Shown here one piece after another: positions 1 through 64,000 of a DNA stretch of 64,000 nucleotides. The notes below the pieces were generated by a model. The model had not been told where the DNA came from, did no database searches, and worked only from the letters and a program-made list of their open reading frames with translations. Position 1 is the first letter of the stretch. Every line of letters begins with the position of its first letter. Source of the stretch: Bdellovibrionales bacterium (lineage in GTDB: Bacteria > Bdellovibrionota > Bdellovibrionia > Bdellovibrionales > UBA1609); contig CBDATD010000001.1 in assembly GCA_965199935.1 (NCBI GenBank), forward strand, positions 491,097-555,096. The letters are read 5' to 3'. Both the position numbers and the translations under genes were made by a program.

Positions 1-274
1 GCAGAACAATTTGAAAAAAACAGTTTCCGGCATATTTTGACTTACGAGAGGTCTATTTCTTCAAAAGTAATGCCCTCTCAAAACTCTCCAACCAACATTG
101 CTGGAAACAAAGTAAATACAATGCATAAAGAATACATTATTGTCTGCCAAAAACTATGATGTTTCAAATACAAACAAGGACAGTTCACACATACATTCAC
201 TGCCTGTCTTCTGATAAAATTAAATCGTGTCCTTTACAAACAAAGGAAATTAAGAAGAAAAGCGCTTAACTTTT

Positions 275-1195
275 TCACTTATAAAGAAAAATAAAAACCC
301 AGATCAAATAAGCAGTAAGTAAATGAATCATTCTCATAACAAGAGGCGAAAGCGTTAATAAAGTTATCGCTCCCGTTAAAATCCCTAAAAATAATAAACC
401 TGTCAATAAAAGCCTGCTGTTGGAATAGACTAAATCCTGAACGCTGTATAAAATTGATTTTTGTTTTTTAAAAAAACTTTTTAGAGGAAAAAAATCCTTT
501 TTTTCAAAATTCCAAAGAAGATAAAGCAAAACAGCTCCTGCAATGAGAACAGCCGCCGCTGGATGCCACAAGCGAAACTGAACAATCCAAGGAGAGTGTT
601 CATCAAAATCCATCAACCACCCTTCTTTTAAAGAGGAAGAAGGAAATAATGTATTGGACAAAGAAGCTGTGGAGCCTGTGAAAGCAATCAAAAGATAGAA
701 GCCGGCTAAGGAAGTTATTTTTTTAAAAGGAATGGATACAGATCCTACAGCATATCTAAGGCACAGCACGATGGAAGCTGTTAAAAATAAACTATTCAAC
801 AAGTGGGCATTCAAAATAAAAAGCCTAAGCCCTGAGGTATTTTGGCCTGTCAGGCCCTTTAAAACCAAAAAAGCTCCAATAAGGGCCTCACTAATTGTAA
901 AAATAAGAGCTGTTGATGACCAAAATCTAATTTTATGATTTTTAGGAAAATATTTAAAACTTAAAAATGCAAGAAACAAAATATAAAGTCCAAAGACAGA
1001 GGAGCTTGCCCGGTGCAGCCATTCAATCCACGTTTTTGACGAATCACTTTCAGGAATCCATTCATCATGACACAAAGGCCAGTTCATTCCGCATCCATCA
1101 CCAGAATGTGAGAAGCGAACCCAAGCCCCCCATAAAATAACAAACAAAGCTAAAAACAATGCGGTTAAACAAAAAATATGGAAATATTTTTTCAT
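275..1195 (-). CDS. ctaA: Heme A synthase (CtaA/COX15 family)
   Basis: 306-aa polytopic membrane ORF. The N-terminal GDGCG..WPLC cysteine motif and the repeated hydrophobic helices are typical of CtaA. Confidence 0.8.
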   Translation of the reverse strand: MKKYFHIFCLTALFLALFVILWGAWVRFSHSGDGCGMNWPLCHDEWIPESDSSKTWIEWLHRASSSVFGLYILFLAFLSFKYFPKNHKIRFWSSTALIFTISEALIGAFLVLKGLTGQNTSGLRLFILNAHLLNSLFLTASIVLCLRYAVGSVSIPFKKITSLAGFYLLIAFTGSTASLSNTLFPSSSLKEGWLMDFDEHSPWIVQFRLWHPAAAVLIAGAVLLYLLWNFEKKDFFPLKSFFKKQKSILYSVQDLVYSNSRLLLTGLLFLGILTGAITLLTLSPLVMRMIHLLTAYLIWVFIFLYK

Positions 1196-1204
1196 ACCTG
1201 TTTT

Positions 1205-2584
1205 TTACATTTGCCGAGCGGCTGAGTTCACACTCAAAGCGGCCTCCCTCACTACTTCAGAGAGAGTTGGATGGGCGTGAAAACTTTTGGCAATATCTTC
1301 GCTGTTGGCGCTAAACTCCATAGCTATGACTGCCTCTGCAATCATGTCCGAGGCCCTCGGCCCTATGATATGCACCCCTAAAACTTCATCTGTATTTTTA
1401 TCAGAAATAATTTTCACAAAACCCTCTGTACAACCCAAAGCTTTGGCCCGGCCGTTTGCTGTGAAAGGAAAACGCCCCGTTTTTATATCTATTCCTTTTT
1501 TTTGTGCTTGTTCTTGAGTCAGCCCGACAGAAGCCACCTCAGGCCAAGTGTAAACAACAGAAGGCAGTGTTTTATAATTCACATGACCCTGTCCATTTGC
1601 AATAATCTCCGCCGCCGCCACCCCCTCTTCTTCAGCCTTATGAGCCAGCATAGCTCCTCCGATCACGTCCCCAATGGCGTAAATAGAGGGAACTGATGTT
1701 TGATATTTAGAGTTGACAGGTATAAACCCTTGTTCATTCGTTTCAATGCCGCAGGTTTTTAGACCTAAATTTTCAGTGTATGGAATACGTCCAATGGAGA
1801 CCAAAGCAATGTCGCTGACAAGTTTTTGATTTTTTTTATCTTGCTCAAAGACAATCTCTGCCTTTTTTCCTTTATCTTCAGCTTCAGTGACTTTTGAATT
1901 CAAATAAAACTTCAGACCTTGCTCCTTTAAAACTTTTAAAAGAGCTTGAGAAATATCTTTATCTAAAGCCGGACATAAGCGTTCCGAAAATTCCACAACA
2001 TGAACATCCGCACCCAGCCTTTTCCACACAGACCCTAACTCTAAACCGATATATCCTCCTCCAACAACCACCATAGATTTCGGAGGTTTTGAAAGACTTA
2101 AGGCCTCTGTAGAAGAAATAATTGTCTTACTGAAAGGAGCAAAAGGCAAAGCCTTCGGTTTACTTCCAGCTGCAATCATAATATTTTTTGTTTGAATTGT
2201 TTTTGATTCACTGATTTTAACTTTATAGGGACTGATGATTTGAGCGTGTCCCTGAAACCTTTCAATTTTATTTTTCTTCATCAAGTAGTTTACACCGTTT
2301 GTCAGCTCTGAGACAATTTTATCTTTTCTTTTCATCATGTTGGGTAAATTCAAATGAACTTTTCCTACGTCCACACCGTGGTTTTTAATCTCATTATCCA
2401 CAAAGTGGTAATGCTCGCTGGAATCCAATAAAGCTTTTGAAGGGATGCATCCCACATTCAAACAAGTTCCTCCTAAGACAGAATATTTTTCAACAATACC
2501 TGTTTTTAAACCCAGTTGAGCAGAGCGAATGGCTCCTGTGTAGCCTCCTGGTCCAGATCCAATCACGATTAAATCAAATTCCAT
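1205..2584 (-). CDS. lpdA: Dihydrolipoyl dehydrogenase (E3)
   Basis: FAD motif VIGSGPGGY, redox-active disulfide GGTCLNVGCIPSK and C-terminal HAHPTLSE interface motif. It lies in the sucAB neighbourhood. Confidence 0.95.
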   Translation of the reverse strand: MEFDLIVIGSGPGGYTGAIRSAQLGLKTGIVEKYSVLGGTCLNVGCIPSKALLDSSEHYHFVDNEIKNHGVDVGKVHLNLPNMMKRKDKIVSELTNGVNYLMKKNKIERFQGHAQIISPYKVKISESKTIQTKNIMIAAGSKPKALPFAPFSKTIISSTEALSLSKPPKSMVVVGGGYIGLELGSVWKRLGADVHVVEFSERLCPALDKDISQALLKVLKEQGLKFYLNSKVTEAEDKGKKAEIVFEQDKKNQKLVSDIALVSIGRIPYTENLGLKTCGIETNEQGFIPVNSKYQTSVPSIYAIGDVIGGAMLAHKAEEEGVAAAEIIANGQGHVNYKTLPSVVYTWPEVASVGLTQEQAQKKGIDIKTGRFPFTANGRAKALGCTEGFVKIISDKNTDEVLGVHIIGPRASDMIAEAVIAMEFSANSEDIAKSFHAHPTLSEVVREAALSVNSAARQM

Positions 2585-2904
2585 TTTTTCCTCTCTTTTT
2601 TTTAAATTGCCTGATCTTAAAATTGAAGCGTTTCGTCCATACTCTATAAAATTTCTGCCTCATTATAAAGAAAAATTACGAATTTATGCAATGATCCTCC
2701 TGCCGTGATTTATGACGTGAAATCACAGCAATTTTGCCGGCCCTTTCCAAAAAGCACCTCATCTTTTGCACGCACACCGCCCCACAACATCCGTCATCCT
2801 GCAATACCAGCCGCCCCTGCTGTCGCAAGGGTCTATTTTCTCTATTGTTATCAATGTAAACCTGTATTATACAGCCGAGAACAAAAGAAGAAAAAAGGTG
2901 TAAA

Positions 2905-3294
2905 ATGTTAAAGTATTTAATAGGGGCGTTGTTTTTGTTTCAGGTGAGTTGTGCATCTATTGACAAAATTTACTCCTGTAAAACTGAATGTTTAAATAAA
3001 AAGAAAGAATTGTATAAAGACACTTACTGCCGGATTGGAATGACTCATAAATTAGAAAATCGCCTGGGGAAGTGGATAAGAGACTATAAAAAGAAAAATC
3101 ACACTGTGATAAAATATGAAATTATCGGCCTTTTTGAATCAAAACAAGATGCTCAAAAGCTTGAAACAAAAGAAGTCAAAGCTCAAAGCTGTGAGGGGCA
3201 TCCGGGAGGAGACGGCCCTGAAAAGGCAAAATGGTTTGTTTATAAGCTGACAATTAAAAACTTAAGTGAAGCCGCAACAATCCCTAAAAACTAG
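2905..3294 (+). CDS. Hypothetical lipoprotein with a weak GIY-YIG/T5orf172-like pattern
   Basis: The signal peptide ends in a lipobox-like LFQVSC. The mature part contains YCRIGMTHKLENRLGKW ... AQKLETKEV. Function unknown. Confidence 0.5.
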   Translation: MLKYLIGALFLFQVSCASIDKIYSCKTECLNKKKELYKDTYCRIGMTHKLENRLGKWIRDYKKKNHTVIKYEIIGLFESKQDAQKLETKEVKAQSCEGHPGGDGPEKAKWFVYKLTIKNLSEAATIPKN

Positions 3295-3347
3295 ATACCT
3301 GCGTTGATTCTCTCCAAGCTATAAGCTCAGAAAAAGTTGAATTAAAA

Positions 3348-4586
3348 TTAAATGTCTAAAAGAATGCGGGCCGGCTCCTCAATGCATTCCTTCACTGTCA
3401 CTAAAAATCCAACCGATTCTCTGCCGTCCACAATCCGGTGGTCATAAGACAGAGCCAAGTACATCATAGGCCGAACCACAATGCCATCACCCAAAACAAC
3501 AGGACGCTTTTCAATTTTATGCATTCCTAAAATACCGCTCTGAGGAGGGTTCAAAATAGGAGTAGAAAGAAGAGAACCAAAGACCCCGCCGTTGCTGATC
3601 GTAAAAGTTCCTCCCATTAAATCATCCGGTAGAATTTTACCGTCTCTGGCCTTTTTGGCAAAATACAAAACTTCTTTCTCAAGCTCTGCAGTAGATTTTA
3701 AATCCGCATTTTTAATCACAGGAACAATCAAGCCCTTCTCTGTGCTAACAGCAATGCTAATATGGCAGTGCTTGTGAAAAACAAGCTCTCCTCCCTCAAT
3801 TTGCGCCCCCGCTCTTGGATAAGCCTTCATCGCTTGAATCACAGCTTTTATAAAAAAGCCCATGAAACCAAGTTTGATGCCGTATTTTTTCTGAAAAACT
3901 TCTTGATAGCTTTTGCGAAGAGCTAAGATGCGGGTCATATCCACTTCATTAAATGTTGTTAAAGTCGCTGTCCCCCTCTGAGAAGCCACAAGCCTTTCAG
4001 CAATTCTCTTTCGAAGAGTAGTCATTTTTTCGCGGCGAAATTCTGAACTCAATTCATCAGCCTCCGCAGAAGAAGATTTTTGAGACAAGGACGTTGAAGG
4101 GGCGGCTGATTGAGAAGTTTTTGTTTGTAAGTCCAATTTTTTTATTCTTCCCCCCTTGCCTGTGCCTCTAAGAGAAGATGGATCTATATCCTTTTCCGCT
4201 AAAGCATGACGGACAGAAGGAGCAAATTTTGAAAGGTCCAATTCAGCGTGAGGTTCAGATAAGGGTTCTTCTTTTTTTGAAGAAGGACCCACAACAGCCT
4301 GAGAAGATTTTTCAACACTTTTTAATCCTTCTTTGGACTGGGAAGGCTGAACAGAAGTGTCAATGGAGCCAATCACCTCTCCAATTTGGACTTCATCTCC
4401 TTCTTGTTTTAAAATTTCCAATCGGCCGGAAGCTTCTGCAGGCACCTCCATAGAGGCCTTGTCTGTTTCTAAAAGCAACAGCACTTCATCTTTGTTGATA
4501 CAGTCTCCGGAAGATTTTTGCCAAGACCCAATCACTGCCGAACGTACAGACTCACCCACCGCCGGTACCTTTATATCCACTTTCAT
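3348..4586 (-). CDS. sucB: Dihydrolipoamide succinyltransferase (E2o)
   Basis: N-terminal lipoyl domain ([10 protein letters not shown]), an Ala/Ser/Pro-rich linker and the catalytic motif [11 protein letters not shown]. Confidence 0.95.
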
Positions 4587-4886
4587 ATTTCACTGCCTTA
4601 TACAGTGAGTATGATAAAATTGATATTTGATAGAATCAAGAAGAAATACTTTATACATAGGCCCCCGCTTTCGCGAGGGTGACAAAAATACGGCGGTGAC
4701 GTACACGAGGAAGCCGGGCAGATAGAGCTGTAAATGAGTTCGGCTTTGAAACAGAGCAGACAAAGTTTGCTCTGTGGCAAAACGTATGTTTGAGCTTTAC
4801 AGCTTTGTCTGCTTGGCTTTCGTGACTGGACCTCCGCTTTCACTGGAAAGCATGAAAGCGACCGCTCTGAAAAAAGCAGGAGCGTC
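4587..4886 (-). other. G+C-rich, hairpin-dense sucA-sucB spacer (candidate structured RNA or repeat element)
   Basis: About 300 nt lie between two genes that are normally adjacent. There is a perfect 11-bp inverted repeat AGCAGACAAAG (4755-4765) / CTTTGTCTGCT (4803-4813), and a competing 7-bp pair CAGAGCA (4752-4758) / TGCTCTG (4768-4774). An 8-bp pair CGCTTTCA (4835-4842) / TGAAAGCG (4853-4860) has an alternative GAAAGC partner at 4846-4851. Confidence 0.5.
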
Positions 4887-7598
4887 TCAAGTGTGGACTT
4901 TGGAAATTACATCCTGGATCAAGCTCTCTTGCTCTTCTTGATGCATGAGTGAAGAGCCTGTTGCCGGCGATGCTTTTTCAGCCCGCCCCGCATACTCCAC
5001 ACGGATCTTCGTTCTTCCTAATTCATACAACAGCTCTTGAAGGCGGGGGATTATAAAAAAAGCCGCCCCCATGTTCTTTGGCTCTTCCTGCAGCCAAACT
5101 ACTTTTTCCAACTCAGGAAAGCCATTCAAATAAGGACCCAAAGCATTTTTCGGAAACGGGTACAGTTGTTCCACACGAATGAACAGCACATGTTTAAAAT
5201 TTTTAGGAAACTTTTCCAAAAGTTCAAAATAGATCTTACCCGTACACAAAACAATTGAGCGAACAGAGTTTTTAGGTTTTTCTGCAATGATTTCTTTGAA
5301 GGATCCTTTAAACAGCTCTTCTATAGGCGACATCATTTGAGGGTGTCTCAATAAAGATTTAGGAGTCATAACGATAAGAGGTTTAAAAATACCCCTCTTT
5401 AACTGCCTTCTTAGAACATGAAAAAAATTAGATGGAGTTGTTGGAGAGCAGACCTGCATATTGTACTGAGCGCACAACTGCAAATACCTCTCCAATCTTG
5501 CACTGGAATGCTCCGGCCCCTGTCCTTCATAGCCATGAGGAAGCAGTAGAGTTAAAGCACAGGATTGAAGCCATTTTTCCTCCCCGCTTGAAATATATTG
5601 ATCAATAATAATCTGTGCTCCATTTGAAAAATCTCCAAACTGCGCCTCCCATATGTTAAGTTTCGAATGATCTAAACAAGAATTGCCGTATTCAAAACCT
5701 AAAACGGCCATCTCTGACAAAGGAGAATTATAGATACAAAATTCCGCTTGAGTTTTATTCAAACAAGCAAGAGGAATATGTTCTTTCCCATTTTCAGAAT
5801 CAAAATACACAGCATGGCGGTGAGAGAATGTTCCTCGTTTGCAGTCTTGACCGGACAAACGAACAGGATGCCCTTCCAAACACAGCGTTCCATACGCCAA
5901 CAGCTCCGCTAAGGCCCAATCCACCTGTTCGGACCCCGCAAGTTTTCTTCTGTTTTGAATCAAACGCTTTACCTTTGAATGAAGATTCAAATCAGAAGGC
6001 TCTGAAATTAAAGCTTCCAGCACTTGAGTCACATTTTTCTCAGAGGAGCCGGTTTCAACAGATTCTTCCATTTCCTCCGTAGAAGGCTTTGGGTTGTAAG
6101 GCCATATAGCACCCCGAAGATCACTCTCTTTAATAGACACAGGAGTTTTTCTAATGCCGTCTAATACCGACTGCAGTTGATTTGTATATGTCTGGAAAGT
6201 ACGATTCCTGTCATCTTGAACTGTTTTTTCTTTGATCAGCTGTTTCTTATAAATATTCATCACAGTAGGATGTTTTCTTATCCTTTCATACATCAAAGGC
6301 TGAGTGAAGGCCGGTTCATCCCCCTCATTATGTCCAAACCTGCGGTAAGAGATTAAATCAATAATAATATCCTGTTGAAACTTTTGTCGAAATTCCACAG
6401 CTGTATTTACTGCTTGAATGCATTTTTCCACATCGTCAGCATTCACCAAAAGAACAGGAGCTCCTATGGACTGCGCTAAATCTGAAGCATAAAGGGAAGA
6501 TCTTCCGTCTGCCGGATCCGTCGTAAACCCCACTTGATTATTTACAATGATATGGATAGTCCCCCCTACCGTATAGCCGTCCAACTTGGATAGTTGAAGA
6601 GTTTCACTCACCACCCCCTGCCCGCAAAAAGAGGCATCTCCATGAATAAGAAGAGGGACCACTTTATTTCTCGATTGTGAATCTTTGGCTTTATTTTGAA
6701 GAGCTCTCGTGACCCCTTGTACAATAGGGTCAATGGACTCCAAGTGGCTTGGATTAAAACCTAACAAAACATTGCAGGTTTTTCCGGAGAAGGTTTTCTT
6801 TTTGCAGGAATATCCAATGTGATATTTCACATCCCCGGTGAAATCCATATCTGAAAAAACTTCACCTTCAAATTGAGATAAAATAGTTTCATAAGACTGA
6901 TTCATAAAATTGGCCATCACGTTAAGCCTCCCTCTATGCGACATTCCCATGACAAACTCTTTTACACCCTGCAAAGCCCCCTGATCCACAATATGCTCCA
7001 GCATAGGGATCAAAACATCTGCTCCTTCAATGGAAAATCTTTTGGCCCCCAAAAACCGATTGTGTAAAAATTTCTCGAAAGCCTCCGTATATGTCAGTTT
7101 TTCTAAAAAATGATTTTTTTGCTCTAGGCTTAATTGAAAGGAAGTCTGTTCAAATTTTCTAAAGAACCAGTGTCGGACTTCAGGGGAACAGCCTCCCACG
7201 TGAAGAGCTGTCTTTGAACAGTAAGTCCTCTCTAAAAAAAGAATCATCTCTTTTAAATTTTTAAAATCTGTCTGAATGAGTGAGAAAACTTCAAATTTTT
7301 TATCCAAATCCCCACTTTCTAGTTCAAAACGGGCCAGTTCTAAATGGTCCATAAACGGCTCTTTTATTCCGAGAGGATCCAGTTGAGCTTTTAAGTGACC
7401 GTCTTCACGGTAGGTTTGAATAAGATTGTAAACCTTCAGCTCTTTTTTTGAAAAAGCACCGTACTCCAAAGAGCTTGCCGTCTCCACCCCGTCAAAAAAG
7501 AGCTTCCAGTCATGATTGACTGATTGAGGATTCCCTTTATACTGCTCAAATAGGACTTCAATATAGTCCAAATTATTTCGATCCATTTTTGAGGGCAT
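4887..7598 (-). CDS. sucA: 2-oxoglutarate dehydrogenase E1 component
   Basis: The ORF is open to 7661, but the ATG at 7598 is preceded by the Shine-Dalgarno (SD) sequence AAGGAGAT and gives MPSKMDRNNLDYIEVLFEQY. ThDP-region motifs HGDASFCGQG and NNQVGFTT are present. Confidence 0.93.
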   Translation of the reverse strand: MPSKMDRNNLDYIEVLFEQYKGNPQSVNHDWKLFFDGVETASSLEYGAFSKKELKVYNLIQTYREDGHLKAQLDPLGIKEPFMDHLELARFELESGDLDKKFEVFSLIQTDFKNLKEMILFLERTYCSKTALHVGGCSPEVRHWFFRKFEQTSFQLSLEQKNHFLEKLTYTEAFEKFLHNRFLGAKRFSIEGADVLIPMLEHIVDQGALQGVKEFVMGMSHRGRLNVMANFMNQSYETILSQFEGEVFSDMDFTGDVKYHIGYSCKKKTFSGKTCNVLLGFNPSHLESIDPIVQGVTRALQNKAKDSQSRNKVVPLLIHGDASFCGQGVVSETLQLSKLDGYTVGGTIHIIVNNQVGFTTDPADGRSSLYASDLAQSIGAPVLLVNADDVEKCIQAVNTAVEFRQKFQQDIIIDLISYRRFGHNEGDEPAFTQPLMYERIRKHPTVMNIYKKQLIKEKTVQDDRNRTFQTYTNQLQSVLDGIRKTPVSIKESDLRGAIWPYNPKPSTEEMEESVETGSSEKNVTQVLEALISEPSDLNLHSKVKRLIQNRRKLAGSEQVDWALAELLAYGTLCLEGHPVRLSGQDCKRGTFSHRHAVYFDSENGKEHIPLACLNKTQAEFCIYNSPLSEMAVLGFEYGNSCLDHSKLNIWEAQFGDFSNGAQIIIDQYISSGEEKWLQSCALTLLLPHGYEGQGPEHSSARLERYLQLCAQYNMQVCSPTTPSNFFHVLRRQLKRGIFKPLIVMTPKSLLRHPQMMSPIEELFKGSFKEIIAEKPKNSVRSIVLCTGKIYFELLEKFPKNFKHVLFIRVEQLYPFPKNALGPYLNGFPELEKVVWLQEEPKNMGAAFFIIPRLQELLYELGRTKIRVEYAGRAEKASPATGSSLMHQEEQESLIQDVISKVHT

Positions 7599-7912
7599 TT
7601 CATCTCCTTTTTTTGACGCCTTAGCCAAACTTCTGCACTTTAAAGGTAGGATTTGTACCAAAATTTGCTCAAATCGTCATCCATGAATTAGACTCACAGC
7701 AATAAATATTTTTTCTTGATTGATACAACCGGCCGGTTTTAAAAACAAGACCCTTTTAAGATAGAATTTAGGAGTTCAGTGAAAAAATAAAATTTCTATG
7801 AGAAAAGCAGGGCCGTCAGAAAATAAAGTCCAGAAATAAACATTATGGGTGTTTTTATGGAGGCTTATTTTTAAAATTCATAAGAGGAAAATAAACGAGG
7901 AGGAAATCACAC

Positions 7913-8911
7913 ATGTTATTGGATCCAGGTTTTGAACTGACACTCAGGCCGATGAAGTACCCTATCTTTTTTGAAATGTATAAGAATGCTATTAAAAACA
8001 CATGGACGGTTGATGAAGTGGATTTTAATTCTGATGTGATTGATCTTAAAACAAAATTAACTCCAAGTGAAAATTTTCTCATCAAAAGATTGGTGGCTTT
8101 TTTTGCCACAGGGGACACCATCGTAGGAAATAATCTGGTGCTAAATCTGTATAAACATATCAATTCGCCTGAGGCTCGGATGTATTTAGGCCGGCAGCTT
8201 TACGAAGAAATGCTTCATGTTCAATTCTATTTAACCCTGCTGGACACCTACATCCCTGATCATGACGAAAGGAGTGCGGCTTTTTCAGCAATCAATAACA
8301 TCCCATCTATTAAAAAGAAAGGGGACTTCAGCTTTAAATGGATGGACTCTATTGAACAATTGGATAAATTGAATACACAAGAAGACCGCCGTCGGTTCCT
8401 CATGAATCTTATTTGTTTTGCAGGAACCATTGAAGGATTGTTTTTCTTTGCGGCTTTTGCGTATGTGTATTTTCTGCGCTCCAAAGGCCTTTTAAACGGG
8501 TTGGCCACAGGCACCAACTGGGTCTTTCGAGATGAAAGCTGTCATATTGATTTTGCTTTTAAAACAATGGAAATTGTTATTAAAGAGGAGCCTTCTTTGA
8601 TCCAGCCCAATATGAAAAGCATGATTATCGCCATGTTCAATGAAGCTATTGATTGTGAATTGACGTTTGCGGAAGAGATTTTATCTCAAGGTATGGCCGG
8701 CATGAGTTTAAAAGACATGAAAACTTACCTGCGGTATATCACAGATCTAAGGTTGGAGAGAATCGGCATCCCCGCTCAGTTTAAAGTGAGAAACCCTTTC
8801 CATTTTATGGACTTGCAGGATACGCAGGAGCTGACCAATTTCTTTGAAAGACGCGTCTCGGCTTACCAAACTGGAACAAAGGGCGAAGTATCTTTTGATG
8901 AACCCTTTTAA
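7913..8911 (+). CDS. nrdB: Ribonucleotide reductase class I small (beta) subunit
   Basis: Ferritin-like di-iron motifs EEMLHV and RDESCH. The SD GAGGAGG lies upstream of the ATG. Confidence 0.9.
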   Translation: MLLDPGFELTLRPMKYPIFFEMYKNAIKNTWTVDEVDFNSDVIDLKTKLTPSENFLIKRLVAFFATGDTIVGNNLVLNLYKHINSPEARMYLGRQLYEEMLHVQFYLTLLDTYIPDHDERSAAFSAINNIPSIKKKGDFSFKWMDSIEQLDKLNTQEDRRRFLMNLICFAGTIEGLFFFAAFAYVYFLRSKGLLNGLATGTNWVFRDESCHIDFAFKTMEIVIKEEPSLIQPNMKSMIIAMFNEAIDCELTFAEEILSQGMAGMSLKDMKTYLRYITDLRLERIGIPAQFKVRNPFHFMDLQDTQELTNFFERRVSAYQTGTKGEVSFDEPF

Positions 8912-8915
8912 AGAG

Positions 8916-9983
8916 TTAATAAGAGTCTAGTTCTTTCCGGCGGCAATAAATAAAATAAAAATAAACAGCCACACCGACAAAACTCACAGCACTCAGCCAC
9001 TGACCCCGAGTCAACCCCAGAAGGTCAAATCCTATATGAGCATCCGGTTCGCGAAATATTTCCCCAATAATACGCATCGTAAAATAACTCACTCCCCACA
9101 CCCCTGCAATCACACCTGTTTTTCTGGGTTTTCTCCACAACAGACTGACAACAATCAAGGGTATCAATCCCTCCAGCACAGACTGATACAGTTGAGAAGG
9201 GTGCCTGAGAGGCAAAGCTTCTTGAAGAGGAGCAATAATTTTTTGTTCACCGGCTTCAACTGCGGAGGTTATTCGATTTAAAACAGATAAAATTTCTGCT
9301 GTAAAGCGGTCCTTTGAGGCAATCCACACCTCCCAAAGAGATTCCGATATATTGAGATCCCCCCGGCCAAAAGGATTTTTAATAGATTTCAGTTGAACAA
9401 CAGCCTGTTTTAACGAAAGAAGTTTTTCAGAATCCCCGTAGCGAAACCACGTATAAATCTCTTGAGGAAACTTCACTCCAAAAGGAGCAGAAGTTTGAAT
9501 AACTCGTCCGTAAAGTTCTCCGTTGATAAAATTAGCGATCCGCCCAAAGAAAAATCCCACTCCCGCTCCCACAACACTTAAATCCAAGAGGTGCAGAAGG
9601 GAGTATTTTTTTCGATAGGAGAAAAGCCAAAAAGCCAACAGGACGCCTAAAATACCTCCATGGCTGGCCATGCCTCCTTTATGTATCTCTAAGACCCCCC
9701 AAAATGGAAAATGAGAACTCCACTTCAACCAGAGATCAGGTTGATAAAACAGACAGTGGCCCAATCTGCCTCCAGCAAGAACACCTAAGATCGCATAATT
9801 CACCAAACTAAAAATATCTTCTCTGGAAAGAGGAGTGCGGTTGTTTTTCAAAAGCAATAATAAAAAATAATTTCCCAGGAGAAAAGCGGTAATGTAAGCC
9901 AATCCATACCATCGGATTCCAAAATTCCCATAAATAGAGAGAGCAAAAGGATCTAAGTTATGCAAGTACACCCATTCAGCCAT
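8916..9983 (-). CDS. lgt: Phosphatidylglycerol-prolipoprotein diacylglyceryl transferase
   Basis: MASHGGILG and GRIANFINGELYG motifs in a polytopic membrane protein. At 355 aa it is longer than usual and seems to carry an internal insertion. Confidence 0.85.
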   Translation of the reverse strand: MAEWVYLHNLDPFALSIYGNFGIRWYGLAYITAFLLGNYFLLLLLKNNRTPLSREDIFSLVNYAILGVLAGGRLGHCLFYQPDLWLKWSSHFPFWGVLEIHKGGMASHGGILGVLLAFWLFSYRKKYSLLHLLDLSVVGAGVGFFFGRIANFINGELYGRVIQTSAPFGVKFPQEIYTWFRYGDSEKLLSLKQAVVQLKSIKNPFGRGDLNISESLWEVWIASKDRFTAEILSVLNRITSAVEAGEQKIIAPLQEALPLRHPSQLYQSVLEGLIPLIVVSLLWRKPRKTGVIAGVWGVSYFTMRIIGEIFREPDAHIGFDLLGLTRGQWLSAVSFVGVAVYFYFIYCRRKELDSY

Positions 9984-10027
9984 AAGTTATCCCTATAATT
10001 TTTCGTTTTAAAAGTAAACGATTATTT

Positions 10028-10412
<385 letters not shown>

Positions 10413-10421
10413 TGATATAAT
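10413..10421 (+). promoter_or_regulatory. Extended -10 promoter element TGATATAAT
   Basis: A TGnTATAAT match lies 1 nt after the CAAT tract and 8 nt before the ATG at 10430. There is no SD in between. Confidence 0.6.
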
Positions 10422-10429
10422 GCCCTCAT

Positions 10430-11029
10430 ATGAAACTTGTCCAGATTTTTCTTTTATGTTTTTTGAGCGGTTCTGTCCTCGCACAGAAAAAAAATTCTCC
10501 GTCAAAAAAACAAGAATCAACTCCGCCGCAGGAGATAAAACTAAAACCAGCCCCTCTTCCAATCCACAGCATGGGGGATCATTGGTCAGGAGTTCGGGAG
10601 GCCGATGGAGTTTCTACCTATAAATTAAAATCAAACCCTAAAGTCATCGGGACTTTTCACCTGCAAAAACAAGAGAAAATAGATTTAAAAGAGTTGAAAC
10701 AAAAAGATTTTTTTAAAAAATTCACCTGGAGAAAGGAAGAATGGCTGAGAGTGATCGGCATCCAAGAGTGGAAGGCGGACTCACACAGTCTGAAGAAAAG
10801 AAAAGATTTTATGGAGTTAAATATCAAGGGCTCCTACAAAAGGTCCAGCGGCCGGCAGGTGTTTTTTAAAGAGCGTCAGTTATTCTTTCCAGACTCGGTT
10901 TATCAAATACTCGTGATTGGTCCGGAAAAGAAAACCCTTCAAAAAGGGAGTGTGAGGAGTTTTTTTAAGAAAGCCCAAAAAATAGGAATTCAAAAGAGAA
11001 AGGGGGATCAGCGTGAATCAAGGTCATAG
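10430..11029 (+). CDS. Hypothetical secreted Lys-rich protein
   Basis: The N-terminal signal peptide is MKLVQIFLLCFLSGSVLAQ. I recognise no family. Confidence 0.6.
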   Translation: MKLVQIFLLCFLSGSVLAQKKNSPSKKQESTPPQEIKLKPAPLPIHSMGDHWSGVREADGVSTYKLKSNPKVIGTFHLQKQEKIDLKELKQKDFFKKFTWRKEEWLRVIGIQEWKADSHSLKKRKDFMELNIKGSYKRSSGRQVFFKERQLFFPDSVYQILVIGPEKKTLQKGSVRSFFKKAQKIGIQKRKGDQRESRS

Positions 11030-11936
11030 AGCATTGTTATTTGTTTTTTTAATCTTTAGTTCGCCGCCGGTTTTTTCTAAAGAGGAGAAGTCAAAGACGG
11101 AAGCTGGAGCTCCTTGTCTGGATCAAAATTGTCCTTCCATTGAGGGATCTCTTCAAACACTGCAGGAAACGACCAGCGATCAAATGTGCAAAGCCACGCA
11201 AAGCAAACCAGAGTGCAAAGGAATAAAAAAAGATCACTTGAAGGGATGCTCCTCATCTAATATTGCTGTTACAGCAGGAAAAGGAGCCTTACAATGCGTA
11301 TTAGGTGTATTCACTGGAATTCTAATGTTTCTTACATCTACATACAAAGGTATAAAGTCAGTATTTTCCGATGATGAAGACCCAGGGATGAAAGCTTACC
11401 TTCATGCAGAATTTGAATCTGCCAGTCAAGATTCTGGGACAGTATCAGCTTCTCTTGAAACAACTAAGGCCTTTTTTGGATTGCTCTTCAGTTCAATGGG
11501 AGATGTGTATTCTTGTTTAAATCCTATAGGTCTTTCTAAGAAAATGTGTGCATTCATCACCACTGGAGGGATAATCGGCATTTTCGCAGGAACAGCAGTA
11601 GCAGCACACACGCCGACTATTGGTGTGGGCACCATAATGTTAGGGACCGGCCTTGCCGTAGGATATGGATTTGGCAAGGTATTTGATCCCGACCTGTCCG
11701 GTTCTGCAGGTTTTCTTGCAAGTCTGGTCTCAATACGTTTTGCGATCAACAAGAAAGGAAAAATGATTAAACTTTTAAAAGCGAATTCGGCATTGGGTAA
11801 ACCATTGGGCCTTACAATCGGCGTCCTTCTCGGAACGGCTGGTGGAGCGGCTGCTCATGATAAACAGGTGCAGGAACGCATCAAGGAAAAGATAAAAATC
11901 AAAATTAGAGAGTTTGAAGAACAAGAAGAAAGGTAG
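11013..11936 (+). CDS. Hypothetical Cys-rich membrane protein
   Basis: The GTG start overlaps the previous ORF by 17 nt. It has a signal peptide, a Cys-rich segment, Gly-zipper transmembrane (TM) helices (GGIIGIFAGTAVAA ..) and a charged KEKIKIKIREFEEQEE tail. Confidence 0.6.
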   Translation: MNQGHRALLFVFLIFSSPPVFSKEEKSKTEAGAPCLDQNCPSIEGSLQTLQETTSDQMCKATQSKPECKGIKKDHLKGCSSSNIAVTAGKGALQCVLGVFTGILMFLTSTYKGIKSVFSDDEDPGMKAYLHAEFESASQDSGTVSASLETTKAFFGLLFSSMGDVYSCLNPIGLSKKMCAFITTGGIIGIFAGTAVAAHTPTIGVGTIMLGTGLAVGYGFGKVFDPDLSGSAGFLASLVSIRFAINKKGKMIKLLKANSALGKPLGLTIGVLLGTAGGAAAHDKQVQERIKEKIKIKIREFEEQEER

Positions 11937-11938
11937 AT

Positions 11939-12517
11939 CTAGCCGGCAGAGAGGATTTGTATAAGAGCAAGAAGAAAAGTGTCTTTAAGATATCCTATAT
12001 AACTCAAAGAGCGGCACTGCATGGGCTGTCCTGCATAAGCGTAAGAAAAATTTCCTTTTTTTACGGGCTTTACAGAAAGATATTTTAAAACTTCAGGGTT
12101 TCTATTGTATTCAAGAAGGGTCTGTTTTGAAAAAGGGATTTGATATGCATATTCAAAATCTTTAGTGGACATATTATGATAAGCTAAGTATTTAGTGAAT
12201 GTTTTTTGAGATAAATTCATCTCAAGTATTATGAACTGCAAAGTGTTGCTTTTGTGGCGGCTTAGAAAGCGGTCTTTATAAACAGCTATAATCTTATTAG
12301 GTTCATTGTATGTTTTTAACAAAGGCTTGTCGCTTCTCACGTAAGTGTTGAGTGTGTTTCCGGAAGGTGTTACAGAAATTTCAATAATCCTGTCAAAGGC
12401 GGACATTCTTTGATCTGAATAGGAATGGCAGTAATAATAATGACTTTCTTTTTTTGCAGAAAAACCAAAATTCAGAAAAAAAATAATGCTGAATAAAAAA
12501 TAAAATTTAAAATGCAT
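11939..12517 (-). CDS. Hypothetical secreted protein
   Basis: 192-aa ORF with a hydrophobic N-terminal signal (MHFKFYFLFSIIFFLNFGFSA). I recognise no family. Confidence 0.5.
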   Translation of the reverse strand: MHFKFYFLFSIIFFLNFGFSAKKESHYYYCHSYSDQRMSAFDRIIEISVTPSGNTLNTYVRSDKPLLKTYNEPNKIIAVYKDRFLSRHKSNTLQFIILEMNLSQKTFTKYLAYHNMSTKDFEYAYQIPFSKQTLLEYNRNPEVLKYLSVKPVKKGNFSYAYAGQPMQCRSLSYIGYLKDTFLLALIQILSAG

Positions 12518-12760
12518 ACACCCGCCCTATCCAAGATTGTATAGACAGCTAAAAAAACGCCGGCAATTCTGCATAATACTCCAATCCCATAAATTTGGAA
12601 ACAAAAAAAGAAAAATGACCATAAATTACTGCAAACTAAAGATTTATGATACACCCCTACTACACTAGGGGAAGTTTATTTCTAAATGAATGCTTTCAGT
12701 TGATTTTGTTTAAATGTATAGACCGGCTGACGAAAAAAGAACACTAAATTCAACCCATTT

Positions 12761-13735
12761 TCAAATGGAAGGCTCCGTCTGTCTTACAACAGACTTCGAA
12801 TGCTCTTTTTCTGCTTTTGCGAAATGCAGTCTTTGGACAGCAATGTCAATGTATTGTTTATTAATTTCTACACCTATAAATTTTCTTCCCAACTCTTTGC
12901 AGGCCACAGCTGTTGTTCCGCTTCCCATAAAAGGATCCAACACAATGCTTTTTCTCTTTGTCGTTAAACTAATGAGGTATTTAAAAAGTGATAAGGGCTT
13001 CACTGTTTTATGGTGGTTAAAGGGGCCTTTTTCATCTTTTTTTGGTTTGTCCACTAAAAAAACTTTATCTATTTTGTGATGAATTAATTGATCTGTCATA
13101 GCATTGGATACAAACATATCTTTGTGCAATCCTTGTTTGACGTTTGCATTGATCAAAGAAACGTTGTATTTCATCGTATTGTTCAAATAGGTCCCTTCTG
13201 TTGGTTTTTGAGCCATGACGATAGGCTCGTAACAGGATTTTACTTGAGGAGTCTTCCACCCCTTGAATCGACTGTTGAGCTCTTCTTTCTCTTTTCTAGA
13301 TATATCCATTTTGTTAATAAAATGGTGAAGACTCATTGCTTTAGGCTGATTCTGCATATAAAGCCATATAAAACAATCTCTAATCTCAAACTCAGCATCG
13401 TCCACAGCACAAGCCATCCTATGATAAAGTCTTGGACTGGAAAATGAAAAGAAAAATCCTCCCGGCTTTAAAAGCCTAAAAATTTCCTTTGATATTTTAA
13501 GATACCATGAATAAAAAAACACTCCCTGCTCTTTATCAAATTTCATACCTGCCGGTAAATGCTTGATTGCATAAGGGTTCTCAGGGCTTTTTACTTTATC
13601 AGCATTCCAATTGTGATCCATTTTATCCAGAAAATAAGGAGGGTCTGTGAGTACAACATCTATGGAATTTTTCTTTAATTTTGATAAAACATCCCAGGCA
13701 GAACCATGAATAATTTGATTAATATACTTCTTCAT
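12761..13735 (-). CDS. DNA methyltransferase, beta-class, probably N6-adenine
   Basis: Motif IV TDPPY lies near the N-terminus and motif I FMGSGTT near the C-terminus, which is the beta-class permuted order. No nuclease-like neighbour. Confidence 0.85.
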   Translation of the reverse strand: MKKYINQIIHGSAWDVLSKLKKNSIDVVLTDPPYFLDKMDHNWNADKVKSPENPYAIKHLPAGMKFDKEQGVFFYSWYLKISKEIFRLLKPGGFFFSFSSPRLYHRMACAVDDAEFEIRDCFIWLYMQNQPKAMSLHHFINKMDISRKEKEELNSRFKGWKTPQVKSCYEPIVMAQKPTEGTYLNNTMKYNVSLINANVKQGLHKDMFVSNAMTDQLIHHKIDKVFLVDKPKKDEKGPFNHHKTVKPLSLFKYLISLTTKRKSIVLDPFMGSGTTAVACKELGRKFIGVEINKQYIDIAVQRLHFAKAEKEHSKSVVRQTEPSI

Positions 13736-13926
13736 TTTTTAGTTGTTCATACAAGATACGCAACATCACAAACCAAATATGAAACAGTCTGTACTGTAAA
13801 GCTATTAAAATGGAATATTTCTGCTTTGCATTAAGGCCCTTGTTTTTCATAGACAAACAAAATTCTTAACTGCTTTCTATAGTCTGACCCCTGCTTTGTA
13901 GTATAGTTTTTTTCAGGAGAAAGTCG

Positions 13927-15408
13927 ATGTCTGAATGGACGCCCTTAGCTGATTCTATCCAAATGACTGAAATAGACCGGTTGGCCGAAAAACAATATCA
14001 AATCAAGCCTGAAACTTTAATGGAATCTGCAGGAGCCGCAGCTGCAAAAAAAATTAACTCCTCCAATAAATTCAACACCCAGCAAGTAATGATTTTATGC
14101 GGCCCCGGAAACAATGGAGGAGACGGGCTGACTGCCGCCGGATGTCTGCTGTCTTCAGGAATCAAAACAATCATTTTTTGTCCTCACAACTCAAAATCCC
14201 CTCTAGTCCAAAAACAAAAGGAAAAACTTAAAAACCACGCTCTTTATTTGATTGAAGATTTAGAAAAAATTAAAAAGATCGGCGGTCAGTCCACTTTAAT
14301 TGTCGATGCTCTCTTTGGCATTGGACTTTCTAAAAATATAGAAGGATTTTATTTCAAAATCATTGAATGGATGAACGAATCCAAGAAGCAAATAATATCT
14401 TTAGATGCGCCCTCCGGCTTGGACTGCAGTACCGGTCAAACCAGAGGCATTGCTGTAAAAGCCTGCTGTACTTTCAGCTTTGGCCTCGCCAAAGCAGGAT
14501 TTTATCTTTCCAAGGGGCCTTCCCACACAGGACAAATCAGCGTTCTCCCTATTGGTTTCCCTAAAGAGCTTATTTCAAAACAAGCTCAATCTTATTTTCT
14601 CATTAGTGAGTCTTGGATTTCTTCAAAACTTCCCCAAAGAAAATCCGATGACCACAAGGCCAAGCAGGGGCATCTTTTAGTTTTAGCCGGACAGGCAGGT
14701 TTTTGGGGGGCCGGCCGGCTCGCCTCCCTCTCTGCTTATCGAATGGGTGCAGGGTATGTCACTTGGGCTGGAAAAGGAGAACATCCCCCTTTAGATCATG
14801 CCCCTGAAGTTTTAACAAAGAGCATATCCGACAAAGACCTTTTTGAAAATAAAACAGCTGTTGTGATAGGGCCGGGTTTGGGCGTCAATCCTGAAACTAA
14901 AAAACTTCTTTTAGAATTAAAAACAAAGGATCTGCCAGTGCTTGTAGATGCAGACGCATTTACTGTCTGTGTCCAAGAAAATCTTTTCCCTCTTCCCTCT
15001 CATTGGATCGCCACCCCCCATAGCGGCGAGTTAGCAAGACTCTTTAAAGTCAAAGGAGCAGATATTGACCAAGACCGTCTCTCATTTGCTCAAAAAGCTT
15101 TCCAAAAGATAGGAGCTTTGGTTTTACTTAAAGGACTGCACTCTATTTTAGTTCATCAGGGCAAATGTTTTATTGTCCCTGTAGGAAACTCCGCTTTAGC
15201 AAAGGCAGGCACTGGAGATGTTTTATCAGGCTTTATTGGGGGCTTAATGGCCCGCTCTCTTTCCCCTTTCACAGCTGGAGCTGTAGGTTCATTTATACAC
15301 GGAAAGCTTGCCGATGAATGGGTGCGGTCTGGAAGAGATGCTGATACTTTGATGGCTCAGGATTTAAAAGATCTGCTGCCCTTCATCCTAACAAAACTCC
15401 GCAAATAA
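13927..15408 (+). CDS. nnr: Bifunctional NAD(P)H-hydrate repair enzyme (epimerase/dehydratase)
   Basis: A YjeF_N part (GPGNNGGDG) is fused to a YjeF_C part (AGTGDVLSG). The SD AGGAGA lies upstream. Confidence 0.9.
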   Translation: MSEWTPLADSIQMTEIDRLAEKQYQIKPETLMESAGAAAAKKINSSNKFNTQQVMILCGPGNNGGDGLTAAGCLLSSGIKTIIFCPHNSKSPLVQKQKEKLKNHALYLIEDLEKIKKIGGQSTLIVDALFGIGLSKNIEGFYFKIIEWMNESKKQIISLDAPSGLDCSTGQTRGIAVKACCTFSFGLAKAGFYLSKGPSHTGQISVLPIGFPKELISKQAQSYFLISESWISSKLPQRKSDDHKAKQGHLLVLAGQAGFWGAGRLASLSAYRMGAGYVTWAGKGEHPPLDHAPEVLTKSISDKDLFENKTAVVIGPGLGVNPETKKLLLELKTKDLPVLVDADAFTVCVQENLFPLPSHWIATPHSGELARLFKVKGADIDQDRLSFAQKAFQKIGALVLLKGLHSILVHQGKCFIVPVGNSALAKAGTGDVLSGFIGGLMARSLSPFTAGAVGSFIHGKLADEWVRSGRDADTLMAQDLKDLLPFILTKLRK

Positions 15409-16435
15409 CTTGGAGGCTGTGAGGGTCGTAAAACTGTTTTATATTATCTTCCAGCTCCCTTTTTTTCTTTCCGTGAATGCCCATAATTTTTTCAAACAAC
15501 AAAGAGCTTGTTAAATTTTCCTCTAAAATCATCTCGACAGCCTTTTTTTCAAATAAGCTTTGAGCGTTTTTTACTTGATGATGATCTGAAGAAGAGGAAA
15601 GAGGAATAACAATCACAGCTTTGCCGCAGGCTGAAAGCTCTGCCAAAGTGACAGCTCCCGCTCGAGCAATCACCACGTCAGCCCACTGATAACAATCCCC
15701 CATATCTTCATAGAAGGAAGAACACTCCACACGCCCTTTATAAACAGATTGAATAGATTTCAAATCTTTTTCACCTGTTTGATGGCGGATCTTCCAAGTT
15801 TCCATTTTCTGCTTGCTGTACATATCTACAACAACTTGATTGATCGTATGAGAGCCTTGACTGCCTCCTAAAACTAACAAATGAGAGTATCCATCCGGCT
15901 CTCTTTTTTGAGAGCCTTTTTTTTGAATGTCTTTTCGAACAGGAAAAGAAACAAACCGTCTCTTCTTTTTTGGAAAATATTTTTCAGAAGACAAAAATCC
16001 CATTAAAATGTCTTTAACAAAAAAAGATAATATTTTGTTTGCAAAACCCGGGATGGCATTCAACTCCCAAATGACAGTGGGACGCCTTAACAAACACGCT
16101 GTCAACAAAACAGGGCCGCTCACAGCTCCGCCGCAGCCAATCACTTGATCCGGCCTCACTTTAAGAATAATGCGGCAGGCTTGAATGAAAGAATAGGGAA
16201 GAAACAACAAGGTTTTAAGCCGCTCTAAAAAATGTACATTTTGCCTCAACCGGCCTATACGCAAAATAGATAACGGAAAATTAGATAAAAATATTTTTTC
16301 CATTTTACTTCCAGAACTGACAAAATGAATATGATGACCTTGATTTTTAAGCTCTTCTGCAACTGCCAAAAGTGGAAAAATATGTCCGCCTGTGGAACCC
16401 GCAGACATCAAAAATCTTTTTCTATCTTTGGACAT
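15383..16435 (-). CDS. murG: UDP-GlcNAc:lipid I GlcNAc transferase
   Basis: The STGGHIFP glycine loop is present. The ORF is open to 16465, but MSKDRKRFLMSAGSTGGH from the ATG at 16435 fits MurG N-termini. Confidence 0.85.
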   Translation of the reverse strand: MSKDRKRFLMSAGSTGGHIFPLLAVAEELKNQGHHIHFVSSGSKMEKIFLSNFPLSILRIGRLRQNVHFLERLKTLLFLPYSFIQACRIILKVRPDQVIGCGGAVSGPVLLTACLLRRPTVIWELNAIPGFANKILSFFVKDILMGFLSSEKYFPKKKRRFVSFPVRKDIQKKGSQKREPDGYSHLLVLGGSQGSHTINQVVVDMYSKQKMETWKIRHQTGEKDLKSIQSVYKGRVECSSFYEDMGDCYQWADVVIARAGAVTLAELSACGKAVIVIPLSSSSDHHQVKNAQSLFEKKAVEMILEENLTSSLLFEKIMGIHGKKKRELEDNIKQFYDPHSLQVICGVLLG

Positions 16436-17516
16436 TTGAGTTCTCAATTTGCACAACCCAGGCAAAACTTAAAAGAGCGCAAAGCAAAGCATTGCCTCCA
16501 TAACTTAAGAAAGGCAAAACCAAGCCTGTAGGAGGGAGCATTCCTAAATTCACGCCAAAATGCACCACTACAGCTGTTAGAAATAAAAAAACCATACTGA
16601 AAACTGTAATTTTTTTCGATAATTCTTCCGTGTGAAATGCCACTTTCATTCCCAAATAACCCAGGCAGGCATAAAGAAAAAGTACAAAAGAAAAGCCGAT
16701 AAAGCCCATTTCTTCTCCTAGCACCGCTAACGTAAAATCTGTATGCGCTTCAGGAAGAAAAAATAATTTGCTTTGACCTTGACCCAAACCCCGCCCCCAA
16801 AATCCTCCAGAATGAAAACTCAGTAAACTTTGTATAATTTGAAAGCCAATACCCAAAGGGTCCTGCCATGGATCTAAGAAAGCCTGCATACGCGCCACAC
16901 GATATTCCCTTAGAGTGATTAAAAAATAAAGCAAGCCAAAAGAGCCTGCCAAAAAACCAATGGCATACCTCCATCTCAAGCCCAATATAAAAAATAGAGA
17001 AAAAATAAGGCTTAGAAATAACACCACTGTGCCAAAATCCGGCTGACTCATTAAAATCAATATAGGAAGAATAATGGAAGAACCTACCATCAACCAATAA
17101 AGATGTGTGTGCAGAGGCCATTTTTCTTTGAGAGCCAAAAAATAAACAAAAGCAAAGGGGCAGGTAAGTTTAAACCACTCCGAAGGCTGCAGCCGCAAAC
17201 CAAAAGGCATTTGAATCCACCTTCTGGACCCTCCTGCAGACACTGAAACCTCCGGAATAAGAGTTAAAACCAATCCCAAAACAGAAAGAAAAAAGAGGCT
17301 GATGCCGATAAAACGACTTTGTGCCCAAGAGAGATGTACAATAATAAAAAAACCAATAAAACCAATAACTGTAAACAAACACTGCTTCTTAAAAAATAAA
17401 AGTCCTTGTTCAAAAGTTTCTGTTGCAAAAATATAACTAGAGCTATAGACTTGAACCAGCCCTAATCCTGATAGAAACACAATGAGCAGTAATATTTTTT
17501 GACTCAAAGGGTTCAT
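16422..17516 (-). CDS. ftsW: SEDS-family peptidoglycan polymerase (FtsW-like)
   Basis: About 10 TM helices and the motif PEAHTDFTLAVLGEEMGFIG. It sits immediately upstream of murG. Confidence 0.8.
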   Translation of the reverse strand: MNPLSQKILLLIVFLSGLGLVQVYSSSYIFATETFEQGLLFFKKQCLFTVIGFIGFFIIVHLSWAQSRFIGISLFFLSVLGLVLTLIPEVSVSAGGSRRWIQMPFGLRLQPSEWFKLTCPFAFVYFLALKEKWPLHTHLYWLMVGSSIILPILILMSQPDFGTVVLFLSLIFSLFFILGLRWRYAIGFLAGSFGLLYFLITLREYRVARMQAFLDPWQDPLGIGFQIIQSLLSFHSGGFWGRGLGQGQSKLFFLPEAHTDFTLAVLGEEMGFIGFSFVLFLYACLGYLGMKVAFHTEELSKKITVFSMVFLFLTAVVVHFGVNLGMLPPTGLVLPFLSYGGNALLCALLSFAWVVQIENSNVQR

Positions 17517-20239
17517 TTTTGAAACTTCTCCAATGAAGAATATAAACCCTCTAACAATTTTCTAAGAGACTCTGCCCGGTTCCTTTTTTCTTTTTTAATT
17601 TTTTCAGGCACCTTTTCATTAAAAGAAGATATTTGAGAATTAAGTTGATGTAAATCTTCTTCATATTTTTTTACTTGCTTTCGAAGCCTTCTCTTTTCAC
17701 TCTCAATATCCACCAAACCTTCTAAAGGAACAATAACTTTAACGCCTGAAGACAGACCTAAATGTGCAGAGGAAGAATCTTTCATTTTCATAACGGCGCT
17801 TGGACGGGGATTTTCTTTATGAACTAGTTTTAAACTTTTTAATTTTTCTAAAAATAAAATATTAGATAGAGAACTTTTAAGAGTTTCTCTTATTTTCTTT
17901 AAATCTTGAAAATTTTCCACACACATTTCTACGTCTATTTGAACCGAAGGCTTGATATTGTTTTCACCTTTTAGTGTTCGAATGGCAGAAGACATATCCT
18001 TAATAAAAAGAGCTGGACCCTCTTTGAAAGACCCCGCTAACGAAAGAGGCTCTCCCTTAGGATAGGCTTCCAGCATAATGCTTTTTTGATTTTTTATCGG
18101 CCAGCAACTGTAAATTTCTTCTGTGATAAAGGGAATAAAAGGGTGAAACATCCTCAACAACCGATTTAAAACATAGCAAAGCACATAATAACCTGCGGAA
18201 AGCTTTTGAGAGTTCTCCAAAGACTCTTCTCCGGCCTTCCAAAGGATGTCTTGATTTTCAATTTTTTCTGAAAAAGTTTTTCCGTAGAGATCGGAGCGAA
18301 CCCATTCCAAATACCAATCACAAAAATCAAACCAAGTAAAACGATAGAGCTTCATACAAGCCGAAGAAAACTTATACTCATTTAGATCTTTGTTCAATTC
18401 TTTTTCAATTTTTTCTAATTTTTGAAGAACCCATTTATCCATCAGAGAGAATTCATTAGGAAGACTTAATTCTATTTTAAAATTTTGATGGACAAAACGA
18501 GCTGAATTCCAAAGTTTATTAATAAAGTTGCGGCAAATTTTTAAGTACTGTCTTGAAAAACGAACATCCCTTCCTTTCACATGAGAATTCAACAAGCAAA
18601 GTCTCAAAGCATCAGCCCCAGATTCTTCAATTAAATCAATAGGATCCTCTCCATTTCCTAAGGTTTTAGACATTTTTTTCCCCTGATGATCCCGTACAAC
18701 TCCATGCAGATAAACATGACGAAAAGGCACCTGATTTTGAAATTCCAAACTCATCATCACCATACGAGCCACCCAAAAAAATAAAATATCCGGAGCCGTC
18801 ACTAAAACTGAAGTGGGATAATGACCATTGTTGATATTTTTATCCGGCCAGCCCAAGGTGCTCATTGGCCAGAGAGCCGAACTAAACCAAGTGTCTAAAA
18901 CATCTTCCTCCTGTTGAATATTTTTCCCTGCACAGTGTTCGCATTGATCAGGAGTTGATTCATGCACTGTAAATTGACTGCAATCTGAACAAATCCAACA
19001 AGGAATGCGATGCCCCCACCAGAGTTGCCTTGAAATACACCAATCTTGAATATTCTTCATCCAATGCTCAAAAGTTTTAATCCAATGATCAGGAATAAAT
19101 TCAACTTCTTTTTTTAAGACCTTATCCAGCCCATTTTGAGCCAGCTGATCCATTTTTACAAACCACTGCTGAGATAAAAAGGGCTCCACTACCGCCCCTG
19201 AACGCGAACAAAACCCCACTTGATGCTTGTAAGGCTCCACACTCTCCAAAAGACCTTGATCTCTTAGATCCTGTACTACTTTTTTTCGAGCAGATGAAAC
19301 TTTTAAATTTCGATAAATACCTGCATTTTCATTCAGACAGCCTTTCGCATCTAAAATATTAAAATTCTTCAAATGATGTCTTTGACCTATCTCATAGTCA
19401 TTAAAGTCATGGGCCGGAGTAACTTTTACAGCTCCAGTTCCAAATTCTTTATTGACATAAGAATCGACAATAATAGGAACAAGCCGATGGATCAAAGGTA
19501 AAAAAACTTTTTTTCCATGATATTTTTTATAACGTTCATCCTCTGGGTGTACAGCTACAGCTTGATCCCCCAAAAGAGTTTCCGGACGGGTGGTTGCAAT
19601 CACTACATAGTCCTTTTTATTTTCCAGATAGTAGCGAATATGCCATAAAGAAGAAGATACCTCTCTATGCTCTACTTCCAAATCAGAAATGGCTGAAGAT
19701 AAAGATGGACTCCAATTCACCAGCCGAGTGCCTTTGTAAATCCACCCTTTTTTGTAAAGATGAACGAAAACTTTTTTCACAGCTCTTACAGAGACATCGT
19801 CTAATGTAAAAAGATGTCTCTTCCAATCGCAGGCAGAGCCTAAACGCTTCATTTGATGAACAATACGATTTCCATATTCGTTTTTCCAATCCCAAACTTT
19901 GTCCAGAAATTTTTCTCTTCCAAGCAGATGGCGCGTTTTTTTCTGCTTGGCCAATTCTTTTTCTACTTGCGTTTGAGTGGCAATCCCAGCATGATCTGTT
20001 CCCGGAAGCCACACCGTCTGGTATCCGCTCATTTTCTTCCATCGAATGAGACTGTCCTGAATGGTGTGATTTAAAGCATGACCTAAGTGTAAAGAACCGG
20101 TAATATTTGGAGGAGGCAGGACAATAGAAAAGTGTTTGTTGTTCTCTCCGCCCTGGTTGGAAAAATAGCCCTCTTTCTCCCACTTCGCATAAAGCTTCTG
20201 CTCAATCTCACCAGGAGAATAGCGGTCTGACATTTTCAT
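17513..20239 (-). CDS. valS: Valyl-tRNA synthetase
   Basis: Class I motifs PNITGSLHLGH and KMSKT, plus a C-terminal coiled coil. Confidence 0.95.
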   Translation of the reverse strand: MKMSDRYSPGEIEQKLYAKWEKEGYFSNQGGENNKHFSIVLPPPNITGSLHLGHALNHTIQDSLIRWKKMSGYQTVWLPGTDHAGIATQTQVEKELAKQKKTRHLLGREKFLDKVWDWKNEYGNRIVHQMKRLGSACDWKRHLFTLDDVSVRAVKKVFVHLYKKGWIYKGTRLVNWSPSLSSAISDLEVEHREVSSSLWHIRYYLENKKDYVVIATTRPETLLGDQAVAVHPEDERYKKYHGKKVFLPLIHRLVPIIVDSYVNKEFGTGAVKVTPAHDFNDYEIGQRHHLKNFNILDAKGCLNENAGIYRNLKVSSARKKVVQDLRDQGLLESVEPYKHQVGFCSRSGAVVEPFLSQQWFVKMDQLAQNGLDKVLKKEVEFIPDHWIKTFEHWMKNIQDWCISRQLWWGHRIPCWICSDCSQFTVHESTPDQCEHCAGKNIQQEEDVLDTWFSSALWPMSTLGWPDKNINNGHYPTSVLVTAPDILFFWVARMVMMSLEFQNQVPFRHVYLHGVVRDHQGKKMSKTLGNGEDPIDLIEESGADALRLCLLNSHVKGRDVRFSRQYLKICRNFINKLWNSARFVHQNFKIELSLPNEFSLMDKWVLQKLEKIEKELNKDLNEYKFSSACMKLYRFTWFDFCDWYLEWVRSDLYGKTFSEKIENQDILWKAGEESLENSQKLSAGYYVLCYVLNRLLRMFHPFIPFITEEIYSCWPIKNQKSIMLEAYPKGEPLSLAGSFKEGPALFIKDMSSAIRTLKGENNIKPSVQIDVEMCVENFQDLKKIRETLKSSLSNILFLEKLKSLKLVHKENPRPSAVMKMKDSSSAHLGLSSGVKVIVPLEGLVDIESEKRRLRKQVKKYEEDLHQLNSQISSFNEKVPEKIKKEKRNRAESLRKLLEGLYSSLEKFQK

Positions 20240-21741
20240 TTGGATGAACCTTTTTCCTGATCGTATTTCAAAAGACCTCCCTCTAAATAAAATACATTAG
20301 TCCATTTTTTTAAAAGTTTTAAGGATAAATTTCTAGAAAGGCATCCGTCTTCACAAATCAAAACAACAGGATGAGAGTTTAAAGAGAGTTTCAGCAGATC
20401 TTTTTCTTTGATGCTCCGGCCTAATTTCAATAAATTTTGAACAGCAGGGGACATACTTTGAGAATGACTGTTTTGAGAGAGGTAAAATAAAGAAAAAGGC
20501 ACTTGATTTTGAACCAGATTATCCAACTGAAAGCTTTGAACAGCCCCGTAATCTTCAAGCTTGTCTGCAGATTTTTTCAAAACATCTGGAAGCCATTTAC
20601 GAAACAAGAGAGACAAGGCAACACCTATAACTACAACCGCCCCCGCAAAGAAAAAGAGAACTTGAGAACCCCACCGGCCGTATATCCATCCTCCTAATGC
20701 GGGGCCTAAAATACGAGAAATAGAAGACACACTTTGATGAATGCCCAACACCCCCCCTTGATGGGTTTTCTTGGCTAATAAGCTAATCATCCCAGTCAAA
20801 CAGGTATAAGAGCAGGCAAACCCCAAAGCTAGAAGCGTGACAGAAAAAGCAACACCCCGAAGATCGGGAATACATAAGCCAAACAGTCCAGAGGCCAACA
20901 CAATCAGCCCCCACAGATTGATTTTCTTTTCACCAAAAATGGGAACCCAAGAACGAACAAAGACCCCTTGTGTGAGGGCTAGGATGAAGCCAATATAGGC
21001 AAATCCCAGGCTCGACATAGACTGAGACCAGTGGAATTGATCCTTCATCAATAAAAACAAAGGAGCTTCCACCAAAGTAAGACCTATGGAGAGAATAAAA
21101 AAAAGAAAGAGCAGTTTGCCAAGAGATGGACTCTTAAAAGCTGTGTAAAAACGATTCAGATAAGAGTTTCTTTTCTTTGGAAAAGCTGTCGGATAACTTT
21201 CTTTTACTTTAAACACCGCCGCCAGAAAGCCCAACAAACAGACTGCGGACGCCCCCAAGGAGGGACTGCCCTGCCCATAACTGCCGGCCAGCACTCCCCC
21301 CAACAAAGGACCAATGACAAAGCCTAAACCAAAGGCGGCTCCAATGAGAGCCATATTTTTGGAGCGGCTTTCTTTTTCGGTCAAATCAGATATAAAGGCG
21401 AATGAAGTGCTGACACTTGCTCCTACAGCCCCCGCAAAGGCCCTAGATAAAAACAAATGCAGTAAAGAAGGAGAAAAATAAAACCATATATAAGAAATAG
21501 AAGTGCAAACCATACTGAGCAATAAAACAGGCCTTCTCCCCGCATGATCACTGTATCGACCCCAAAAAGGACTCGCTAGAGACTGAACAGCTGAGTAAAT
21601 GCTCATCAAAAGCCCTACTTCTAAAGCAGACGCCCCATAGTGCCTGGCTGTATATGGAATGACAGGAATAATCATTCCTAAAGCCGACAGCTCCATTAAG
21701 ACCGCCAAAAAGACCCACATCATTTGAGAAGAGTTTTTCAT
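20236..21741 (-). CDS. MFS transporter fused to a C-terminal rhodanese-like domain
   Basis: Polytopic major facilitator superfamily (MFS) body. The roughly 100-aa cytoplasmic tail carries VVLICEDGCLSR and ..YLEGGLLKY, a rhodanese-like pattern. Confidence 0.7.
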   Translation of the reverse strand: MKNSSQMMWVFLAVLMELSALGMIIPVIPYTARHYGASALEVGLLMSIYSAVQSLASPFWGRYSDHAGRRPVLLLSMVCTSISYIWFYFSPSLLHLFLSRAFAGAVGASVSTSFAFISDLTEKESRSKNMALIGAAFGLGFVIGPLLGGVLAGSYGQGSPSLGASAVCLLGFLAAVFKVKESYPTAFPKKRNSYLNRFYTAFKSPSLGKLLFLFFILSIGLTLVEAPLFLLMKDQFHWSQSMSSLGFAYIGFILALTQGVFVRSWVPIFGEKKINLWGLIVLASGLFGLCIPDLRGVAFSVTLLALGFACSYTCLTGMISLLAKKTHQGGVLGIHQSVSSISRILGPALGGWIYGRWGSQVLFFFAGAVVVIGVALSLLFRKWLPDVLKKSADKLEDYGAVQSFQLDNLVQNQVPFSLFYLSQNSHSQSMSPAVQNLLKLGRSIKEKDLLKLSLNSHPVVLICEDGCLSRNLSLKLLKKWTNVFYLEGGLLKYDQEKGSSK

Positions 21742-21920
21742 ATTCTTTAAGGATACCCGTCACACAACCCTGATGGATTGAAGAAAACCTAACATTGTTT
21801 AAGTCCAAAATAAATTATTTCCACCTCGAAACCTTGAAAAATATAGGACTAAAAGACTTTTTCTCCTCAAACATTTAAAAAAGTTTGAATTTACCTCCAT
21901 CCTTCTGGATACTTAACGGG

Positions 21921-22895
21921 ATGAATCTAAGATATGTACTTCTTATTGGAATGGTGTTTGGAGCCGGCTCCAGTTTTGCGGAGTTGCTTCTCCCTCAAAA
22001 ACGCATACCTAGAAATCATTCTTTGTTTACTGATTTTTCCACTGAGTTATTTTACTCTCAAAGCAATTTTGACCACGAAGGTTTTGTAGAAAAACTGGAA
22101 GGAGAAAAAACTTATATTGCTTTTTTTAATTATAAACTCCATTTAATTTATACCCCTTTTTCATGGATTCACATAGAACCTTACGCCCATGCGCAAACTC
22201 ACATCATTCAAACAGACACCCGCAGAGATTATCTGCCTTTTAGACCCACAAAGGCCGGGTTGAAATTAAGCTCTTTCATCCACAGCCCCTTTATTGTTTT
22301 ATCTCCTGAAATAGATTTCTCCTATCCTTTAGACAGTCAAAGAAACGGCATTTCCCGCATCATCACTAACGATGGGGTTATAAAACTAACTCCTGCTTTG
22401 CTGGCGCATTTTTCTTTTTTAGGTTCTTTTATTCCTTTTGGAAAAATAGCCTATCAGTACAGACAAGACCTTTCCGGACTGCTCATCTATCATGGGGGAT
22501 TTATGTACCAGGATAATATTTGGGAATTAGGCGCATTGTTGGGAGGTTTTTCCAGCGTTGTCAAAGATCAAAGTCCAAATAAAAGGCAAAGAGTTCTCAA
22601 TCGATTCAATGAGGGCAGTTTGAAGTTTTATTCTGCAGATCCCAGCACACTTGGAGCTGTTTTATGGATTGATTTGAAATTAAGCAAGAAGACACAGATT
22701 TTTGCTCATTCTGGATTCAACTTTTTCGGCCTCAACTACGCTCAAGGATTTAGTTTAAATATCGGAATGAGAAGCGGTTTTATAAAAAAAGGATCTCCCT
22801 ACAAATACAGAAGAGATGTCCGTCATTTCGAAGAAAAAACGGAAGACATAGAGTCGCTTTTTAATGAAGAAGGCGATTCCTCTGCGTTTGAGTAA
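21921..22895 (+). CDS. Hypothetical exported protein (possible outer-membrane protein)
   Basis: The ORF is open from TTG at 21885. The ATG at 21921 gives the signal peptide MNLRYVLLIGMVFGAGSSFA. The sequence is rich in aromatic and alternating residues. Confidence 0.5.
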   Translation: MNLRYVLLIGMVFGAGSSFAELLLPQKRIPRNHSLFTDFSTELFYSQSNFDHEGFVEKLEGEKTYIAFFNYKLHLIYTPFSWIHIEPYAHAQTHIIQTDTRRDYLPFRPTKAGLKLSSFIHSPFIVLSPEIDFSYPLDSQRNGISRIITNDGVIKLTPALLAHFSFLGSFIPFGKIAYQYRQDLSGLLIYHGGFMYQDNIWELGALLGGFSSVVKDQSPNKRQRVLNRFNEGSLKFYSADPSTLGAVLWIDLKLSKKTQIFAHSGFNFFGLNYAQGFSLNIGMRSGFIKKGSPYKYRRDVRHFEEKTEDIESLFNEEGDSSAFE

Positions 22896-22917
22896 ATCCT
22901 TCTAAAAAGGGCAGAAA

Positions 22918-25311
22918 TTAAGCAACAGACAGATTGGCAATGGATTTTTCTTTATAAGGAGAAGGGGCCAAGGCGTGTTCAAATACTTCATCTAAATTTT
23001 CGACAAATATAAATTCTATATTTTCTTTCAGCTCTTTTAAAGTTAAATCCACTTCGCCGTTTTCTTCATCTTCCAAATCATGCTGGTTATTTTTGGGAAG
23101 AATCATATGTTTAATGCCATGGCTGAGAGCGGCTAAGGCTTTTTCCTTGACTCCTCCCACCGGCAGAACCTGCCCCTGAAGACCGATCTCACCTGTCATA
23201 GCAATATCCCGGCGGACAGGAGTTCCTGTAATCAGTGAAATTAAAGAAGTGGCAAGCGTCACCCCAGCAGAAGGACCGTCTTTTGGAACTGCACCCGCAG
23301 GCAAATGTATATGCACTTCATTAGATCTAAACCAAGAAGGAGGGATGCCCAAACGCTCTGAATAAGAGCGAACATAGGAAAAGGCCGCCTTCGCAGACTC
23401 TTCCATCACTTTGCCCAGCTGGCCCGTGAGAGTAAACCCTCCCTTACCAGACAATTTGATGGATTCAACATATAAAATTTCACCTCCGACCTGCGTCCAA
23501 GCTAAACCCGTTGCAATGCCCACTTTATCCTCTTTTAATTGATCCTCTTTGAAAAACTTGGGTCTTCCCAACAGCGATTTGATGATCTCCGGTGTCACCA
23601 CTGTAGCGTTTTTCTCACCCATAACAATCTTCTTAGCTATCTTTCTGCAAAGAGAGCTTATTTCACGTGTTAAATTTCTCAAACCCGCTTCTTTTGTATA
23701 GTGGCTGATTAAAAATTCAAGCCCTTTTCCGGTAAAAGATAAAAACTTTTCTTCAACTCCTGAAGTTTCCATTTCTTTTTTAACAATATATTTCTTCGCA
23801 ATTTGAAGTTTTTCATTGGGTGTATAGCCTGGGATTTGAATAGTTTCCATACGATCTCTTAAGGCCAAAGGAATATTTTCAAATACATTTGCAGTGGCAA
23901 TAAATAAAACATGGCTCAAATCAAAACTGGAATTCAAGTAATGATCTTTAAAAGAATTGTTCTGTTCAGGGTCTAAGACTTCCAGCATAGCAGCTGCCGG
24001 ATCCCCTCTAAAATCGGAGCCTAATTTATCCAATTCATCCAAAACAATAATTGGATTCTTAGACTGTACTTGTTTTAAAGCTTGAATAATTTTCCCCGGC
24101 ATAGCTCCCACATAAGTCCTGCGATGCCCCCGAATCTCCGCCTCATCTTTAATGCCTCCCAAAGCGACACGGGCGTATTTGCGGCCAATAGAGCCGGCGA
24201 TACTCTGCCCTAGAGAAGTTTTTCCAACTCCAGGAGGACCTACGAAACATAAAATAGGAGCTTTTGCAGATTGATCTGGTTTTAAACGGCGAACAGCTAA
24301 AAATTCTAAAATACGCTCCTTTACCTTATTCAAACCAAAATGATCTGCATCTAAAACCTTTTTTGCATTTTCCAGCTCCAAATGGTCTTCAGTAAATTTA
24401 TTCCAAGGCAAAGCACACATCCAATCCAAATACCCTCGAATAATAGAAGCTTCTGAAGCTTCAGGATGCATTTTTTCTAAGCGATATAAATTTTTCTTTA
24501 CCTCTTTCTCCACATCTTCAGGCATTTGCGCCTGAGCAATCTTTTCAGATAATTCTTTAATTTCTTCGGATCTGGAATCTCGGATGTCCATACGGTGAGA
24601 GGAGTGCGGCAGTTGTGGATGATCTTGTTGAGTGTTCTGACCCAGTTGTTTATGGACCATATTTTTAATGCGGTTTTGCATTTGAGAAATTTCAATTTCT
24701 TTCACCAGGAAAGTATGAAGCAACATCATTCTTTCAATAGGATCAAATGTTTCTAATATCTTTTGCATATCCAGCACTTTAAGATTGAGATTGCCTGTAA
24801 TTAAGTCTGTCAAACGGCCGGGGTCCATCACCTGATGCAAAATATTAACTAAATCCGGAGAAAAAGTTTGCTGTTCAAACTCAGAAAGCTGTTTAATGGC
24901 CTGCCTTACCTGTGCCATCAAACTCTGCGCTTTATCACTCATAACAGCGCCTTGTTCTTCAATTTTTTTAATGTGAACACTCTGACAAACATCATCTAAT
25001 TCACACTTCTCAATAACCCCTCGACAAAGACCTTGGACTAAAATTTTCATTTTCCCATTTTTCAATTTCCTCATTCTCATCACAATAGCGGCCACACCTA
25101 CTTTGTAAATGGAATCTTCCGTGATGATAGAAGTGTCGGGATCTTTTTGTGAAGTCAAAAAAACAATACGGTTGGTTTTTAAAGCTGTTTCCACAGATTT
25201 TTTTGAACTATTTCTTCCTATATACAGCGATAATAGCATATAGGGAAAAGGAGTGGTTTCTTTAATAGGCAGCAACGGCAGTGTTTTGGGGATATCTATC
25301 TTGTGATCCAT
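22918..25311 (-). CDS. lon: ATP-dependent Lon protease
   Basis: Walker A GPPGVGKT and the catalytic serine motif PKDGPSAG. Confidence 0.95.
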   Translation of the reverse strand: MDHKIDIPKTLPLLPIKETTPFPYMLLSLYIGRNSSKKSVETALKTNRIVFLTSQKDPDTSIITEDSIYKVGVAAIVMRMRKLKNGKMKILVQGLCRGVIEKCELDDVCQSVHIKKIEEQGAVMSDKAQSLMAQVRQAIKQLSEFEQQTFSPDLVNILHQVMDPGRLTDLITGNLNLKVLDMQKILETFDPIERMMLLHTFLVKEIEISQMQNRIKNMVHKQLGQNTQQDHPQLPHSSHRMDIRDSRSEEIKELSEKIAQAQMPEDVEKEVKKNLYRLEKMHPEASEASIIRGYLDWMCALPWNKFTEDHLELENAKKVLDADHFGLNKVKERILEFLAVRRLKPDQSAKAPILCFVGPPGVGKTSLGQSIAGSIGRKYARVALGGIKDEAEIRGHRRTYVGAMPGKIIQALKQVQSKNPIIVLDELDKLGSDFRGDPAAAMLEVLDPEQNNSFKDHYLNSSFDLSHVLFIATANVFENIPLALRDRMETIQIPGYTPNEKLQIAKKYIVKKEMETSGVEEKFLSFTGKGLEFLISHYTKEAGLRNLTREISSLCRKIAKKIVMGEKNATVVTPEIIKSLLGRPKFFKEDQLKEDKVGIATGLAWTQVGGEILYVESIKLSGKGGFTLTGQLGKVMEESAKAAFSYVRSYSERLGIPPSWFRSNEVHIHLPAGAVPKDGPSAGVTLATSLISLITGTPVRRDIAMTGEIGLQGQVLPVGGVKEKALAALSHGIKHMILPKNNQHDLEDEENGEVDLTLKELKENIEFIFVENLDEVFEHALAPSPYKEKSIANLSVA

Positions 25312-25399
25312 TGAACATCAATCCTTTCATAAAATCTTCTTGTAGAACTATTCGGAAAATATGAAAGGAGTCTTTAGACCTTCTGAGCTGAAAATATAT

Positions 25400-27331
25400 T
25401 TAAGGGTCTAGGTGAACGATTTGTTTATTCTTCACACTAAAGTTAGTAATAGGATAAATAAATTCCCGATTTTCTGATATTTTTATTCGTCCTATTGGAG
25501 AGTCTAGGTTTTTCAACTGGGCTAAAGCTGAACGTACGTCCTCTCTGGACTCTTTGCCAGACGAAATGACTTGCCTTAAGGTCAGAGCAGACTGATAAGA
25601 TAAAAATTCAAACAAACCTGGATCATATTTAAACACTTCTCTAAATTTTGTGAAAAAAGAAGATTTTTTAAATTGAGGATGTGAAACAATCAAAGCATCT
25701 GCAAAAACAGCTCCTTCTATTTGCTCCTTTTTTTGTTTCAACAGTCTTTGAGAGTTCCATAAACCAGGACCCGCCAAAGTTACCCCTTCTATATTTTGAA
25801 AAGCCATATAAGGAGTAATGTGATGCAGGGTTTTTATTGAATCTGGAATAAACAGGACTGAAAAATCTACGATTGGAGCCAGCAGGTTTCTGAGCTGTTT
25901 TTGACTTCTCTGTGGTCTTTTTTTTGAAAACCAATTTTCCAGCTGTTCCCGATATTCTTCATCTCGATCTTCAAAATAATAGGTCCCTGCCAATCTTCTC
26001 ATAGGATCATTGAAATCCACCTCACCTGGTTTATACGTTTGAACCCCGACAATCTCTCCTCCTTTCTTGACAGTGTATTCCCAGAATAAATTAGTGTACC
26101 CCGTTCCAAAAGGGTCATTAGGGTACAAAACAGCAAATTTTTTGTGGCCTTCATCCATTAAAGCAGAAACCAGGCTTTGAATAATATGCCGGGCAGACAC
26201 CGCATTTTGAAATACGAAAGGTTTTTGATAGGTGAGTCCGGACTTTTGAGACAAGACAACAAGAGGAATCATAAAATCTTGAGAAAACTTTGATAAAGAT
26301 TCTGCTGACTGAGACACCACTCCACCGACAACACTGATGGCCTTATGTTCAGTAATAATCTCTCTCATAGATTCTCGAATAAAATGAGCACTTCCTTTAG
26401 AATCAACAACAGCTAGTTGGAAGTCAGAGGGTTTTTCATCGTAGAGTCCTAAACCCATTTGCAGTCCGTTCAAACAGCGCACCCCAATTCTCTTGTGAGC
26501 GCCTGTCAAAGGCAGAACAGCGCCAATGGTGTTCTTACGGACTTTGGTTCGTGCGGTTAAAGCTTGAATATACTGTTGTACTTTTTCTTCCATCTGAACA
26601 TTTTGATGAGTGTAATTTAACAGTTCTTTAAATTGGGAGAGAGCTTTCCCAAATTTTTTGCTTTTTACTAAATTTTGAGCTGTTTTGAAAAGAAGTAAAT
26701 CATAAACTTCAGAAAAACGCTCCTCTTTCTTTAAAGACTGTGCTTCCGAATCACTAAGGTCTTGAATTATGGAAACAGCCAGCTCTCTGGCTTTTTGTTT
26801 TTTCTCTAGGGAAGAATGATGGCGGATCATCTGATTTAGGATGTACAGTTTTTCTGAGGGGTTTTTAATATTTTGAACATGAAATAACTTCCACTGTAAA
26901 TACAAACTATTAAGTTGTACATTTGAAGGCTGCTCTTCCGACATTTTTCTTAATTTACCCAAAGCTTTTTGATAATCTTTCATCTTATACAAGGTTAGAG
27001 CCGCATAAAACTGAGCCTGGGGCTGTTCAATGTTCTTTAATTCTTCTTCTTTTTTAAATAAGTCTAGAGCCTGTTTATACTGCCCCCGTTTAAATAGCAT
27101 TTTTCCTTTAGATAAGAATTCACCAGAACTTTTTGTGTCTGAAAGAGCGGCCTTTTTCACAGATTTTCTTTTATTTTCAACATTTTCTTTATACTGCTGT
27201 TTAAGCAGTGTGCATGAACATAAGAGAAAGCAGGCTAAGAAGCCCGTTTGAGCAATAATTTTTGCACTTGAACGTTGAACTGTGCAACAGAAGGAGGCAG
27301 AGCCTCTCTTATTTTGAATTCTCTGAACCAT
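25400..27331 (-). CDS. TPR plus type-1 periplasmic-binding-fold lipoprotein (LpoA/LivK-like)
   Basis: Lipobox-like CFLLCSC, tetratricopeptide (TPR)-like helices, then IGAVLPLTGAHKRIG.. typical of the Leu/Ile/Val-binding/LpoA fold. The only canonical start overlaps the upstream gene by 97 nt. Confidence 0.6.
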   Translation of the reverse strand: MVQRIQNKRGSASFCCTVQRSSAKIIAQTGFLACFLLCSCTLLKQQYKENVENKRKSVKKAALSDTKSSGEFLSKGKMLFKRGQYKQALDLFKKEEELKNIEQPQAQFYAALTLYKMKDYQKALGKLRKMSEEQPSNVQLNSLYLQWKLFHVQNIKNPSEKLYILNQMIRHHSSLEKKQKARELAVSIIQDLSDSEAQSLKKEERFSEVYDLLLFKTAQNLVKSKKFGKALSQFKELLNYTHQNVQMEEKVQQYIQALTARTKVRKNTIGAVLPLTGAHKRIGVRCLNGLQMGLGLYDEKPSDFQLAVVDSKGSAHFIRESMREIITEHKAISVVGGVVSQSAESLSKFSQDFMIPLVVLSQKSGLTYQKPFVFQNAVSARHIIQSLVSALMDEGHKKFAVLYPNDPFGTGYTNLFWEYTVKKGGEIVGVQTYKPGEVDFNDPMRRLAGTYYFEDRDEEYREQLENWFSKKRPQRSQKQLRNLLAPIVDFSVLFIPDSIKTLHHITPYMAFQNIEGVTLAGPGLWNSQRLLKQKKEQIEGAVFADALIVSHPQFKKSSFFTKFREVFKYDPGLFEFLSYQSALTLRQVISSGKESREDVRSALAQLKNLDSPIGRIKISENREFIYPITNFSVKNKQIVHLDP

Positions 27332-28101
27332 TTTCTATCTTCCTCAACGATGTTGGAAGGAATGTCAATACAGATTTCCAAAATGAGATCGCCTCTCCGA
27401 ACTCCATCCTCTAAAAAAAGACCTTGGTTTTTCAAAATGAGCAGAGAGTTAGAGTGTGTATTGGGTCGAATTGAAATTTTCGCTCGGCCGGTTAAAGTGG
27501 GAACACTCATTTTCTTTCCCAAAAACGCATCACCTATGGAGATAGGAACCTGCATCACTAAATTTTTCTGATCGCATCTAAAGAGAGGATGTTTTTTAAC
27601 TGCTATTTCAATAAATAAATCTCCTTTTCGACCCCTTTTTTGATGGCTTTGTCCTATCAGCCTCAATTTTTTTCCTGACTCAATCCCTTGAGGCACTTTG
27701 ATAGTTAATTGTTTCTTTTCTTTGGAGCCATTGTGAATTCTGTTGAAAGAAATTCTTTTTTCACATCCCGTATGAGCTTCTTCCAAAGTTAATTCCATTA
27801 AAATAACGGCATCCAGAGATTCTGTTGAAGGAGCAGGCTTGGCTTTATTGGAGTGCTTTCTTTCATTGAAAGAGTGAGGTGGATCTATAGAAGTCTTTTT
27901 TCTGGATTGATCGTATTCCTTTCTTTTTTTGTCGTTAGAAAGCACATGATAGGCTTCTGCAATTTGTTTAAATTTCTCTTCAGCTGAAGCTGATTTGTTT
28001 TTATCCGGATGAAATTGGCCCGCCAAACTGCGATAGGATTTTCGAATGGCCTGTTTGGACGAAGCAGGAGACACATTTAAAATATGATAGTAATCCTTCA
28101 T
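27235..28101 (-). CDS. J-domain co-chaperone (CbpA/DnaJ-like, no zinc-finger region)
   Basis: The N-terminal J domain reads YYHILNV..FHPDKN. C-terminal substrate-binding beta domains follow. No CxxCxGxG repeats. Confidence 0.85.
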   Translation of the reverse strand: MKDYYHILNVSPASSKQAIRKSYRSLAGQFHPDKNKSASAEEKFKQIAEAYHVLSNDKKRKEYDQSRKKTSIDPPHSFNERKHSNKAKPAPSTESLDAVILMELTLEEAHTGCEKRISFNRIHNGSKEKKQLTIKVPQGIESGKKLRLIGQSHQKRGRKGDLFIEIAVKKHPLFRCDQKNLVMQVPISIGDAFLGKKMSVPTLTGRAKISIRPNTHSNSLLILKNQGLFLEDGVRRGDLILEICIDIPSNIVEEDRKWFREFKIREALPPSVAQFNVQVQKLLLKRAS

Positions 28102-28724
28102 TATCCTTCGCTTTTCTCAGATTCTTTGTTGTCAAAATTTTTGCTCACAATGACCTGGGCCGGCTGAACCAGCCTGTCATGCAATTGGTATCCCTTTCTG
28201 CAGATATGCAAAATTGTATTCTCCGGCTGTTCTTTATTTTCTTCGACACTCACCACTTCATGTAAATGAGGGTTAAATACCTCTCCTTTGGGGGCTATCT
28301 CTGTCACACTGTTTTGCTTTAAAATTTTGACAAATTTAGAGTGAAGCATTTCCACCCCTTTCTTAAAGTTTTCAAAATCTTTATTTTCCCATTTTTTTTC
28401 CATAGCTCGATTAAAGTCATTCAAGAAGTTTACAATCACGTCCTGCAAAAAACTAAAAGAAGAATATTTAACCGCCTGCTCCTTCTCTTTCTGAGTAATT
28501 CTTTTAAAATTAGCAAATTCAGCCTGCAGATATTGATACCTTTTTTTCGACTCTTCCAGTTCTTTTATTTTACCTGCTAACTCTTTATTTACTTTTTGAG
28601 GTTTTTTCAAAATACTTTTTTTAAGTATAGAGCTTTTGGAGTATTTTTTCCGAATACGAGGTGAAGTGCGGGGGGCATCCTGTGCGGACACAGCATCCTT
28701 TTTTGAATTTTTCTGATTTTCCAT
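28101..28724 (-). CDS. grpE: Nucleotide exchange factor GrpE
   Basis: GrpE-like coiled coil plus a C-terminal beta domain. It abuts the J-protein gene. Confidence 0.85.
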   Translation of the reverse strand: MENQKNSKKDAVSAQDAPRTSPRIRKKYSKSSILKKSILKKPQKVNKELAGKIKELEESKKRYQYLQAEFANFKRITQKEKEQAVKYSSFSFLQDVIVNFLNDFNRAMEKKWENKDFENFKKGVEMLHSKFVKILKQNSVTEIAPKGEVFNPHLHEVVSVEENKEQPENTILHICRKGYQLHDRLVQPAQVIVSKNFDNKESEKSEG

Positions 28725-28943
28725 AAATCAACCTCTGTATTTTAACCCCAGTGATCCACTTTTCGGTTTATTACTCTTCAAACATAAGCTGAGAAACAGC
28801 ATGAAAATCCTCCCTTTTAGATCCGCCCGCATATCCATAAACCTGCCCTTAAGTTTTGATATTAGGACGTCTTCACATCTTATTCTAAAGAACAATGAGC
28901 TATTTTGAATAAAAAATGGTTATAATGCAATTTTATACAAGTT

Positions 28944-29510
28944 ATGACAGTAGAAGCAATATTCAAATCTATTGTGCTGGAAGGTTTAAATCGGGTGCGT
29001 ATTGAGGTTTCTCTGCCCGTTCAAAATTATCTCGGAAACCTGTTGTATTCCTATATCCAATCCGATCATTTATTTGAAACAGACAAAGATTCAGGCAGGA
29101 AAAACCTCACTCCCTTGGCCCAAATTTATTTAAAAGCCCAAAAAGTGCCGCTCTCAGAAAAACTTTTTTTATTAAAACAAGTAGGAGACCGCAGTCTCTA
29201 TTTAGGAGGTTTTTTTAGAGAATCTCTGAACAAACAGCTGATCAGCCCCAATTACTATTTTCACATAGGGCAGGGAGCCTATGACAGCCTGGCGGACCAT
29301 CATCCAGAAGAAGAAACATTTCGAGAGCTTTCTTACCACTTTTCTGCTCTTATGGATGTCCTCTCTTACATTGCCTGCAAACACTCCATTCGAACAGACG
29401 AAGATTTGATGAAGATTTGCGTGAAATACCTAAAAACAGGATCTAAAATTGCCGGCTTCCAACTGGAAGACCACGGCTTTTCTGTAGAAAAAGAAGATCA
29501 ATCCCACTAA
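28944..29510 (+). CDS. Hypothetical protein
   Basis: 188-aa ORF, apparently soluble. I recognise no family. Confidence 0.5.
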   Translation: MTVEAIFKSIVLEGLNRVRIEVSLPVQNYLGNLLYSYIQSDHLFETDKDSGRKNLTPLAQIYLKAQKVPLSEKLFLLKQVGDRSLYLGGFFRESLNKQLISPNYYFHIGQGAYDSLADHHPEEETFRELSYHFSALMDVLSYIACKHSIRTDEDLMKICVKYLKTGSKIAGFQLEDHGFSVEKEDQSH

Positions 29511-29556
29511 GATTTTTTATTTGCTTTCTTTTTAGAAAACCTATAATTTGCCGCTT

Positions 29557-29781
29557 ATGTTTTCCATGGGGCTCATTGAACTTCTTCTTTTATGCGCTCT
29601 GGCCCTTATTGTTCTGGGTCCAGAGAAATTTCCAAAATTAGCCAAAGATTTTTCAGCATTTATCCACCAGCTAAGATCTGTCAAAGAGGATATTCAACGC
29701 AAAACATCCTCTATCCAAAAATCCCCTGCTGTTTCTTCGGAACAGTCTTCTCATTCAAAAAACAAAAATGCCAAATCCTAA
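29557..29781 (+). CDS. Sec-independent translocase TatA/TatB family protein
   Basis: MFSMGLIELLLLCALALIVLGPEKFP is a TM helix plus amphipathic helix. The ORF is open from TTG at 29548. TATAAT at 29542-29547 lies 9 nt upstream of the ATG. Confidence 0.8.
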   Translation: MFSMGLIELLLLCALALIVLGPEKFPKLAKDFSAFIHQLRSVKEDIQRKTSSIQKSPAVSSEQSSHSKNKNAKS

Positions 29782-30499
29782 ATCTTCTATGAATTTCGTC
29801 TATCATTTGACTGAACTGAGAGCGAGGCTGATTTCCTGTTTTATTATTTTTATTTCCGCCTTTGGTCTTTGCTGGTTTTTTAGTGAGAATATTCTTAAGT
29901 GGGCGGCTCTCCCTATATCGCCTTACTTAGAGCAAAGCCAGGGGCTCCTTATTTTCACAGCTCCTATGGATGATTTTCTGGCCCATATCCGAGCGGCTGT
30001 GTTTGGCGCTTTAGTTTTGAGCTTTCCCGCTTTTATGCTTCATATATGGAAATTTTTATCTCCAGGGCTTTATAAAAAAGAAAAAATATTTTTCATTTCA
30101 CTTAATATCATTGGCTCTCTTTTATTTTTTGCAGGTGTGTTGTTTGTTTACTTTGTCGTCTATCCTCTCTCATTCAAATTTTTGATGAATGTCGGCTCTT
30201 CTTCAGCTCTTATTTCTGTCAAAGAATATTTATCCTTTTTCATTTTTACCACTTTAATCTTTGGACTGCTCTTTGAAACCCCCCTCATTATCTTAGGACT
30301 GGTATGGGCCGGAATTTTGACTGTGAAACAATTAAAACAAGGACGCCGTTATGCCATAGTGATTTTAGCTGTACTTTCTGCAATGGCCACTCCCCCGGAT
30401 ATTCTCAGCATGATCTTCCTAATGACGCCCCTTTATCTGCTTTATGAACTCGCTGTCTTTACAGCAGGATTTTTATTCCGCCCTAGGAAGCATTCTTAA
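29768..30499 (+). CDS. tatC: Sec-independent translocase TatC
   Basis: Six-TM protein immediately after the tatA/B gene, with an N-terminus typical of TatC (LTELRARLI). Confidence 0.9.
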   Translation: MPNPKSSMNFVYHLTELRARLISCFIIFISAFGLCWFFSENILKWAALPISPYLEQSQGLLIFTAPMDDFLAHIRAAVFGALVLSFPAFMLHIWKFLSPGLYKKEKIFFISLNIIGSLLFFAGVLFVYFVVYPLSFKFLMNVGSSSALISVKEYLSFFIFTTLIFGLLFETPLIILGLVWAGILTVKQLKQGRRYAIVILAVLSAMATPPDILSMIFLMTPLYLLYELAVFTAGFLFRPRKHS

Positions 30500-30628
30500 T
30501 TTTTTTCATGTACAGCCGTTTCTCCCTCCTTCACAGATTTTTTCATATTTTTGCCCTTCTCACAGTATTATTTCACCTCAATTCTTTAAAGTTCAAATCG
30601 GATATCAAAAACTGCATACAAAAAATTT

Positions 30629-31009
30629 ATGTTTACTCTTGCTTTTCAAAAAACCGGTAGTATGCTTTTTAAGCGGGGGATGCGTATGAGCTGTGCCAGA
30701 TGTGTTTTTATTTTATTAATTTTCAGCTTTTCACCGGCAAATGCAGAAGTTTGTGAATCTGCCTTCCATCCCCTTGAAAGAGTCCATAAAGCGGAAGAGC
30801 TTTTAAATAAGCAGTTAAGCCCCAAACAAAAATCAGCTCTTGAACAAGCTTATCTTGCCGGTGCAGGAAAGCTGGACAAAGACGGAAAAACTCCTGCTGA
30901 TCCAAACAGTTACACCCCTGCACAATTAAAAAAGAAAACAAGAATTTTAAAATGGGTTGGTTTCTCACTTGAAGAAATTCAACTGCTCATGCAAAAAAAC
31001 ATCATCTAA
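30629..31009 (+). CDS. Hypothetical small secreted protein
   Basis: The likely start is the ATG at 30686, which has a GGGGGA SD and gives the signal peptide MSCARCVFILLIFSFSPANA. Confidence 0.45.
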   Translation: MFTLAFQKTGSMLFKRGMRMSCARCVFILLIFSFSPANAEVCESAFHPLERVHKAEELLNKQLSPKQKSALEQAYLAGAGKLDKDGKTPADPNSYTPAQLKKKTRILKWVGFSLEEIQLLMQKNII

Positions 31010-31083
31010 TTTAGAATCTGAAGAGTACACTCCAGAGATGCTTCCTTAACTAATAAAGTTTACACCGCCCTGAGTTAAAAGGA

Positions 31084-31566
31084 CTAACATCCGTCTGGAT
31101 AAGCCAACCGCTCGTATTTTTTCACTAATTTTTCATTTCTATCAAGATACTTCCTCCCCAAATCCAAGTACCTCTTGTCTTTCTTATGTTTTCCAAATTT
31201 TCCTTCTTTTATTAGAGTCTGTAAAAGCTCCACGTTTTCTTTGGCTAAATCCTCCCATTCGTGAAAAGGGATGCATTTGTTTCCAAAATAAGCCACCTCA
31301 TACATATACTCTTGAAAGTGCCTGTAAATAGGCAACATATTATCAAAATATTTTATCCCATCAGTTTGCACCATCAGTTCTGCGGAAATCACTCCGGCTA
31401 GGCGAAATAACATGATATTTTTTTTTTCGTTCCATTTTAGATCCAATAAAGCCTCTAACAGTTTTGGACTTTGAAAAATATCCTTTCCGTTTTCCCTATA
31501 GTAATCTCTAGATTCTTCATAATTTCTCCTTGAGTAAAGAATATCTATAAATTTTTGTAACTTCAT
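31084..31566 (-). CDS. Hypothetical helical protein coupled to the RES-like ORF (candidate antitoxin or immunity protein)
   Basis: ATGA start/stop overlap with the upstream ORF. An AAGGAG SD sits inside the upstream gene. I recognise no HTH and no known family. Confidence 0.6.
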   Translation of the reverse strand: MKLQKFIDILYSRRNYEESRDYYRENGKDIFQSPKLLEALLDLKWNEKKNIMLFRLAGVISAELMVQTDGIKYFDNMLPIYRHFQEYMYEVAYFGNKCIPFHEWEDLAKENVELLQTLIKEGKFGKHKKDKRYLDLGRKYLDRNEKLVKKYERLAYPDGC

Positions 31567-31940
31567 GGAAACTCCTTAAAACTAATAAAATTGATTCCTT
31601 TGTTAGCTCTATCTGGAGCTGAAAGGACGATAATTCCTTTAAAGCCCTTCTTTTTAGCGATATGACCAATCACTTGAGTTATATCATAAGCATTTGTATC
31701 ATCCACAATTAACTTAGCAATATCATCTTTGTTTACATCAAGTTGTTTTAAAATTTTAGGATTTGTTAAATCCAGCACCTTGCCTGTTTCAGCAGGGTCA
31801 ATCAGCTTATAAAAAGTCTTATTTCCGGGTAGATCATTTTTCCCAAAACGGACTAAAAACTCTGCTCTAGAAGTTCCTTTTGTTAAAGAAGTATAAAGAG
31901 CATGATCCCCAACAGAGTATCTTCCTATATGTGACTTCAT
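31563..31940 (-). CDS. RES-domain-like protein (candidate NAD-targeting toxin)
   Basis: The Arg-Glu-Ser pattern has the expected spacing: GRYSVGDHALYTS, SRAEF, and YDITQVIGHIAKKKGFKGIIVLSAPDRANKGINFISF. At 125 aa it is short for the family. Confidence 0.6.
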   Translation of the reverse strand: MKSHIGRYSVGDHALYTSLTKGTSRAEFLVRFGKNDLPGNKTFYKLIDPAETGKVLDLTNPKILKQLDVNKDDIAKLIVDDTNAYDITQVIGHIAKKKGFKGIIVLSAPDRANKGINFISFKEFP

Positions 31941-32173
31941 TCCTTTATGAAATAAAAAGGCAGTCTTTCACCCATCTTATTCTCAGGAAATACTTTTTTT
32001 AGCTGTATATGTCAATAAAGATTTTAAAAATTTAGCTGTGTAACAGTTTCATATTTTATGTGAATTTTACACACGCTTAAGGAAGAAAAATATCTTAATT
32101 TGCTCCACCAACAAAAGCAAAATTAAAGAGGGCAATTCTTCGTACAAACAGTGTACAACAGCATCTATACGGA

Positions 32174-33457
32174 TTATTGCTGTTCAAAGAATTTGCGGCC
32201 GTAAACACGCGGAAAAGGAATGGCTTCACGAACATGATCTACTCCACAAAGCCAGCAAATCAACCGCTCCACACCTAAACCGAAGCCAGAATGATCGAAA
32301 GAACCGCAGCTTCTCAGATCTAAATACCATTTGAAATCTTTTTGGTCCAACTGATGGTGTTTCAGCGCTTTTATTAAAATATCTCTATTAGTTTCTCTCT
32401 GCCCTCCTCCCACAAGCTCTCCATACCCTTCCGGCGCAAGTAAATCACAACTCAAAGAAGAACCTTCCTTTTCATCTTGTTTCATATAAAAAGCTTTAAT
32501 TGGAGCAGGATAGTGATGAACAAAAACAGGTTGTTCATACAAGGAGCTGATGAAAGTTTCATCAGCTCCTCCAAAATCAGAGCCTTTCTTAAATTGAGGG
32601 TTTTTCTGTATTAAACGCTCGCAGGCTGTTTCATAATGAAGTTTTGGAAAAGGAGTTTTAATTCTTTCCAAACAGCTCAAATCCCTTCCTAAAAATTTTA
32701 ACTCTGCTCTGGCGTTTTTTAAAACGTACTCGATAATAAAGACAATAAACTCTTCAATTAAGTCCATATTTTTACTAAGATCACAGAAAGCCATTTCAGC
32801 TTCACACATCCAAAACTCCATTAAATGTCTTCTGGTGCTGGATTTTTCCGCCCGAAAAACAGGGCTGAGACAATACACCTGGTTAAAGCCGGCGCTGGCC
32901 GCCTCCAAATACATTTGTCCGCTTTGGCTTAAATAGAGGGAATCCATAAAGTCCGTCTGAACCTTAAATAAAGTGGAGGTTCCTTCACAAGCAGAAGGGG
33001 TAAAGATAGGAGGATCTATCTGTGTAAAATTTTTAGAATTAAAAAATTGATGAATAGCATGAATAACATGGTGGCGGACTCGAAGAACGGCATGAGGTTT
33101 TTTGGAGCGAATCCACAAATGCCTGAGGCTCATCAAAAAATCCACCCCGTGTTCTTTTTTAGAAAGAGGGTAAGCCTCAGCCTTGGAAATTAAATGAATA
33201 TTTGAAATGTGTACTTCAAAATTATTTTTCCACTCTTTAACAACACCCTGCACTTGAAGAACACTTTCCTGGGTTAGTTTTTCATAAAGCTCAAAAGCAT
33301 TTTTTGTTTCTTTGTTATATTCCAAAACGCACTGAACAATCCCTGTCCCGTCCCTTAGCAAGATAAACCGAATCTTGCCGCTGGAACGCAGGTTATAAAC
33401 CCATCCATTTAGTTGAACCTTCTGATTGACAAACGAACCTAAATCTGAAATAAACAT
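32174..33457 (-). CDS. asnS: Asparaginyl-tRNA synthetase
   Basis: Class IIb aminoacyl-tRNA synthetase with motif 2 FRAEKSSTRRHLMEFWMCEAEMAF and motif 3 GFGLGVERL. Confidence 0.9.
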   Translation of the reverse strand: MFISDLGSFVNQKVQLNGWVYNLRSSGKIRFILLRDGTGIVQCVLEYNKETKNAFELYEKLTQESVLQVQGVVKEWKNNFEVHISNIHLISKAEAYPLSKKEHGVDFLMSLRHLWIRSKKPHAVLRVRHHVIHAIHQFFNSKNFTQIDPPIFTPSACEGTSTLFKVQTDFMDSLYLSQSGQMYLEAASAGFNQVYCLSPVFRAEKSSTRRHLMEFWMCEAEMAFCDLSKNMDLIEEFIVFIIEYVLKNARAELKFLGRDLSCLERIKTPFPKLHYETACERLIQKNPQFKKGSDFGGADETFISSLYEQPVFVHHYPAPIKAFYMKQDEKEGSSLSCDLLAPEGYGELVGGGQRETNRDILIKALKHHQLDQKDFKWYLDLRSCGSFDHSGFGLGVERLICWLCGVDHVREAIPFPRVYGRKFFEQQ

Positions 33458-33575
33458 ATTACTGTTTCACAGCCTTTTTTGGGTTGTTTCACTCCCGGCG
33501 AATTAAACGAATTGATAGTAAAAATCATGCTCATTAAAGTCAATAAAAGATGTTGTAAGAAAAACCGAGTTTTTT

Positions 33576-35030
33576 ATGCCAGAAAAATCTAAAATTTTAA
33601 TTTCATCCCAGCCTAGTCAAACCCGAGCCGTTCATCTCAAAGGAGATTCTATCATTCAGTTTACCGCCAACACCCAGCCTTCTTTGGCCGGTTCCATCTA
33701 TAAAGGAAAGGTGACCAAAGTTCTGCCCGGAATGGGAGCTTGTTTTGTAGATATTGGCTTTGAACGAGACTGTTTTCTTTATGTCAAAGAACTGCTTCCG
33801 TTTAAATCAGAGGACGGCGTCCGGCAAAAGCCGAATATCCAGGACATAAAAGCCCATCAAATGATTTTAGTGCAAGTGATCAAAGATTCTATCTCCTCCA
33901 AAGGCCCCCGGCTTTCTATGCAAATCAGCCTGCCGGCCCCTTATCTTATCTATATGCCTTACTCCAGCGGCATTGGAGTTTCCAAAAAAATAGAAAATGA
34001 AGAAGAAAGAGACAGGATTATAAACAACATCAAAGAATTGAACTCAGAAGGAGGAATTATTGTCCGTACAAAGGCAGAAGGGCGTGCAGACTTCAAAAAA
34101 GATTTAAACAGTCTTCAAAAATTATGGAAAAACATTCAAAAAAAGCAAATGAGAAAAACTGTCGGGCTGGTTCATGAAGAAATTTCTCCTGAACTTCAAA
34201 TGATCCGAGATGAATTGCATTCTCCGCAAGACCAAGTGTGGATAGACAATAAAGAACTTTACTCAAAAGCTGTATTATTTGCGAAAGAATGGATGCCGGA
34301 GTTTAAAAAAAATATTCATTTTTATGATAAAAATCCTCTTTTGTTTGAAAAATTCGATATTGAAAAAAAACTTTCCCATGCTTTAAACAGAACCGTTTAT
34401 TTAAAATCAGGAGGTTCTATCGTTATTGATGAAAATGAAGCTTTAGTGAGCATAGATGTCAACACATCAAAATTTTCAGGAAGAAAATCCCAAGAAACAA
34501 ATATTTTGAAAACCAACTTGGAAGCAGTCAAAGAAATAGCCAAACAGCTTAGAATTAGAAATTGTGGAGGCATTATTGTTATTGATCTTATTGATATGAA
34601 CTCAAAAGCATCAAAAAATAAAGTTATGAAGCTGTTGCAAAAAGAATTAGAGCAAGACCGCGCCTATACCGAAATTGTGTCTCTTTCTTCTCTTAACATT
34701 ATTCAAATGACCCGAAAAAGAACCAGACCTTCTCTGAGAGCCTCTTTATGCCGCCCTTGTGAATCCTGCGAAGGGCTGGGCTGGATTAAATCTCCTCATA
34801 CTGTCTCTTGTGAGATTTTTCGAAATATCCAAAACACCTATGGGGATAACAAAGGTTTGTGGAAAACAGCCGTAAAGCTGCAAGTGATCTCTCACCCTGC
34901 TGTTTACTCCTGGATGCAGGAAAATGAGGCCCCTCAATTAGAATATTTGAAAAAAAAATACCGTATTACACTGCAATTTAAAGAAGACAAGGGTTATTCT
35001 CCCTCATATTTTGAACTTCATGAATTGTAA
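33576..35030 (+). CDS. rng: Ribonuclease E/G family (RNase G-like)
   Basis: S1 domain (GSIYKGKVTKVLPGMGACFVDIG) and a catalytic core of about 480 aa. It sits upstream of rplU. Confidence 0.8.
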   Translation: MPEKSKILISSQPSQTRAVHLKGDSIIQFTANTQPSLAGSIYKGKVTKVLPGMGACFVDIGFERDCFLYVKELLPFKSEDGVRQKPNIQDIKAHQMILVQVIKDSISSKGPRLSMQISLPAPYLIYMPYSSGIGVSKKIENEEERDRIINNIKELNSEGGIIVRTKAEGRADFKKDLNSLQKLWKNIQKKQMRKTVGLVHEEISPELQMIRDELHSPQDQVWIDNKELYSKAVLFAKEWMPEFKKNIHFYDKNPLLFEKFDIEKKLSHALNRTVYLKSGGSIVIDENEALVSIDVNTSKFSGRKSQETNILKTNLEAVKEIAKQLRIRNCGGIIVIDLIDMNSKASKNKVMKLLQKELEQDRAYTEIVSLSSLNIIQMTRKRTRPSLRASLCRPCESCEGLGWIKSPHTVSCEIFRNIQNTYGDNKGLWKTAVKLQVISHPAVYSWMQENEAPQLEYLKKKYRITLQFKEDKGYSPSYFELHEL

Positions 35031-35086
35031 AAAGTTGACAAAAAGCAAATTCCTATGAGAGAAACAGCCCTCTCCAGAGGAGTGTT

Positions 35087-35542
35087 ATGATTTCCACTGT
35101 TTTAATCGGCAATAAGCAGTTTTCAGTTCGTTTAGGCTCCCGTTTAAGGGTGGAAAAACTCCAACTGAATAAAGGAGATCTTTGGCTTGGAAAAACAGTT
35201 CTGGCCGTCCAAATGGACAATGGGGAGGCTGTTTTTGGAGAGCCGTTTGTCAAAAAAGCCCAAGTCAAGGCGCGAGTGGTGCGGCACGGGAAAGCTAAAA
35301 AAGTTTTGATACTAAAGAAAAATAGAAGAAAAGGCTACCGTAGAACCCTGGGGCATAGACAGCTGTTTACCGAAATTTGTGTTGAAGCCTTGTCGAACCC
35401 TCAAGGTCAGTGGACAGTAAAACAAACACCCAAGAAAAAAGAAAAGATTAAAGCAAAGGCTAAAGAAAAACCTCAAAAAAAATTGCAAAAAGGAAAGACA
35501 GCTAATATAAAAAAGAAAGAATCAATAAAGCAGGATTTGTAA
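35087..35542 (+). CDS. rplU: Ribosomal protein L21 with a Lys-rich C-terminal extension
   Basis: The L21 core runs to ..[10 protein letters not shown], followed by a roughly 45-aa KKKEK-rich tail. Confidence 0.9.
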
Positions 35543-35543
35543 T

Positions 35544-35792
35544 ATGGCATCAAAGAAAGCTTCAGGAAGCACAAAAAATGGAAGAGATTCAAAAGGACGC
35601 CGTTTAGGCGTTAAACGCTGTGGGGGAGAAATGGTTCTTCCTGGAACCATCATCATCCGACAAAGAGGCTCTCGCTTTTACGCCGGGCAAAACGTAGGTG
35701 CTGGAAAAGACTTCACTTTATTCGCTTTAAAAAAAGGGCGGGTTTTCTTTAAGTCATTCAATCGAAAAAAATCTACAGTTCATGTACAATAA
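35544..35792 (+). CDS. rpmA: Ribosomal protein L27
   Basis: [24 protein letters not shown].. is a canonical L27 N-terminus. Confidence 0.95.
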
Positions 35793-35798
35793 AGCAGT

Positions 35799-36257
35799 AT
35801 GATCCGCAAAATCCGCTTAAAAGTCAGCTCTGGAAGAGGCGGAAGGGGATGTCTAAGCTTTGCTTCTTCTCGACGTAAAATTCGAGGAGGGCCGGATGGA
35901 GGAAATGGAGGCTCAGGGGGGGACGTATGGATGCGGGTAAATAATAAGAAAACCTCTCTATCTCATTTAAAAACAAATAAAATTTATCAAGCCGGCAATG
36001 GACAGCCTGGAGGGTCTCGACGCAAAACGGGACGCAAAGGAAAAAATTTAACTCTTGAAGTACCTCCTCACACATGGCTCAAAACCAAAAATCTCGAAAT
36101 TTTAATCAGTGAAGAAGAACCTTACCTTCTCCTTAAAGGAGGAAAAGGAGGAAAAGGCAATCATTATTTCAAAAACAGCGTCAACCAGGCTCCCCGCAAA
36201 GTAGGACCATTTGGAAAAACCAAAACTTTAGAAATTAATCTACAGGTGAAAAAATAA
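35799..36257 (+). CDS. Obg N-terminal (glycine-rich Obg-fold) domain only, with no GTPase domain
   Basis: GGRGCLSF..GGPDGGNGGSGGDVW..GGKGGKGN matches the Obg fold. The ORF stops at LEINLQVKK, where the G domain normally begins, and nadD starts 8 nt later. Confidence 0.75.
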   Translation: MIRKIRLKVSSGRGGRGCLSFASSRRKIRGGPDGGNGGSGGDVWMRVNNKKTSLSHLKTNKIYQAGNGQPGGSRRKTGRKGKNLTLEVPPHTWLKTKNLEILISEEEPYLLLKGGKGGKGNHYFKNSVNQAPRKVGPFGKTKTLEINLQVKK

Positions 36258-36265
36258 AACACGAT

Positions 36266-37231
36266 ATGAAAAAAAAAATTGGCATACTTGGGGGCAGTTT
36301 TGATCCTCCTCACAAAGGTCATAGATGGGCTGTTTCAACCTGTCTCAATCAACTAAAGTTGCACTTTCTTTACGTCATTCCATCTTATCAAACCCCTTGT
36401 AAAACCTCTTCTCACACACCCCCTGAGAAACGTCTGGAAATATTAGCAAAAACTCTAAAAGACATTCCTCAAGCTGAAATACTAGATATTGAAATGAAAC
36501 GAAAAGGGGTCAGTTATACAGTGGACACTTTAAATCAACTTTCTCTCGATACAGATGAAGTATATTTAATTATAGGGGAAGATTTGCTGTTTCAATTTCA
36601 CACGTGGAAAAACTTTGAACAAATTATCCAGAAGGTAAATTTAATTGTTTTATTTCATACTGATCTTAAAAAGAAAAACAATTGGCCGGTCGTTTTCCGA
36701 AAATATTTGAATAAATGGGACAAAAATACGGGATCATTCCACACGGGCAGGAAAGTCCATTTGATAAAAAACGACAGCCCCTTTAGAGATATTTCCTCAA
36801 CCCAGATTAGAAACAGACTGAGATTGGCTCTGCCTGTTTCGGATCTCCTGCATCCTTCAGTTTTTTCATTGGTAAAAAAACATTACAAACATTTACAGAA
36901 CAAATCTCAAATTTTTGAAGATATTATCCGTTTTCTCAAAGAAAAGGGAGCTTTGAATCCTCAATTTTTTCAATTTAGAGAAAAAATTTATGAATCTATT
37001 TTAGTCGCTTCAGGATTAAACACCCGGCACGTGCGGTCTTTATCTTCAGAAGTACAAAATTATATTTACAAAATGTATGGAATCTCCCCCCAGCATATCG
37101 AAGGAAACAGCCTCTCTCAGTGGATTGTCTTGGATTATGACTTTCTAATTATCCATATTTTTTATGATTATTTAAGACAATATTATCAATTGGAAGATTT
37201 GTGGCAAAAACACTCTTTTAAAAATAGATAA
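36266..37231 (+). CDS. nadD: Nicotinate-nucleotide adenylyltransferase fused to ribosome silencing factor (NadD-RsfS)
   Basis: The N-terminal roughly 200 aa carry GGSFDPPHKGH and ISSTQIR. The C-terminal roughly 110 aa carry the RsfS pattern IEGNSLSQWIVLDYDFLIIHIF..RQYYQLEDLW. It is a single ORF. Confidence 0.8.
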   Translation: MKKKIGILGGSFDPPHKGHRWAVSTCLNQLKLHFLYVIPSYQTPCKTSSHTPPEKRLEILAKTLKDIPQAEILDIEMKRKGVSYTVDTLNQLSLDTDEVYLIIGEDLLFQFHTWKNFEQIIQKVNLIVLFHTDLKKKNNWPVVFRKYLNKWDKNTGSFHTGRKVHLIKNDSPFRDISSTQIRNRLRLALPVSDLLHPSVFSLVKKHYKHLQNKSQIFEDIIRFLKEKGALNPQFFQFREKIYESILVASGLNTRHVRSLSSEVQNYIYKMYGISPQHIEGNSLSQWIVLDYDFLIIHIFYDYLRQYYQLEDLWQKHSFKNR

Positions 37232-37283
37232 TATCTATTTCAAGCCCCTCTGCAAACAAAAGAGAAAAGCCTACAGCCCTCTT

Positions 37284-37359
37284 TGGCTCAGGTGGAGGGA
37301 CTCGAACCCCCGACAGGGTGGTTAACAGCCACCTGCTCTACCAACTGAGCTACACCTGA
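37284..37359 (-). tRNA. tRNA-Asn (anticodon GTT), CCA encoded
   Basis: Hand-folded cloverleaf of 76 nt: acceptor TCAGGTG/CACCTGA, anticodon loop CTGTTAA, T-loop TTCGAGT. Confidence 0.95.
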
Positions 37360-37471
37360 AAAATCCTTCAAGAATTTAAACAATAGAACTCTTTTATGTC
37401 AATAATACTGTTCTCTTATATTGATTTCAGCATCTATAGAGGATAACTTAAATGACCAGGCTATTTCAAGA

Positions 37472-37558
37472 GGAGAGGTGGCAGAGCGGTTGATTGCACT
37501 GGTCTTGAAAACCAGCAGACCTTCACGGGTCTCGTGAGTTCGAATCTCACCCTCTCCG
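37472..37558 (+). tRNA. tRNA-Ser (anticodon TGA)
   Basis: 87 nt with acceptor GGAGAGG/CCTCTCC, anticodon loop CTTGAAA, a long variable arm and T-arm GTGAGTTCGAATCTCAC. Confidence 0.95.
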
Positions 37559-37756
37559 CACGAAGATATATACTGCGCCTTCAATCCAAATACACGCTGT
37601 TGTTCGTAAAAAATAAGCTGAAAAGACCCTTAAATTAAAGCCTAAACCGGTTGTTTCAATTTTAGGAATCTCTTTTAAACAAGGTTCCGCATCTTTACAA
37701 AACTCCGCACAGCCAACCTGAAATAAAAGCAATGATCCCAGTAAAAAACCCAACAT
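37547..37756 (-). CDS. Hypothetical small lipoprotein-like ORF
   Basis: Signal MLGFLLGSLLLFQVGC, very similar to the signal of the ORF at 2905. Its 3' end overlaps tRNA-Ser by 12 nt on the opposite strand, so the call is uncertain. Confidence 0.3.
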   Translation of the reverse strand: MLGFLLGSLLLFQVGCAEFCKDAEPCLKEIPKIETTGLGFNLRVFSAYFLRTTACIWIEGAVYIFVRRG

Positions 37757-37757
37757 T

Positions 37758-38105
37758 TTAATCCTCTTTATTTTCTAATACTTCCACAACCCCAACATCA
37801 CTGAAAAAAGGCAGGAAAGGGACACCCCAGTTTTTTCTATCCTGTTTTACAGTGAAAAATAAAGTGGTTATTAAAACAAAAATAATGCAGTTAAAAAGGT
37901 ATATGTAAAAGTGACTTCTTTTCTCAAAACCTTTAGTCTTATGACGAAAAATGAATTGCACAATCAAAGCAATGGAAAGTGCAGCGGTTGCAAACCTAAT
38001 ATCCCAATGGATTAAACCCCCTATTACAACCAATCCTAAGAATAATTTTAAAAAAGCTGTTGATGCATATATAAATTCACTTTTTAGTTTGTTAGGTATT
38101 CCCAT
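37758..38105 (-). CDS. Hypothetical 3-TM membrane protein
   Basis: 115 aa with a GGAG SD 9 nt upstream of the ATG. It follows the 58-aa ORF after 10 nt. Confidence 0.5.
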   Translation of the reverse strand: MGIPNKLKSEFIYASTAFLKLFLGLVVIGGLIHWDIRFATAALSIALIVQFIFRHKTKGFEKRSHFYIYLFNCIIFVLITTLFFTVKQDRKNWGVPFLPFFSDVGVVEVLENKED

Positions 38106-38115
38106 TTTTTAACTC

Positions 38116-38292
38116 CTAGAAGGGGACAGCAAACATACAATTACAAGCAAAGACTCCTGTCGCATCCATAAGATTTGAACCAAACTTTTGATCGTTGCGT
38201 ATAGTACGCTCTACATCAGTAATCATATGATTATATGCAATTCTGTTGTCTATTGGATATTGAGAGTGAGAAATTTTATAAAAAAACTTCAT
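38116..38292 (-). CDS. Hypothetical 58-aa peptide (below the ORF-track cutoff)
   Basis: Hand-translated as MKFFYKISHSQYPIDNRIAYNHMITDVERTIRNDQKFGSNLMDATGVFACNCMFAVPF. It is preceded by promoter cassette copy A. Confidence 0.4.
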   Translation of the reverse strand: MKFFYKISHSQYPIDNRIAYNHMITDVERTIRNDQKFGSNLMDATGVFACNCMFAVPF

Positions 38293-38364
38293 TAGCCGGG
38301 ACGGTAGTCCTCTATGATAGTAACTGTCAATATATTTTGAAATAGTGTAAAAAAATTACACTGT
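38293..38364 (-). repeat. Promoter/operator cassette copy A
   Basis: 72 bp, about 88 percent identical to 39323-39392. Contains the palindrome AGTGTAA-N5-TTACACT (38344-38362), TTGACA (38325-38330) and, after 18 nt, TACCGT (38301-38306), then 8 nt to the ATG. Confidence 0.8.
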
Positions 38365-38370
38365 TTTTGA

Positions 38371-38616
38371 CTATTTTAAGAGTTTTATCGGGTTTACCTT
38401 TAAGGCTTTGCTTATCAGTACAAGGGTTTTCAGGCTTATGTTTTTACGATTGCGTTGCTCTATATCCGTGACAGTGCTAAGAGACAGCTTTGTCTTATGG
38501 GAAAGATCAAGCTGTGTGAGTCCTCTCTGTTTCCTGATCCGTTTTACATTATGCTGACGATTGACAGTTTTTTACAGCTTGTCCAGAACGGCCAACATTA
38601 TGAGTATTGTTTTCAT
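38371..38616 (-). pseudogene. XRE-family HTH regulator interrupted by an in-frame TAA at codon 15
   Basis: The ATG at 38616 has an AAGGAGAT SD. The reading is MKTILIMLAVLDKL-TAA-KTVNRQHNVKRIRKQRGLTQLDLSHKTKLSLSTVTDIEQRNRKNISLKTLVLISKALKVNPIKLLK. There is no ATG, GTG or TTG after the stop and before the HTH. Confidence 0.7.
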
Positions 38617-38780
38617 TTCTTATCTCCTTTCTTTTCCTCTATACCAAGATGCTTTTCTATTTTTTTAAGCCTTTTTTGATTTTTTACGTCGTCAAAATAG
38701 CTAAGAAGCCACACAATAATAACAATTAGAAAATGATACTCAAACAACACTCTGAAAATTTCAATTAAACTTTCTTTCAT
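38613..38780 (-). CDS. Hypothetical 55-aa membrane protein
   Basis: MKESLIEIFRVLFEYHFLIVIIVWLLSYF.. It has ATGA overlaps with both the upstream and the downstream genes. Confidence 0.45.
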   Translation of the reverse strand: MKESLIEIFRVLFEYHFLIVIIVWLLSYFDDVKNQKRLKKIEKHLGIEEKKGDKK

Positions 38781-39322
38781 TTTTTTGGATCCGGGGTTTT
38801 GTTTCCACAGAAGGGGTCTCCGGTTACAATCGCACAAAATATTGCAAGCAACGCAAGTAATATTCCAGCTACACCATGAGCGGGACCTGAATCAGGTTCT
38901 GAACCAAATTCGTTTGTAAAATCTTCAAAAGACCCTCCTTCATAACTAAAAACAACTTCATTTGTTGCGTCCTCTATAGTAAAACCATACTGTACCATTT
39001 CAATCACATACTTCCTCATAAGTTCTTTTTTTCCGTAAGTTTTGGAAGGGCCCCCAAGACGCCCACGTCTAAAGTAATTCGGATGTTCTTCTATAATATA
39101 CACCGGTCCCATACGCCCCACAGACCCCTCATAATACAGGTGTATGGTGTTGCTTTTGTTTTCCATTCGGCACACCTGTTTGCTGTCACCACTAAAGGAA
39201 ATACAAGCACCTTTCTCCGGCATAAAATCATTTAAAATAAAACTGTCATTTTGACTTGAGTAAGAATAAGAACTTGAGAGAATAAGCCCGATTGAGAGAA
39301 AAACTTTGAGAATAAATCTCAT
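38777..39322 (-). CDS. Hypothetical secreted protein with a C-terminal TM anchor
   Basis: The ATG at 39322 gives the signal MRFILKVFLSIGLILSSSYS, and a C-terminal helix VAGILLALLAIFCAIV follows. The ORF is open to TTG at 39334. Confidence 0.6.
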   Translation of the reverse strand: MRFILKVFLSIGLILSSSYSYSSQNDSFILNDFMPEKGACISFSGDSKQVCRMENKSNTIHLYYEGSVGRMGPVYIIEEHPNYFRRGRLGGPSKTYGKKELMRKYVIEMVQYGFTIEDATNEVVFSYEGGSFEDFTNEFGSEPDSGPAHGVAGILLALLAIFCAIVTGDPFCGNKTPDPKK

Positions 39323-39392
39323 AATTCGGGACAATAGTCCTCTATGATTTTAAGTGTCAATATATTTTGAAATAGTGTAAAAATTACACTGT
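39323..39392 (-). repeat. Promoter/operator cassette copy B
   Basis: Palindrome AGTGTAA-N3-TTACACT (39374-39390), TTGACA (39355-39360), then 18 nt, TATTGT (39331-39336), then 8 nt to the ATG at 39322. Confidence 0.8.
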
Positions 39393-39466
39393 GTAAAGGA
39401 ATGGCGTGCAAAGAACCCAGAAAAGCCTGCCCTGCCTTTCAGAAACGGCGTTATTATCTCAAAAGA

Positions 39467-39527
39467 ACAGTGTAAATTTTAAATTTTACACTGTGTATTG
39501 ATATTTAATATCATAGAGCCTTATATT
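39467..39527 (+). promoter_or_regulatory. Third palindrome plus sigma-70-like promoter
   Basis: ACAGTGTAAA-N8-TTTACACTGT (39467-39494), TTGATA (39498-39503), then 18 nt, TATATT (39522-39527). The ATCATAGAG block is shared with copies A and B. Confidence 0.6.
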
Positions 39528-39574
39528 TTCCTTGATTGTGAGATTTGTTTTTACAAAGAACAGGGGGAAAAATA

Positions 39575-39940
39575 ATGAAGTATTTTTTTATTTTTATATT
39601 CAGTTTATGTTCTTTCAGTGCGTATTCTCATATAATGGATGAGGGAGTGAGTACAAATTATAGTGGAATGTGGTCAGATACCACTATAAGTGTTGATGAA
39701 AGACGATTTATCCACAATTATCCTGTTTACGGAGCGAGTATAAGTAAAGTGAGAGCATATTTATATTTTATGTTTACAGATTATCTTTTTCATTATCATT
39801 ATATTGATCCCAATACCGATCATAAGCACAGATGGGTTAAAATAAGTGAGGAAGAATATAAATTCTTGGCAATCGAGAATGCACGCTTTTTTGTGAACCA
39901 CTCAAATAGTTTTGGTTCAAAAATAGAAGCTTATTATTGA
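39575..39940 (+). CDS. Hypothetical small secreted protein
   Basis: A GGGGGA SD precedes the ATG at 39575, giving the signal MKYFFIFIFSLCSFSAYS. I recognise no family. Confidence 0.55.
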   Translation: MKYFFIFIFSLCSFSAYSHIMDEGVSTNYSGMWSDTTISVDERRFIHNYPVYGASISKVRAYLYFMFTDYLFHYHYIDPNTDHKHRWVKISEEEYKFLAIENARFFVNHSNSFGSKIEAYY

Positions 39941-40003
39941 ACATAAACCTGAAAACCATTGTACTGATAAGCCGAGCCTTAAAGGTCAACCCCGATAAAA
40001 CTA
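39940..40003 (+). pseudogene. Fragment: 3' end of an XRE gene, an inverted copy of 38381-38442
   Basis: About 58 of 63 nt are identical to the reverse complement of the XRE gene's 3' end. It translates as NINLKTIVLISRALKVNP.., and the homology starts exactly at the stop codon of the preceding ORF. Confidence 0.75.
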
Positions 40004-40020
40004 GATTATTTTCTGAGAGG

Positions 40021-40034
40021 GTGTAAAATTTACA
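40021..40034 (+). promoter_or_regulatory. Fourth, imperfect copy of the palindrome (GTGTAAA-A-TTTACA)
   Basis: It lies in the same position relative to the XRE 3' fragment as the palindrome at 38344 does relative to the XRE gene. Confidence 0.5.
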
Positions 40035-40105
40035 AAAAAAAAGAAAAAACTAGTATTTTTACATCTATGTGTAGTACTCTCACCCTTCAGACAGGAGGTT
40101 TTGTT

Positions 40106-40435
40106 ATGGGCAATGTAAAATACATAATTTTGGCTTTATTCTCACAATTTGCTTTCGCAGGGATAGTTCATCTTGATGATGTGGACCACCCATCGCATGC
40201 AATCGGAGAAACAGCAGTTCATTGTGATCCAAATAACCCCCGGAAGTGTTTAAAAGTGACATCAATTGGAAATAATGAGTACCTCACCCAACCCATCTTT
40301 TACAACGAGACGGAAGCTGTACAAGAAGACTTACAGCAAAAAAACCACCCCATGGACTATGAGCCTTCTAAACTAGAAAATGAACATAGAAAAGGTGCAG
40401 ATAGAAAAGGTGCAGATACATTTTACTTTCAGTAA
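40106..40435 (+). CDS. Hypothetical small secreted protein
   Basis: An AGGAGG SD lies 7 nt upstream of the ATG at 40106, giving the signal MGNVKYIILALFSQFAFAG. There is a tandem RKGAD-RKGAD near the C-terminus. Confidence 0.55.
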   Translation: MGNVKYIILALFSQFAFAGIVHLDDVDHPSHAIGETAVHCDPNNPRKCLKVTSIGNNEYLTQPIFYNETEAVQEDLQQKNHPMDYEPSKLENEHRKGADRKGADTFYFQ

Positions 40436-40508
40436 GATTTAAATTTTATTGAAGGAGAACAATAGCCTTACTGTCAAAATCTATGTAGGATGGGGTTTTT
40501 TGTAGAAA

Positions 40509-40682
40509 ATGAAGATCACTAAAAAGCAACTTTACTTATATGTGAAAATTAATTTTCTTATTCTGTCTCTCTTTGTTGTACTCATGTCTATGTACTCTCT
40601 AAGAAAACAGGGACTGCCCGATTCTGTCACAGAACCTCTTCATTTAAAAAACAAAAGAACTGCAACACTTCAAATCAAATAA
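40509..40682 (+). CDS. Possible 57-aa membrane peptide
   Basis: Hand-translated as MKITKKQLYLYVKINFLILSLFVVLMSMYSLRKQG... No clear SD. Confidence 0.25.
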   Translation: MKITKKQLYLYVKINFLILSLFVVLMSMYSLRKQGLPDSVTEPLHLKNKRTATLQIK

Positions 40683-40703
40683 CATTCGAAATAAGGCTGT
40701 GCG

Positions 40704-41981
40704 TTATGATTTTTTTAGAATGACTTTTTTTCCATCCATATAAGGCCGAATCACTTCAGGAACTGTGACACTTCCGTCTTCATTTTGATAGTTTTCTAAG
40801 ACAGCAATAAGAGTGCGGCCTACAGCCAAACCAGAGCCATTTAAGGTATGCACCAAAGAAACCTTTTGATCTTTCGATTTAAAGCGAATTTTAGCCCTCC
40901 TAGCTTGATAATCCTCGTAATTGGAACAAGAACTAATCTCTCTAAAAACTTTTTGGGAAGGAAGCCAAACTTCTAAATCGTAACACTTGGAGGCTCCAAA
41001 ACCCAAGTCCCCCGTACAAAGATTAATCACTCGATAAGGGAGATTAAGATCTTTTAAAATACCCTCCGCATGAGAAGTTAATTTTTCCAATTGGTCATAA
41101 GAAGAAGAAGGATGTGCAAATGCCACCAACTCCACTTTTGTAAATTGGTGCTGTCGAATCAATCCTTTTGTGTCCTGCCCGTAAGCTCCTGCTTCTGAAC
41201 GAAAACAAGGAGTGTAAGCAGTTAATTGTATTGGCAGTTTTTTCTCCGGCAAAATTTCATTTGCAAAAAAATTAGTAACAGAAACTTCAGCAGTAGGAAT
41301 AAGGTATCCTTCATAATTTGACAGATGAAAAACATCTTCTTTGAATTTAGGAAACTGCCCCGTATGGATTAAAGAAGAATGATTAACAATATAGGGAGTG
41401 CTTAACTCTTCATATCCATTTTTTTTGATGTGTATATCCAGCATATATTGAGCTAAAGCCCGCTCCAGCCAGGCTATCTCTCCCCTCAAGAAGGAAAATC
41501 TAGCTCCCGCTGTTTTAGCCGCTCTTTGAGTGTCAATATGTTGAGGTGCAATTTCCAAATGAGAACGGACAGGAAATGAGAACTGCCGGGGGGTTCCAGC
41601 TGATCTAATCAGCCGGCTGTCTTCACCTTTAAACCCCACAGGCACACTGGAATGACAAACGTTAGGAAGATGAAGAAGGATTTCAGTAATATTTTCTTCA
41701 AGGTTTCTTAATTTTTCTTGGAGAGCAGCTATTTGATCTCCAACAGCTTGAGCTTTCAATAACAATTCTTTTTTTTCATCAAATTGAGATTTCTTCAAAT
41801 CTTTTTCCAAAGATTTCCTTCTAACAATAGATTGATCCATCTGGAAAATAATCTTCTTTCTGGACTGATTGAGTTTTATAACACGATCCATTGAGGATGT
41901 ATCTTCACCCCTATTTTTCAAACTAGTTAAGTATCTATTTTGAAATTCTGGATCTTTTTCATATCGTTTAAGATCAATCAT
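40704..41981 (-). CDS. serS: Seryl-tRNA synthetase
   Basis: N-terminal coiled coil, motif 2 FRSEAGAYGQDTKGLIRQHQFTKVE and motif 3 GSGLAVGRTLIAVLEN. Confidence 0.95.
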   Translation of the reverse strand: MIDLKRYEKDPEFQNRYLTSLKNRGEDTSSMDRVIKLNQSRKKIIFQMDQSIVRRKSLEKDLKKSQFDEKKELLLKAQAVGDQIAALQEKLRNLEENITEILLHLPNVCHSSVPVGFKGEDSRLIRSAGTPRQFSFPVRSHLEIAPQHIDTQRAAKTAGARFSFLRGEIAWLERALAQYMLDIHIKKNGYEELSTPYIVNHSSLIHTGQFPKFKEDVFHLSNYEGYLIPTAEVSVTNFFANEILPEKKLPIQLTAYTPCFRSEAGAYGQDTKGLIRQHQFTKVELVAFAHPSSSYDQLEKLTSHAEGILKDLNLPYRVINLCTGDLGFGASKCYDLEVWLPSQKVFREISSCSNYEDYQARRAKIRFKSKDQKVSLVHTLNGSGLAVGRTLIAVLENYQNEDGSVTVPEVIRPYMDGKKVILKKS

Positions 41982-41984
41982 AAT

Positions 41985-42263
41985 TTACGCCGCAGACATA
42001 CTAACATAAAGTTGGAATAAAAAAAATAAAGAGATAAATAATAAATTACATACAATAAGACCCATAAATTTATAATTCCAGACAAGCTTTACGAAAGCCA
42101 AAGTCATTGTTAAGGTGATAAAAATAACGGAAAACACTCCAGATTTAAGCAGTGTTTGAACAATAATAGCTATTGTAAACCCTAATATAAACCCAGAAAA
42201 AACTTTTAAAAACAATAATAAAAGCCATGAAATAAATTTTACATCAGTCTTAGAGTTCATCAC
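41985..42263 (-). CDS. Hypothetical small membrane protein
   Basis: 92 aa with three hydrophobic helices. It is packed between the TPR gene and serS with 3-4 nt junctions. Confidence 0.5.
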   Translation of the reverse strand: MMNSKTDVKFISWLLLLFLKVFSGFILGFTIAIIVQTLLKSGVFSVIFITLTMTLAFVKLVWNYKFMGLIVCNLLFISLFFLFQLYVSMSAA

Positions 42264-45076
42264 AATCCAAATGTCTTAATACGCGCTTCAATTTCTTTTT
42301 TATCCTTAGCTTGAGGTAAAATGTCAAAATAAATAGCATAAGATTTTCTCGCACTATTATAATCATCTTTCATTTCATATAAGGCGCCCATTTCCCTGTA
42401 AACCTTAGGGTTTGAAGTTCTCTTCCGTCCATGAGAGATGCTTTTCAACATTTGCAGTGCTAGATCTAAATACCCTGATCTTCTATAACACTCAGACACC
42501 CTTAAGTAAAGTTCAGAATCCTCTGGCAGGAGTTCTATGGCTTTTTGAAAAGCCTGCGCGCACAGCATATATTTTTTTAAGCTAAAATAAATTTCCCCTG
42601 CGAGCTGATAAGCCTCCGGTAAAAGAGGATTTAATTGATTTTCTGCTGAAGTTTCCTCAAGGGCTTTATTTAGATTTTTCCTGCCTCCTTCTAAAAAATA
42701 AGTGCGGGCAATATAGTAATGCACCTTAGGATACCTAGGATAAGATTGAGAAATACGCTGTAAATATTCACGAGCATCACTATACCTGCCTCCTTGAATT
42801 AAAATCTGAGCCAAATAAAACATAATTATTGGGTTATTAGGCTCTAAGGACAGAGCATTGATAAACTCCTCATAAGCTTTCTGAATATTATTTTTTTTAT
42901 TATAAATTTGACCTTTAAAGCTAAAATAACGAACGGGTTTTTCCTGAAAATCAGAAAGATTGTTGATAACATTCAAAGCTTGATCATACTTGCCGTTATC
43001 ATATAAAAACTCAGACAGCCCTAAAACGTATTCAATATAGTTTTTGGATTGAGCTGAGGAGTTGGATATCAATTTTTCAAAATAATCAAAAGCAGCATCC
43101 ACTCCATAAATATATCCTAAAACTGTTCCATACCTTAACTGCACCTGCCTGTCGTTGCTGTCAATTTCCAAAGCTCTTCGAGCCGCTTTAATGGAATCAT
43201 CGTACTTTTCCATCAACTGATAGGCTTTTGACAAAATGACATAAGATTCCGTATCAGACTCATATAGATCCAGTGCTTTCTGAGCATAAGAGACAGCAGA
43301 TTCAAAATTATTCTTCCTTAACTGCAGCAAAGCATATCCTTTAAAAACATCCAAATTATTAGGAAACTTCTTATATGCAGTTTTTAAAATTTTGGAAGCA
43401 TTTTCAAAATCATAAATTTGGGAATAATAATCTGCCATAAGGACATAAGAAGATATGTAGCTGGGGTCTGCAATAACTGCTTTTTTCAACCACTCAATGG
43501 CTTCATTGGTTAGACCAAAATTCCACAAATTTTCCCCCATTTTGACAGCCGCGATAGAATTTTTTTCATCATCCACTTTAAAAGCCATTTTGTAATAACT
43601 GCGAGCTTCTAAAGCACGTCCTTCTCTTTCCAACTGACTGCCTTGTTCAACAAGACTTCTGCTTTTTATCTGTTTGTCTGAAATGACAGGTGTTTTTTTC
43701 TTTTTAAATTGATTAAGAAAATTTTTCAGCTCCACTGAGGAAGGATTCAAAACAAAAGATTTTTCTGCATATTCCCTAGCTTGTTCTACATCATTATTTT
43801 TCTGAGCTAGTTGAAAAAGAACAAAATAAGCTTCTGCCAAATCTTCTGAAGGAACTTCGCCAGGCCATTTTAAAACACCTTGGATAAGAACTTCACTTTC
43901 TTTATATTTTTTCAGAAATTTATAAGTCAGAACTCCTTTTTTGAGAGCTGATGACTTATGCTGGGGATTAATTTTTAAAGCAGAATTATAAAATCTAAAA
44001 GCTTCACTTAAGTTATTTAATTTTTCTAAAACTCTGCCTTTAAGGACATAAGGACGCACCCAATAAGGATGCGTTGTTAGAATATGTTCTAAACTCATCA
44101 AGGCTTGTTCATAATTCAACTTATTGATTTGTAGTAAACTTTTTATATAATATAAGAATATGGAAATATTTTCTGGATTTTTATTTTGTGAAAGCTCATC
44201 AATAGACGTCTGGATAAAACTCTCCGCACGCTCGTACTTTTCTCCCATCAACAACTCTAAAGAACGGCAAAGAGCGGAATAGACTCCTCCTTGATCTACT
44301 GCGTCAACCTTTTGAACAATAGACGAAACAACCTGCATCTCTTGAGAGCTTCTCTTTGAATAAGGCCAAAGTTCAAAATAGGCTAAACACAGATAAGCCA
44401 TAATTAATTTATTTTTAGAATCTCCTTCAATAGCTTGCACAAATTCACTTTGAGCTTTTACATAAGACAAGACTTCATCTTCAAAAAAAAATTGTATGCC
44501 TTTTTTAATTTTTAAAATTACTTCATCTTGAGACAAACTTGGTTGATTTTCCCTTGGGGCAGTCAATTGTGTATAACTTGAAGAAGATTCCTCTTTCACA
44601 AATAATGTCAAAAGAACACCTACGATAAAAACTCCTGCAAAGAGGGGAGCCATCGCTTTCCTTATAAAACTTCTGGATATTTCTGATTGAACATCTCCCA
44701 TTTCAATAATAGAGCTGTCTTTATTTTTTTTTCTGATTTTAATTTGATTAACAGGGGCTTGGTCTGAAGCAGATATATTGTTGACGGTCTTATTTTCTGA
44801 AGATCTTGCCGTTTGTTTCCCTTTGCCAGAGAGAATATCTTGAGGATTCTTTAGGCTGATTGTCGAATGCGGTGTATTGGTCTGAGGGGTTTGAGGTAAA
44901 ACTTTTAACAACAATTCATAAAATGGAGGATGAGAAGAAAGAGGTTTCCAAGGCCCTGAAGAGCGGCTGGAAACAAACTCCTCTCCACTGAACTGAAAAG
45001 AGTTTATCTGCCGACAAATTTCTTCATCAGAAAAAGGTCCTAAAATTTGAGAGTTTTTATCTTTAACGAACCACAT
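42260..45076 (-). CDS. TPR-repeat protein with an N-terminal GYF_2-like domain and one TM segment
   Basis: The N-terminus is MWFVKDKNSQILGPFSDEEI..GPWKPL. One TM helix follows, then about 20 TPR-like repeats. Confidence 0.75.
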   Translation of the reverse strand: MWFVKDKNSQILGPFSDEEICRQINSFQFSGEEFVSSRSSGPWKPLSSHPPFYELLLKVLPQTPQTNTPHSTISLKNPQDILSGKGKQTARSSENKTVNNISASDQAPVNQIKIRKKNKDSSIIEMGDVQSEISRSFIRKAMAPLFAGVFIVGVLLTLFVKEESSSSYTQLTAPRENQPSLSQDEVILKIKKGIQFFFEDEVLSYVKAQSEFVQAIEGDSKNKLIMAYLCLAYFELWPYSKRSSQEMQVVSSIVQKVDAVDQGGVYSALCRSLELLMGEKYERAESFIQTSIDELSQNKNPENISIFLYYIKSLLQINKLNYEQALMSLEHILTTHPYWVRPYVLKGRVLEKLNNLSEAFRFYNSALKINPQHKSSALKKGVLTYKFLKKYKESEVLIQGVLKWPGEVPSEDLAEAYFVLFQLAQKNNDVEQAREYAEKSFVLNPSSVELKNFLNQFKKKKTPVISDKQIKSRSLVEQGSQLEREGRALEARSYYKMAFKVDDEKNSIAAVKMGENLWNFGLTNEAIEWLKKAVIADPSYISSYVLMADYYSQIYDFENASKILKTAYKKFPNNLDVFKGYALLQLRKNNFESAVSYAQKALDLYESDTESYVILSKAYQLMEKYDDSIKAARRALEIDSNDRQVQLRYGTVLGYIYGVDAAFDYFEKLISNSSAQSKNYIEYVLGLSEFLYDNGKYDQALNVINNLSDFQEKPVRYFSFKGQIYNKKNNIQKAYEEFINALSLEPNNPIIMFYLAQILIQGGRYSDAREYLQRISQSYPRYPKVHYYIARTYFLEGGRKNLNKALEETSAENQLNPLLPEAYQLAGEIYFSLKKYMLCAQAFQKAIELLPEDSELYLRVSECYRRSGYLDLALQMLKSISHGRKRTSNPKVYREMGALYEMKDDYNSARKSYAIYFDILPQAKDKKEIEARIKTFGL

Positions 45077-45088
45077 AAATAAATTCTA

Positions 45089-46339
45089 TCATATTCTTTT
45101 AATATCTGCTCCTAATGAGGATAATTTTTCCTCCAATTTATCATAACCTCGATCTAGATGATAAATACGGCGAACATATGTTTCTCCTTCTGCCGCTAAA
45201 CCCGCCAAAATTAAACAAGAGCTCGCCCTCAAATCAGTGGCCATCACGACAGCTCCTCTCAATAAACCGGGGCAAACCTTAGCCTTGTTTCCACAAATTG
45301 TGATATCCGCATTGAGACGCATCAATTCAGGTATATGCATAAAGCGGTTTTCAAAAATACACTCCTCAATAATACTCTCTCCTTCTGCTTGTGTCATTAA
45401 AGCCATAAACTGTGCTTGAAGATCTGTGGGAAACCCCGGATAAAAAGAAGTGGATATGTCAACAGCAGAAAACTTTTTGGGGGATTTTAAATCAATCCAA
45501 TTTTCTCCTTTTTGAATGTGAAAACCACTCTGCTCCAATTTTTCAATAACATGGACCAAATGCAGAGGTCTGCATTTATAAACACTAACTTCCCCGCGAG
45601 TGATAGCTCCTGCCATAAGCAGTGTCGCCGCTTCAATACGATCTGGAATAATTGTATGCTCAGAAGGTTTTAATGAAGAAACTCCTAGAATCTTAATAGT
45701 GTTTGTTCCCTCCCCTTCAATAACGGCTCCCATTTTTTTTAAATAGCAAGCCAAATCAACAATTTCAGGTTCGCGGGCCGCATGCTGAATCTCAGTCCAT
45801 CCCTTTGCAAATACGGAGGCCATCAATAAATTTTGTGTCGCGCCCACAGAAGGTTTTTGTAACACAATTTGAGCTGATTTTAAAGTCTGTGGACTTTCTC
45901 CGTAAATATAGCCATTTTTAATTTCAATAACGGCTCCCATTTTTTCTAAATTTTCAATATGCCAATTCACAGGTCTGGTTCCAATAGAACAACCTCCAGG
46001 AAGGCTGACTTGAGCTTTGCCATATCGAGACAAAAGAACTCCTAAACACAATATCCCCGCCCTCATAGTTCTCATCAATTCGTAATGAGCTGTAAAAGAT
46101 TTAATTTTTTTGGGTACATCTATTGTTAAAGTGGATCCTTTCCACACGGCCTCACATCCAAAATTTCTCAACAATTGAATGCCTGTATCCACATCTTTCA
46201 CCCGTGAAGCATTGTGAAATGTATGAGAGCCTTCAGCTAAAAGGGTGGAAAACAACAAAGGCAGTGTAGAATTTTTAGAACCCGAAACTACTGCTTTTCC
46301 TGCTAAAGCTTTACCGCCTTTAATATAGATTTGATCCAT
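45089..46339 (-). CDS. murA: UDP-N-acetylglucosamine 1-carboxyvinyltransferase
   Basis: VSGSKNSTLPLL and the active-site loop LPGGCSIGTRPV. Confidence 0.95.
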   Translation of the reverse strand: MDQIYIKGGKALAGKAVVSGSKNSTLPLLFSTLLAEGSHTFHNASRVKDVDTGIQLLRNFGCEAVWKGSTLTIDVPKKIKSFTAHYELMRTMRAGILCLGVLLSRYGKAQVSLPGGCSIGTRPVNWHIENLEKMGAVIEIKNGYIYGESPQTLKSAQIVLQKPSVGATQNLLMASVFAKGWTEIQHAAREPEIVDLACYLKKMGAVIEGEGTNTIKILGVSSLKPSEHTIIPDRIEAATLLMAGAITRGEVSVYKCRPLHLVHVIEKLEQSGFHIQKGENWIDLKSPKKFSAVDISTSFYPGFPTDLQAQFMALMTQAEGESIIEECIFENRFMHIPELMRLNADITICGNKAKVCPGLLRGAVVMATDLRASSCLILAGLAAEGETYVRRIYHLDRGYDKLEEKLSSLGADIKRI

Positions 46340-46340
46340 T

Positions 46341-47174
46341 TCAGCCTATATTTTTTTTAATAACACAATGGACAATGCGTTTATAGCCTTGATAATCTTT
46401 ATAGACAGAAAAAGAGTCCACAAGATTCTTATTTTTTAACAAATTTTCTACCTCATTATATTGGTTGTATCCAATTTCAAAAAAATAATTCCCCCCTTCT
46501 GCCGACAAAATGGAACAGGCCTTGTCCAGCCATGTTTCTACAGCTTTCATACCCAACCATTCGGAAAATAATGCTGACTCAGGTTCGTATTTTTCAACTG
46601 AAGAATGGAGTCTGGAATCCCCCTTTGCAATGTAGGGAGGATTGGCTGTAATAAGTTCTACAGAATTTTTAATTTCTATACCCACAACATCTTGACAGCA
46701 AACTTGAAGACGGTCTTTTAATTGAAATTTCTCAGCATTTTTGGAAGTGAGATCTAAAGCCTTCTGATTTTTATCTACAGCTAAAAGACGAGATTGAGGC
46801 CATTTTCTAAGCAAACTTAAGCCAATGGTGCCGCTCCCGCACCCAAAATCAACAAAATAGGGTGGATGAGACATTTGATAATGATCTAAAACCGCTCCTA
46901 CTAAAATTTCGGTCTCCGGTCTTGGAATAAAAACCTGCGGATCTGTCATAAATGTACAACCATAAAAATCAACTTCACCCAATATATAAGCTAAAGGCTC
47001 CCCCTTTTCATATCTGGATAAAATATGAGAACACCTCTTCAGTTGGTTCTCTGTAAGAGATTCTTCCCATAACAGGTAAATTTCACTTCTTTTTTTACTC
47101 AATACATGCCGCAGAATGTACTCACGATCATGGTGAGAAACAGCACTCAACCACTGCCCGACTGTGATATTCAT
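46341..47174 (-). CDS. prmC: Release-factor glutamine methyltransferase
   Basis: NPPY motif (ITANPPYIA) and SAM motif DFGCGSG. It lies downstream of prfA. Confidence 0.9.
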   Translation of the reverse strand: MNITVGQWLSAVSHHDREYILRHVLSKKRSEIYLLWEESLTENQLKRCSHILSRYEKGEPLAYILGEVDFYGCTFMTDPQVFIPRPETEILVGAVLDHYQMSHPPYFVDFGCGSGTIGLSLLRKWPQSRLLAVDKNQKALDLTSKNAEKFQLKDRLQVCCQDVVGIEIKNSVELITANPPYIAKGDSRLHSSVEKYEPESALFSEWLGMKAVETWLDKACSILSAEGGNYFFEIGYNQYNEVENLLKNKNLVDSFSVYKDYQGYKRIVHCVIKKNIG

Positions 47175-48226
47175 ATTTCACCTTTTTGTTGAGCTCGGAG
47201 AAGAGGTTCAATTAAAAAATCAAAATCCCCCTTCATCACACGATCCAGTGAATGCACACTTAAAGAGATGCGATGATCTGTCACTCGAGACTGAGGAAAG
47301 TTATAAGTTCTAATTTTCTCTGAGCGGTCTCCTGTACCTATTTGCTGCAGCCTCATTTGGGAGGCTTCTTTTCTTTTCTCTTCTTCTCGCAAAGCAAAAA
47401 GCCTTGCATACAAAATTTTAAATGCTTTTTCCTTATTAGCATGTTGTGATTTTTCATCCTGACAGTACACAGTCAATTTAGTAGGGAGATGTGTGATGCG
47501 AACAGCTGAATCTGTGGTATTAACATGTTGTCCACCAGCTCCGCTGGATCGGCAAACATCAATCCTTAAATCCTCATTCTTGACTTTCACTTCCGTCTGA
47601 TTGGCTTCAGGAAGCACCGCCGCCGTGACTGTGGAGGTATGAATGCGGCCTTGAGATTCCGTTTTAGGAACTCTTTGAACGCGGTGAACACCTCTTTCAA
47701 ATTTAAAATGAGCATACACATTTTTACCAGACACCTTGGAGATCACTTCCCTCACTCCCCCTGAAGGCAAAATGGAAAGAGATAAGGGATCCACCCGCCA
47801 GCCCTTTGAAGCAGAATATTTTTCATAAGCCTGAAAGAGCTCCTTACAGAAAAGCCCTGCTTCTTCTCCTCCAGCTCCGGCTCGCAGTTCTAAAATAATA
47901 TTTTTTTCATCTAACTCTGACACCGGTTTAACAGTTAAAATTTTATTTAATTCTGTTTCTATTTTATTTATTTTTTTTTTAATAGATTGAATCTCCTCTT
48001 GAACCAGCAAAGCAATATCCTTATCTTCTTTTTCCAGCCGCCCATGAGATATGAGATCATTCTTAAGTTTTTTATACTCCCTGTACAATTCAACAGGTAT
48101 TTTGAGCTTAGAAAATTTTGAAACTTTTTCGCTGTATAGATCTCTATTTTTTAACAGTTCAGGATTTTGTAGCTGCTGTTCTAGATCAGTGTATTGCCTT
48201 TCCATGTCCTGCAATTGATTCCACAT
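47171..48226 (-). CDS. prfA: Peptide chain release factor 1
   Basis: GGQ motif SGAGGQHVNTT, in a protein of RF1-typical length (351 aa) sitting directly upstream of prmC. Confidence 0.93.
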   Translation of the reverse strand: MWNQLQDMERQYTDLEQQLQNPELLKNRDLYSEKVSKFSKLKIPVELYREYKKLKNDLISHGRLEKEDKDIALLVQEEIQSIKKKINKIETELNKILTVKPVSELDEKNIILELRAGAGGEEAGLFCKELFQAYEKYSASKGWRVDPLSLSILPSGGVREVISKVSGKNVYAHFKFERGVHRVQRVPKTESQGRIHTSTVTAAVLPEANQTEVKVKNEDLRIDVCRSSGAGGQHVNTTDSAVRITHLPTKLTVYCQDEKSQHANKEKAFKILYARLFALREEEKRKEASQMRLQQIGTGDRSEKIRTYNFPQSRVTDHRISLSVHSLDRVMKGDFDFLIEPLLRAQQKGEI

Positions 48227-48248
48227 TGGTGTAAGAAAACCCTCAGAC

Positions 48249-49739
48249 TTAATTGCTCATATTGTCCAAAAACTCAGCATTGGTTTTAGCCGATTTAAGT
48301 TTATCTAAAATAAACTCCATGCTATCCACAACATTCATCGGAGCCAAAACTTTTCTTAAAATCCAAAGTCTGTTTAATTCTTTTTCTGGGATCAAGAGAT
48401 CCTCTTTGCGAGTTCCAGATCTATTGATATCCATACAAGGAAAGATTCTTTTTTCCATCAATTTCCTATCCAGTTGTATCTCAGCATTGCCCGTTCCTTT
48501 AAATTCTTCAAAGATCACTTCATCCATGCGAGAACCCGTATCTACTAGAGCTGTGGCAATAATTGTAAGGCTCCCTCCTTCTTCAATATTTCTGGCAGAA
48601 CCAAAAAATCTTTTCGGTTTATGCAAAGCATTAGAGTCCACTCCCCCTGATAAAATTTTACCCGATGGAGGAACCACTGTATTGTATGCCCTGGCCAGCC
48701 TTGTAATGGAATCCAACAAAATAACAACATCCTGTTTTTTTTCAACTAGCCTTTTAGCCCTTTCAATAACCATTTCAGCCACTTGCACGTGTCTGGAGGG
48801 AGGTTCATCAAAAGTAGATGAAATCACTTCTCCTTTAACGTGTCTCAACATATCTGTCACTTCTTCAGGTCTCTCATCAATAAGCAGCACAATAAGGTGA
48901 GCTTCCTTATGATTTTTCACAATGGCATTGGCAATATTTTGCAGTAATACTGTTTTACCTGTACGGGGAGGAGCCACAATCAAAGCCCTCTGCCCTTTTC
49001 CCATTGGAGCCATGAGATCGACCACTCTTGTTGTCACCTCCGATGGATTCCACTCCAACTTTAATTGACTGTTGGGATAAAGAGGGGTCAGGTTATCAAA
49101 AAATATTTTTTCAGAAATATTTTTTCGGCCTCCTTCAGATCCTTCTGCTTTTAATAGAGCAAAATATCTTTCACCATCTTTTGGGGGGCGTATAGTCCCA
49201 TTTATAAAATCACCCGTTCTCAAACCAAGCCTTCGAATCTGAGCGGGGCTGACATAAATATCATCAATACCCGGCAAATAATTGTAATCTGGAGAACGAA
49301 GAAAACCATATCCATCCGGCAAAACTTCCAAAACCCCATTTCCGTAAATATCTCCTAATTGGGCCGCCCTTTTTAGAATTTCAAAAACCATATCTTGACG
49401 TTTCATAGCCGAAGGGTTTTCGATTTTTAATTTCTGCGCTAATTGTGTAATTTCTCGAATATCTTTTGACTTAAGATTTTTAAACTCCAAAGCTTCCTTT
49501 TCTTGCTCTGTGAGAGAAATCCCCGTAAGATCTACAGGCTCCTGATTCGTATTCAAATGTTCATAATCCACATCTCTTTTAGGATACCGGTTGTGATGAT
49601 CTGCATTGTTATTTCTGTCTTTATGATATCTGCCCAATCGAGATTTTGTATTTCTCCTGGGGTGTTTAAAAGAGTCATCTCCTCTTTTACTCTTAAAAAT
49701 TCTAGGCTGATCCTTCATACTGCCTGATTCTGAGTTCAT
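48249..49739 (-). CDS. rho: Transcription termination factor Rho with a roughly 75-aa basic N-terminal extension
   Basis: Walker [16 protein letters not shown] and the Rho RNA-binding and ATPase domains. The extra N-terminus is rich in R, K, N, H and D. Confidence 0.95.
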
Positions 49740-50116
49740 TATAAGACCTTATATCCCATGGCTGTCTTCAAAGAAGAAAATTGAAACAATTCAAGAAACA
49801 ACAAAAAAAACGAAAAATACTATGAAAGAGTATTCTAGATACATTTAACAGCTTTTGTCAAATTTTATTATATTGATTTTTCATAATTTTAAAAAATTGA
49901 AACTTTTTATGGATCAATTCTGCTTCTAAAAACTCTAAAAATCACCTAAAAAATTCGTATTTTCAAGTATTTATGAATTTCTACAAGAAGGCGGCATTTT
50001 CCATTGGATTCTCACCTTTTTCCAGGCTTATTAAATCTTAAGACTCACAAAAACTGGGCAAATAAAGCTGTAAGATTCAAACATATGTGTGTCACAATGC
50101 TTTCAAAATTTAACTT

Positions 50117-51286
50117 TTATTCTTCAATATTATCTATATCTATATGAGTTTGAGAAAAATCAAAGTCAGATCGATTTTTTCTATTTCGAATCATTCGAAT
50201 GAAGAAAACAGCTAGGATTAATAAAATACCTGCAATAGCAATAACTTTGATTTTATTAGCATTTTTAGAAATAAAAGAATCCGCTTCGCTCTCACCTTCA
50301 ATAATATCAGAAGAAGGAGAAGCTTCGGGCGGCTGTAATACTTCTTCCTCAATCAAAGCTGACGATTCTTCATCCCCTCCTCCATCCAAAGTAGGAGGTT
50401 CTTCAATCATGCTGTCTTCTTGGACTGCTTTTTCTTCTTTTTCAGCTGTTGCATCCGACGACAAGTCAGGCCCCGCCGCCTGTTCAGGTGCAGAAGGAGG
50501 CTGTTCTCCTTCCACAACAGCTCTTGAACCAGGCCAGTAATAGAGTGTGACTGTTTCATTCACATTTCCTTTAGATTCTATTTGAGGATTGGTCGCCCAA
50601 ATTTCTTTCCAAGAATCTTTATGTCCTAAAAGATTAGAAGAAACAGTTCGAATATTTTCTCCAGCTTGAATATCATAGGTGGAGGCGGTTTGATTGTTAT
50701 CCTCATAGTAGTGTGAAAACTTTACACGATCCTTAGGGCGATTCGGAGAATTGTAATAAATCTTATCACCCACCTTCGGATCGCGTCTTTTCAAAAATGG
50801 ATTAAAGTTTTTTAACTCATCCACCAACTGGGTGTGTCCGTATATTTTTACACTGATTTGACTAAGATCTTCTTCACTGCGGGCGATATAAACAGCATTA
50901 ACCCACTTGCCGTCTTGCCTCCATGGCTGAGTGGGAATTTTTTTCAGAGGCACCCAAGTTTTTTTGGGAGTTTCCACATTAACAAAATTATCTGAACTTT
51001 CTACCGGAACAGGATCAAAATCATCCGTTGTTTCATCTTCCATAGACACTTCATTTTCGATAATGCCGCTGTCCTCCAACACATCACTTTCCTCATAGTC
51101 CTCTTCTTCCTCATCTAAATCAGCAACCCTGCTTCCTTTGGACTCCATATACTCTTCTTCTTCTGCTTGAAATATTTCCTCGTTAAAGTTTCCAGAAGAT
51201 GTGCAAGAGGAAAAGATAAACACAAAAATAAACTGCAAAAGAAAAACGAATAACTGTTTTAGAGTCATAAGACGGCACTTCCTCAT
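50117..51286 (-). CDS. LysM-like repeat protein with acidic regions and a C-terminal TM anchor
   Basis: Lipobox-like FSSC. There are two LysM-like segments (..LSQISVKIYGHTQLVDELKNFNP.. and ..IRTVSSNLLGHKDSWKEIWATNP..), D/E-rich linkers and a C-terminal helix. Confidence 0.55.
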   Translation of the reverse strand: MRKCRLMTLKQLFVFLLQFIFVFIFSSCTSSGNFNEEIFQAEEEEYMESKGSRVADLDEEEEDYEESDVLEDSGIIENEVSMEDETTDDFDPVPVESSDNFVNVETPKKTWVPLKKIPTQPWRQDGKWVNAVYIARSEEDLSQISVKIYGHTQLVDELKNFNPFLKRRDPKVGDKIYYNSPNRPKDRVKFSHYYEDNNQTASTYDIQAGENIRTVSSNLLGHKDSWKEIWATNPQIESKGNVNETVTLYYWPGSRAVVEGEQPPSAPEQAAGPDLSSDATAEKEEKAVQEDSMIEEPPTLDGGGDEESSALIEEEVLQPPEASPSSDIIEGESEADSFISKNANKIKVIAIAGILLILAVFFIRMIRNRKNRSDFDFSQTHIDIDNIEE

Positions 51287-51404
51287 CTAAAGTCTTTGAT
51301 TGATCACAACATAGAGGAGGCGAAAGAGGCAAACACTCTCTAGACTTTAAGATAGACTATCCAAACATAAAGTTAAGTCGCGTCATATCATTAGACAGTA
51401 CAGT

Positions 51405-52835
51405 TCAAGATTTCTCTAACATTTTCTTTAACAGAGCGTTTGTTTTCACAGGGTCCGCCTGCCCTTTAGATAACTTCATTATTTGGCCCATCAAAAATTT
51501 ATAAACTCCGATTTTCCCGCTCCTATACTGTGCTGTCTGCATTGGAAATTCATCAAGAATCTGTCTCACCATATTTGACAATACTTTTTCATCTTCTAAT
51601 TTTGTCAAATTCAAATCTTTAATTAGAGCATCCACTGACTTGCCTGTACTCCACATTTTAGAAAAAACAGTCTTCGCCATCTTTGAGGATAAAGTTTTAT
51701 TTTCAACTTGATTGATGAAATCAGCCATTTGATGGGCTTGAATAGGCATCTCTTGAAGAGAAAGCTTGCATTCATTCAAGCGGGACATCACTTCATTTAA
51801 AAGCCAGTTGCATAGAGTTTTAGGACTGATAGTCTGCTGAACAGCAGACTCAAAATAAGAACAAAGATCCACTGTTCCTACAATAAGAGCTGACGAATCC
51901 AGAGGCAGTTTATATTCCGAACAAAAACGATTTATTTTATCAAAAGGAAGTTCTTTGATGGATAAATTTTTAGGTTTTTTTATGAGAAGAGGAGGAAGAT
52001 CTGGTTCCGGAAAATACCTATAATCGCTTGCCTCTTCTTTTAATCTCATAGGAAATGTTTCATTTTTTTTTGGATTAAACAGGCGGGTTTCCTGAGGTAC
52101 AGGTTTTCCATGATCTAATAAATAGCTTTGTCTTTTGATTTCAAAATTCAAGGCTTTCTCTATAAAACGAAAAGAGTTTAAGTTTTTTAATTCTACCTTC
52201 GTACCTAATGTATCAGCTCTTTTCGGTTTCAAAGAAATGTTACAGTCAAACCGCATAGAGCCTTCCTGTAAATTGCCGTCACAAACTTTCAAATAAAGCA
52301 GAATGTTTCGAATCATTCTTGCGTACTCAGCCGCCTCATGGGGTGAAGAAATTTCAGGGTAAGAAACAATTTCTAAAAGAGGTGTCCCGGCTCGATTAAA
52401 ATCAATTAGAGAGTGGTTTTCTTGATGAATCAAACGTCCTGCGTCTTCTTCTAAATGAATTTTTTCAATGCCAATTTTCTTTGCCTCGCCATTTGAATAA
52501 AATTCAACAAAACCTCCTTTAAGCAGAGGTAAATCAAATTGAGAGATTTGATAGCCTTTTGGAAGGTCTGGATAAAAATAGTTTTTTCTCGCAAATACAG
52601 ATCGTTCCTGAATCTGACAATGAAAGGCCAAACCCACCTGCAGGGCAGACTCTATAACTTGTTTGTTGAGACAGGGAAGTGTTCCCGGGAAACCTAAACT
52701 CACTGGATGAATATTGGCATTTTCTTCTGCTGAAAAAGACGCAGGATCTGGAGAAAACATTTTACTCTTGGTTTGGATTCGAGCGTGAGTTTCCAAACCA
52801 ATGACAGCAGACCACTTATTTAAACTTGTTCCCAT
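51405..52835 (-). CDS. gatB: Asp/Glu-tRNA amidotransferase subunit B
   Basis: The ORF is open to 52925, but the ATG at 52835 has a GGAG SD 9 nt upstream and gives MGTSLNKWSAVIGLETHARIQ. Confidence 0.93.
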   Translation of the reverse strand: MGTSLNKWSAVIGLETHARIQTKSKMFSPDPASFSAEENANIHPVSLGFPGTLPCLNKQVIESALQVGLAFHCQIQERSVFARKNYFYPDLPKGYQISQFDLPLLKGGFVEFYSNGEAKKIGIEKIHLEEDAGRLIHQENHSLIDFNRAGTPLLEIVSYPEISSPHEAAEYARMIRNILLYLKVCDGNLQEGSMRFDCNISLKPKRADTLGTKVELKNLNSFRFIEKALNFEIKRQSYLLDHGKPVPQETRLFNPKKNETFPMRLKEEASDYRYFPEPDLPPLLIKKPKNLSIKELPFDKINRFCSEYKLPLDSSALIVGTVDLCSYFESAVQQTISPKTLCNWLLNEVMSRLNECKLSLQEMPIQAHQMADFINQVENKTLSSKMAKTVFSKMWSTGKSVDALIKDLNLTKLEDEKVLSNMVRQILDEFPMQTAQYRSGKIGVYKFLMGQIMKLSKGQADPVKTNALLKKMLEKS

Positions 52836-54291
52836 TTTCATCTTCTCCAAAAATCGGCCTTTTCTTGTAGGCTTGAAGCTCTTCCTGCAATAAATAAGCA
52901 GTATTAAATATTGTTTGCTCATCAAAAGCCCTCCCTATCAGCTGAACCCCTAAGGGAAAACCGTCAAAAATACCTACAGGTACACTAAGACCGGGAAGGC
53001 CGGTTAAATTTGCCGGAACTGTAAACATATCGCCAGTGTAATTTTTAATTAAATTCTCAGAAGGGGTTTTTAAAGGAGAAGGTTTATCTGGTGTAACTGG
53101 AGTCAAAATAACATCCACCTCTTTCAATAGGCGTTTAAATTGTTCTTGGATCAGACGGCGTGCTTTTTGGGCTTTTTTAAAATAAGCTTCGTAGTAGCCT
53201 TCTGATAAACAAAAAGTACCCATCAATATTCTGCGCTTCACTTCAGAGCCAAATCCCTCTCCTCTTGTTTGAGAGTAAAAATCCATTAAAGACTGAGAAG
53301 GTTTCCGGGAAGAAAAACCATACCTCACACCATCGTAGCGGGAAAGATTACTGCTCGCCTCACAAGATGAAATAAGATAATATACGTTAGCAAAATAAGA
53401 AGACAACGGCAGAGAAATTTCTGAAACTTGCGCTTTGTTTTTTATTAAAACTTCTTGGGCTGTTTCCAGGCTTTTCCGGATTGGCGGAGATATATTTTTT
53501 AAAAATTCTTTTGGAATTCCAATTTTCAAATTTTTAACATTTGCTTTCAAATCTTCATGCCAGGGAGGGACTTTATTATCACTTGTTGTGGAGTCTTTTT
53601 CGTCCCGGCCGCTTATTAAATAAAGAGTCAAAGCACAATCCTCCACCGTCATTGCCATAGGCCCCGCTTGATCCAAGCTGGAGGCATAAGCCACAATGCC
53701 AAAACGGCTGACCCGACCGTATGTAGGTTTTATTCCAACTAAATTACAAAAATGAGAGGGCTGTCGAATAGACCCTCCTGTATCTGTCCCTAAGGAGAGG
53801 GGGGAAAAGCCGGCAGAGACTGCCGCAGAACTGCCGCCGCTGGAGCCTCCGGGAATATAATCTAAATTCCACGGATTTTTAACAGCTCCAAAATAAGAAG
53901 TTTTTGTCGAATGCCCCATGGCAAATTCATCTTGATTGCACTTTCCTAAGATAACAGCTCCAGCTTGCTCCAATCTATCAACAACAGTGGCTGAATAGGG
54001 AGGGATAAAATTTTCAAGCATTTTTGAAGCCGCTGTGGTTCTCAAACCTTTGGTGCAAAACATATCTTTCAACAGCACAGGGACTCCAGCCAACGGCTTT
54101 TCATCCAAAGAACTCTCCTGAACTGCATTTAAGGCCTGTTTGTTCACTGTAATCACTGAGTTGATTTGAGAGTCTAATTTTTTAATTCTCTTCAAAAACC
54201 CAGAGACCACCTCAGAAGGAGAAATCTTTTTTTCTCGAATATTTCTGGCTATTTTTAAGGCAGAATCCATCATTAGGCCGCTCGTTTTCAA
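52816..54291 (-). CDS. gatA: Glutamyl-tRNA(Gln) amidotransferase subunit A
   Basis: Amidase signature GGSSGGSSAAVSAG. Confidence 0.95.
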   Translation of the reverse strand: MKTSGLMMDSALKIARNIREKKISPSEVVSGFLKRIKKLDSQINSVITVNKQALNAVQESSLDEKPLAGVPVLLKDMFCTKGLRTTAASKMLENFIPPYSATVVDRLEQAGAVILGKCNQDEFAMGHSTKTSYFGAVKNPWNLDYIPGGSSGGSSAAVSAGFSPLSLGTDTGGSIRQPSHFCNLVGIKPTYGRVSRFGIVAYASSLDQAGPMAMTVEDCALTLYLISGRDEKDSTTSDNKVPPWHEDLKANVKNLKIGIPKEFLKNISPPIRKSLETAQEVLIKNKAQVSEISLPLSSYFANVYYLISSCEASSNLSRYDGVRYGFSSRKPSQSLMDFYSQTRGEGFGSEVKRRILMGTFCLSEGYYEAYFKKAQKARRLIQEQFKRLLKEVDVILTPVTPDKPSPLKTPSENLIKNYTGDMFTVPANLTGLPGLSVPVGIFDGFPLGVQLIGRAFDEQTIFNTAYLLQEELQAYKKRPIFGEDENGNKFK

Positions 54292-54560
54292 TCTGTTTGC
54301 ACCACTAAAGGCACTTTAACGAATTTTCCTTCTTTGGAAGGGGATGAATCTAATAGATCGGGTGTTTTACACATCTCATCTGCTCTAAAAGGCATGGGGT
54401 CCTCCGCAGGAGACACTAAAGGCTCCACTCCTTTTGTAGGGATCTGAGAAATATGATCAAAAAACTTCACAATATTTTGCACTTGAGGAAAGATATTTTC
54501 TTCTTCCTCCCTTGTTATTTTTAAGTGAGCTAATTTTGTAATTCGGCTCCATATATTCAT
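54288..54560 (-). CDS. gatC: Asp/Glu-tRNA amidotransferase subunit C
   Basis: 90-aa ORF that overlaps the gatA start by 4 nt, in the gatCAB order. Confidence 0.85.
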   Translation of the reverse strand: MNIWSRITKLAHLKITREEEENIFPQVQNIVKFFDHISQIPTKGVEPLVSPAEDPMPFRADEMCKTPDLLDSSPSKEGKFVKVPLVVQTD

Positions 54561-54638
54561 TGTACAACTCTTTAAATTTAATTCATTATTGTTATAAGTT
54601 ATGTTAGCCTAGTCTTTAATTTATAAAAGTGCAAATAG

Positions 54639-56660
54639 ATGTCTAAAAAAATACTAGAAAAACTCAGGCAGGAAATACAAACTCACGATTATAGGTACTA
54701 TGCTTTAGACAACCCTTCCATTTCTGACTACGAATATGATCAGCTTTATAAAAAACTACAGCAAATGGAAAAAGAAAACCCTCAGTGGGCAGTTCCAGAC
54801 TCCCCCACACAAAGGGTTCCTGGCCAGGCCCTAGATCATTTTGAAAAGGCTTCTCATCGAAAAATGATGCTTTCCCTGGAAAACAGCTACTCTATTGAAG
54901 ATATCCACAATTTTGTAGAAAAAACTTCAACTGCTTTAAGCAAAAAGAAAGTTATGTATTTTTGTGAACCAAAATTAGACGGTGCAGCTGTTGAGCTTAT
55001 TTATGAAAAAGGTGTATTGACCTGTGCTTTAACTAGAGGAGACGGACAAGTTGGAGAAAATGTTTTAGAAAATATTAAAACTATAAAATCTGTTCCCCTG
55101 CTTTTACAAACACGAAAAACCCCTTCTCTTTTTGAGGTGAGAGCAGAGGTATTAATGTTCAAAAAAGACTTCACAGAACTCAACGAACATCAAAAAAGAA
55201 AGGGAGAAAAGATCTTTGCCAACCCGCGCAATGCATCTGCCGGGACTCTAAGAAATTTAGACCCTCAAACAACAGCTGAAAGAAAACTTCGTCTGTTCTG
55301 CCACAGTCCTGGAATTATTCCGAATGGAACAACTCAAAGCAAGTTTTACGATGTGCTTAAACAATTTAGACTGCCTGTGCTGTCGTACTCTCACTCTATT
55401 AATGCCTCCAAATGGAAACACCTGCACCACCCTTTGTGTTTAATTTGCAGCTGTTCTGAAGAGCTCATAGCTTACTACCACACCATTCAAAAACTTAGAC
55501 CTTCACTGCCTTTTGAAATTGATGGAATTGTTATTAAAATAAACTCTTTTGCAGATCAGGAAAAATTAGGCTCCATTGCCCGAAGTCCTAAGTGGGCCAC
55601 TGCGGTCAAGTTTCCGCCGGAATCTGCCTGCACTCAAATTCAAAAAATCCATTTACAAGTGGGACGCACAGGGATTGTTACCCCTGTAGCGTATATGACA
55701 CCCGTTGCCGTCAGCGGAGTCATTGTAAGCCAAGCTACTTTGCACAACAACAGTGAAATCCAAAAAAAAGACATACGAGAAGGGGATTTTGTGTATATCA
55801 AAAGAGCCGGCGATGTCATTCCCGAAGTCGTCACTGTAGAAATGGCAAAACGCCAAAAAAATTCCACCCCATTTAAAATGCCGAAGATATGCCCCGTTTG
55901 TTCTCATAAACTTACAGAAGTAGAAGACCTGATATACTGCACGAATGTCAAATGCCCTTCTGTTGTTTTAAGAAAACTTCAACACTTCTGTTCTAAAAAA
56001 GCCATGGATATCGAAACTCTTGGCTCCTCTTTAATTGAACAGCTTTTTAACCACAAACTTATTCAGTGTTTTTCTGATATTTACAGATTAAAAAAAGGAG
56101 ATTTGAACAATCTGCCGGGCATTGGAGATAAACTTGCTGATAAAATTATATGTTCTATTGAAAAAAGCAAAAAAACTTCTCTTAAAAGTTTTTTATTTTC
56201 CTTAGGAATCCGACATATCGGAGAACAAATTGCTCTAAAAATCAGCAGGCATTTTGGAGAAGGAATCAAAGGTTTAGAAAAACTGTTGAAAGCTAAAGAA
56301 GAAGAACTTATTCAAATTAATGATATCGGGATTGCAGCCGCCCAATCTCTCACGACTGAATTGAAAAATTTATCCCAAGAGATTCAAAAACTGCTTAAAT
56401 TGGGGGTCAAACTATCTTCTAAAACCAGAAGTCGTAAATTGGAAGGAAAAATTTTTGTAATCACAGGAAGCTTTCCACAAAAAAGAGAGTCCATCGTAAA
56501 TCTCATACAAACCAACGGAGGACACACAGCCTCTTCAATCACGCTCAAAACAAACTATCTGCTTTGCGGGAAAAACCCAGGATCTAAGTACGATAAAGCC
56601 AAAAAACTCCGTGTACCCTGTATAAGATGGCAGGAGTTTGAGCAAATTTTACAAAATTAA
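54639..56660 (+). CDS. ligA: NAD-dependent DNA ligase
   Basis: Adenylation motif CEPKLDGAAVEL, Cys4 zinc finger CPVCSHKL..CTNVKCP, HhH repeats and a C-terminal BRCT domain. Confidence 0.95.
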   Translation: MSKKILEKLRQEIQTHDYRYYALDNPSISDYEYDQLYKKLQQMEKENPQWAVPDSPTQRVPGQALDHFEKASHRKMMLSLENSYSIEDIHNFVEKTSTALSKKKVMYFCEPKLDGAAVELIYEKGVLTCALTRGDGQVGENVLENIKTIKSVPLLLQTRKTPSLFEVRAEVLMFKKDFTELNEHQKRKGEKIFANPRNASAGTLRNLDPQTTAERKLRLFCHSPGIIPNGTTQSKFYDVLKQFRLPVLSYSHSINASKWKHLHHPLCLICSCSEELIAYYHTIQKLRPSLPFEIDGIVIKINSFADQEKLGSIARSPKWATAVKFPPESACTQIQKIHLQVGRTGIVTPVAYMTPVAVSGVIVSQATLHNNSEIQKKDIREGDFVYIKRAGDVIPEVVTVEMAKRQKNSTPFKMPKICPVCSHKLTEVEDLIYCTNVKCPSVVLRKLQHFCSKKAMDIETLGSSLIEQLFNHKLIQCFSDIYRLKKGDLNNLPGIGDKLADKIICSIEKSKKTSLKSFLFSLGIRHIGEQIALKISRHFGEGIKGLEKLLKAKEEELIQINDIGIAAAQSLTTELKNLSQEIQKLLKLGVKLSSKTRSRKLEGKIFVITGSFPQKRESIVNLIQTNGGHTASSITLKTNYLLCGKNPGSKYDKAKKLRVPCIRWQEFEQILQN

Positions 56661-56860
56661 GAATCAGAACTCAACTGAGTATCTAAGTTAGGTATATGGC
56701 TACCTTTCACCGTCTTTAATTTATCCGCAACTACATTATCCGCGGCTCTATGGCAAAGTTTTTCAAATTGCTTATTCAAAACCTCCATAGCCTCTGCAGA
56801 AGTTTTAAGTCCTCTTTCTTTAAACAAATCTTTAGTTTTTTTAACTATAATCAACGACAT
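56657..56860 (-). CDS. Bacterial histone-fold protein (Bd0055/DUF1931-like singlet histone)
   Basis: 67 aa. MSLIIVKKTKDLFKERGLKTSAEAMEVLNKQFEKLCHRAADNVVADKLKTVKGSHI has the helix-strand-helix pattern and length of the singlet histones described in Bdellovibrio and Leptospira. A strong SD AAGGGGGA lies upstream. Confidence 0.6.
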   Translation of the reverse strand: MSLIIVKKTKDLFKERGLKTSAEAMEVLNKQFEKLCHRAADNVVADKLKTVKGSHIPNLDTQLSSDS

Positions 56861-57014
56861 AACATTCCCCCTTCAGTCAGAGATTGCTATCAGATAAAAA
56901 CTGTAAAATCCAGAAAAAAATCACGTTTTCAGAGGTTTTTGTCGACTTATTTCAAAAAAGATGAGTATAATCAATACTTTATATAGATTAACTCAAAACA
57001 AACAACATATGAAC

Positions 57015-57263
57015 TTACTGGACACCTTGAGAAGATTTCTTTTGCAAAGCCTTTGATCTTTTCGAATCCCCCGCAACAACATTACAGCTTGGAAGAGTAG
57101 ATTTCACAACAGCATCACCGCAAATATTGGAATAGCTTCTATCGGTCGCATCAAAAGCAGAGTGTGCGTGGCTGGAATACCGGCACTCTTGCTTATCCGA
57201 TAAAATACTAGCTTGGGATGAAACAGCACATAAAACCAAAAACAGCACAATAAAATATCTCAT
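57015..57263 (-). CDS. Hypothetical small secreted Cys-containing protein
   Basis: An AGGAGG SD lies 7 nt upstream of the ATG at 57263, giving the signal MRYFIVLFLVLCAVSSQAS. Confidence 0.55.
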   Translation of the reverse strand: MRYFIVLFLVLCAVSSQASILSDKQECRYSSHAHSAFDATDRSYSNICGDAVVKSTLPSCNVVAGDSKRSKALQKKSSQGVQ

Positions 57264-57422
57264 AATCAACCTCCTAAAAAAACAACTTCCCCGCGGCAAC
57301 TCTAAACGTAACTTAGGCACCGCACCCTTTCAATGAATATCGGCATAAGCACACCTGCACTTTAGCCCTAAAAAGCTAAACTGGACCAAAAACAATAAAA
57401 AAGCCTTTTACTTATATTTTTA

Positions 57423-60400
57423 CTACAAACCAGGCAGTTCGGGAGGGAGGGATGCTTTGAGATTTTTAAATACCTTCCAAATATTGTGAAAAGATTGTGC
57501 ATTATGTTCAATATATTCGGACACTGGACCATTTTTTGAGTCAAAGTTCAACACTTCCATTGGATGAATAGGTTGAATCACGCTTAAAACAGAATTTGGA
57601 TAAAGACGATCATACTCCACAGACAATACAGCAATTTGTTTTTGAATTTTAAGAATCTCCGCCTCTACTTCTGCCAGCCGAAGGGACTTAGCCCGCAATA
57701 TAAAATACTGAGTATCTTCACCAATGCTGAAATTAAAATTAGGAATATGGCCGTAAAGGTTGATTGCAGATTGTTGTAAATTAACACCCATCTCTCCCTC
57801 AACTAAAATGCCAATCAGTTCTTCTGTTAATTCCCGGTGTCTCTGCTTCCATGCGTTGAACAGCTTTTCACGTTTCTGCACTAAATTCTGAATGTCTTCT
57901 CTCAAGAAAATCTGATGAAATTTTTCCTGCACTTCCATGAAAGTCAAATCTGCTTGTTCTTCCAGAAGGGGGAAAATAGCTTCGTACATTAAATCCGTCA
58001 GCTCATAGGTGGTTTTTTCTAAGGGAGCGTAATATTTGCTGTGAAATTCATCATATTTTTGAGCCATAGATGCTGGAGGATTTTCAACAGCATCTTTAAA
58101 AACATCACGAACCAAATGTATATCATGATCAATACTTTTCAAACCTTTCAATACCTTTAACAACTGTCTTTGCTCCTTGAATAAGCCCATCATTCTTTGC
58201 TCTAATTCTATTACAGTTTCCACGTTTTCTCTAATTTCATCAATTCTCCTGGAATACTCTTTTATCTGTTCTTCTGTTAATTTTTTTCCATTATGCAGAT
58301 TTTCTGAAAAATGATATAAATCAGGTGTATGCCTTCCATCAATAAAGTAAGCTATCCTCATATGGTTATTGTAATAACCTATAATTTCCTCTCTAATATT
58401 TCCGGGAATAAAACTATCTTGAAGAACCTGATGAATATCCCCATCGCCTTGAAACACTTGATGCATAAGACTTTTCCTGCCGTAAGAAGGCCCTTTTTTC
58501 AAAGGATAATATCTTTTACTCCAAATTTCTTCAGCTGAAATTTCATCTGAAAGAATTCCTTTTAAAATTTGTTGATTCTCTAAGCCGGAAAAATACTGAT
58601 CTCTTTCATTTTGATTAAAAAAAGGATGGTTAGGAAAATCTTTGCTAAATTCTAACAAAGAAGACGCCGTTGTTGCTTTTTTTAAAACCTGAATAATATT
58701 ATCAACCAAATTAATCGGAGTATGTTCAATAACGAGATCCCTAACAGCAGGATAAACGTCCTTTCTCAACTCAGCATTCTTCAACATATCTATAATTTGA
58801 TTCTGAATATCTTTAGGCAGTTGAAACCACTGCAAAACAGAGACGGCATCTTCTAATGGAAGGTCAGGGTGATTAATCTGCCGCTTCAATTTAGCTATAA
58901 AATAAGAATCTAATGTCACTGGAGGCACAGAATGCTCTTTGATAATAGAAAGAGCCTGTTTCATTATTTTTGAGATAGATTTTCCTTTTATCAAAGCAGA
59001 TAAATCTTTATTCATCTCTTCATATTGTACAAACTGAGACAGTTGATCACTGTAAGATTTTAAAGTCGGCAAATACTGTTTGCGAAACTCTTTTAATGAT
59101 AGAACAGAAAAATTATCTAAAATTCTAAACAGAATCCTCTGAGGGTCATATATGCGCAGAATGTTTCTTATGTCCTGTACGATCTTATCATTGACCCACT
59201 TTGGCTGATTTTCATTATTGTACCGTCTTAGGAGATCTAATATGTGAGTACGAACAGTAGGAGGAAAAGTAAATATTGAATACTCAGGCACTGGCACTTC
59301 GAGATCAAAAGGAAACACATCAAAATCCTTTGGAAGACCTTTATTATTTCGAATGCTTTCCACAATATTTGAGATAGAAGAGCTGTCTTTATCAGGCTCC
59401 CGAAAATATCTGTATAATATCTTTTTAGAAAGTTGTTTCGCCTCTGCTTTATCCTTGATTTTTTCCAAATCCTTCAAAACAGAGGAAAGAACAGAAGAAA
59501 AACTGACGTGTGATCTTAAATTTCCCAGTGCTGTCTGTAAAGCCGAAACCTCCCTCTGAGATGACGCTAAAACTATTTCCTTCAATAGAGAAATCAAACG
59601 GTTCTCAGGCAGATGCTGTTCATACAGCTTTAAAGCTGATGTATAATCAGATTTCCGAATATTCGCCAAATTTTCCATATGATTCGCATCCCGCATGAGC
59701 CTGCTTCCTGTAAAATGCTTCAACCAGTATCGAGCAGATAAATCATTAAAATAATTTTGTAATATGAAAACTAAAGAGTCGTTTTTTATATCATTGTGAC
59801 CGCCAGTTTTTGATTTCTTCAATAAATCCTTTGGTGTTGTACCTAATTTTTCTGCTATAAACCGCACAATTGACTCTATATCTAAGGGAGAATCAACGTC
59901 TTTAGAGTACTGATACCTGTTCAATAAATGTTTCACTTCTACCAGCATATTTGTCATTTTATCAACTCTCTGATCAAAATACTGCACTTCCACATTTGGC
60001 AGGGAATCAAAGTATTTGTGGAAAAAATCTTCCATTCCCAAATATACAAGAGGGTCATGCTTTCCTACCATCATCAGAGTATGAATCAAATTTTTCTGCT
60101 GTTGTTTGGGAACAAATTGATTCATTTGAGCTATAATAAGTCCAAGAAAAAATTCTCCCAACGGGCTTATTTTTCCAACAACATCAGTCCATACTTTACC
60201 TTCCCCTGAATCAGACAGCTTTTCGGACATCTGTCTGGCTGTATTCTGACTTTTGATAAAATTTCTTATTTTTTCTAAAAGAGGTTTTCCAGGGGAAGGA
60301 TCTAAAACAGGAGGAGAGGCTGTAATAACTCCCTTCAATGAGGGATGAAAAAAATCAGTTTTTCCATTATATTTGCCTGTCATTCTCATAAGCTCATCAG

Positions 60401-61145
60401 TAAACACAGCTCCAAAACTGTGACCATAAATAAAAAGAGGGACATTTGTTGGGATGTATTTCCTCGTAAAAGCCCCTAAAGAAAGAACTTCATCTTGAAT
60501 ACTGCCAAATATTTTTCGAGATCCTTCTGCGTGCATAGGAAGATCTATAGCAACACTTTCTATTCCATACTTCTCAAGATGCGTTAAACTGGGGGCAAAA
60601 GTTACACTGCTTGTCGTGCGCGTTCCCCCTCCATGCAGATAAAGGACAGCCGCCTTAGCATCAGAGCTGACCAGCCATTTTTTATTCCAACGCCTTATGC
60701 GGTCTCTAATGCTATTGACTCCAAACAAAACATTCGTAGAAATGTGAACTCCTTTATAGGTGTAATGAGCTCTTGCTACCACAGCCTCTCCCCACTCCTG
60801 TAGTCGAACAAAGTAAGGATGTGTGCTGAATTCCTCCCGGTGGTTGATGGGAAAAACTCCTTCTGGAACAAGAGCCTGTAAGAGAGAAGGAAACTCCGTA
60901 TTCTGAAGATTCCATTTAAGCTCCAACTCCTGATCCCTTTTAAAATCCAAATGATCAGAGTGAAAATCCCCATATTTAACTATAGAGGCTTTGATCTGCG
61001 CTTCATACCGCGTGCCTGTTATAAAACTGCCCTCACAAAGGTCACTGGAAACAGAAAAAAAACTAAAAAACAATACAAAAGCTAGAATACCTGTTCTGCA
61101 AATCTTCCCAGCGGTTGATAAGGTTTGAATATCCTTTGCCGTCAT
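57423..61145 (-). CDS. Large exported alpha/beta-hydrolase-domain protein with a roughly 850-aa uncharacterised helical region
   Basis: The ATG at 61145 has a GGAGA SD (the ORF is open to TTG at 61187). An N-terminal hydrophobic segment is followed by LYLHGGG and the nucleophile elbow GHSFG. I do not recognise the remainder. Confidence 0.7.
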   Translation of the reverse strand: MTAKDIQTLSTAGKICRTGILAFVLFFSFFSVSSDLCEGSFITGTRYEAQIKASIVKYGDFHSDHLDFKRDQELELKWNLQNTEFPSLLQALVPEGVFPINHREEFSTHPYFVRLQEWGEAVVARAHYTYKGVHISTNVLFGVNSIRDRIRRWNKKWLVSSDAKAAVLYLHGGGTRTTSSVTFAPSLTHLEKYGIESVAIDLPMHAEGSRKIFGSIQDEVLSLGAFTRKYIPTNVPLFIYGHSFGAVFTDELMRMTGKYNGKTDFFHPSLKGVITASPPVLDPSPGKPLLEKIRNFIKSQNTARQMSEKLSDSGEGKVWTDVVGKISPLGEFFLGLIIAQMNQFVPKQQQKNLIHTLMMVGKHDPLVYLGMEDFFHKYFDSLPNVEVQYFDQRVDKMTNMLVEVKHLLNRYQYSKDVDSPLDIESIVRFIAEKLGTTPKDLLKKSKTGGHNDIKNDSLVFILQNYFNDLSARYWLKHFTGSRLMRDANHMENLANIRKSDYTSALKLYEQHLPENRLISLLKEIVLASSQREVSALQTALGNLRSHVSFSSVLSSVLKDLEKIKDKAEAKQLSKKILYRYFREPDKDSSSISNIVESIRNNKGLPKDFDVFPFDLEVPVPEYSIFTFPPTVRTHILDLLRRYNNENQPKWVNDKIVQDIRNILRIYDPQRILFRILDNFSVLSLKEFRKQYLPTLKSYSDQLSQFVQYEEMNKDLSALIKGKSISKIMKQALSIIKEHSVPPVTLDSYFIAKLKRQINHPDLPLEDAVSVLQWFQLPKDIQNQIIDMLKNAELRKDVYPAVRDLVIEHTPINLVDNIIQVLKKATTASSLLEFSKDFPNHPFFNQNERDQYFSGLENQQILKGILSDEISAEEIWSKRYYPLKKGPSYGRKSLMHQVFQGDGDIHQVLQDSFIPGNIREEIIGYYNNHMRIAYFIDGRHTPDLYHFSENLHNGKKLTEEQIKEYSRRIDEIRENVETVIELEQRMMGLFKEQRQLLKVLKGLKSIDHDIHLVRDVFKDAVENPPASMAQKYDEFHSKYYAPLEKTTYELTDLMYEAIFPLLEEQADLTFMEVQEKFHQIFLREDIQNLVQKREKLFNAWKQRHRELTEELIGILVEGEMGVNLQQSAINLYGHIPNFNFSIGEDTQYFILRAKSLRLAEVEAEILKIQKQIAVLSVEYDRLYPNSVLSVIQPIHPMEVLNFDSKNGPVSEYIEHNAQSFHNIWKVFKNLKASLPPELPGL

Positions 61146-61507
61146 GTACTTTCTCCACACAAAGTATAAGTCACAGAGTGATAGCAAAGATCAAATTTCC
61201 TTTCAAGATATACTTTTAGACAGACTTCTTTCTCACGAGTGTTCACAAAAACATTATGTGATTTCAAATGATATTCCAGCATAAAAAATAAATAGTGAAA
61301 ATTTTACACACTCTAACCTTGAACTATTTAAGATTTCTACAGATTTATCAAAAGCTTTCAAAGTGTGGAGGAAGGGGATTCACCCACATCCCGTTCGCTC
61401 CAGTGCAGGCTCACTTCAAGCTCTAAGAAAAACATCCCCTTGCTTCTCTGTGAAACCTGCTTTCACAGATTACATGGATACATCCTTCATTTCGAACCCA
61501 CCATGAT

Positions 61508-61545
61508 AAAAAAGTATGAAACCTTCGGCCTCATACCTTTTTATT
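61508..61545. terminator. Bidirectional intrinsic terminator-like hairpin
   Basis: A6 - GTATGA..CC-TTC-GG..TCATAC - CTTTTTATT. There is a T-run on both strands. It lies immediately downstream of tRNA-Ser(GCT). Confidence 0.5.
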
Positions 61546-61548
61546 CTG

Positions 61549-61637
61549 CGGAGGGAGGGGGATTCGAACCCCCGGTATGGTTTTACCCATACAGTTGTTT
61601 AGCAAACAACCGGTTTCAGCCGCTCACCCATCCCTCC
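61549..61637 (-). tRNA. tRNA-Ser (anticodon GCT)
   Basis: 89 nt with acceptor GGAGGGA/TCCCTCC, anticodon loop TTGCTAA, a long variable arm and T-arm GGGGGTTCGAATCCCCC. Confidence 0.95.
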
Positions 61638-61797
61638 TTAATGAACTTCTTCTTATAATATAAATTATAAACTTAATCACTTAAAAAAAGACCCGCCCTT
61701 CATCCGCATCTTTAATGATGAAAAAAAAGAGAAAATAAAATTTAAGGAAGTAAATCCTTGATTTTTCCTACCGTTTTCAACAAGTATTAGGAAAGAA

Positions 61798-61871
61798 GTA
61801 CCCGTAGCTCAACTGGATAGAGTACCTGACTACGGATCAGGAGGTTGTAGGTTCAAATCCTACCGGGTACG
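61798..61871 (+). tRNA. tRNA-Arg (anticodon ACG)
   Basis: 74 nt with acceptor GTACCCG/CGGGTAC, anticodon loop CTACGGA and T-arm GTAGGTTCAAATCCTAC. Confidence 0.95.
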
Positions 61872-62001
61872 CGTGTGTAAAGAGGTCAAAAAACCTTTTC
61901 TCTGCCTCCATACAAAAAAACACTCTCTCAAAGACTTCATCCCTTTTGAGAGCAGGAGGCTTTTCATGCACTCAAAACCAGATTTCAAATACAATAGGAA
62001 A

Positions 62002-62853
62002 TTATATAGGAGTAACACCATGGCAGTATATCCCATTATTCTTTTCAGAGATTTTCATTGCATTATTTCTGCCGCATAAAAAAACAGAATCATGGTCATC
62101 ATTAAAGGGATCGTTGCAATGCTCTAAATATCCAGCTCCGTTGATTCTCCATGCATCAAGATCATTTGCATTTGATCCAAAATTTTTTGGGTCTAAAATA
62201 TCACCCACCGCATAAGCTATAAATCTTTTGTAATATTTATCGTTATTTTCCGGATAGGAATCATATTCTGGTCTAAGTTTTTCTGTTGCGGAGTCACAAT
62301 AATAGGTGCTTCCAGCATACTCAGGCACATGATCCTCAGAACTGCCGCCGCCGCAATAATGATCTGGAATATAATAGCGGATTGAACTTATATCCGTATA
62401 AGAAAGCCCGCTAGGCAGAGTATTGCCCCATTTATTTTTAAACCAGCACTCTTTTCTTCCATCATCTTCAGTGTCTCCACAAAGCTCATAGTAGTTATTC
62501 AAAAAATTCCCTCCAAATGGGGTGGCACAAGGATTTTTCTTGTAATCTACTGAACGGATCCAAAAACCTACGTTGTACAGCATATAGCCTTTTGGAAACA
62601 TCTTGCCTTCTAAGTCAAAAGTGTATGTATTATGTTCTAGAAAATGAGTTTTTTCCATATTGTACAAATGTCCTAGTTGAGTTTTAGCTCCTCTTGTGAG
62701 TGATTTTGCTTTTGATTTATTGTACTGGGTGACGGAAAACACAGAAAGAATAGAAATGAGAGCTGACGCGCTTAATATCTCAATTAAAGAAAGCCCCCTC
62801 TGACCTGCAAAGCGGACTCTTTGGCTCTTTGGCTCTTTGGCTCTTCCAATCAT
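62002..62853 (-). CDS. Type IV (IVb-like) prepilin
   Basis: A 20-aa basic leader MIGRAKEPKSQRVRFAGQRG is followed by the cleavage/methylation motif LSLIEIL (Glu at +5) and a hydrophobic helix. The Cys-containing globular part is about 260 aa. Confidence 0.75.
   Translation of the reverse strand: MIGRAKEPKSQRVRFAGQRGLSLIEILSASALISILSVFSVTQYNKSKAKSLTRGAKTQLGHLYNMEKTHFLEHNTYTFDLEGKMFPKGYMLYNVGFWIRSVDYKKNPCATPFGGNFLNNYYELCGDTEDDGRKECWFKNKWGNTLPSGLSYTDISSIRYYIPDHYCGGGSSEDHVPEYAGSTYYCDSATEKLRPEYDSYPENNDKYYKRFIAYAVGDILDPKNFGSNANDLDAWRINGAGYLEHCNDPFNDDHDSVFLCGRNNAMKISEKNNGIYCHGVTPI
62817..62845 (-). repeat. Octanucleotide repeat, 3 full units plus 5 nt, inside the pilin leader coding region
   Basis: On the plus strand, CTCTTTGG occurs three times and is followed by CTCTT. 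On the coding strand this reads AGAGCCAA x3 and encodes AKEPKSQR. Confidence 0.95.
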
Positions 62854-62862
62854 CTAGGAGAG

Positions 62863-62871
62863 ATTCTATCA
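62863..62871 (-). promoter_or_regulatory. Extended -10 element TGATAGAAT, 9 nt upstream of the pilin ATG
   Basis: This is the reverse complement of ATTCTATCA at 62863-62871. TTGAAT lies 18 nt further upstream. There is no SD before the ATG at 62853. Confidence 0.55.
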
Positions 62872-63042
62872 TATACAGGAGTAAAAATTCAACTCAAAGC
62901 GGTAATAGTCCCAAAAGAAAACACTATCTCTAAAAAAGAAACAAAACAGCCTAAGCGCCGAACAAGACTCACAGCAACTCAGGCAAGTGATTCAGAAAAG
63001 AGAATTAAAACTCTGTTAAGAAACACTGCACGTGAACCAAAA

Positions 63043-63567
63043 CTAACTATCTGCTTGTTGATCTGCTATATTTTTATTGGCATTTGGAAGCTTCGGCAAA
63101 TCCCCCTCTTCCAACATATTATGGGATGAAACAGACGCCGCATTCACAATACGCTCCTCCAAAGAACCTGCCGGCTTCCTTACCACAGAATCCTCTGCAG
63201 TCCGAGGTGTTTGCGAAGAAGAAATATTGGAAGAAGGCTTAAAAAGCCCTAATTCTGCAAGAAAATTAGACAGACTCCCGTCTCCTTTCATAATAATATT
63301 TTTCAAAATATCCAAAGGAACCGAACAAGAAGAGCGTTTTTCAGCACCAAAAATAATTTGAGTGAACGTAGAGTTGGTAATATCGTCTTTTGTCTCATTA
63401 TCAATAACACGAACTTCTTCATTATTTTTAATCATTTTCGCAATGTCATTGAGTACAACATAAGAACTTTGCTCTGTATCGTAAAGTTTTCTATTTCCGT
63501 ACCTCTTAATAATCTTTGGCTGATTTGCTGTCTTCTGCGATTTATTGACAATAAAATCTTGATTCAC
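63043..63567 (-). CDS. phaR: PHA synthesis repressor PhaR-like regulator
   Basis: The N-terminal DNA-binding signature is IIKRYGNRKLYDTEQSSYVVLNDIAKMI. Confidence 0.8.
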   Translation of the reverse strand: MNQDFIVNKSQKTANQPKIIKRYGNRKLYDTEQSSYVVLNDIAKMIKNNEEVRVIDNETKDDITNSTFTQIIFGAEKRSSCSVPLDILKNIIMKGDGSLSNFLAELGLFKPSSNISSSQTPRTAEDSVVRKPAGSLEERIVNAASVSSHNMLEEGDLPKLPNANKNIADQQADS

Positions 63568-64000
63568 TTCCTACCCCCTTTTGAAATGGAGGATCATCGT
63601 GACCCCAAGCAACACCCCATCCATGTGTGCATAAACAATGGGACCTACTCTAGTGATGATTGAAAGATTCTGTCAATACTTCATTAAACATTTTTTTTCA
63701 CATAGCAGATGAAAGGCGAGTGAAACTTCTATCTCATTGGTCCACAGTTGACTCACGATGGGATAAAAATACAATCGTTTTAGTGAATTAAGTCACAAAA
63801 CAAATAAAGATACTTTAAATACTGCATCTAGACTTTCCGCCGAAATATCCCTTTCAAAAGAAGAAAATTCAAATCAAAAATCTTCTTTTTTTTGTCAAGT
63901 GTTTTGATGAAAAAATATTTTTCGAGTGTCGGACTCAAAAACATCAAGCTCCTTAACATTATTTCCGATTTATGGATTAATGGCATATAACAGTAAACAT

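Follow-up and report, generated by a model that had tools for sequence, protein, structure and literature searches.

The locus described here is probably an orphan toxin-tip/immunity cassette, the working part of which is the immunity gene. It lies in a window (the whole stretch of DNA analysed, 64,000 nucleotides in length) from a Bdellovibrionales bacterium and consists of a 125-aa ORF derived from the RES-domain tip of a polymorphic toxin, followed directly by the gene of a 160-aa protein. The domain identities, the truncation of the toxin part, the gene order, the recurrent architecture and the boundaries of the cassette are direct observations. NAD+ as the target of the RES tip is suggested by its relationship to MbcT and further RES toxins, and protection by the immunity gene against this toxin type by analogy with orphan cdiI genes and orphan immunity genes of gut Bacteroidales. 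The coordinates are collected in Table 1.

Table 1. Features of the cassette and its upstream neighbor, in positions of the window.
Feature	Position	Strand	Basis or remark
Orphan RES toxin-tip fragment, 125-aa ORF	31563..31940	-	ORF table, sequence
Putative immunity gene, 160 aa, predicted all-alpha	31084..31566	-	Homologues directly 3' of PT-TG/RES toxins; AF2 model
5' boundary of the cassette	31941..31970	-	Nine in-frame codons KTAFLFHKG, preceded by TGA at 31968-31970
Shine-Dalgarno (SD) sequence AAGGAG of the immunity gene	31572..31577	-	Read from the sequence
Clustered-substitution patch, 5' block of the cassette	31796..31935	-	Alignment to a near-identical strain (L007)
A10 homopolymer within the immunity ORF	31418..31427	-	Sequence; A9 in the related contig L007
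asnS, next gene upstream of the 125-aa ORF	32174..33457		233 nt away

By profile comparison the 125-aa ORF is RES-domain sequence, with a resemblance beyond chance. It matches Pfam RES (PF08808) with 27.6 bits at a gathering score of 23.2 (E = 3.5e-6), and the Arg, Glu and Ser hallmarks named in the original prediction are found in place, namely R7 in G6-R7-Y8-S9 (GRYS), E27 in A26-E27-F28 (AEF) and S107 in L106-S107-A108-P109 (LSAP). NCBIfam and PADLOC scans of the 125-aa and 160-aa proteins returned only noise. The closest database relative is P0003, a protein of 177 aa, which is 57% identical and carries 48 additional N-terminal residues. When a profile was made from this clade, it retrieved ordinary RES proteins of ~170 aa annotated as RES family NAD+ phosphorylase. 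Furthermore, a family profile (A4) that includes the 125-aa ORF and to which ordinary RES proteins were added finds MbcT at E = 3.2e-14; a narrower profile of close toxin tips alone (A3) gave no match in the PDB, so that the broader one was required. In the A4 alignment, R7, Y16 and E27 correspond to R47, Y58 and E69 of MbcT, S107 is the Ser of the PSA motif, and all four residues align with invariant RES columns.

On the structural side, P0003, the complete homologue, was modelled with AF2 (pLDDT 86.7), and all PDB matches of this model are RES toxins, with MbcT at the top (6fkg, E = 1.7e-6, TM 0.66), followed by VPA0770, NatT, Res of P. putida and ParT. A RES/ART-like fold is supported in this way for the complete homologue. 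No contigs were on record for the exact sequences of P0003, P0004, P0007 and the window immunity protein, and the clusters of P0003 and P0015 yielded neither names nor accessions.

The RES domain of the window is not complete. Residues 7-110 of the ORF cover positions 26-126 of the 157 positions of PF08808, and positions 1-25 are missing. The conserved RES set comprises two arginines, one Glu and one Ser (Zhang et al., PMC3482391). The first of these arginines, R27 of MbcT, is the Arg of the VWRG/vYRv motif in complete relatives and has no equivalent in the window. In P0003 it corresponds to R29, on the long strand formed by residues 21-28 of the model; the part lacking in the window comprises the strands 21-28 and 30-32 plus R29. 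For MbcT, the variants R27A and R27E were reported to be non-toxic and without NAD+ turnover, none being detectable in R27E (PMC6436930). Judged by the presence of beta-1 and of the first conserved Arg, the window ORF therefore falls short of a complete RES domain, and the VWRG strand is not encoded in any frame upstream of it. Two further changes are visible in the alignment: the near-invariant Pro of the PSA motif is replaced by Leu, and 2-3 residues are deleted ahead of the VLDLT strand. The "minimal RES-like toxin" of the original prediction turns out to be a truncated fragment.

The origin of the fragment became apparent from its relatives, which were found by tracing homologues of the 160-aa protein to their contigs. 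All seven full loci (L001-L006 and L009) encode a protein of about 770-905 aa with the pre-toxin domain PT-TG (PF14449) and, at its C-terminus, the homologous RES domain; a homologue of the 160-aa protein follows directly downstream, either overlapping by 4 nt or separated by 13 nt. L001 and L002 encode a PT-TG/RES toxin of 772 and 813 aa, respectively, followed by the immunity homologue with a 4-nt overlap, and the same layout with toxins of 855-905 aa is present in L003-L006, from three Bdellovibrionales MAGs. The full-length toxins have signal-peptide-like N-terminal sequences. This neighborhood survey bears out the gene order of polymorphic-toxin/immunity pairs that had been proposed, and homologues of the 160-aa protein do co-occur with genes ending in a RES domain.

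Most instructive is L009. Here, an 838-aa PT-TG/RES toxin and its immunity gene are followed by a 127-aa orphan RES ORF, a second immunity gene, a 129-aa orphan RES ORF and a third immunity gene. The orphans lack the trafficking region, and their 5' part is a homology block that also occurs in the full gene. On the DNA level this homology starts abruptly at TTTCATAAGAATATG (FHKNM); from this boundary the three copies are 99-100% identical over ~100 nt and are variable beyond. The window fragment starts at the equivalent position, with the start Met conserved (FHKNM-GLRDQRF in the L009 orphans, FHKGM-KSHIGRY in the window). The alignments place the boundary of the cassette behind beta-1 and hence within the catalytic domain of RES, not upstream of it.

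Besides these arrays, other remnants and fusions were noted. In L005 (8633-9685, OZ220490.1), two RES tail fragments of ~42 and 71 aa are located after the full pair, accompanied by partial or frameshifted immunity copies, which shows, as far as the sequences can tell, that orphan cassettes decay to different lengths. In P0015, a protein of 192 aa, an unrelated N-terminus with a lipoprotein-like signal sequence precedes the RES tip, the two meeting at the same junction (DLFRFRP...); the same breakpoint has apparently been reused in a different fusion. Upstream of the toxins, ORFs homologous to the central part of the toxin preceding PT-TG are found (L002 3-332, L003 2702-3280, L006 2411-3013), as well as conserved ORFs of ~370 and ~320 aa (L003 3349-5440, L006 3078-5179). 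Conserved genes preceding the full-length toxins were scanned with Pfam for delivery machinery, without any match; these ORFs may be accessory or delivery genes.

When the 64-kb window was searched by tblastn with three full-length toxins, the match was limited to 31967..31569. This corresponds to the 125-aa ORF plus the nine in-frame codons KTAFLFHKG and ends at the TGA codon; neither a toxin body nor a full-length PT-TG toxin was found in the window. The ATG of the ORF directly abuts AAAGGA (spacing 0), the only purine-rich stretch there, which represents Lys-Gly codons of the ancestral gene. Because homology runs past the ATG up to a stop codon and AAAGGA is explained by ancestral codons, the 125-aa ORF is, judging by these comparisons, the 3' fragment of a polymorphic-toxin gene and matches the C-terminal ~125 residues of PT-TG/RES toxins. 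This is the second of the two alternatives offered originally, an orphaned C-terminal toxin module, which is what the full toxins and the L009 array show. Since the fragment has neither beta-1 nor an equivalent of MbcT R27 nor an SD at a suitable distance, most likely it is either not translated or has no catalytic activity. Against the view of a dead fragment counts that its frame is open and that R, Y, E and S have been kept.

The same open frame, with a Pfam score above threshold, the conserved R7, E27 and S107 and an overlap that would allow coupled translation, could also be taken for a self-contained toxin-antitoxin (TA) module in reverse order, in which a minimal 125-aa RES toxin is paired with a new antitoxin downstream. 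This is very improbable: what is missing with RES positions 1-25 is a core beta-strand and an Arg that is essential for activity in MbcT, the ATG lacks SD spacing, and the homology upstream of it is that of a gene fragment. Furthermore, every complete relative forms the end of a large secreted protein. When JGI metagenomes were scanned with the RES profile, the matches were canonical Xre-RES genes, all of them distant, and a single RES toxin of the RHS type; upstream of the nearest stand-alone RES genes a canonical HTH partner is encoded, and no member of the 160-aa family lies beside the JGI RES genes. The RHS-type toxin (L015 430-4059, JGI Ga0100392_1026270) is a 1064-aa YD/RHS-repeat protein with a C-terminal RES domain, after which an unrelated Cys-rich ORF of 144 aa is located, a candidate for a different immunity protein.

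The second component of the cassette is the 160-aa protein. Its AF2 model displays an all-helical bundle of eight helices (pLDDT 85.5, pTM 0.82), as had been predicted from the sequence, and a Foldseek search of this model against the PDB gave no match with an E below 1. No Pfam, NCBIfam or PADLOC family matches the protein. Across 39 diverse family members, Pfam revealed no Imm51, DUF2384, HTH or other Imm domain and no consistent family (0/39), which agrees with the earlier view that the partner is no antitoxin of the Xre/DUF2384 type. The family is small, with 60 clusters reaching an E of at most 1e-3 out of 1.84 billion representatives; a scan of JGI metagenomes with the immunity alignment found nothing, the alignment (A5) being too divergent as a seed. 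Taken together, the 160-aa protein is a probable member of an unrecognized and so far undescribed immunity family, the first of the two alternatives raised at the outset.

The window gene itself is full length and retains every residue that is invariant among nine relatives. It overlaps the 125-aa ORF by 4 nt (ATGA at 31563-31566), and its AAGGAG is positioned 5 nt ahead of the ATG, within the last codons of the toxin fragment; overlap and internal SD had both been recognized correctly. The immunity gene is therefore intact and has its own well-placed SD. The conserved adjacency, together with the co-variation of the two genes, suggests that the 160-aa protein neutralizes the RES tip. Over 10 cassettes, the identities of tip and immunity protein correlate (Spearman 0.71, Pearson 0.92), a value confounded by the shared ancestry of linked genes. 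Such a pattern would be expected of cognate pairs, to which linkage and shared descent also contribute.

Other members of the family are proteins of 430-680 aa that contain two to four tandem copies of the immunity domain (P0047, P0048, P0049, P0051-P0053, P0055 and P0061). In L001 (5854-7902), tandem immunity domains are fused to Sel1 repeats just downstream of the toxin/immunity pair. From their domain layout, the tandem proteins look like fused poly-immunity proteins.

Since the 160-aa protein has no structural relative in the PDB, its way of neutralization may differ from the C-terminal plug of the Xre-type antitoxin MbcA. It is tentatively proposed, with a confidence just short of even, that the family represents a RES immunity unlike this plug and, at the same time, travels in an exchange cassette that starts within the catalytic domain. 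On the same footing, these toxins would diversify by swapping two-thirds of the enzyme together with the immunity gene and not by swapping the whole domain.

The cassette is located between asnS and the tat genes and is solitary among housekeeping genes (asnS, RNase E/G family, tatA/C, grpE/dnaJ and lon). As stated in the original prediction, nothing HTH-like is encoded upstream; asnS is the next gene, and the 233-nt spacer contains stops in all three frames. A frameshifted N-terminus in another upstream frame was considered and rejected by three-frame translation of this spacer. A scan for promoters and terminators revealed nothing convincing in the minus-strand sequence ahead of the cassette; a perfect TTGACA lies ~70 nt upstream of the 125-aa ATG but is combined with a poor -10 region. 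Since the scan found no consensus promoter or terminator around the cassette, expression of the immunity gene is presumed; the gene may also be transcribed by read-through from asnS.

In the spacer, the GTGAATTTTACACAC motif noted earlier is indeed present at 32060-32074. Its suggested role as a palindrome half-site did not hold up, since the window contains 6 matches with up to 3 mismatches where 2.5 are expected, and 7 of 100 shuffles reach the same number. Copies with two mismatches occur in two other intergenic regions, at 40019-40033 (-) and 61297-61311 (+). Convergent to the cassette, a 126-aa ORF (30629-31009, +) has a signal-peptide-like N-terminus and is called as a gene in L007 as well; Pfam gives no match for it.

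A view of the recent history of the cassette is provided by L007, a contig from another sample, which has the same asnS-cassette-tat synteny; over 16.3 kb it shows 40 mismatches to the window (99.7% identity). Thirteen of them fall within 31796-31935, about the first 140-145 nt of the RES fragment, where the background rate would give ~0.3 per 140 nt. Eight of these 13 changes are synonymous and five non-synonymous. Outside this patch the cassette is essentially identical, with a single substitution in the 483 nt of the immunity gene. The patch looks like a gene-conversion tract or like reads from a paralogue, and in either case a second, ~90% identical copy of the 5' block would be present somewhere in the population. 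Hypermutation of the DGR type was rejected as its cause, as the changes are not adenine-specific. A further difference is the A10 tract of the window, which is A9 in L007, so that the frame is shifted and the immunity gene split. The L007 assembly has only 3.7x coverage and its tatC is split too, and the A9 is probably a sequencing error; the tract could be a slippage-prone on/off site or, alternatively, reflect such a low-coverage error.

These observations bear on two further explanations. According to the first, a toxin locus was lost and the entire cassette is a decaying remnant of it, without present function and too recent to have vanished. A relic would fit the lack of a full-length toxin within 64 kb and of a consensus promoter, the Leu and the deletion in the fragment and the frameshift of the A10 tract in L007, of which the last loses weight if the A9 is a sequencing error. 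Nevertheless, it is an unlikely explanation for a cassette whose immunity ORF is full length, with all family-invariant residues and a well-placed AAGGAG, and which outside one patch of the toxin fragment is essentially identical in a second sample. Moreover, orphan immunity genes elsewhere are expressed and protective (PMC3150448; bioRxiv 10.1101/471110).

According to the second, the cassette is mainly a silent spare part, which by recombination of its 5' block with a full PT-TG/RES gene located elsewhere in the genome or the population would switch tip and immunity at once. This explanation is compatible with the immunity role, to which it may add, and is possible, though on balance doubtful. 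It draws on the near-identical 5' block of ~100 nt that the L009 cassettes share with their full gene before they become variable, on the equivalent start of the window cassette and on the 13 differences at the 5' end of the fragment, the eight synonymous changes of which suggest conversion from a diverged functional copy. However, neither a donor nor a recipient full-length gene is seen for the window genome in the 64 kb covered, the patch could stem from mis-assembled paralogue reads in the low-coverage L007, and lone cassettes distant from a toxin gene recombine rarely.

The preferred reading, an orphan cassette kept for its immunity gene, would operate as follows. In the complete systems, the PT-TG/RES protein would be exported via Sec, and its C-terminal RES domain would enter a neighboring cell, where it may destroy NAD+ or ADP-ribosylate a target. 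The producer would be shielded by the 160-aa helical protein, whose translation starts from an SD of its own in the final codons of the toxin gene. In the window, only a promoter-less and N-terminally truncated 3' end of the toxin gene remains together with the cognate immunity gene, which would protect the cell from RES toxins of this type delivered by relatives. In a secondary role, the cassette may serve as a recombination substrate via the 5' block homologous to full toxin genes, and such recombination would permit swapping of the tip plus its immunity gene. This role as a recombination reservoir is plausible but tentative for the window cassette, no full-length PT-TG toxin being present in the 64-kb window.

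The kind of locus is already established, RES polymorphic-toxin tips since 2012 and orphan tip/immunity modules since 2011. New, to a modest extent, are the undescribed immunity family, the carrier architecture and host lineage for RES tips and the intra-domain boundary. A gene caller or Pfam alone would name the headless 125-aa ORF a "RES family NAD+ phosphorylase", a mis-annotation that is corrected here, and a rare unannotated protein family receives a probable function in RES-toxin immunity. Furthermore, PT-TG/RES polymorphic toxins with orphan arrays are documented in small-genome bacteria of the Bdellovibrionales type. If confirmed, the 160-aa family would provide a third, structurally unrelated route of RES neutralization after the Xre/DUF2384 antitoxins and Imm51, and the intra-domain boundary would be an unusual case of polymorphic-toxin recombination.

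Among the closest known systems is Tox-RES, which was listed among polymorphic toxin domains with Imm51 as its immunity protein (Zhang, Aravind et al. 2012, PMC3482391). Since RES as the tip of a polymorphic toxin was described there, the new TA architecture suggested originally does not stand. Both systems share a RES domain at the C-terminus of large secreted toxins, an immunity gene directly downstream and stand-alone tip cassettes. Imm51, however, was described as an alpha+beta protein with a W and a Dx[DE] motif (PMC3482391), whereas the partner found here is predicted to be all-alpha and gave no Imm51 match among the 39 members. The carriers differ as well, being RHS/FilH proteins in the 2012 survey and a signal-peptide/PT-TG protein in MAGs of the Bdellovibrionales type here.

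In CDI and Rhs systems, the junction (VENN or PxxxxDPxGL) lies upstream of the entire toxin domain. Here, in contrast, the junction is located inside the RES domain after beta-1, ~two-thirds of the enzyme are encoded by the cassette, and the window cassette is solitary. What the two have in common are arrays after the full gene with a common homology block, as known for orphan cdiA-CT/cdiI and rhs-CT/rhsI modules (PMC3150448). In these, promoter-less 3' toxin fragments almost always precede the cognate immunity gene, and orphan cdiI genes are expressed (Poole et al. 2011, PMC3150448).

With the RES-Xre type II TA systems (MbcT-MbcA, ParT-ParS, Res-Xre of P. putida and NatT-NatR), the catalytic fold and the residues R, Y, E and S are shared, and by this analogy the chemistry on NAD+ is probably common to the RES-Xre toxins and the PT-TG/RES tips. 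The RES-Xre toxins are complete cytoplasmic proteins of 150-190 aa with an Xre/DUF2384 antitoxin encoded upstream, whereas the window ORF is truncated, without upstream partner and derived from an exported toxin.

Finally, an immunity gene without its toxin is the hallmark of orphan immunity and acquired interbacterial defense clusters (bioRxiv 10.1101/471110; PMC12247911), and by analogy such a gene is presumably kept to resist the attack of neighbors. The clusters of gut Bacteroidales are T6SS-related arrays (10.1101/471110; PMC12247911), whereas the gene described here is a single one, attached to a toxin remnant.

Follow-up and report, generated by a model that had tools for sequence, protein, structure and literature searches.

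A probable lineage-specific islet of predicted exported and membrane proteins between tRNA-Ser(UGA) and serS in a Bdellovibrionales bacterium

Some small-genome bacteria have exported or surface proteins in paralogue families with conserved 5' ends, such as the variable lipoproteins of Mycoplasma and the paralogous families of Borrelia. Two other described arrangements bear on the locus presented here, the tRNA-linked genomic islands and the autoregulated cassettes of XRE/Cro-C1 regulators, among them the controller (C) proteins of restriction-modification systems and phage repressors. The locus is a 3.1 kb interval between tRNA-Ser and serS (37547-40703) in a 64,000-nucleotide stretch of Bdellovibrionales DNA, which we call the window. 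Like the genomic islands it abuts a tRNA 3' end, varies in content between close relatives and has an atypical composition. Like the XRE/Cro-C1 cassettes it has an HTH_3 domain, and the promoters of an operon that bears a regulator have inverted repeats on or beside them. It holds nine short ORFs (55-181 aa) and an XRE gene, very much the ten or so short ORFs of the original prediction, and 73% of it is coding (Table 1). We lean, if only slightly, towards reading it as a lineage-specific accessory islet of predicted Sec-exported and membrane proteins, in a bacterium with a reduced genome, that grew by duplicating once XRE-autoregulated cassettes and has since lost the repressor. Small products predicted to be exported by Sec are F, G, H and A, the last of which resembles a lipoprotein; B, E and I would be small proteins of the inner membrane.

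Table 1. Features of the islet and its borders, in window coordinates (coding scores in bits per codon)
Feature	Coordinates	Strand	Remarks
tRNA-Asn(GUU)	37284..37359	-	ARAGORN; Rfam 68 bits
tRNA-Ser(UGA), left islet boundary	37472..37559	+	ARAGORN, Rfam
ORF A, 69 aa	37547..37756	-	coding score 0.19; called gene in ENA contig L001
ORF B, 115 aa, predicted three-transmembrane-segment protein	37758..38105	-	coding score 0.13
ORF C, 58 aa	38116..38292	-	coding score 0.11, lowest
Control module P1, for C-B-A	38293..38370	-	
XRE (HTH_3) frame, 81 codons	38371..38616	-	HTH_3 match; codon 15 TAA
ORF E, 55 aa	38613..38780	-	coding score 0.22
ORF F, 181 aa	38777..39322	-	coding score 0.18
Control module P2, P1 duplicate, for F-E-XRE	39323..39400	-	
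Control module P3, divergent from P2, for G	39463..39574	+	
ORF G, 121 aa	39575..39940	+	signal peptide and ~100-aa predicted beta domain
Second XRE copy, 3' fragment	39940..40002	+	inverted repeat of 38381-38442, 90% identical
Control region P4, for H	40003..40105	+	partly kept in L003
ORF H, 109 aa	40106..40435	+	predicted signal peptide ending AFA/G
ORF I, 57 aa, predicted single-pass membrane protein	40509..40682	+	
serS, right islet boundary	40704..41981	-	

Judged by sequence, the ORFs are orphan yet look coding. Their scores run from 0.11 to 0.22 bits per codon, against a mean of 0.24 for true genes and a 95th percentile of 0.09 for spurious ORFs; all exceed the spurious percentile, with C borderline at 0.11, and codon-usage scores are similar to those of resident genes. 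A coding signature, whose absence the original prediction had named among the things that would count against it, is present, since the called frame is the top of six for every ORF. Profile searches of Pfam, NCBIfam, PHROGs and PADLOC recognize only the XRE regulator, which upholds the claim that nothing else here belongs to a known family, and in a collection of 15 billion proteins the islet's clusters are singletons or pairs. By hydropathy, signal-like segments are found at the N-termini of A, F, G and H and transmembrane segments in B (three), E (one), I (one) and the C-terminal part of F (one), which agrees with the three or four signal peptides and the small membrane proteins that had been predicted. 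In A the hydrophobic N-terminal segment closes with QVGC, which resembles a lipobox. The islet is a set of new orphan families with no recognizable new system.

Comparing the tRNA-Ser-serS interval between relatives, as had been proposed, shows that its length and content vary, and a conserved housekeeping synteny shared by all relatives is not what we see. Two ENA assemblies hold the same strain at 99.8-99.9% identity. The closest genome is the 1.40-Mb chromosome of a Bdellovibrionales MAG (L003) with a SerS 81% identical. The interval measures 95 nt in Bdellovibrio sp. HCB290, 1.57 kb in L003 and 3.1 kb in the window. L003 lacks A-G there; besides I and H its interval has just one gene, for an unrelated protein of 161 aa with a signal peptide. 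ORF I is kept beside serS there (76% identity, E 7e-22) under strong purifying selection (dN/dS 0.08). Neither L001 nor L002 has a gene call for it, and the protein collection does not contain its exact sequence. H has a divergent orthologue of 119 aa at the same position (E 2e-4; dN/dS 0.41). Because both are conserved in the nearest relative they are not accessory, and would instead be older, conserved neighbours of serS. H and I are core to the lineage and not cargo of the islet. The truly variable part is only about 2.5 kb.

How A-G came to be here can be approached through their control regions. The prediction that the ORFs stand as cassettes behind duplicated promoter/operator modules is borne out by a direct repeat and by palindromes. 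The repeat is 90 nt long (38264-38353 and 39294-39383), 81% identical, with a 28-nt exact core that no shuffle matched, and it reaches into the first ~10 codons of C and of F, those of C being homologous to the F start; C may be a decayed or a newly formed ORF. P1 has the palindrome GTGTAA-A5-TTACAC (38345-38361), a -35 of TTCAAA and a -10 of TATCAT, followed by a short leader with a GGAC/GTCC hairpin; its A-run has one extra base in L001 and L002. P2 has GTGTAA-A3-TTACAC (39375-39389). In P3 a 28-nt near-perfect palindrome (39467-39494) overlaps the -35 TTTACA, with a -10 of TATCAT and the ribosome-binding site GGGGGA, and P4 has the palindrome TGTAAAATTTACA (40022-40034), a -35 of TTTACA, a -10 of TAGTAT and the ribosome-binding site AGGAGG. 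The pattern GTGTAA-N3/5/10-TTACAC occurs three times in 64 kb, always within the islet control regions. This anatomy suggests growth through segmental duplication of a single type of cassette, which would have consisted of a palindromic operator, a sigma-70-type promoter, one or two genes for exported or membrane proteins, and an XRE repressor gene in last place. Each cassette would have been autoregulated by the XRE protein, bound to the GTGTAA..TTACAC sites that overlap or adjoin the -35 elements. A single dimeric HTH protein does not sit easily with the palindrome spacers, which are not uniform (3, 5-6 and 10 nt). In L003 the TGTAAAATTTACA block stands upstream of the H orthologue together with a palindrome of related sequence, and no XRE is nearby, so the palindromes may serve another factor or be plain promoter elements.

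If there was such a repressor it seems to be gone. The XRE frame is a clear match to HTH_3 (Pfam PF01381; 47.3 bits, cut-off 23, E 2.1e-12) and the PADLOC 'Control_protein' and HTH models match it at E 1e-9 to 1e-10. Its ATG at 38616 overlaps the E stop (ATGA) and lies downstream of an AAGGAG site. However, codon 15 is an in-frame TAA (38572-38574) common to the window, L001 and L002, and there is no ATG, GTG or TTG past it and ahead of the HTH. The nearest intact homologue, P0017 (65/74 aa, 73% identical), has start ATGs that correspond to ACT and GTA in the window. L001 has no gene call for the frame, which is probably a pseudogene and not an intact translatable gene. The second copy is a 63-nt fragment out of frame with G. 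The same junction of G and XRE remnant is found again on L085, another locus in this population, with ~65 nt of XRE and a half-operator after one G paralogue and 17 nt after another. At least two extra XRE 3' remnants are seen in the islet and L085, each downstream of a G-family gene; of the copies seen at the two places one is full-length with the nonsense codon and the rest are 3' stumps of varied lengths. We doubt the original description of the set as regulated, since the sole XRE gene is interrupted by a nonsense codon with no usable start past it and the remaining copies are fragments. With all XRE copies seen defective, the cassettes are now presumably constitutive, or under an unseen trans factor; an intact XRE may lie elsewhere in the genome, which was covered by a single word-indexed search.

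Duplication is also seen in G, whose conserved motifs are F-x-x-Y-x-x-H-x-H and ISExEY. At least four copies are in the genome, three of the paralogues on L085; that contig has a coverage of 1.77x, so some of the paralogue defects may be sequencing errors. The mature parts diverge fast and the promoter and signal-peptide blocks are similar or identical: between G and its paralogue P0016 a 58-nt signal-peptide block is 100% identical, with ~35-55% elsewhere. Against an L085 copy the dN/dS of G is 2.26, which is not significant (Fisher p = 0.10). Foldseek found no match for G with E < 0.3. F has a predicted signal peptide, a small domain and a conserved C-terminal module, made up of [DE]P[ED]SG, a transmembrane helix and GDPFCG; its structure model is unusable (pLDDT 49). 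Among 1.84 billion representative proteins it has only three relatives, all distant (P0013, P0014 and P0015; 44-61% identity) and from other metagenomes. Diverged relatives of both F and G retain the specific motifs.

Other readings of the islet have to be weighed against growth by cassette duplication. We consider it rather unlikely that it is what remains of an integrative element that entered at tRNA-Ser(UGA) and lost its integrase and att sites, leaving cargo and an XRE immunity or regulatory module. Such an element would account for the position at the tRNA 3' end and for a 4-mer composition more atypical than that of any other 3.1-kb stretch in the window (distance 0.263, mean 0.164 and sd 0.021 for other windows), with GC slightly low (0.347 vs 0.380). 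It would also fit that P0017 adjoins a serine recombinase on L086 and that one F relative adjoins an IS200-type transposase fragment. The tRNA-Ser of L003 (its pair with tRNA-Asn is inverted between the two genomes by blastn orientation) has 57 nt of its 3' end directly repeated at a distance of 229 nt; the repeat resembles an att scar and marks this tRNA as an integration target in the clade. That scar, however, lies on the nadD side and not on the islet side. As originally noted, the islet has no integrase, transposase or tRNA-derived repeat: profile searches found no integrase, recombinase or transposase domain in any of its ORFs, and the 3' end of tRNA-Ser occurs just once in the window even with 2-3 mismatches allowed. 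No phage, plasmid or IMG/VR viral contig resembles it, and plasmid or viral relatives of B, whose sole family match is a sub-threshold MASE8, were sought and none found. The resident-like codon usage, the G paralogues at another chromosomal locus and the F relatives in non-mobile contexts (that on L083 stands alone beside purL) also argue against this origin. We rejected a prophage remnant since PHROGs match the XRE only and there are no structural, replication or lysis families. It is more improbable still that the islet is mostly decaying, AT-rich spacer in a shrinking genome, with ORFs that are pseudogene debris or chance frames. The defective XRE copies, the modest coding share, the borderline C and the near absence of relatives would all fit, as would the 3' end of A, which runs into the tRNA and its flank, with 13 nt of its final codons lying antisense to the tRNA-Ser 3' end. 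Against this stand the coding scores in the called frames, the selection on I and the motifs kept by relatives of F and G, as well as ribosome-binding sites and coupled starts: B has AGGAG, A starts 1 nt past the B stop behind AGAGGA, and ATGA overlaps join F to E and E to XRE.

What the cassettes do is a separate argument. The original prediction offered secreted effectors with cognate membrane or immunity proteins, and one can imagine regulated effectors or toxins paired as F/E and B/A. Exported F is translationally coupled to E, which has one transmembrane segment and a charged tail; on L084 an F relative is followed by a similar pairing; the exported G paralogues diverge fast, subject to the dN/dS caveat above; and the host is probably predatory or host-dependent. 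However, searches of the four libraries gave no domain typical of toxins, immunity proteins, bacteriocin leaders, secretion systems or defence, G has no structural match and the F model is no help, the regulator is defective, neither G nor H is accompanied by a membrane partner, and the F relative on L083 has no partner either. The idea has no positive support from domains or structures, and we think it quite improbable as an account of the islet. A toxin-antitoxin or anti-phage defence system was rejected, as PADLOC and NCBIfam match the HTH only, with no neighbouring component. For the islet's products we weakly favour clade-specific envelope or extracellular proteins, plausibly with a part in prey or host interaction.

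It remains to set the islet beside the known systems. It differs from tRNA-linked genomic islands in having no integrase, att direct repeat or mobility genes, in its size of only ~2.5 kb, and in that part of the interval (H and I) is ancestral. It differs from XRE/Cro-C1 cassettes in having no restriction-modification, phage or toxin genes, in its uneven palindrome spacers, in a cargo of orphan exported proteins, and in a regulator gene that is operon-terminal and has a nonsense codon. The F tail resembles C-terminal sorting signals of the PEP-CTERM or VPDSG-CTERM type, since in this family a short polar motif precedes a transmembrane helix near the C-terminus. However, the tail past the helix is GDPFCG and a mixed charged stretch with no Arg-rich cluster, no exosortase is known for the islet, and the NCBIfam CTERM models do not match the C-terminal 39-49 residues of F, P0013 and P0015 at E <= 10. 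A bolder idea, and an unlikely one in our opinion, is that F and G found clade-restricted, diversifying secreted families in an obligately prey- or host-dependent, genome-reduced lineage, with a promoter-signal-peptide 'handle' that was duplicated and kept identical by gene conversion, and with a repertoire locked on by repressor loss. It is based on the identity of the 58-nt block of G and P0016 next to their dissimilar flanks, and if true it would be a mechanism of effector or antigen diversification undescribed for predatory bacteria. The Mycoplasma and Borrelia families differ from the islet, which has no repeat-based size variation, no known phase-variation switch and only about four copies of G seen, and G is not a lipoprotein. 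What the islet shares with them is that blocks of promoter and signal peptide have been duplicated and kept similar or identical while the mature parts diverge.

The window belongs to a Bdellovibrionales bacterium of low GC content (38%). The closest genome, L003 (OZ240230.1), is a MAG with a 1.40-Mb chromosome, and its SerS shares 81% identity with that of the window; against SerS from Bdellovibrio and from other MAGs the window's protein is about 50% identical. The same strain is represented in ENA by the metagenome contigs L001 and L002, at 99.8-99.9% identity across 37201-41000. The ORF layout we find between tRNA-Ser(UGA) and serS agrees with the description and coordinates of the islet in the original prediction. 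The GC content of the islet (0.347) is inside the range of the window, its 4-mer profile deviates more than that of any of 110 comparison windows, and its coding fraction is only 73%.

Features of the tRNA-Ser(UGA)-serS interval, in window positions
Feature	Position	Strand	Product
tRNA-Ser(UGA)	37472-37559	+	
ORF A	37547-37756	-	69 aa
ORF B	37758-38105	-	115 aa
ORF C	38116-38292	-	58 aa
XRE frame	38371-38616	-	81 codons
ORF E	38613-38780	-	55 aa
ORF F	38777-39322	-	181 aa
ORF G	39575-39940	+	121 aa
ORF H	40106-40435	+	109 aa
ORF I	40509-40682	+	57 aa
serS	40704-41981	-	

Codon log-odds scores were trained on 32 long genes from the window. ORFs A, B, C, E, F, G, H and I score 0.11-0.22 bits per codon, and for each the called frame is the top of the six. 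True genes have a mean of 0.24 (sd 0.10); spurious ORFs of at least 55 codons have a mean of -0.08 and a 95th percentile of 0.09. ORF C is borderline at 0.11, and the HTH part of the XRE frame scores -0.06. With ATGA overlaps at F/E and E/XRE, a B-A spacing of 1 nt, and good Shine-Dalgarno sites upstream of A, B, G, H and the XRE ATG, the arrangement of the genes looks like that of operons. Hydrophobic signal-like segments stand at the N termini of A, F, G and H, ending AFA/G in H, AYS/H in G and, lipobox-like, QVGC in A. Transmembrane segments are predicted in B (three), E (one) and I (one), and a C-terminal anchor in F; a reading of the F tail as a CTERM sorting signal was rejected, as it matches no model. 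Apart from the signal peptides there is no paralogy within A-I.

The comparison with L003 supports both H and I. ORF I is 76-79% identical there, and its dN/dS of 0.08 (serS 0.11, nadD 0.09) indicates strong purifying selection. For ORF H, the corresponding position in L003 is taken by a divergent orthologue (E 2e-4, dN/dS 0.41); H-like matches near serS in L004 and L005 were rejected, as they sit within unrelated longer ORFs. ORF I encodes a single-pass membrane protein that is uncalled in L001 and L002, its exact sequence is not in the protein collection, and annotation has probably missed this small gene.

The islet's control modules are P1 (for C-B-A), P2 (for F-E-XRE), P3 (for G) and P4 (for H). 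A 90-nt direct repeat (38264-38353 and 39294-39383, 81% identical) spans the promoter, the leader and the start (~10 codons) of both C and F, and no shuffle reproduces its 28-nt exact core. P1, P2 and P3 have TTGAYA-N5-WATCATAGAG in common, and each holds a palindrome GTGTAA-N-TTACAC, where N is 5, 3 and 10 respectively; these three are the only copies in the whole 64 kb. A weaker TGTAAAATTTACA stands upstream of H and is also kept upstream of its L003 orthologue, which has GTGTAG-TACT-TTACAC beside its ribosome-binding site as well. In L001 and L002 an A-run in the P1 palindrome (38345-38361) is one base longer at position 38348 (N = 6 vs 5 in the window); either a homopolymer error of long-read sequencing or a true difference in operator spacer length may lie behind this. 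Rfam finds two tRNAs as the only known RNA elements. Between the divergent P2 and P3, where a terminator is unexpected, lies a GC-rich hairpin, GAAAAGCCTGCCCTGCCTTTC (39420-39440), whose flank is similar to 37251-37272 near tRNA-Asn (22 nt, 82%).

The XRE (HTH_3) gene itself is probably broken, to judge from its reading frame. Its ATG at 38616 is well placed behind AAGGAG, all three assemblies have TAA at codon 15, and no ATG, GTG or TTG lies between that stop and the HTH. In P0017, the most similar intact homologue (73% identity, 65 or 74 aa), ATGs stand at the positions that are ACT and GTA in the window. An alternative genetic code that rescues the gene is rejected because serS ends in TAA. 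A second copy consists of a 63-nt 3' fragment only (39940-40002), directly 3' of G, and forms an inverted repeat with 38381-38442 at 90% identity. L085, a second locus of the same population, holds a ~65-nt XRE remnant and half an operator 3' of one G paralogue, and a 17-nt remnant 3' of the G relative P0016. An integron-like reading, gene plus palindrome, was rejected, since the 3' elements are XRE gene stumps of unequal length and come without an integrase.

We believe, with a little better than even confidence, that the islet is a duplicative, lineage-specific set of exported and membrane proteins derived from XRE-autoregulated cassettes. The ancestral cassette would have run from operator/promoter through the exported-protein gene or genes to the XRE gene. 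The simplest history would be several duplications of this cassette, with every XRE copy decaying afterwards.

Among the islet's products, Pfam, NCBIfam, PHROGs and PADLOC recognize the XRE alone; for A, B, C, E and H the searches covered curated HMM libraries and local loci. An exhaustive phmmer search with F across 1.84 billion representatives returned its own cluster and three others only. The signal peptide of P0014 (185 aa, 44% identity) is almost the same as that of F, and the similarity of P0013 (86 aa) and P0015 (77 aa) is confined to the C-terminal half. The family alignment keeps a GGS motif and a C-terminal module of [DE]P[ED]SG, transmembrane helix and GDPFCG. Genomic contexts differ: P0014 adjoins purL at L083, and P0015 (L084) lies 3' of an IS200-type transposase fragment and 5' of a small membrane ORF. 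Tandem repeats of ~125 bp (L083 8640-8900) stand 3' of P0014, ahead of purL. The structure model of F is unusable (pLDDT 49). The only database homologue of G is P0016, which is 39% identical in a BLASTP local alignment and belongs to the same 991-kb contig; the P0016 locus, L085, holds three G paralogues. F-x-x-Y-x-x-H-x-H and ISExEY are conserved across the G family. The AlphaFold model of G is moderate and all-beta (pLDDT 66, pTM 0.57), and no Foldseek match to it in PDB or BFVD improves on E 0.3. PDB sequences were also searched with profiles, with negative results, and scans of JGI metagenomes gave no G relatives and only distant XRE matches. The third G paralogue has a run of ~10 G in its promoter region (L085 2596-2610), which could be a slipped-strand phase-variation tract, on a contig at only 1.77x coverage.

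Comparison with relatives bears on what is accessory here. Bdellovibrio sp. HCB290 keeps the order TPR protein, small membrane ORF, serS, tRNA-Ser, with a serS-tRNA gap of only 95 nt. The L003 interval is 1.57 kb and holds I, the H-like gene and an unrelated 161-aa signal-peptide protein. The claim that the islet is accessory and undescribed is supported for ~37560-40060; H and I are core genes. The tRNA-Asn/tRNA-Ser pair (window 37239-37558, L003 12795-13121) is inverted relative to nadD and serS, with L003 retaining the serS-to-tRNA-Ser orientation of Bdellovibrio. Between the tRNA and nadD, L003 carries a 57-nt direct repeat of the tRNA-Ser(UGA) 3' end and flank (13104-13160 and 13333-13389, 98% identity, 229 nt apart). 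It looks like the att scar of a lost integrative element, and tRNA-Ser would therefore be an integration target in the clade. That the islet is itself a decayed mobile element that targeted the tRNA is nonetheless unlikely in our opinion: no second copy of the tRNA-Ser 3' end was found in the window. No resemblance to the islet turned up in phage, plasmid, IMG/VR or JGI metagenome collections, and a prophage or plasmid origin was rejected for lack of matches.

A diversifying secreted-factor family, kept by conversion of the promoter/signal-peptide block, would rest on a 58-nt block that is 100% identical between G and P0016 and on a G dN/dS above 1 (2.26), which is non-significant (Fisher p = 0.10) and comes from comparison with a contig at 1.77x coverage. 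We do not claim positive selection on G on such numbers, and consider this reading quite improbable. The original prediction raised a regulated effector/immunity system as one possibility. We find a regulator that is probably dead, an absence of toxin and immunity signatures, and core genes in H and I, so the regulated system is not upheld; effector/immunity pairs are very doubtful. We give least credence of all to mostly non-functional debris, which would fit the XRE stumps and sits poorly with the codon scores.

Several other loci in the window deserve mention. A short Obg homologue (35799-36257, +, 152 aa; L003 14368-14838, -, 156 aa) covers no more than the N-terminal GTP1_OBG domain (Pfam E 3e-39), with nadD directly 3'. 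There is no GTPase domain at this locus in the window or L003, which is unusual for an essential GTPase; the gene could be split or relocated. The adjoining single ORF of 321 aa (36266-37231, +) is a NadD (CTP_transf_like)-RsfS fusion, kept in L003 (322 aa). The tatC-asnS interval is a second small variable spot (31084-31940, -). It encodes a 125-aa protein with a RES domain (Pfam E 3.5e-6, truncated vs the model), whose last 4 nt are shared with the start of an orphan ORF of 160 aa, as well as a 126-aa signal-peptide ORF (30629-31009); L003 has a 484-aa protein instead. A 92-aa hydrophobic ORF without a Pfam family (41985-42263, -) separates the TPR protein from serS, and its L003 counterpart shares 92% identity (dN/dS 0.05). 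Bdellovibrio sp. HCB290 has a 102-aa ORF in its position, alike in size and position alone.

If our preferred reading of duplicated cassettes is true, the genome of a predatory or host-dependent bacterium goes on inventing and amplifying small exported proteins even as it shrinks and their regulator is lost. The islet reveals no recognizable new molecular system and opens no long-standing question. It does provide two new protein families with conserved motifs, F and G, and in ORF I a conserved small gene adjoining serS that ENA assemblies leave uncalled and the protein collection lacks. What it offers is an entry for the catalogue and a list of candidates for those who culture or image the lineage.

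Follow-up and report, generated by a model that had tools for sequence, protein, structure and literature searches.

Paralogous copies of a probable expression cassette in front of unrelated genes in a Bdellovibrionales genome

Introduction

Why does one short sequence stand in front of two different genes, in the same orientation and at the same distance from the start codon? The question is raised by two modules, P1 and P2, in a 64,000-nt stretch of a Bdellovibrionales genome (referred to here as the window). A preliminary description of this DNA had proposed that a regulatory module was duplicated, as P1 and P2, ahead of different cargo genes. The two modules are probably paralogous copies of a compact, lineage-specific expression cassette that has spread by duplication and recombination. 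On the best reading of the sequence, the promoter of this cassette would be of the sigma-70 type and probably leaderless, with an upstream operator at about −60, and it would be found among islets of orphan secreted-protein genes. The cassette exemplifies promoter reuse and does not amount to a new class of system.

The repeat and where it ends

P1 (38293-38364) and P2 (39323-39392) both lie on the minus strand. A global alignment matches 62 of 72 columns with one 2-nt gap, which agrees with the direct repeat that had been proposed, and a whole-genome BLAST search gives 90% identity over 66-68 nt (E = 1e-19). All of the elements ascribed to the repeat are present in both copies. In P1, the palindrome ACAGTGTAA-N5-TTACACT (38364-38344) is followed by an A/T-rich stretch of 13 nt, a −35 hexamer TTGACA (38330-38325), an 18-nt spacer containing ATCATAGAGGAC, a −10-like hexamer TACCGT (38306-38301), and 8 nt leading to an ATG at 38292. 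In P2, the corresponding elements are the palindrome ACAGTGTAA-N3-TTACACT (39392-39374), TTGACA (39360-39355), an 18-nt spacer, the −10 hexamer TATTGT (39336-39331), and 8 nt leading to an ATG at 39322. The palindrome AGTGTAA-N(3 or 5)-TTACACT occurs twice in the window (38344-38362 and 39374-39390) and not once in 100 shuffles. Between 37400 and 40800, the best sigma-70 consensus score (10/12) is shared by P2 and two overlapping sites in the region of a third module, P3; the −10 hexamer of P1 falls under the promoter-scan threshold.

Where does the repeat end? It had been described as running up to the two start codons; instead, homology extends a further ~30-36 nt beyond the ATGs into both open reading frames, ORF58 behind P1 and ORF181 behind P2, and, counted from the ATG, the module reaches from −72 to about +36. 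An ungapped match of 81% covers 90 nt (38264-38353 versus 39294-39383). Because the repeat runs past the ATGs, the first ~10 codons of ORF58 (38264-38292, minus strand) and those that open the ORF181 signal peptide are homologous (MKFFYKISHS versus MRFILKVFLS), with the reading frames diverging after a 1-nt indel. The cassette thus includes its start codon together with the opening codons of an ancestral signal peptide. The idea that the two coding sequences are unrelated therefore fails for their first ~36 nt; BLASTP found no similarity between the two proteins.

A family of promoter cores

The proposal of a third copy, inverted and diverged, at 39467-39527 was borne out: the segment is 71% complementary over 42 nt (nhmmer E = 8e-9). 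This module, P3 (39467-39549, plus strand), is divergent from P2 and has a palindrome ACAGTGTAAAT-N5-ATTTTACACTGT (39467-39494), a −35 hexamer TTGATA (39498-39503), an 18-nt spacer containing ATCATAGAGCC, and a −10 hexamer TATATT (39522-39527). Its former start codon is now a GTG at 39538, in a GTG-AGA-TTT that is homologous to the ATG-AGA-TTT of P2; the GTG begins a 33-codon uORF that overlaps the start of the downstream gene, ORF121.

A genome-wide search found six copies of the promoter core (44-63 bits): P1, P2 and P3 in the window, and E, G and H outside it. Because every copy points at the ORF downstream of it, the family is not scattered at random with respect to genes. A model search of 25 relatives gave no match to P above 19 bits, and in DNA and model searches of 25-40 relatives all matches to P, and to a second repeat, X, described below, were at noise level; the P family appears to be species-specific. 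Three features are invariant in six of six copies, namely TTG.A in the −35 hexamer, TA in the −10 hexamer, and T at the last −10 position, against a mean column identity of ~72%. The distance from the −10 hexamer to the ATG is 8 nt in P1, P2 and H and 9 nt in G; in place of an ATG, P3 has a GTG at 10 nt and E one at 7 nt. Some features are weaker than expected of a strong promoter: the −10 hexamers TACCGT and TACTCT match TATAAT at three of six positions, and the 18-nt spacer exceeds the 17-nt optimum. Because all P copies share descent, conservation of the spacer and of the start-codon distance could partly stem from young age instead of selection.

Further evidence for copying in front of different genes comes from copy H and from a related genome. 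Copy H lies upstream of a gene for a 235-aa membrane protein that is present in 12 of the 12 relatives searched, and it is the sole recognizable promoter in the 200-nt spacer before this core gene. In two same-genus genomes, the flanking genes have the same order and the intergenic spacer is unrelated. Because the same-genus orthologues lack a P copy within this conserved gene order, copy H is best read as promoter capture by a conserved core gene. An 11-codon ORF at H, MRDDKVLNASL, with its ATG at C1:294263, overlaps the start of the membrane-protein gene via ATGA. In addition, a seventh, diverged copy is found upstream of P0005, an ORF181 homologue on a same-genus metagenome contig (PurQ 79% identical). 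Its sequence is AAATATCTTGACA-N17-TAGTAG-N9-GTG-AGA-TTG, with TAGTAG as another weak −10 hexamer; it matches P2 at 70% identity across 115 nt, and it occupies a chromosomal site different from that in the window.

Could the modules act as RNA? Transcription would then begin at a promoter farther upstream, and each module would be part of a 5′ leader in which a GGAC-N4-GTCC hairpin or the dyad (the palindrome) would serve as a riboregulator or terminator of the downstream ATG. The hairpin, which had been described as keeping its stem while its loop differs, is possible in both P1 and P2; folding energies of the dyads are −5 to −12 kcal/mol, the P3 dyad was scored as terminator-like on the minus strand, and the −35 region is overlapped by a TATATT box. 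However, there is no covariation because the stem is identical in P1 and P2; no compensatory changes were found, and the 4-bp stem is missing from the other four family members (P3, E, G and H) and from the same-genus copy. The hairpin was rejected as a conserved feature, being confined to P1 and P2 and unchanged there. The dyad stems are A/U-rich and no U-run follows them, and the nearby GAGG is too distant from the ATG for a Shine-Dalgarno (SD) role. An Rfam scan of 37200-40800 at E ≤ 1 returned two tRNAs and overlapping sub-threshold noise only, with no family for the modules. An RNA-level element is highly improbable.

The genes of the islet

P1, P2 and P3 are found in a variable islet that starts at the 3′ end of tRNA-Ser(UGA) (37472-37559, plus strand) and has serS (40704-41981, minus strand) as its other boundary. 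No att-like direct repeat of the tRNA-Ser 3′ end was found across the islet, at a shared length of at least 10 nt. Same-genus genomes carry different secreted-protein genes at the corresponding locus.

P2 would drive ORF181, ORF55 and an XRE-family regulator, coupled by ATGA stop/start overlaps. ORF181 (38777-39322, minus strand) combines a signal peptide, MRFILKVFLSIGLILSSSYSYS, with a transmembrane anchor at its C-terminus and belongs to an orphan family with only three remote homologues among 1.84 billion representative proteins. ORF55 (38613-38780, minus strand) is a small membrane protein whose start overlaps the ORF181 stop and whose stop overlaps the XRE start. P1, 8 nt past the XRE stop, would drive three minus-strand genes (37547-38292): ORF58 (38116-38292), the three-transmembrane ORF115 (37758-38105), and the lipoprotein-like ORF69 (37547-37756). 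P3, divergent from P2, would drive ORF121 (39575-39940, plus strand), a secreted, beta-rich orphan protein; no PDB fold matched its AlphaFold model (pLDDT 74) at E < 0.6. ORF121 has three paralogues at C1:793-795 kb; over the first 58 nt it matches a paralogue at 100% identity, against just 39% for the proteins, which points to recombination of 5′ modules. Searches of Pfam, PHROGs and PADLOC gave no significant match for the cargo proteins. Between the P2 and P3 palindromes is the remnant of a small basic ORF (KEWRAKNPEK..., 39393-39466, plus strand), of which a fuller copy is found at C1:659433-659609.

A dead regulator, its relics, and the dyad

The third gene of the P2 operon (38371-38616, minus strand) is an XRE-family regulator that matches PF01381 (HTH_3) at E = 2.1e-12 and PADLOC “Control_protein” at 1.8e-9, and it adjoins the dyad. 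It is a pseudogene, with an in-frame TAA at codon 15 (38572-38574) and no alternative start beyond, and its close paralogues are all 5′-truncated. In an intact paralogue (C1:946956-947240, 50% identical), a Leu is aligned with this codon; the TAA recurs in two independent metagenome assemblies, whose contigs are 99.8-99.9% identical and provide no evolutionary depth. Every XRE of this lineage is now either truncated or, in the window copy, stopped by the TAA. Across 185,579 species genomes, searches for XRE relatives found only generic homologues of at most 50% identity in unrelated context.

The 3′ end of the XRE gene, together with the palindrome, forms the element X, of which there are six genomic copies of ~100 nt (88-93% identical), each adjoining unrelated genes. 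Two are in the window. Copy B1 (38347-38443, minus strand) comprises the XRE 3′ end and palindrome, with the XRE stop codon 8 nt before the P1 palindrome, a distance found in four of the six X copies. Copy B2 (39937-40034, plus strand) is a frameshifted XRE 3′ fragment of 18-23 codons that directly follows the ORF121 stop, ends in a degenerate dyad, GGTGTAAAATTTACA (40020-40034), and lies upstream of ORF109. The copies differ at eight codons: five of the changes are silent, one of them in the stop codon (TAG to TGA), and three are conservative. The 5′ boundaries of the copies also differ, with 13, 21, 23 or 47 codons kept. The coding-like substitutions argue that the X copies are relics of several once-complete XRE-cargo cassettes.

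What would the dyad have bound? AGTGTAA-N3/5-TTACACT is 17-19 bp long, centered ~60 bp upstream of the ATG, and ends 51 nt from it; a center near −60 is an activator-like position and not a classical repressor position. The form GTGTAA-N3-TTACAC occurs four times, a 24-fold excess over 89 composition-matched permuted palindromes, which occur 0.17 times on average and never more than once. Two independent copies (C1:180832 and C2:206823) are found ~80 nt upstream of other signal-peptide genes. The dyad is absent from E and G and degenerate in H, and the spacing between its arms is 3, 5 or 10 nt. It is a putative operator of an XRE-type helix-turn-helix dimer, which originally may have been the cassette's own XRE; the excess of the dyad over permuted controls and its recurrence upstream of other secreted-protein genes would lend indirect support to specific protein binding. 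Since the window XRE is dead, the intact paralogue would be the only close candidate regulator left. GGGTGTA direct repeats near an XRE-ImmA gene were considered and set aside as a different motif (GGGTGTAAT direct repeats), unrelated to the dyad.

Do the modules have any present function? Alternatively, they could be neutral leftovers of segmental duplication in a decaying accessory islet, with no promoter or operator function today, alike only because they were copied recently. There are signs of decay: in addition to the XRE pseudogene, four paralogues are truncated, P2 and P3 are separated by a gene remnant, a cluster at C1:656 kb includes a resolvase pseudogene, and the P1 −10 hexamer is, as noted, sub-threshold. 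Moreover, the genome is small, at 1.44 Mb compared with mostly 2-4 Mb in its family. ORF58 resembles a frameshifted relic at its N-terminus, so P1 itself may be decaying. On the other hand, the invariant positions of the six copies are those that sigma-70 requires, a start-codon distance of 8-9 nt is kept in four copies and the same-genus copy, H has no recognizable competitor in its spacer, and the ORF181 signal peptide is intact with no other translation signal visible. Neutral wreckage is an unlikely account of the family.

A second alternative is that X and P are mainly substrates for cassette shuffling between islets, diversifying secreted proteins, with promoter activity secondary. This would fit the X segments beside unrelated genes at six sites, a 1.5-kb segment bracketed by inverted X copies (38390-38442 and 39940-39992; 53 nt, 91% complementary), the identical 58-nt signal-peptide segment in diverged paralogues, the occurrence of an ORF181-type cassette at different loci in two species, and the different secreted-protein genes at the corresponding locus of same-genus genomes. 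However, no intact recombinase was found beside the clusters: four tyrosine recombinases are elsewhere, and the sole serine recombinase is a pseudogene. The unequal 5′ boundaries of X fit independent deletions, not a fixed crossover site, and its substitutions are coding-like. Finally, the arrangement is identical in three independent assemblies, with no inversion variants seen. A primary role in recombination is quite improbable, and duplication and recombination of an expression cassette remains the preferred reading.

Is the start leaderless?

Genomic SD motifs peak at 5-10 nt from the start codon. No SD motif was found within 14 nt of the ORF181 ATG; the nearest GAGG ends ~16 nt upstream. 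The ORF181 signal peptide starts precisely at ATG 39322. A −10 hexamer ~6-9 nt before a start codon that has no SD is the arrangement of leaderless genes, and it is seen in P1, P2, G and H. This geometry suggests both promoter activity and a leaderless start, and the ATG would be the transcription start site of the cassette. Sigma-70 RNA polymerase would initiate at the A of the ATG or 1-2 nt earlier, and the resulting mRNA would be leaderless, such that no SD sequence would be needed. Genome-wide, strong −10 hexamers are found 6-9 nt before the first ATG in 50 cases compared with ~33 expected, the latter being our estimate from the histogram background at 15-54 nt, and a shifted-window control showed no sharp peak across the genome. 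The enrichment is modest, and for such genome-wide candidates the lack of an SD is trivial because the −10 hexamer fills the SD window; the test does not provide strong support.

It is conceivable, though rather unlikely, that the family is something more: a portable, self-sufficient leaderless cassette of 45-80 bp, pasted by recombination before arbitrary genes and joined to them by in-frame fusion or by coupling through a leaderless uORF, with homogenization of the promoter and signal-peptide modules diversifying the secreted proteome of a bacterium whose genome is reduced. Under such a scheme, ORF181 and a 140-aa orphan would be in-frame fusions, and the uORF MRDDKVLNASL at H would be an instance of translational coupling.

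What are the implications? Most of what is known of promoter reuse comes from statistics across large sets of genomes, and single cases with a clear before-and-after are rare. The P locus is such a case, with one core before six unrelated genes, including a housekeeping gene at H. If the start is indeed leaderless, a unit of ~45 bp would provide the start signals for both transcription and translation, making promoter capture especially easy. The locus would also record how all regulator genes of the XRE lineage were lost from several cassettes in a reduced genome, with putative operators and promoters persisting.

Comparison with known systems

How does the P family compare with systems that are already known? 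Multigene families in which the mature protein varies behind a conserved 5′ expression cassette include the vlp/vsp lipoprotein genes of Mycoplasma and the upstream homology box loci of Borrelia. Similarly, the promoter and signal-peptide start are kept or homogenized in the P family while the mature parts diverge or are unrelated, the cargo consists of small secreted proteins or lipoproteins that are encoded in variable islets, and the genome is small. Unlike those loci, there is no evidence here of phase variation or site-specific inversion, the cargo is mostly non-homologous, and one copy lies before a housekeeping membrane protein.

Lambda cI, when transcribed from PRM, is a leaderless transcript of a small XRE-type regulator. 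The likeness of the P locus to cI and to the controller (C) proteins of restriction-modification systems lies in a small HTH_3 regulator, an upstream palindrome, and a first ATG at the expected transcript start with no SD. C proteins are small XRE-type regulators with leaderless transcripts, and their homologues also occur with mobile-element genes (Sorokin et al. 2009, PMC2632904). Unlike C systems, in which the C gene comes first and the C-box is 17-18 nt from the start codon, the XRE is third in the operon, and the dyad differs in sequence from a GACT/AGTC C-box and ends 51 nt before the ATG. C-dependent promoters lack clear −35/−10 elements, whereas the P cassette has a perfect −35 hexamer. 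No restriction-modification domains were found in the neighboring ORFs by Pfam, PADLOC or PHROGs. A C-protein circuit was rejected given the position of the XRE gene, the distance of the dyad, and the lack of a linked REase or MTase.

Correia elements, ERIC and REPIN are promoter-bearing miniature repeats (PMC3575422), and like them the P family comprises short repeats that bring promoters beside genes. Unlike them, it has only six copies, and its X part is a gene fragment. A MITE or Correia-like element was rejected: terminal inverted repeats, target-site duplication and uniform length are absent, and the X and P boundaries differ from site to site. An integron cassette array with attC sites was also rejected, as no tyrosine recombinase was found near the clusters and X, a piece of a coding gene, varies at its 5′ end.

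Putative mobile promoters are similar upstream sequences within one genome that precede otherwise unrelated coding sequences and are ≥80% identical across ≥50 nt at −150 to −50 (Matus-Garcia, Nijveen and van Passel 2012; commentary PMC3575422). P1 and P2 reach this identity (90% over 66-68 nt), and the other members are more diverged. The position differs, with the module at −72 to ~+36. As for non-paralogy of the cargo, ORF58, ORF181 and ORF121 are without BLASTP similarity and the cargo of G and H is visibly unrelated; the same comparison has to allow for the homologous first ~36 nt of ORF58 and ORF181, codons that P3 keeps as a uORF. Unlike putative mobile promoters, the P module abuts and includes the start codon and first codons, carries a dyad in some copies, and has a putative leaderless geometry. 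Like them, the P family has no associated insertion sequence, and one of its copies appears to have rewired a conserved gene.

A probable promoter module that includes the start codon

The genome holds two overlapping repeat families, P and X. Family P is a putative promoter core reaching from an A/T-rich stretch through the start codon, and it includes two minus-strand copies in the window, P1 (38293-38364, ahead of ORF58) and P2 (39323-39392, ahead of ORF181). As the preliminary description had it, these are direct repeats (62 of 72 columns identical, with a single 2-nt gap), each containing a perfect dyad AGTGTAA-N5/N3-TTACACT, a TTGACA, an 18-nt spacer with ATCATAGAGGAC, a TAnnnT hexamer (TACCGT or TATTGT) and, exactly 8 nt past the hexamer, an ATG (38292 for P1, 39322 for P2). 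With P2 as a BLAST query against the whole 1.44-Mb genome, P1 is matched at 90% identity (E = 1e-19); the dyad pattern, present in the window at these two sites only, is absent from 100 shuffles. When 37400-40800 is scanned for the sigma-70 consensus, three sites score highest (10/12): P2, and an overlapping pair around P3. P3 (39467-39527), the inverted third copy ahead of ORF121, is genuine, though diverged.

Two parts of that description need revision. First, the repeat was said to end at the two ATGs; the homology extends ~30-36 nt further (81% over 90 nt ungapped), and thus the first ~10 codons are homologous (MKFFYKISHS vs MRFILKVFLS), after which the ORF58 and ORF181 starts fall out of frame at a 1-nt indel. 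Second, a GGAC-N4-GTCC hairpin was thought to keep its stem while its loop changed; the stem is identical in both copies and hence without covariation. A reading of the module as an RNA leader or hairpin is contradicted by a stem that lacks conservation and by an Rfam scan that found nothing.

A genome-wide search (nhmmer; sequence-only covariance model, 44-63 bits) found exactly six family P members: P1, P2, P3 (plus strand), and three outside the window, E (C2:226993-227051, plus), G (C2:355841-355902, plus) and H (C1:294258-294314, minus). Invariant columns of the six-copy alignment include TTG.A in the -35 hexamer and TA in the -10 hexamer, whose final position is T in all six. The distance from the -10 hexamer to the ATG is 8 nt in P1, P2 and H and 9 nt in G, with GTG replacing ATG in P3 (10 nt after the hexamer) and E (7 nt).

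Every P copy is oriented towards a gene. P2 precedes the 181-aa ORF181, secreted and anchored, whose signal peptide begins at the cassette ATG; P1 precedes the 58-aa ORF58, followed by a three-transmembrane protein and then a lipoprotein; and G precedes a 140-aa orphan ORF with dnaJ on one side and a nifU-like gene on the other. At E, a 17-codon GTG ORF is followed by a lipoprotein gene. At P3, GTG-AGA-TTT, homologous to ATG-AGA-TTT of P2, opens a 33-codon uORF overlapping the start of ORF121, which has its own SD, GGGGGA. At H, an 11-codon ORF, MRDDKVLNASL (C1:294231-294266, minus), shares an ATGA stop/start overlap with a 235-aa membrane-protein gene, and this mini-ORF at a leaderless-type ATG may serve translational coupling to that gene. 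In another genome of the genus, G001, the ATG of the same membrane-protein gene is preceded by TATAAT at a distance of 11 nt and lacks an SD.

The H cargo is conserved in 12/12 relatives searched, the same-genus proteins being 79%, 76% and 62% identical to it, and the genes on either side keep their order in the two closest genomes. The 200-nt spacer that bears P has no similarity to the spacers of those two genomes. Judged from these alignments, this lineage replaced or captured a promoter at copy H. We consider it highly probable that the module is a propagated promoter cassette. Neutral wreckage would be consistent with the decay seen in the window islet, but it leaves unexplained why promoter-critical positions and ATG spacing are kept in all six copies and also in another organism of the genus, and why H is the sole recognisable promoter in the spacer ahead of a core gene.

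Relics of an XRE gene

Family X consists of the final 13-47 codons of an XRE gene, 8 nt and the dyad. There are six strong copies in the genome (window 38347-38443 and 39937-40034; C1:176587-176686, C1:178442-178540, C1:659135-659207 and C1:793925-794023). All six overlap, or sit just past, the stop codon of the upstream gene and precede another, which begins with a signal peptide in five. X and P are joined only at P1; P2 and P3 have the dyad and P.

The window XRE gene (HTH_3, E = 2e-12) lies in an operon, ORF181-ORF55-XRE, linked by ATGA overlaps. It reads MKTILIMLAVLDKL-TAA-KTVNRQ..., with no start codon after the in-frame TAA. Its only intact close paralogue (C1:946956-947240, 94 aa, 50% identical) has Leu at the TAA, and similarity continues on both sides of the stop, so the TAA is a single nonsense mutation. 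The same TAA occurs in two independent metagenome assemblies (99.8-99.9% identical).

Among the X copies, five of eight variable codon columns are silent, including a stop-preserving TAG-to-TGA, and the other three are conservative (N/S, L/I, K/R); the copies thus diverged while still working genes. Their 5' ends retain 47, 23, 21 or 13 XRE codons, one junction being common to two copies, as expected from independent truncations. This pattern implies that at least five XRE-operator-cargo cassettes once existed and that every XRE of the lineage is now dead. X, then, consists of gene relics rather than a non-coding mobile repeat.

Two inverted X copies (38390-38442 and 39940-39992; 53 nt, 91% complementary) lie 1.5 kb apart, and an inversion at this pair would bring the 5' part of the XRE gene together with the other 3' end. 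None of three assemblies shows such an inverted variant. The repeats could instead be recombination handles, a reading in line with the mosaic pattern and with the two inverted X copies, but there is no intact recombinase nearby, X boundaries are variable and the arrangement is identical in the three assemblies.

A serine-recombinase (resolvase) pseudogene, broken by an internal TAG, and a 48-aa HTH fragment occupy C1:656215-656542. The site lies 2.5 kb from the X copy at C1:659 kb and adjoins a weak X-like match; it is probably a relic of a mobile element that carried the cassettes. A small basic ORF (…KVKEWRAKNPEKLALQRRRYYLKRKE…) is also repeated: a 58-aa ORF lies in the C1:659 kb cluster (C1:659433-659609), and a ~90% identical, indel-broken 74-nt remnant occupies 39393-39466, between the P2 and P3 dyads.

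The dyad and a possible regulatory circuit

The genome contains four GTGTAA-N3-TTACAC sites, against a mean of 0.17 and a maximum of 1 for 89 composition-matched permuted palindromes. Two of the sites, C1:180832 and C2:206823, belong to neither X nor P. Both contain the 19-mer AGTGTGTAAATTTTACACT, and each stands ~80 nt ahead of a further signal-peptide gene. This distribution fits a candidate transcription-factor site of a small secreted-protein regulon. In P1 and P2 some 60 bp separate the dyad centre from the ATG downstream; in P3 the dyad is closer to the start, with arms 10 nt apart. Metagenome contigs L027 and L028 have one extra T/A in the A-run of the P1 dyad spacer (38350-38356), which would make the spacer 6 rather than 5 nt. 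Both are long-read assemblies at 2-4x, and elsewhere L028 has a single T or A inserted at four places, so the extra base may be a sequencing error, not tract-length variation.

How might the cassette work? First, sigma-70 holoenzyme would use TTGACA-18-TAnnnT and start at or just before the ATG, yielding a leaderless mRNA. On motif spacing, we give such a start an even chance. It would account for the lack of an SD in range of the ORF181 start (the nearest GAGG ends ~16 nt upstream, and the genome SD peak is 5-10 nt); across the genome, leaderless genes give only a modest signal. Second, the dyad would be the operator of the cassette's own XRE dimer, autoregulating P2, controlling the divergent P3 and gating P1 immediately downstream of the XRE gene. 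Binding by an XRE-family protein is a tentative proposal, to which we give slightly less than even odds. With the XRE dead, the dyads would be orphaned or served by the intact paralogue, which is similar in the recognition-helix region (LSLSTVTDIEQ vs LSISTVAAIEQ).

Distribution among relatives

Searches of 25-40 relatives, three of them genomes of the same genus, detected neither X nor P. These three conserve serS-ORF57 and nadD-rsfS with the tRNA-Asn/tRNA-Ser pair, and between these blocks they hold other small secreted-protein genes without XRE. With flanks conserved and contents different, the islet at 37560-40500 is species-specific. The tRNA pair (37284-37559) is inverted relative to serS and nadD compared with all three (L096-L098). 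In this genome and in G003, the large variable segment begins immediately past the 3' end of tRNA-Ser(UGA); G003 also has a partial nadD duplicate there. At 35799-37231 are a 152-aa ORF with only the Obg N-terminal domain and a 321-aa NadD-RsfS fusion ORF; both are full-length in the three genomes (59-81% and 50-74% identity) and are thus genus-level features, not assembly errors.

ORF181 has three remote homologues in an exhaustive phmmer search. One, P0005 (44% identical), is on a same-genus contig (PurQ 79%, GlpX 82% identical), carried in a ~1.07-kb insertion (L118:3757-4831; ENA ERZ19489113) between an orf506 homologue and purL, neighbours only 52 nt apart in this genome. Its upstream region, AAATATCTTGACA-N17-TAGTAG-N9-GTG-AGA-TTG, matches P2 at 70% identity across 115 nt. 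Hence, the ORF181-type gene and its P-type promoter move together, and family P probably arose from this pairing. Two ~120-nt direct repeats lie downstream of the P0005 gene.

ORF121 and a paralogue whose protein is 39% identical share a 58-nt stretch of 100% identity that starts exactly at the ATG and covers the signal peptide (window 39575-39632; C1:795294-795351, minus strand), and their promoters are unrelated. This points to recent 5' module exchange and suggests gene conversion confined to the signal-peptide segment.

Similar systems

Promoter propagation by "putative mobile promoters" (PMC3575422) comes nearest as a concept. P1 and P2 are as similar as that definition asks; their position departs from it because the module includes the start codon. 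There is also a likeness to circuits in which small regulators of the XRE type, among them restriction-modification C proteins, are expressed from leaderless transcripts (PMC2632904), circuits whose defining geometry and gene content differ from those found here. PADLOC 'Control_protein' matches are in line with the likeness. Integron array and MITE readings of the module were rejected. Multigene families exist in which a constant promoter and signal-peptide cassette is joined to a varying mature protein, and the module described here resembles them.
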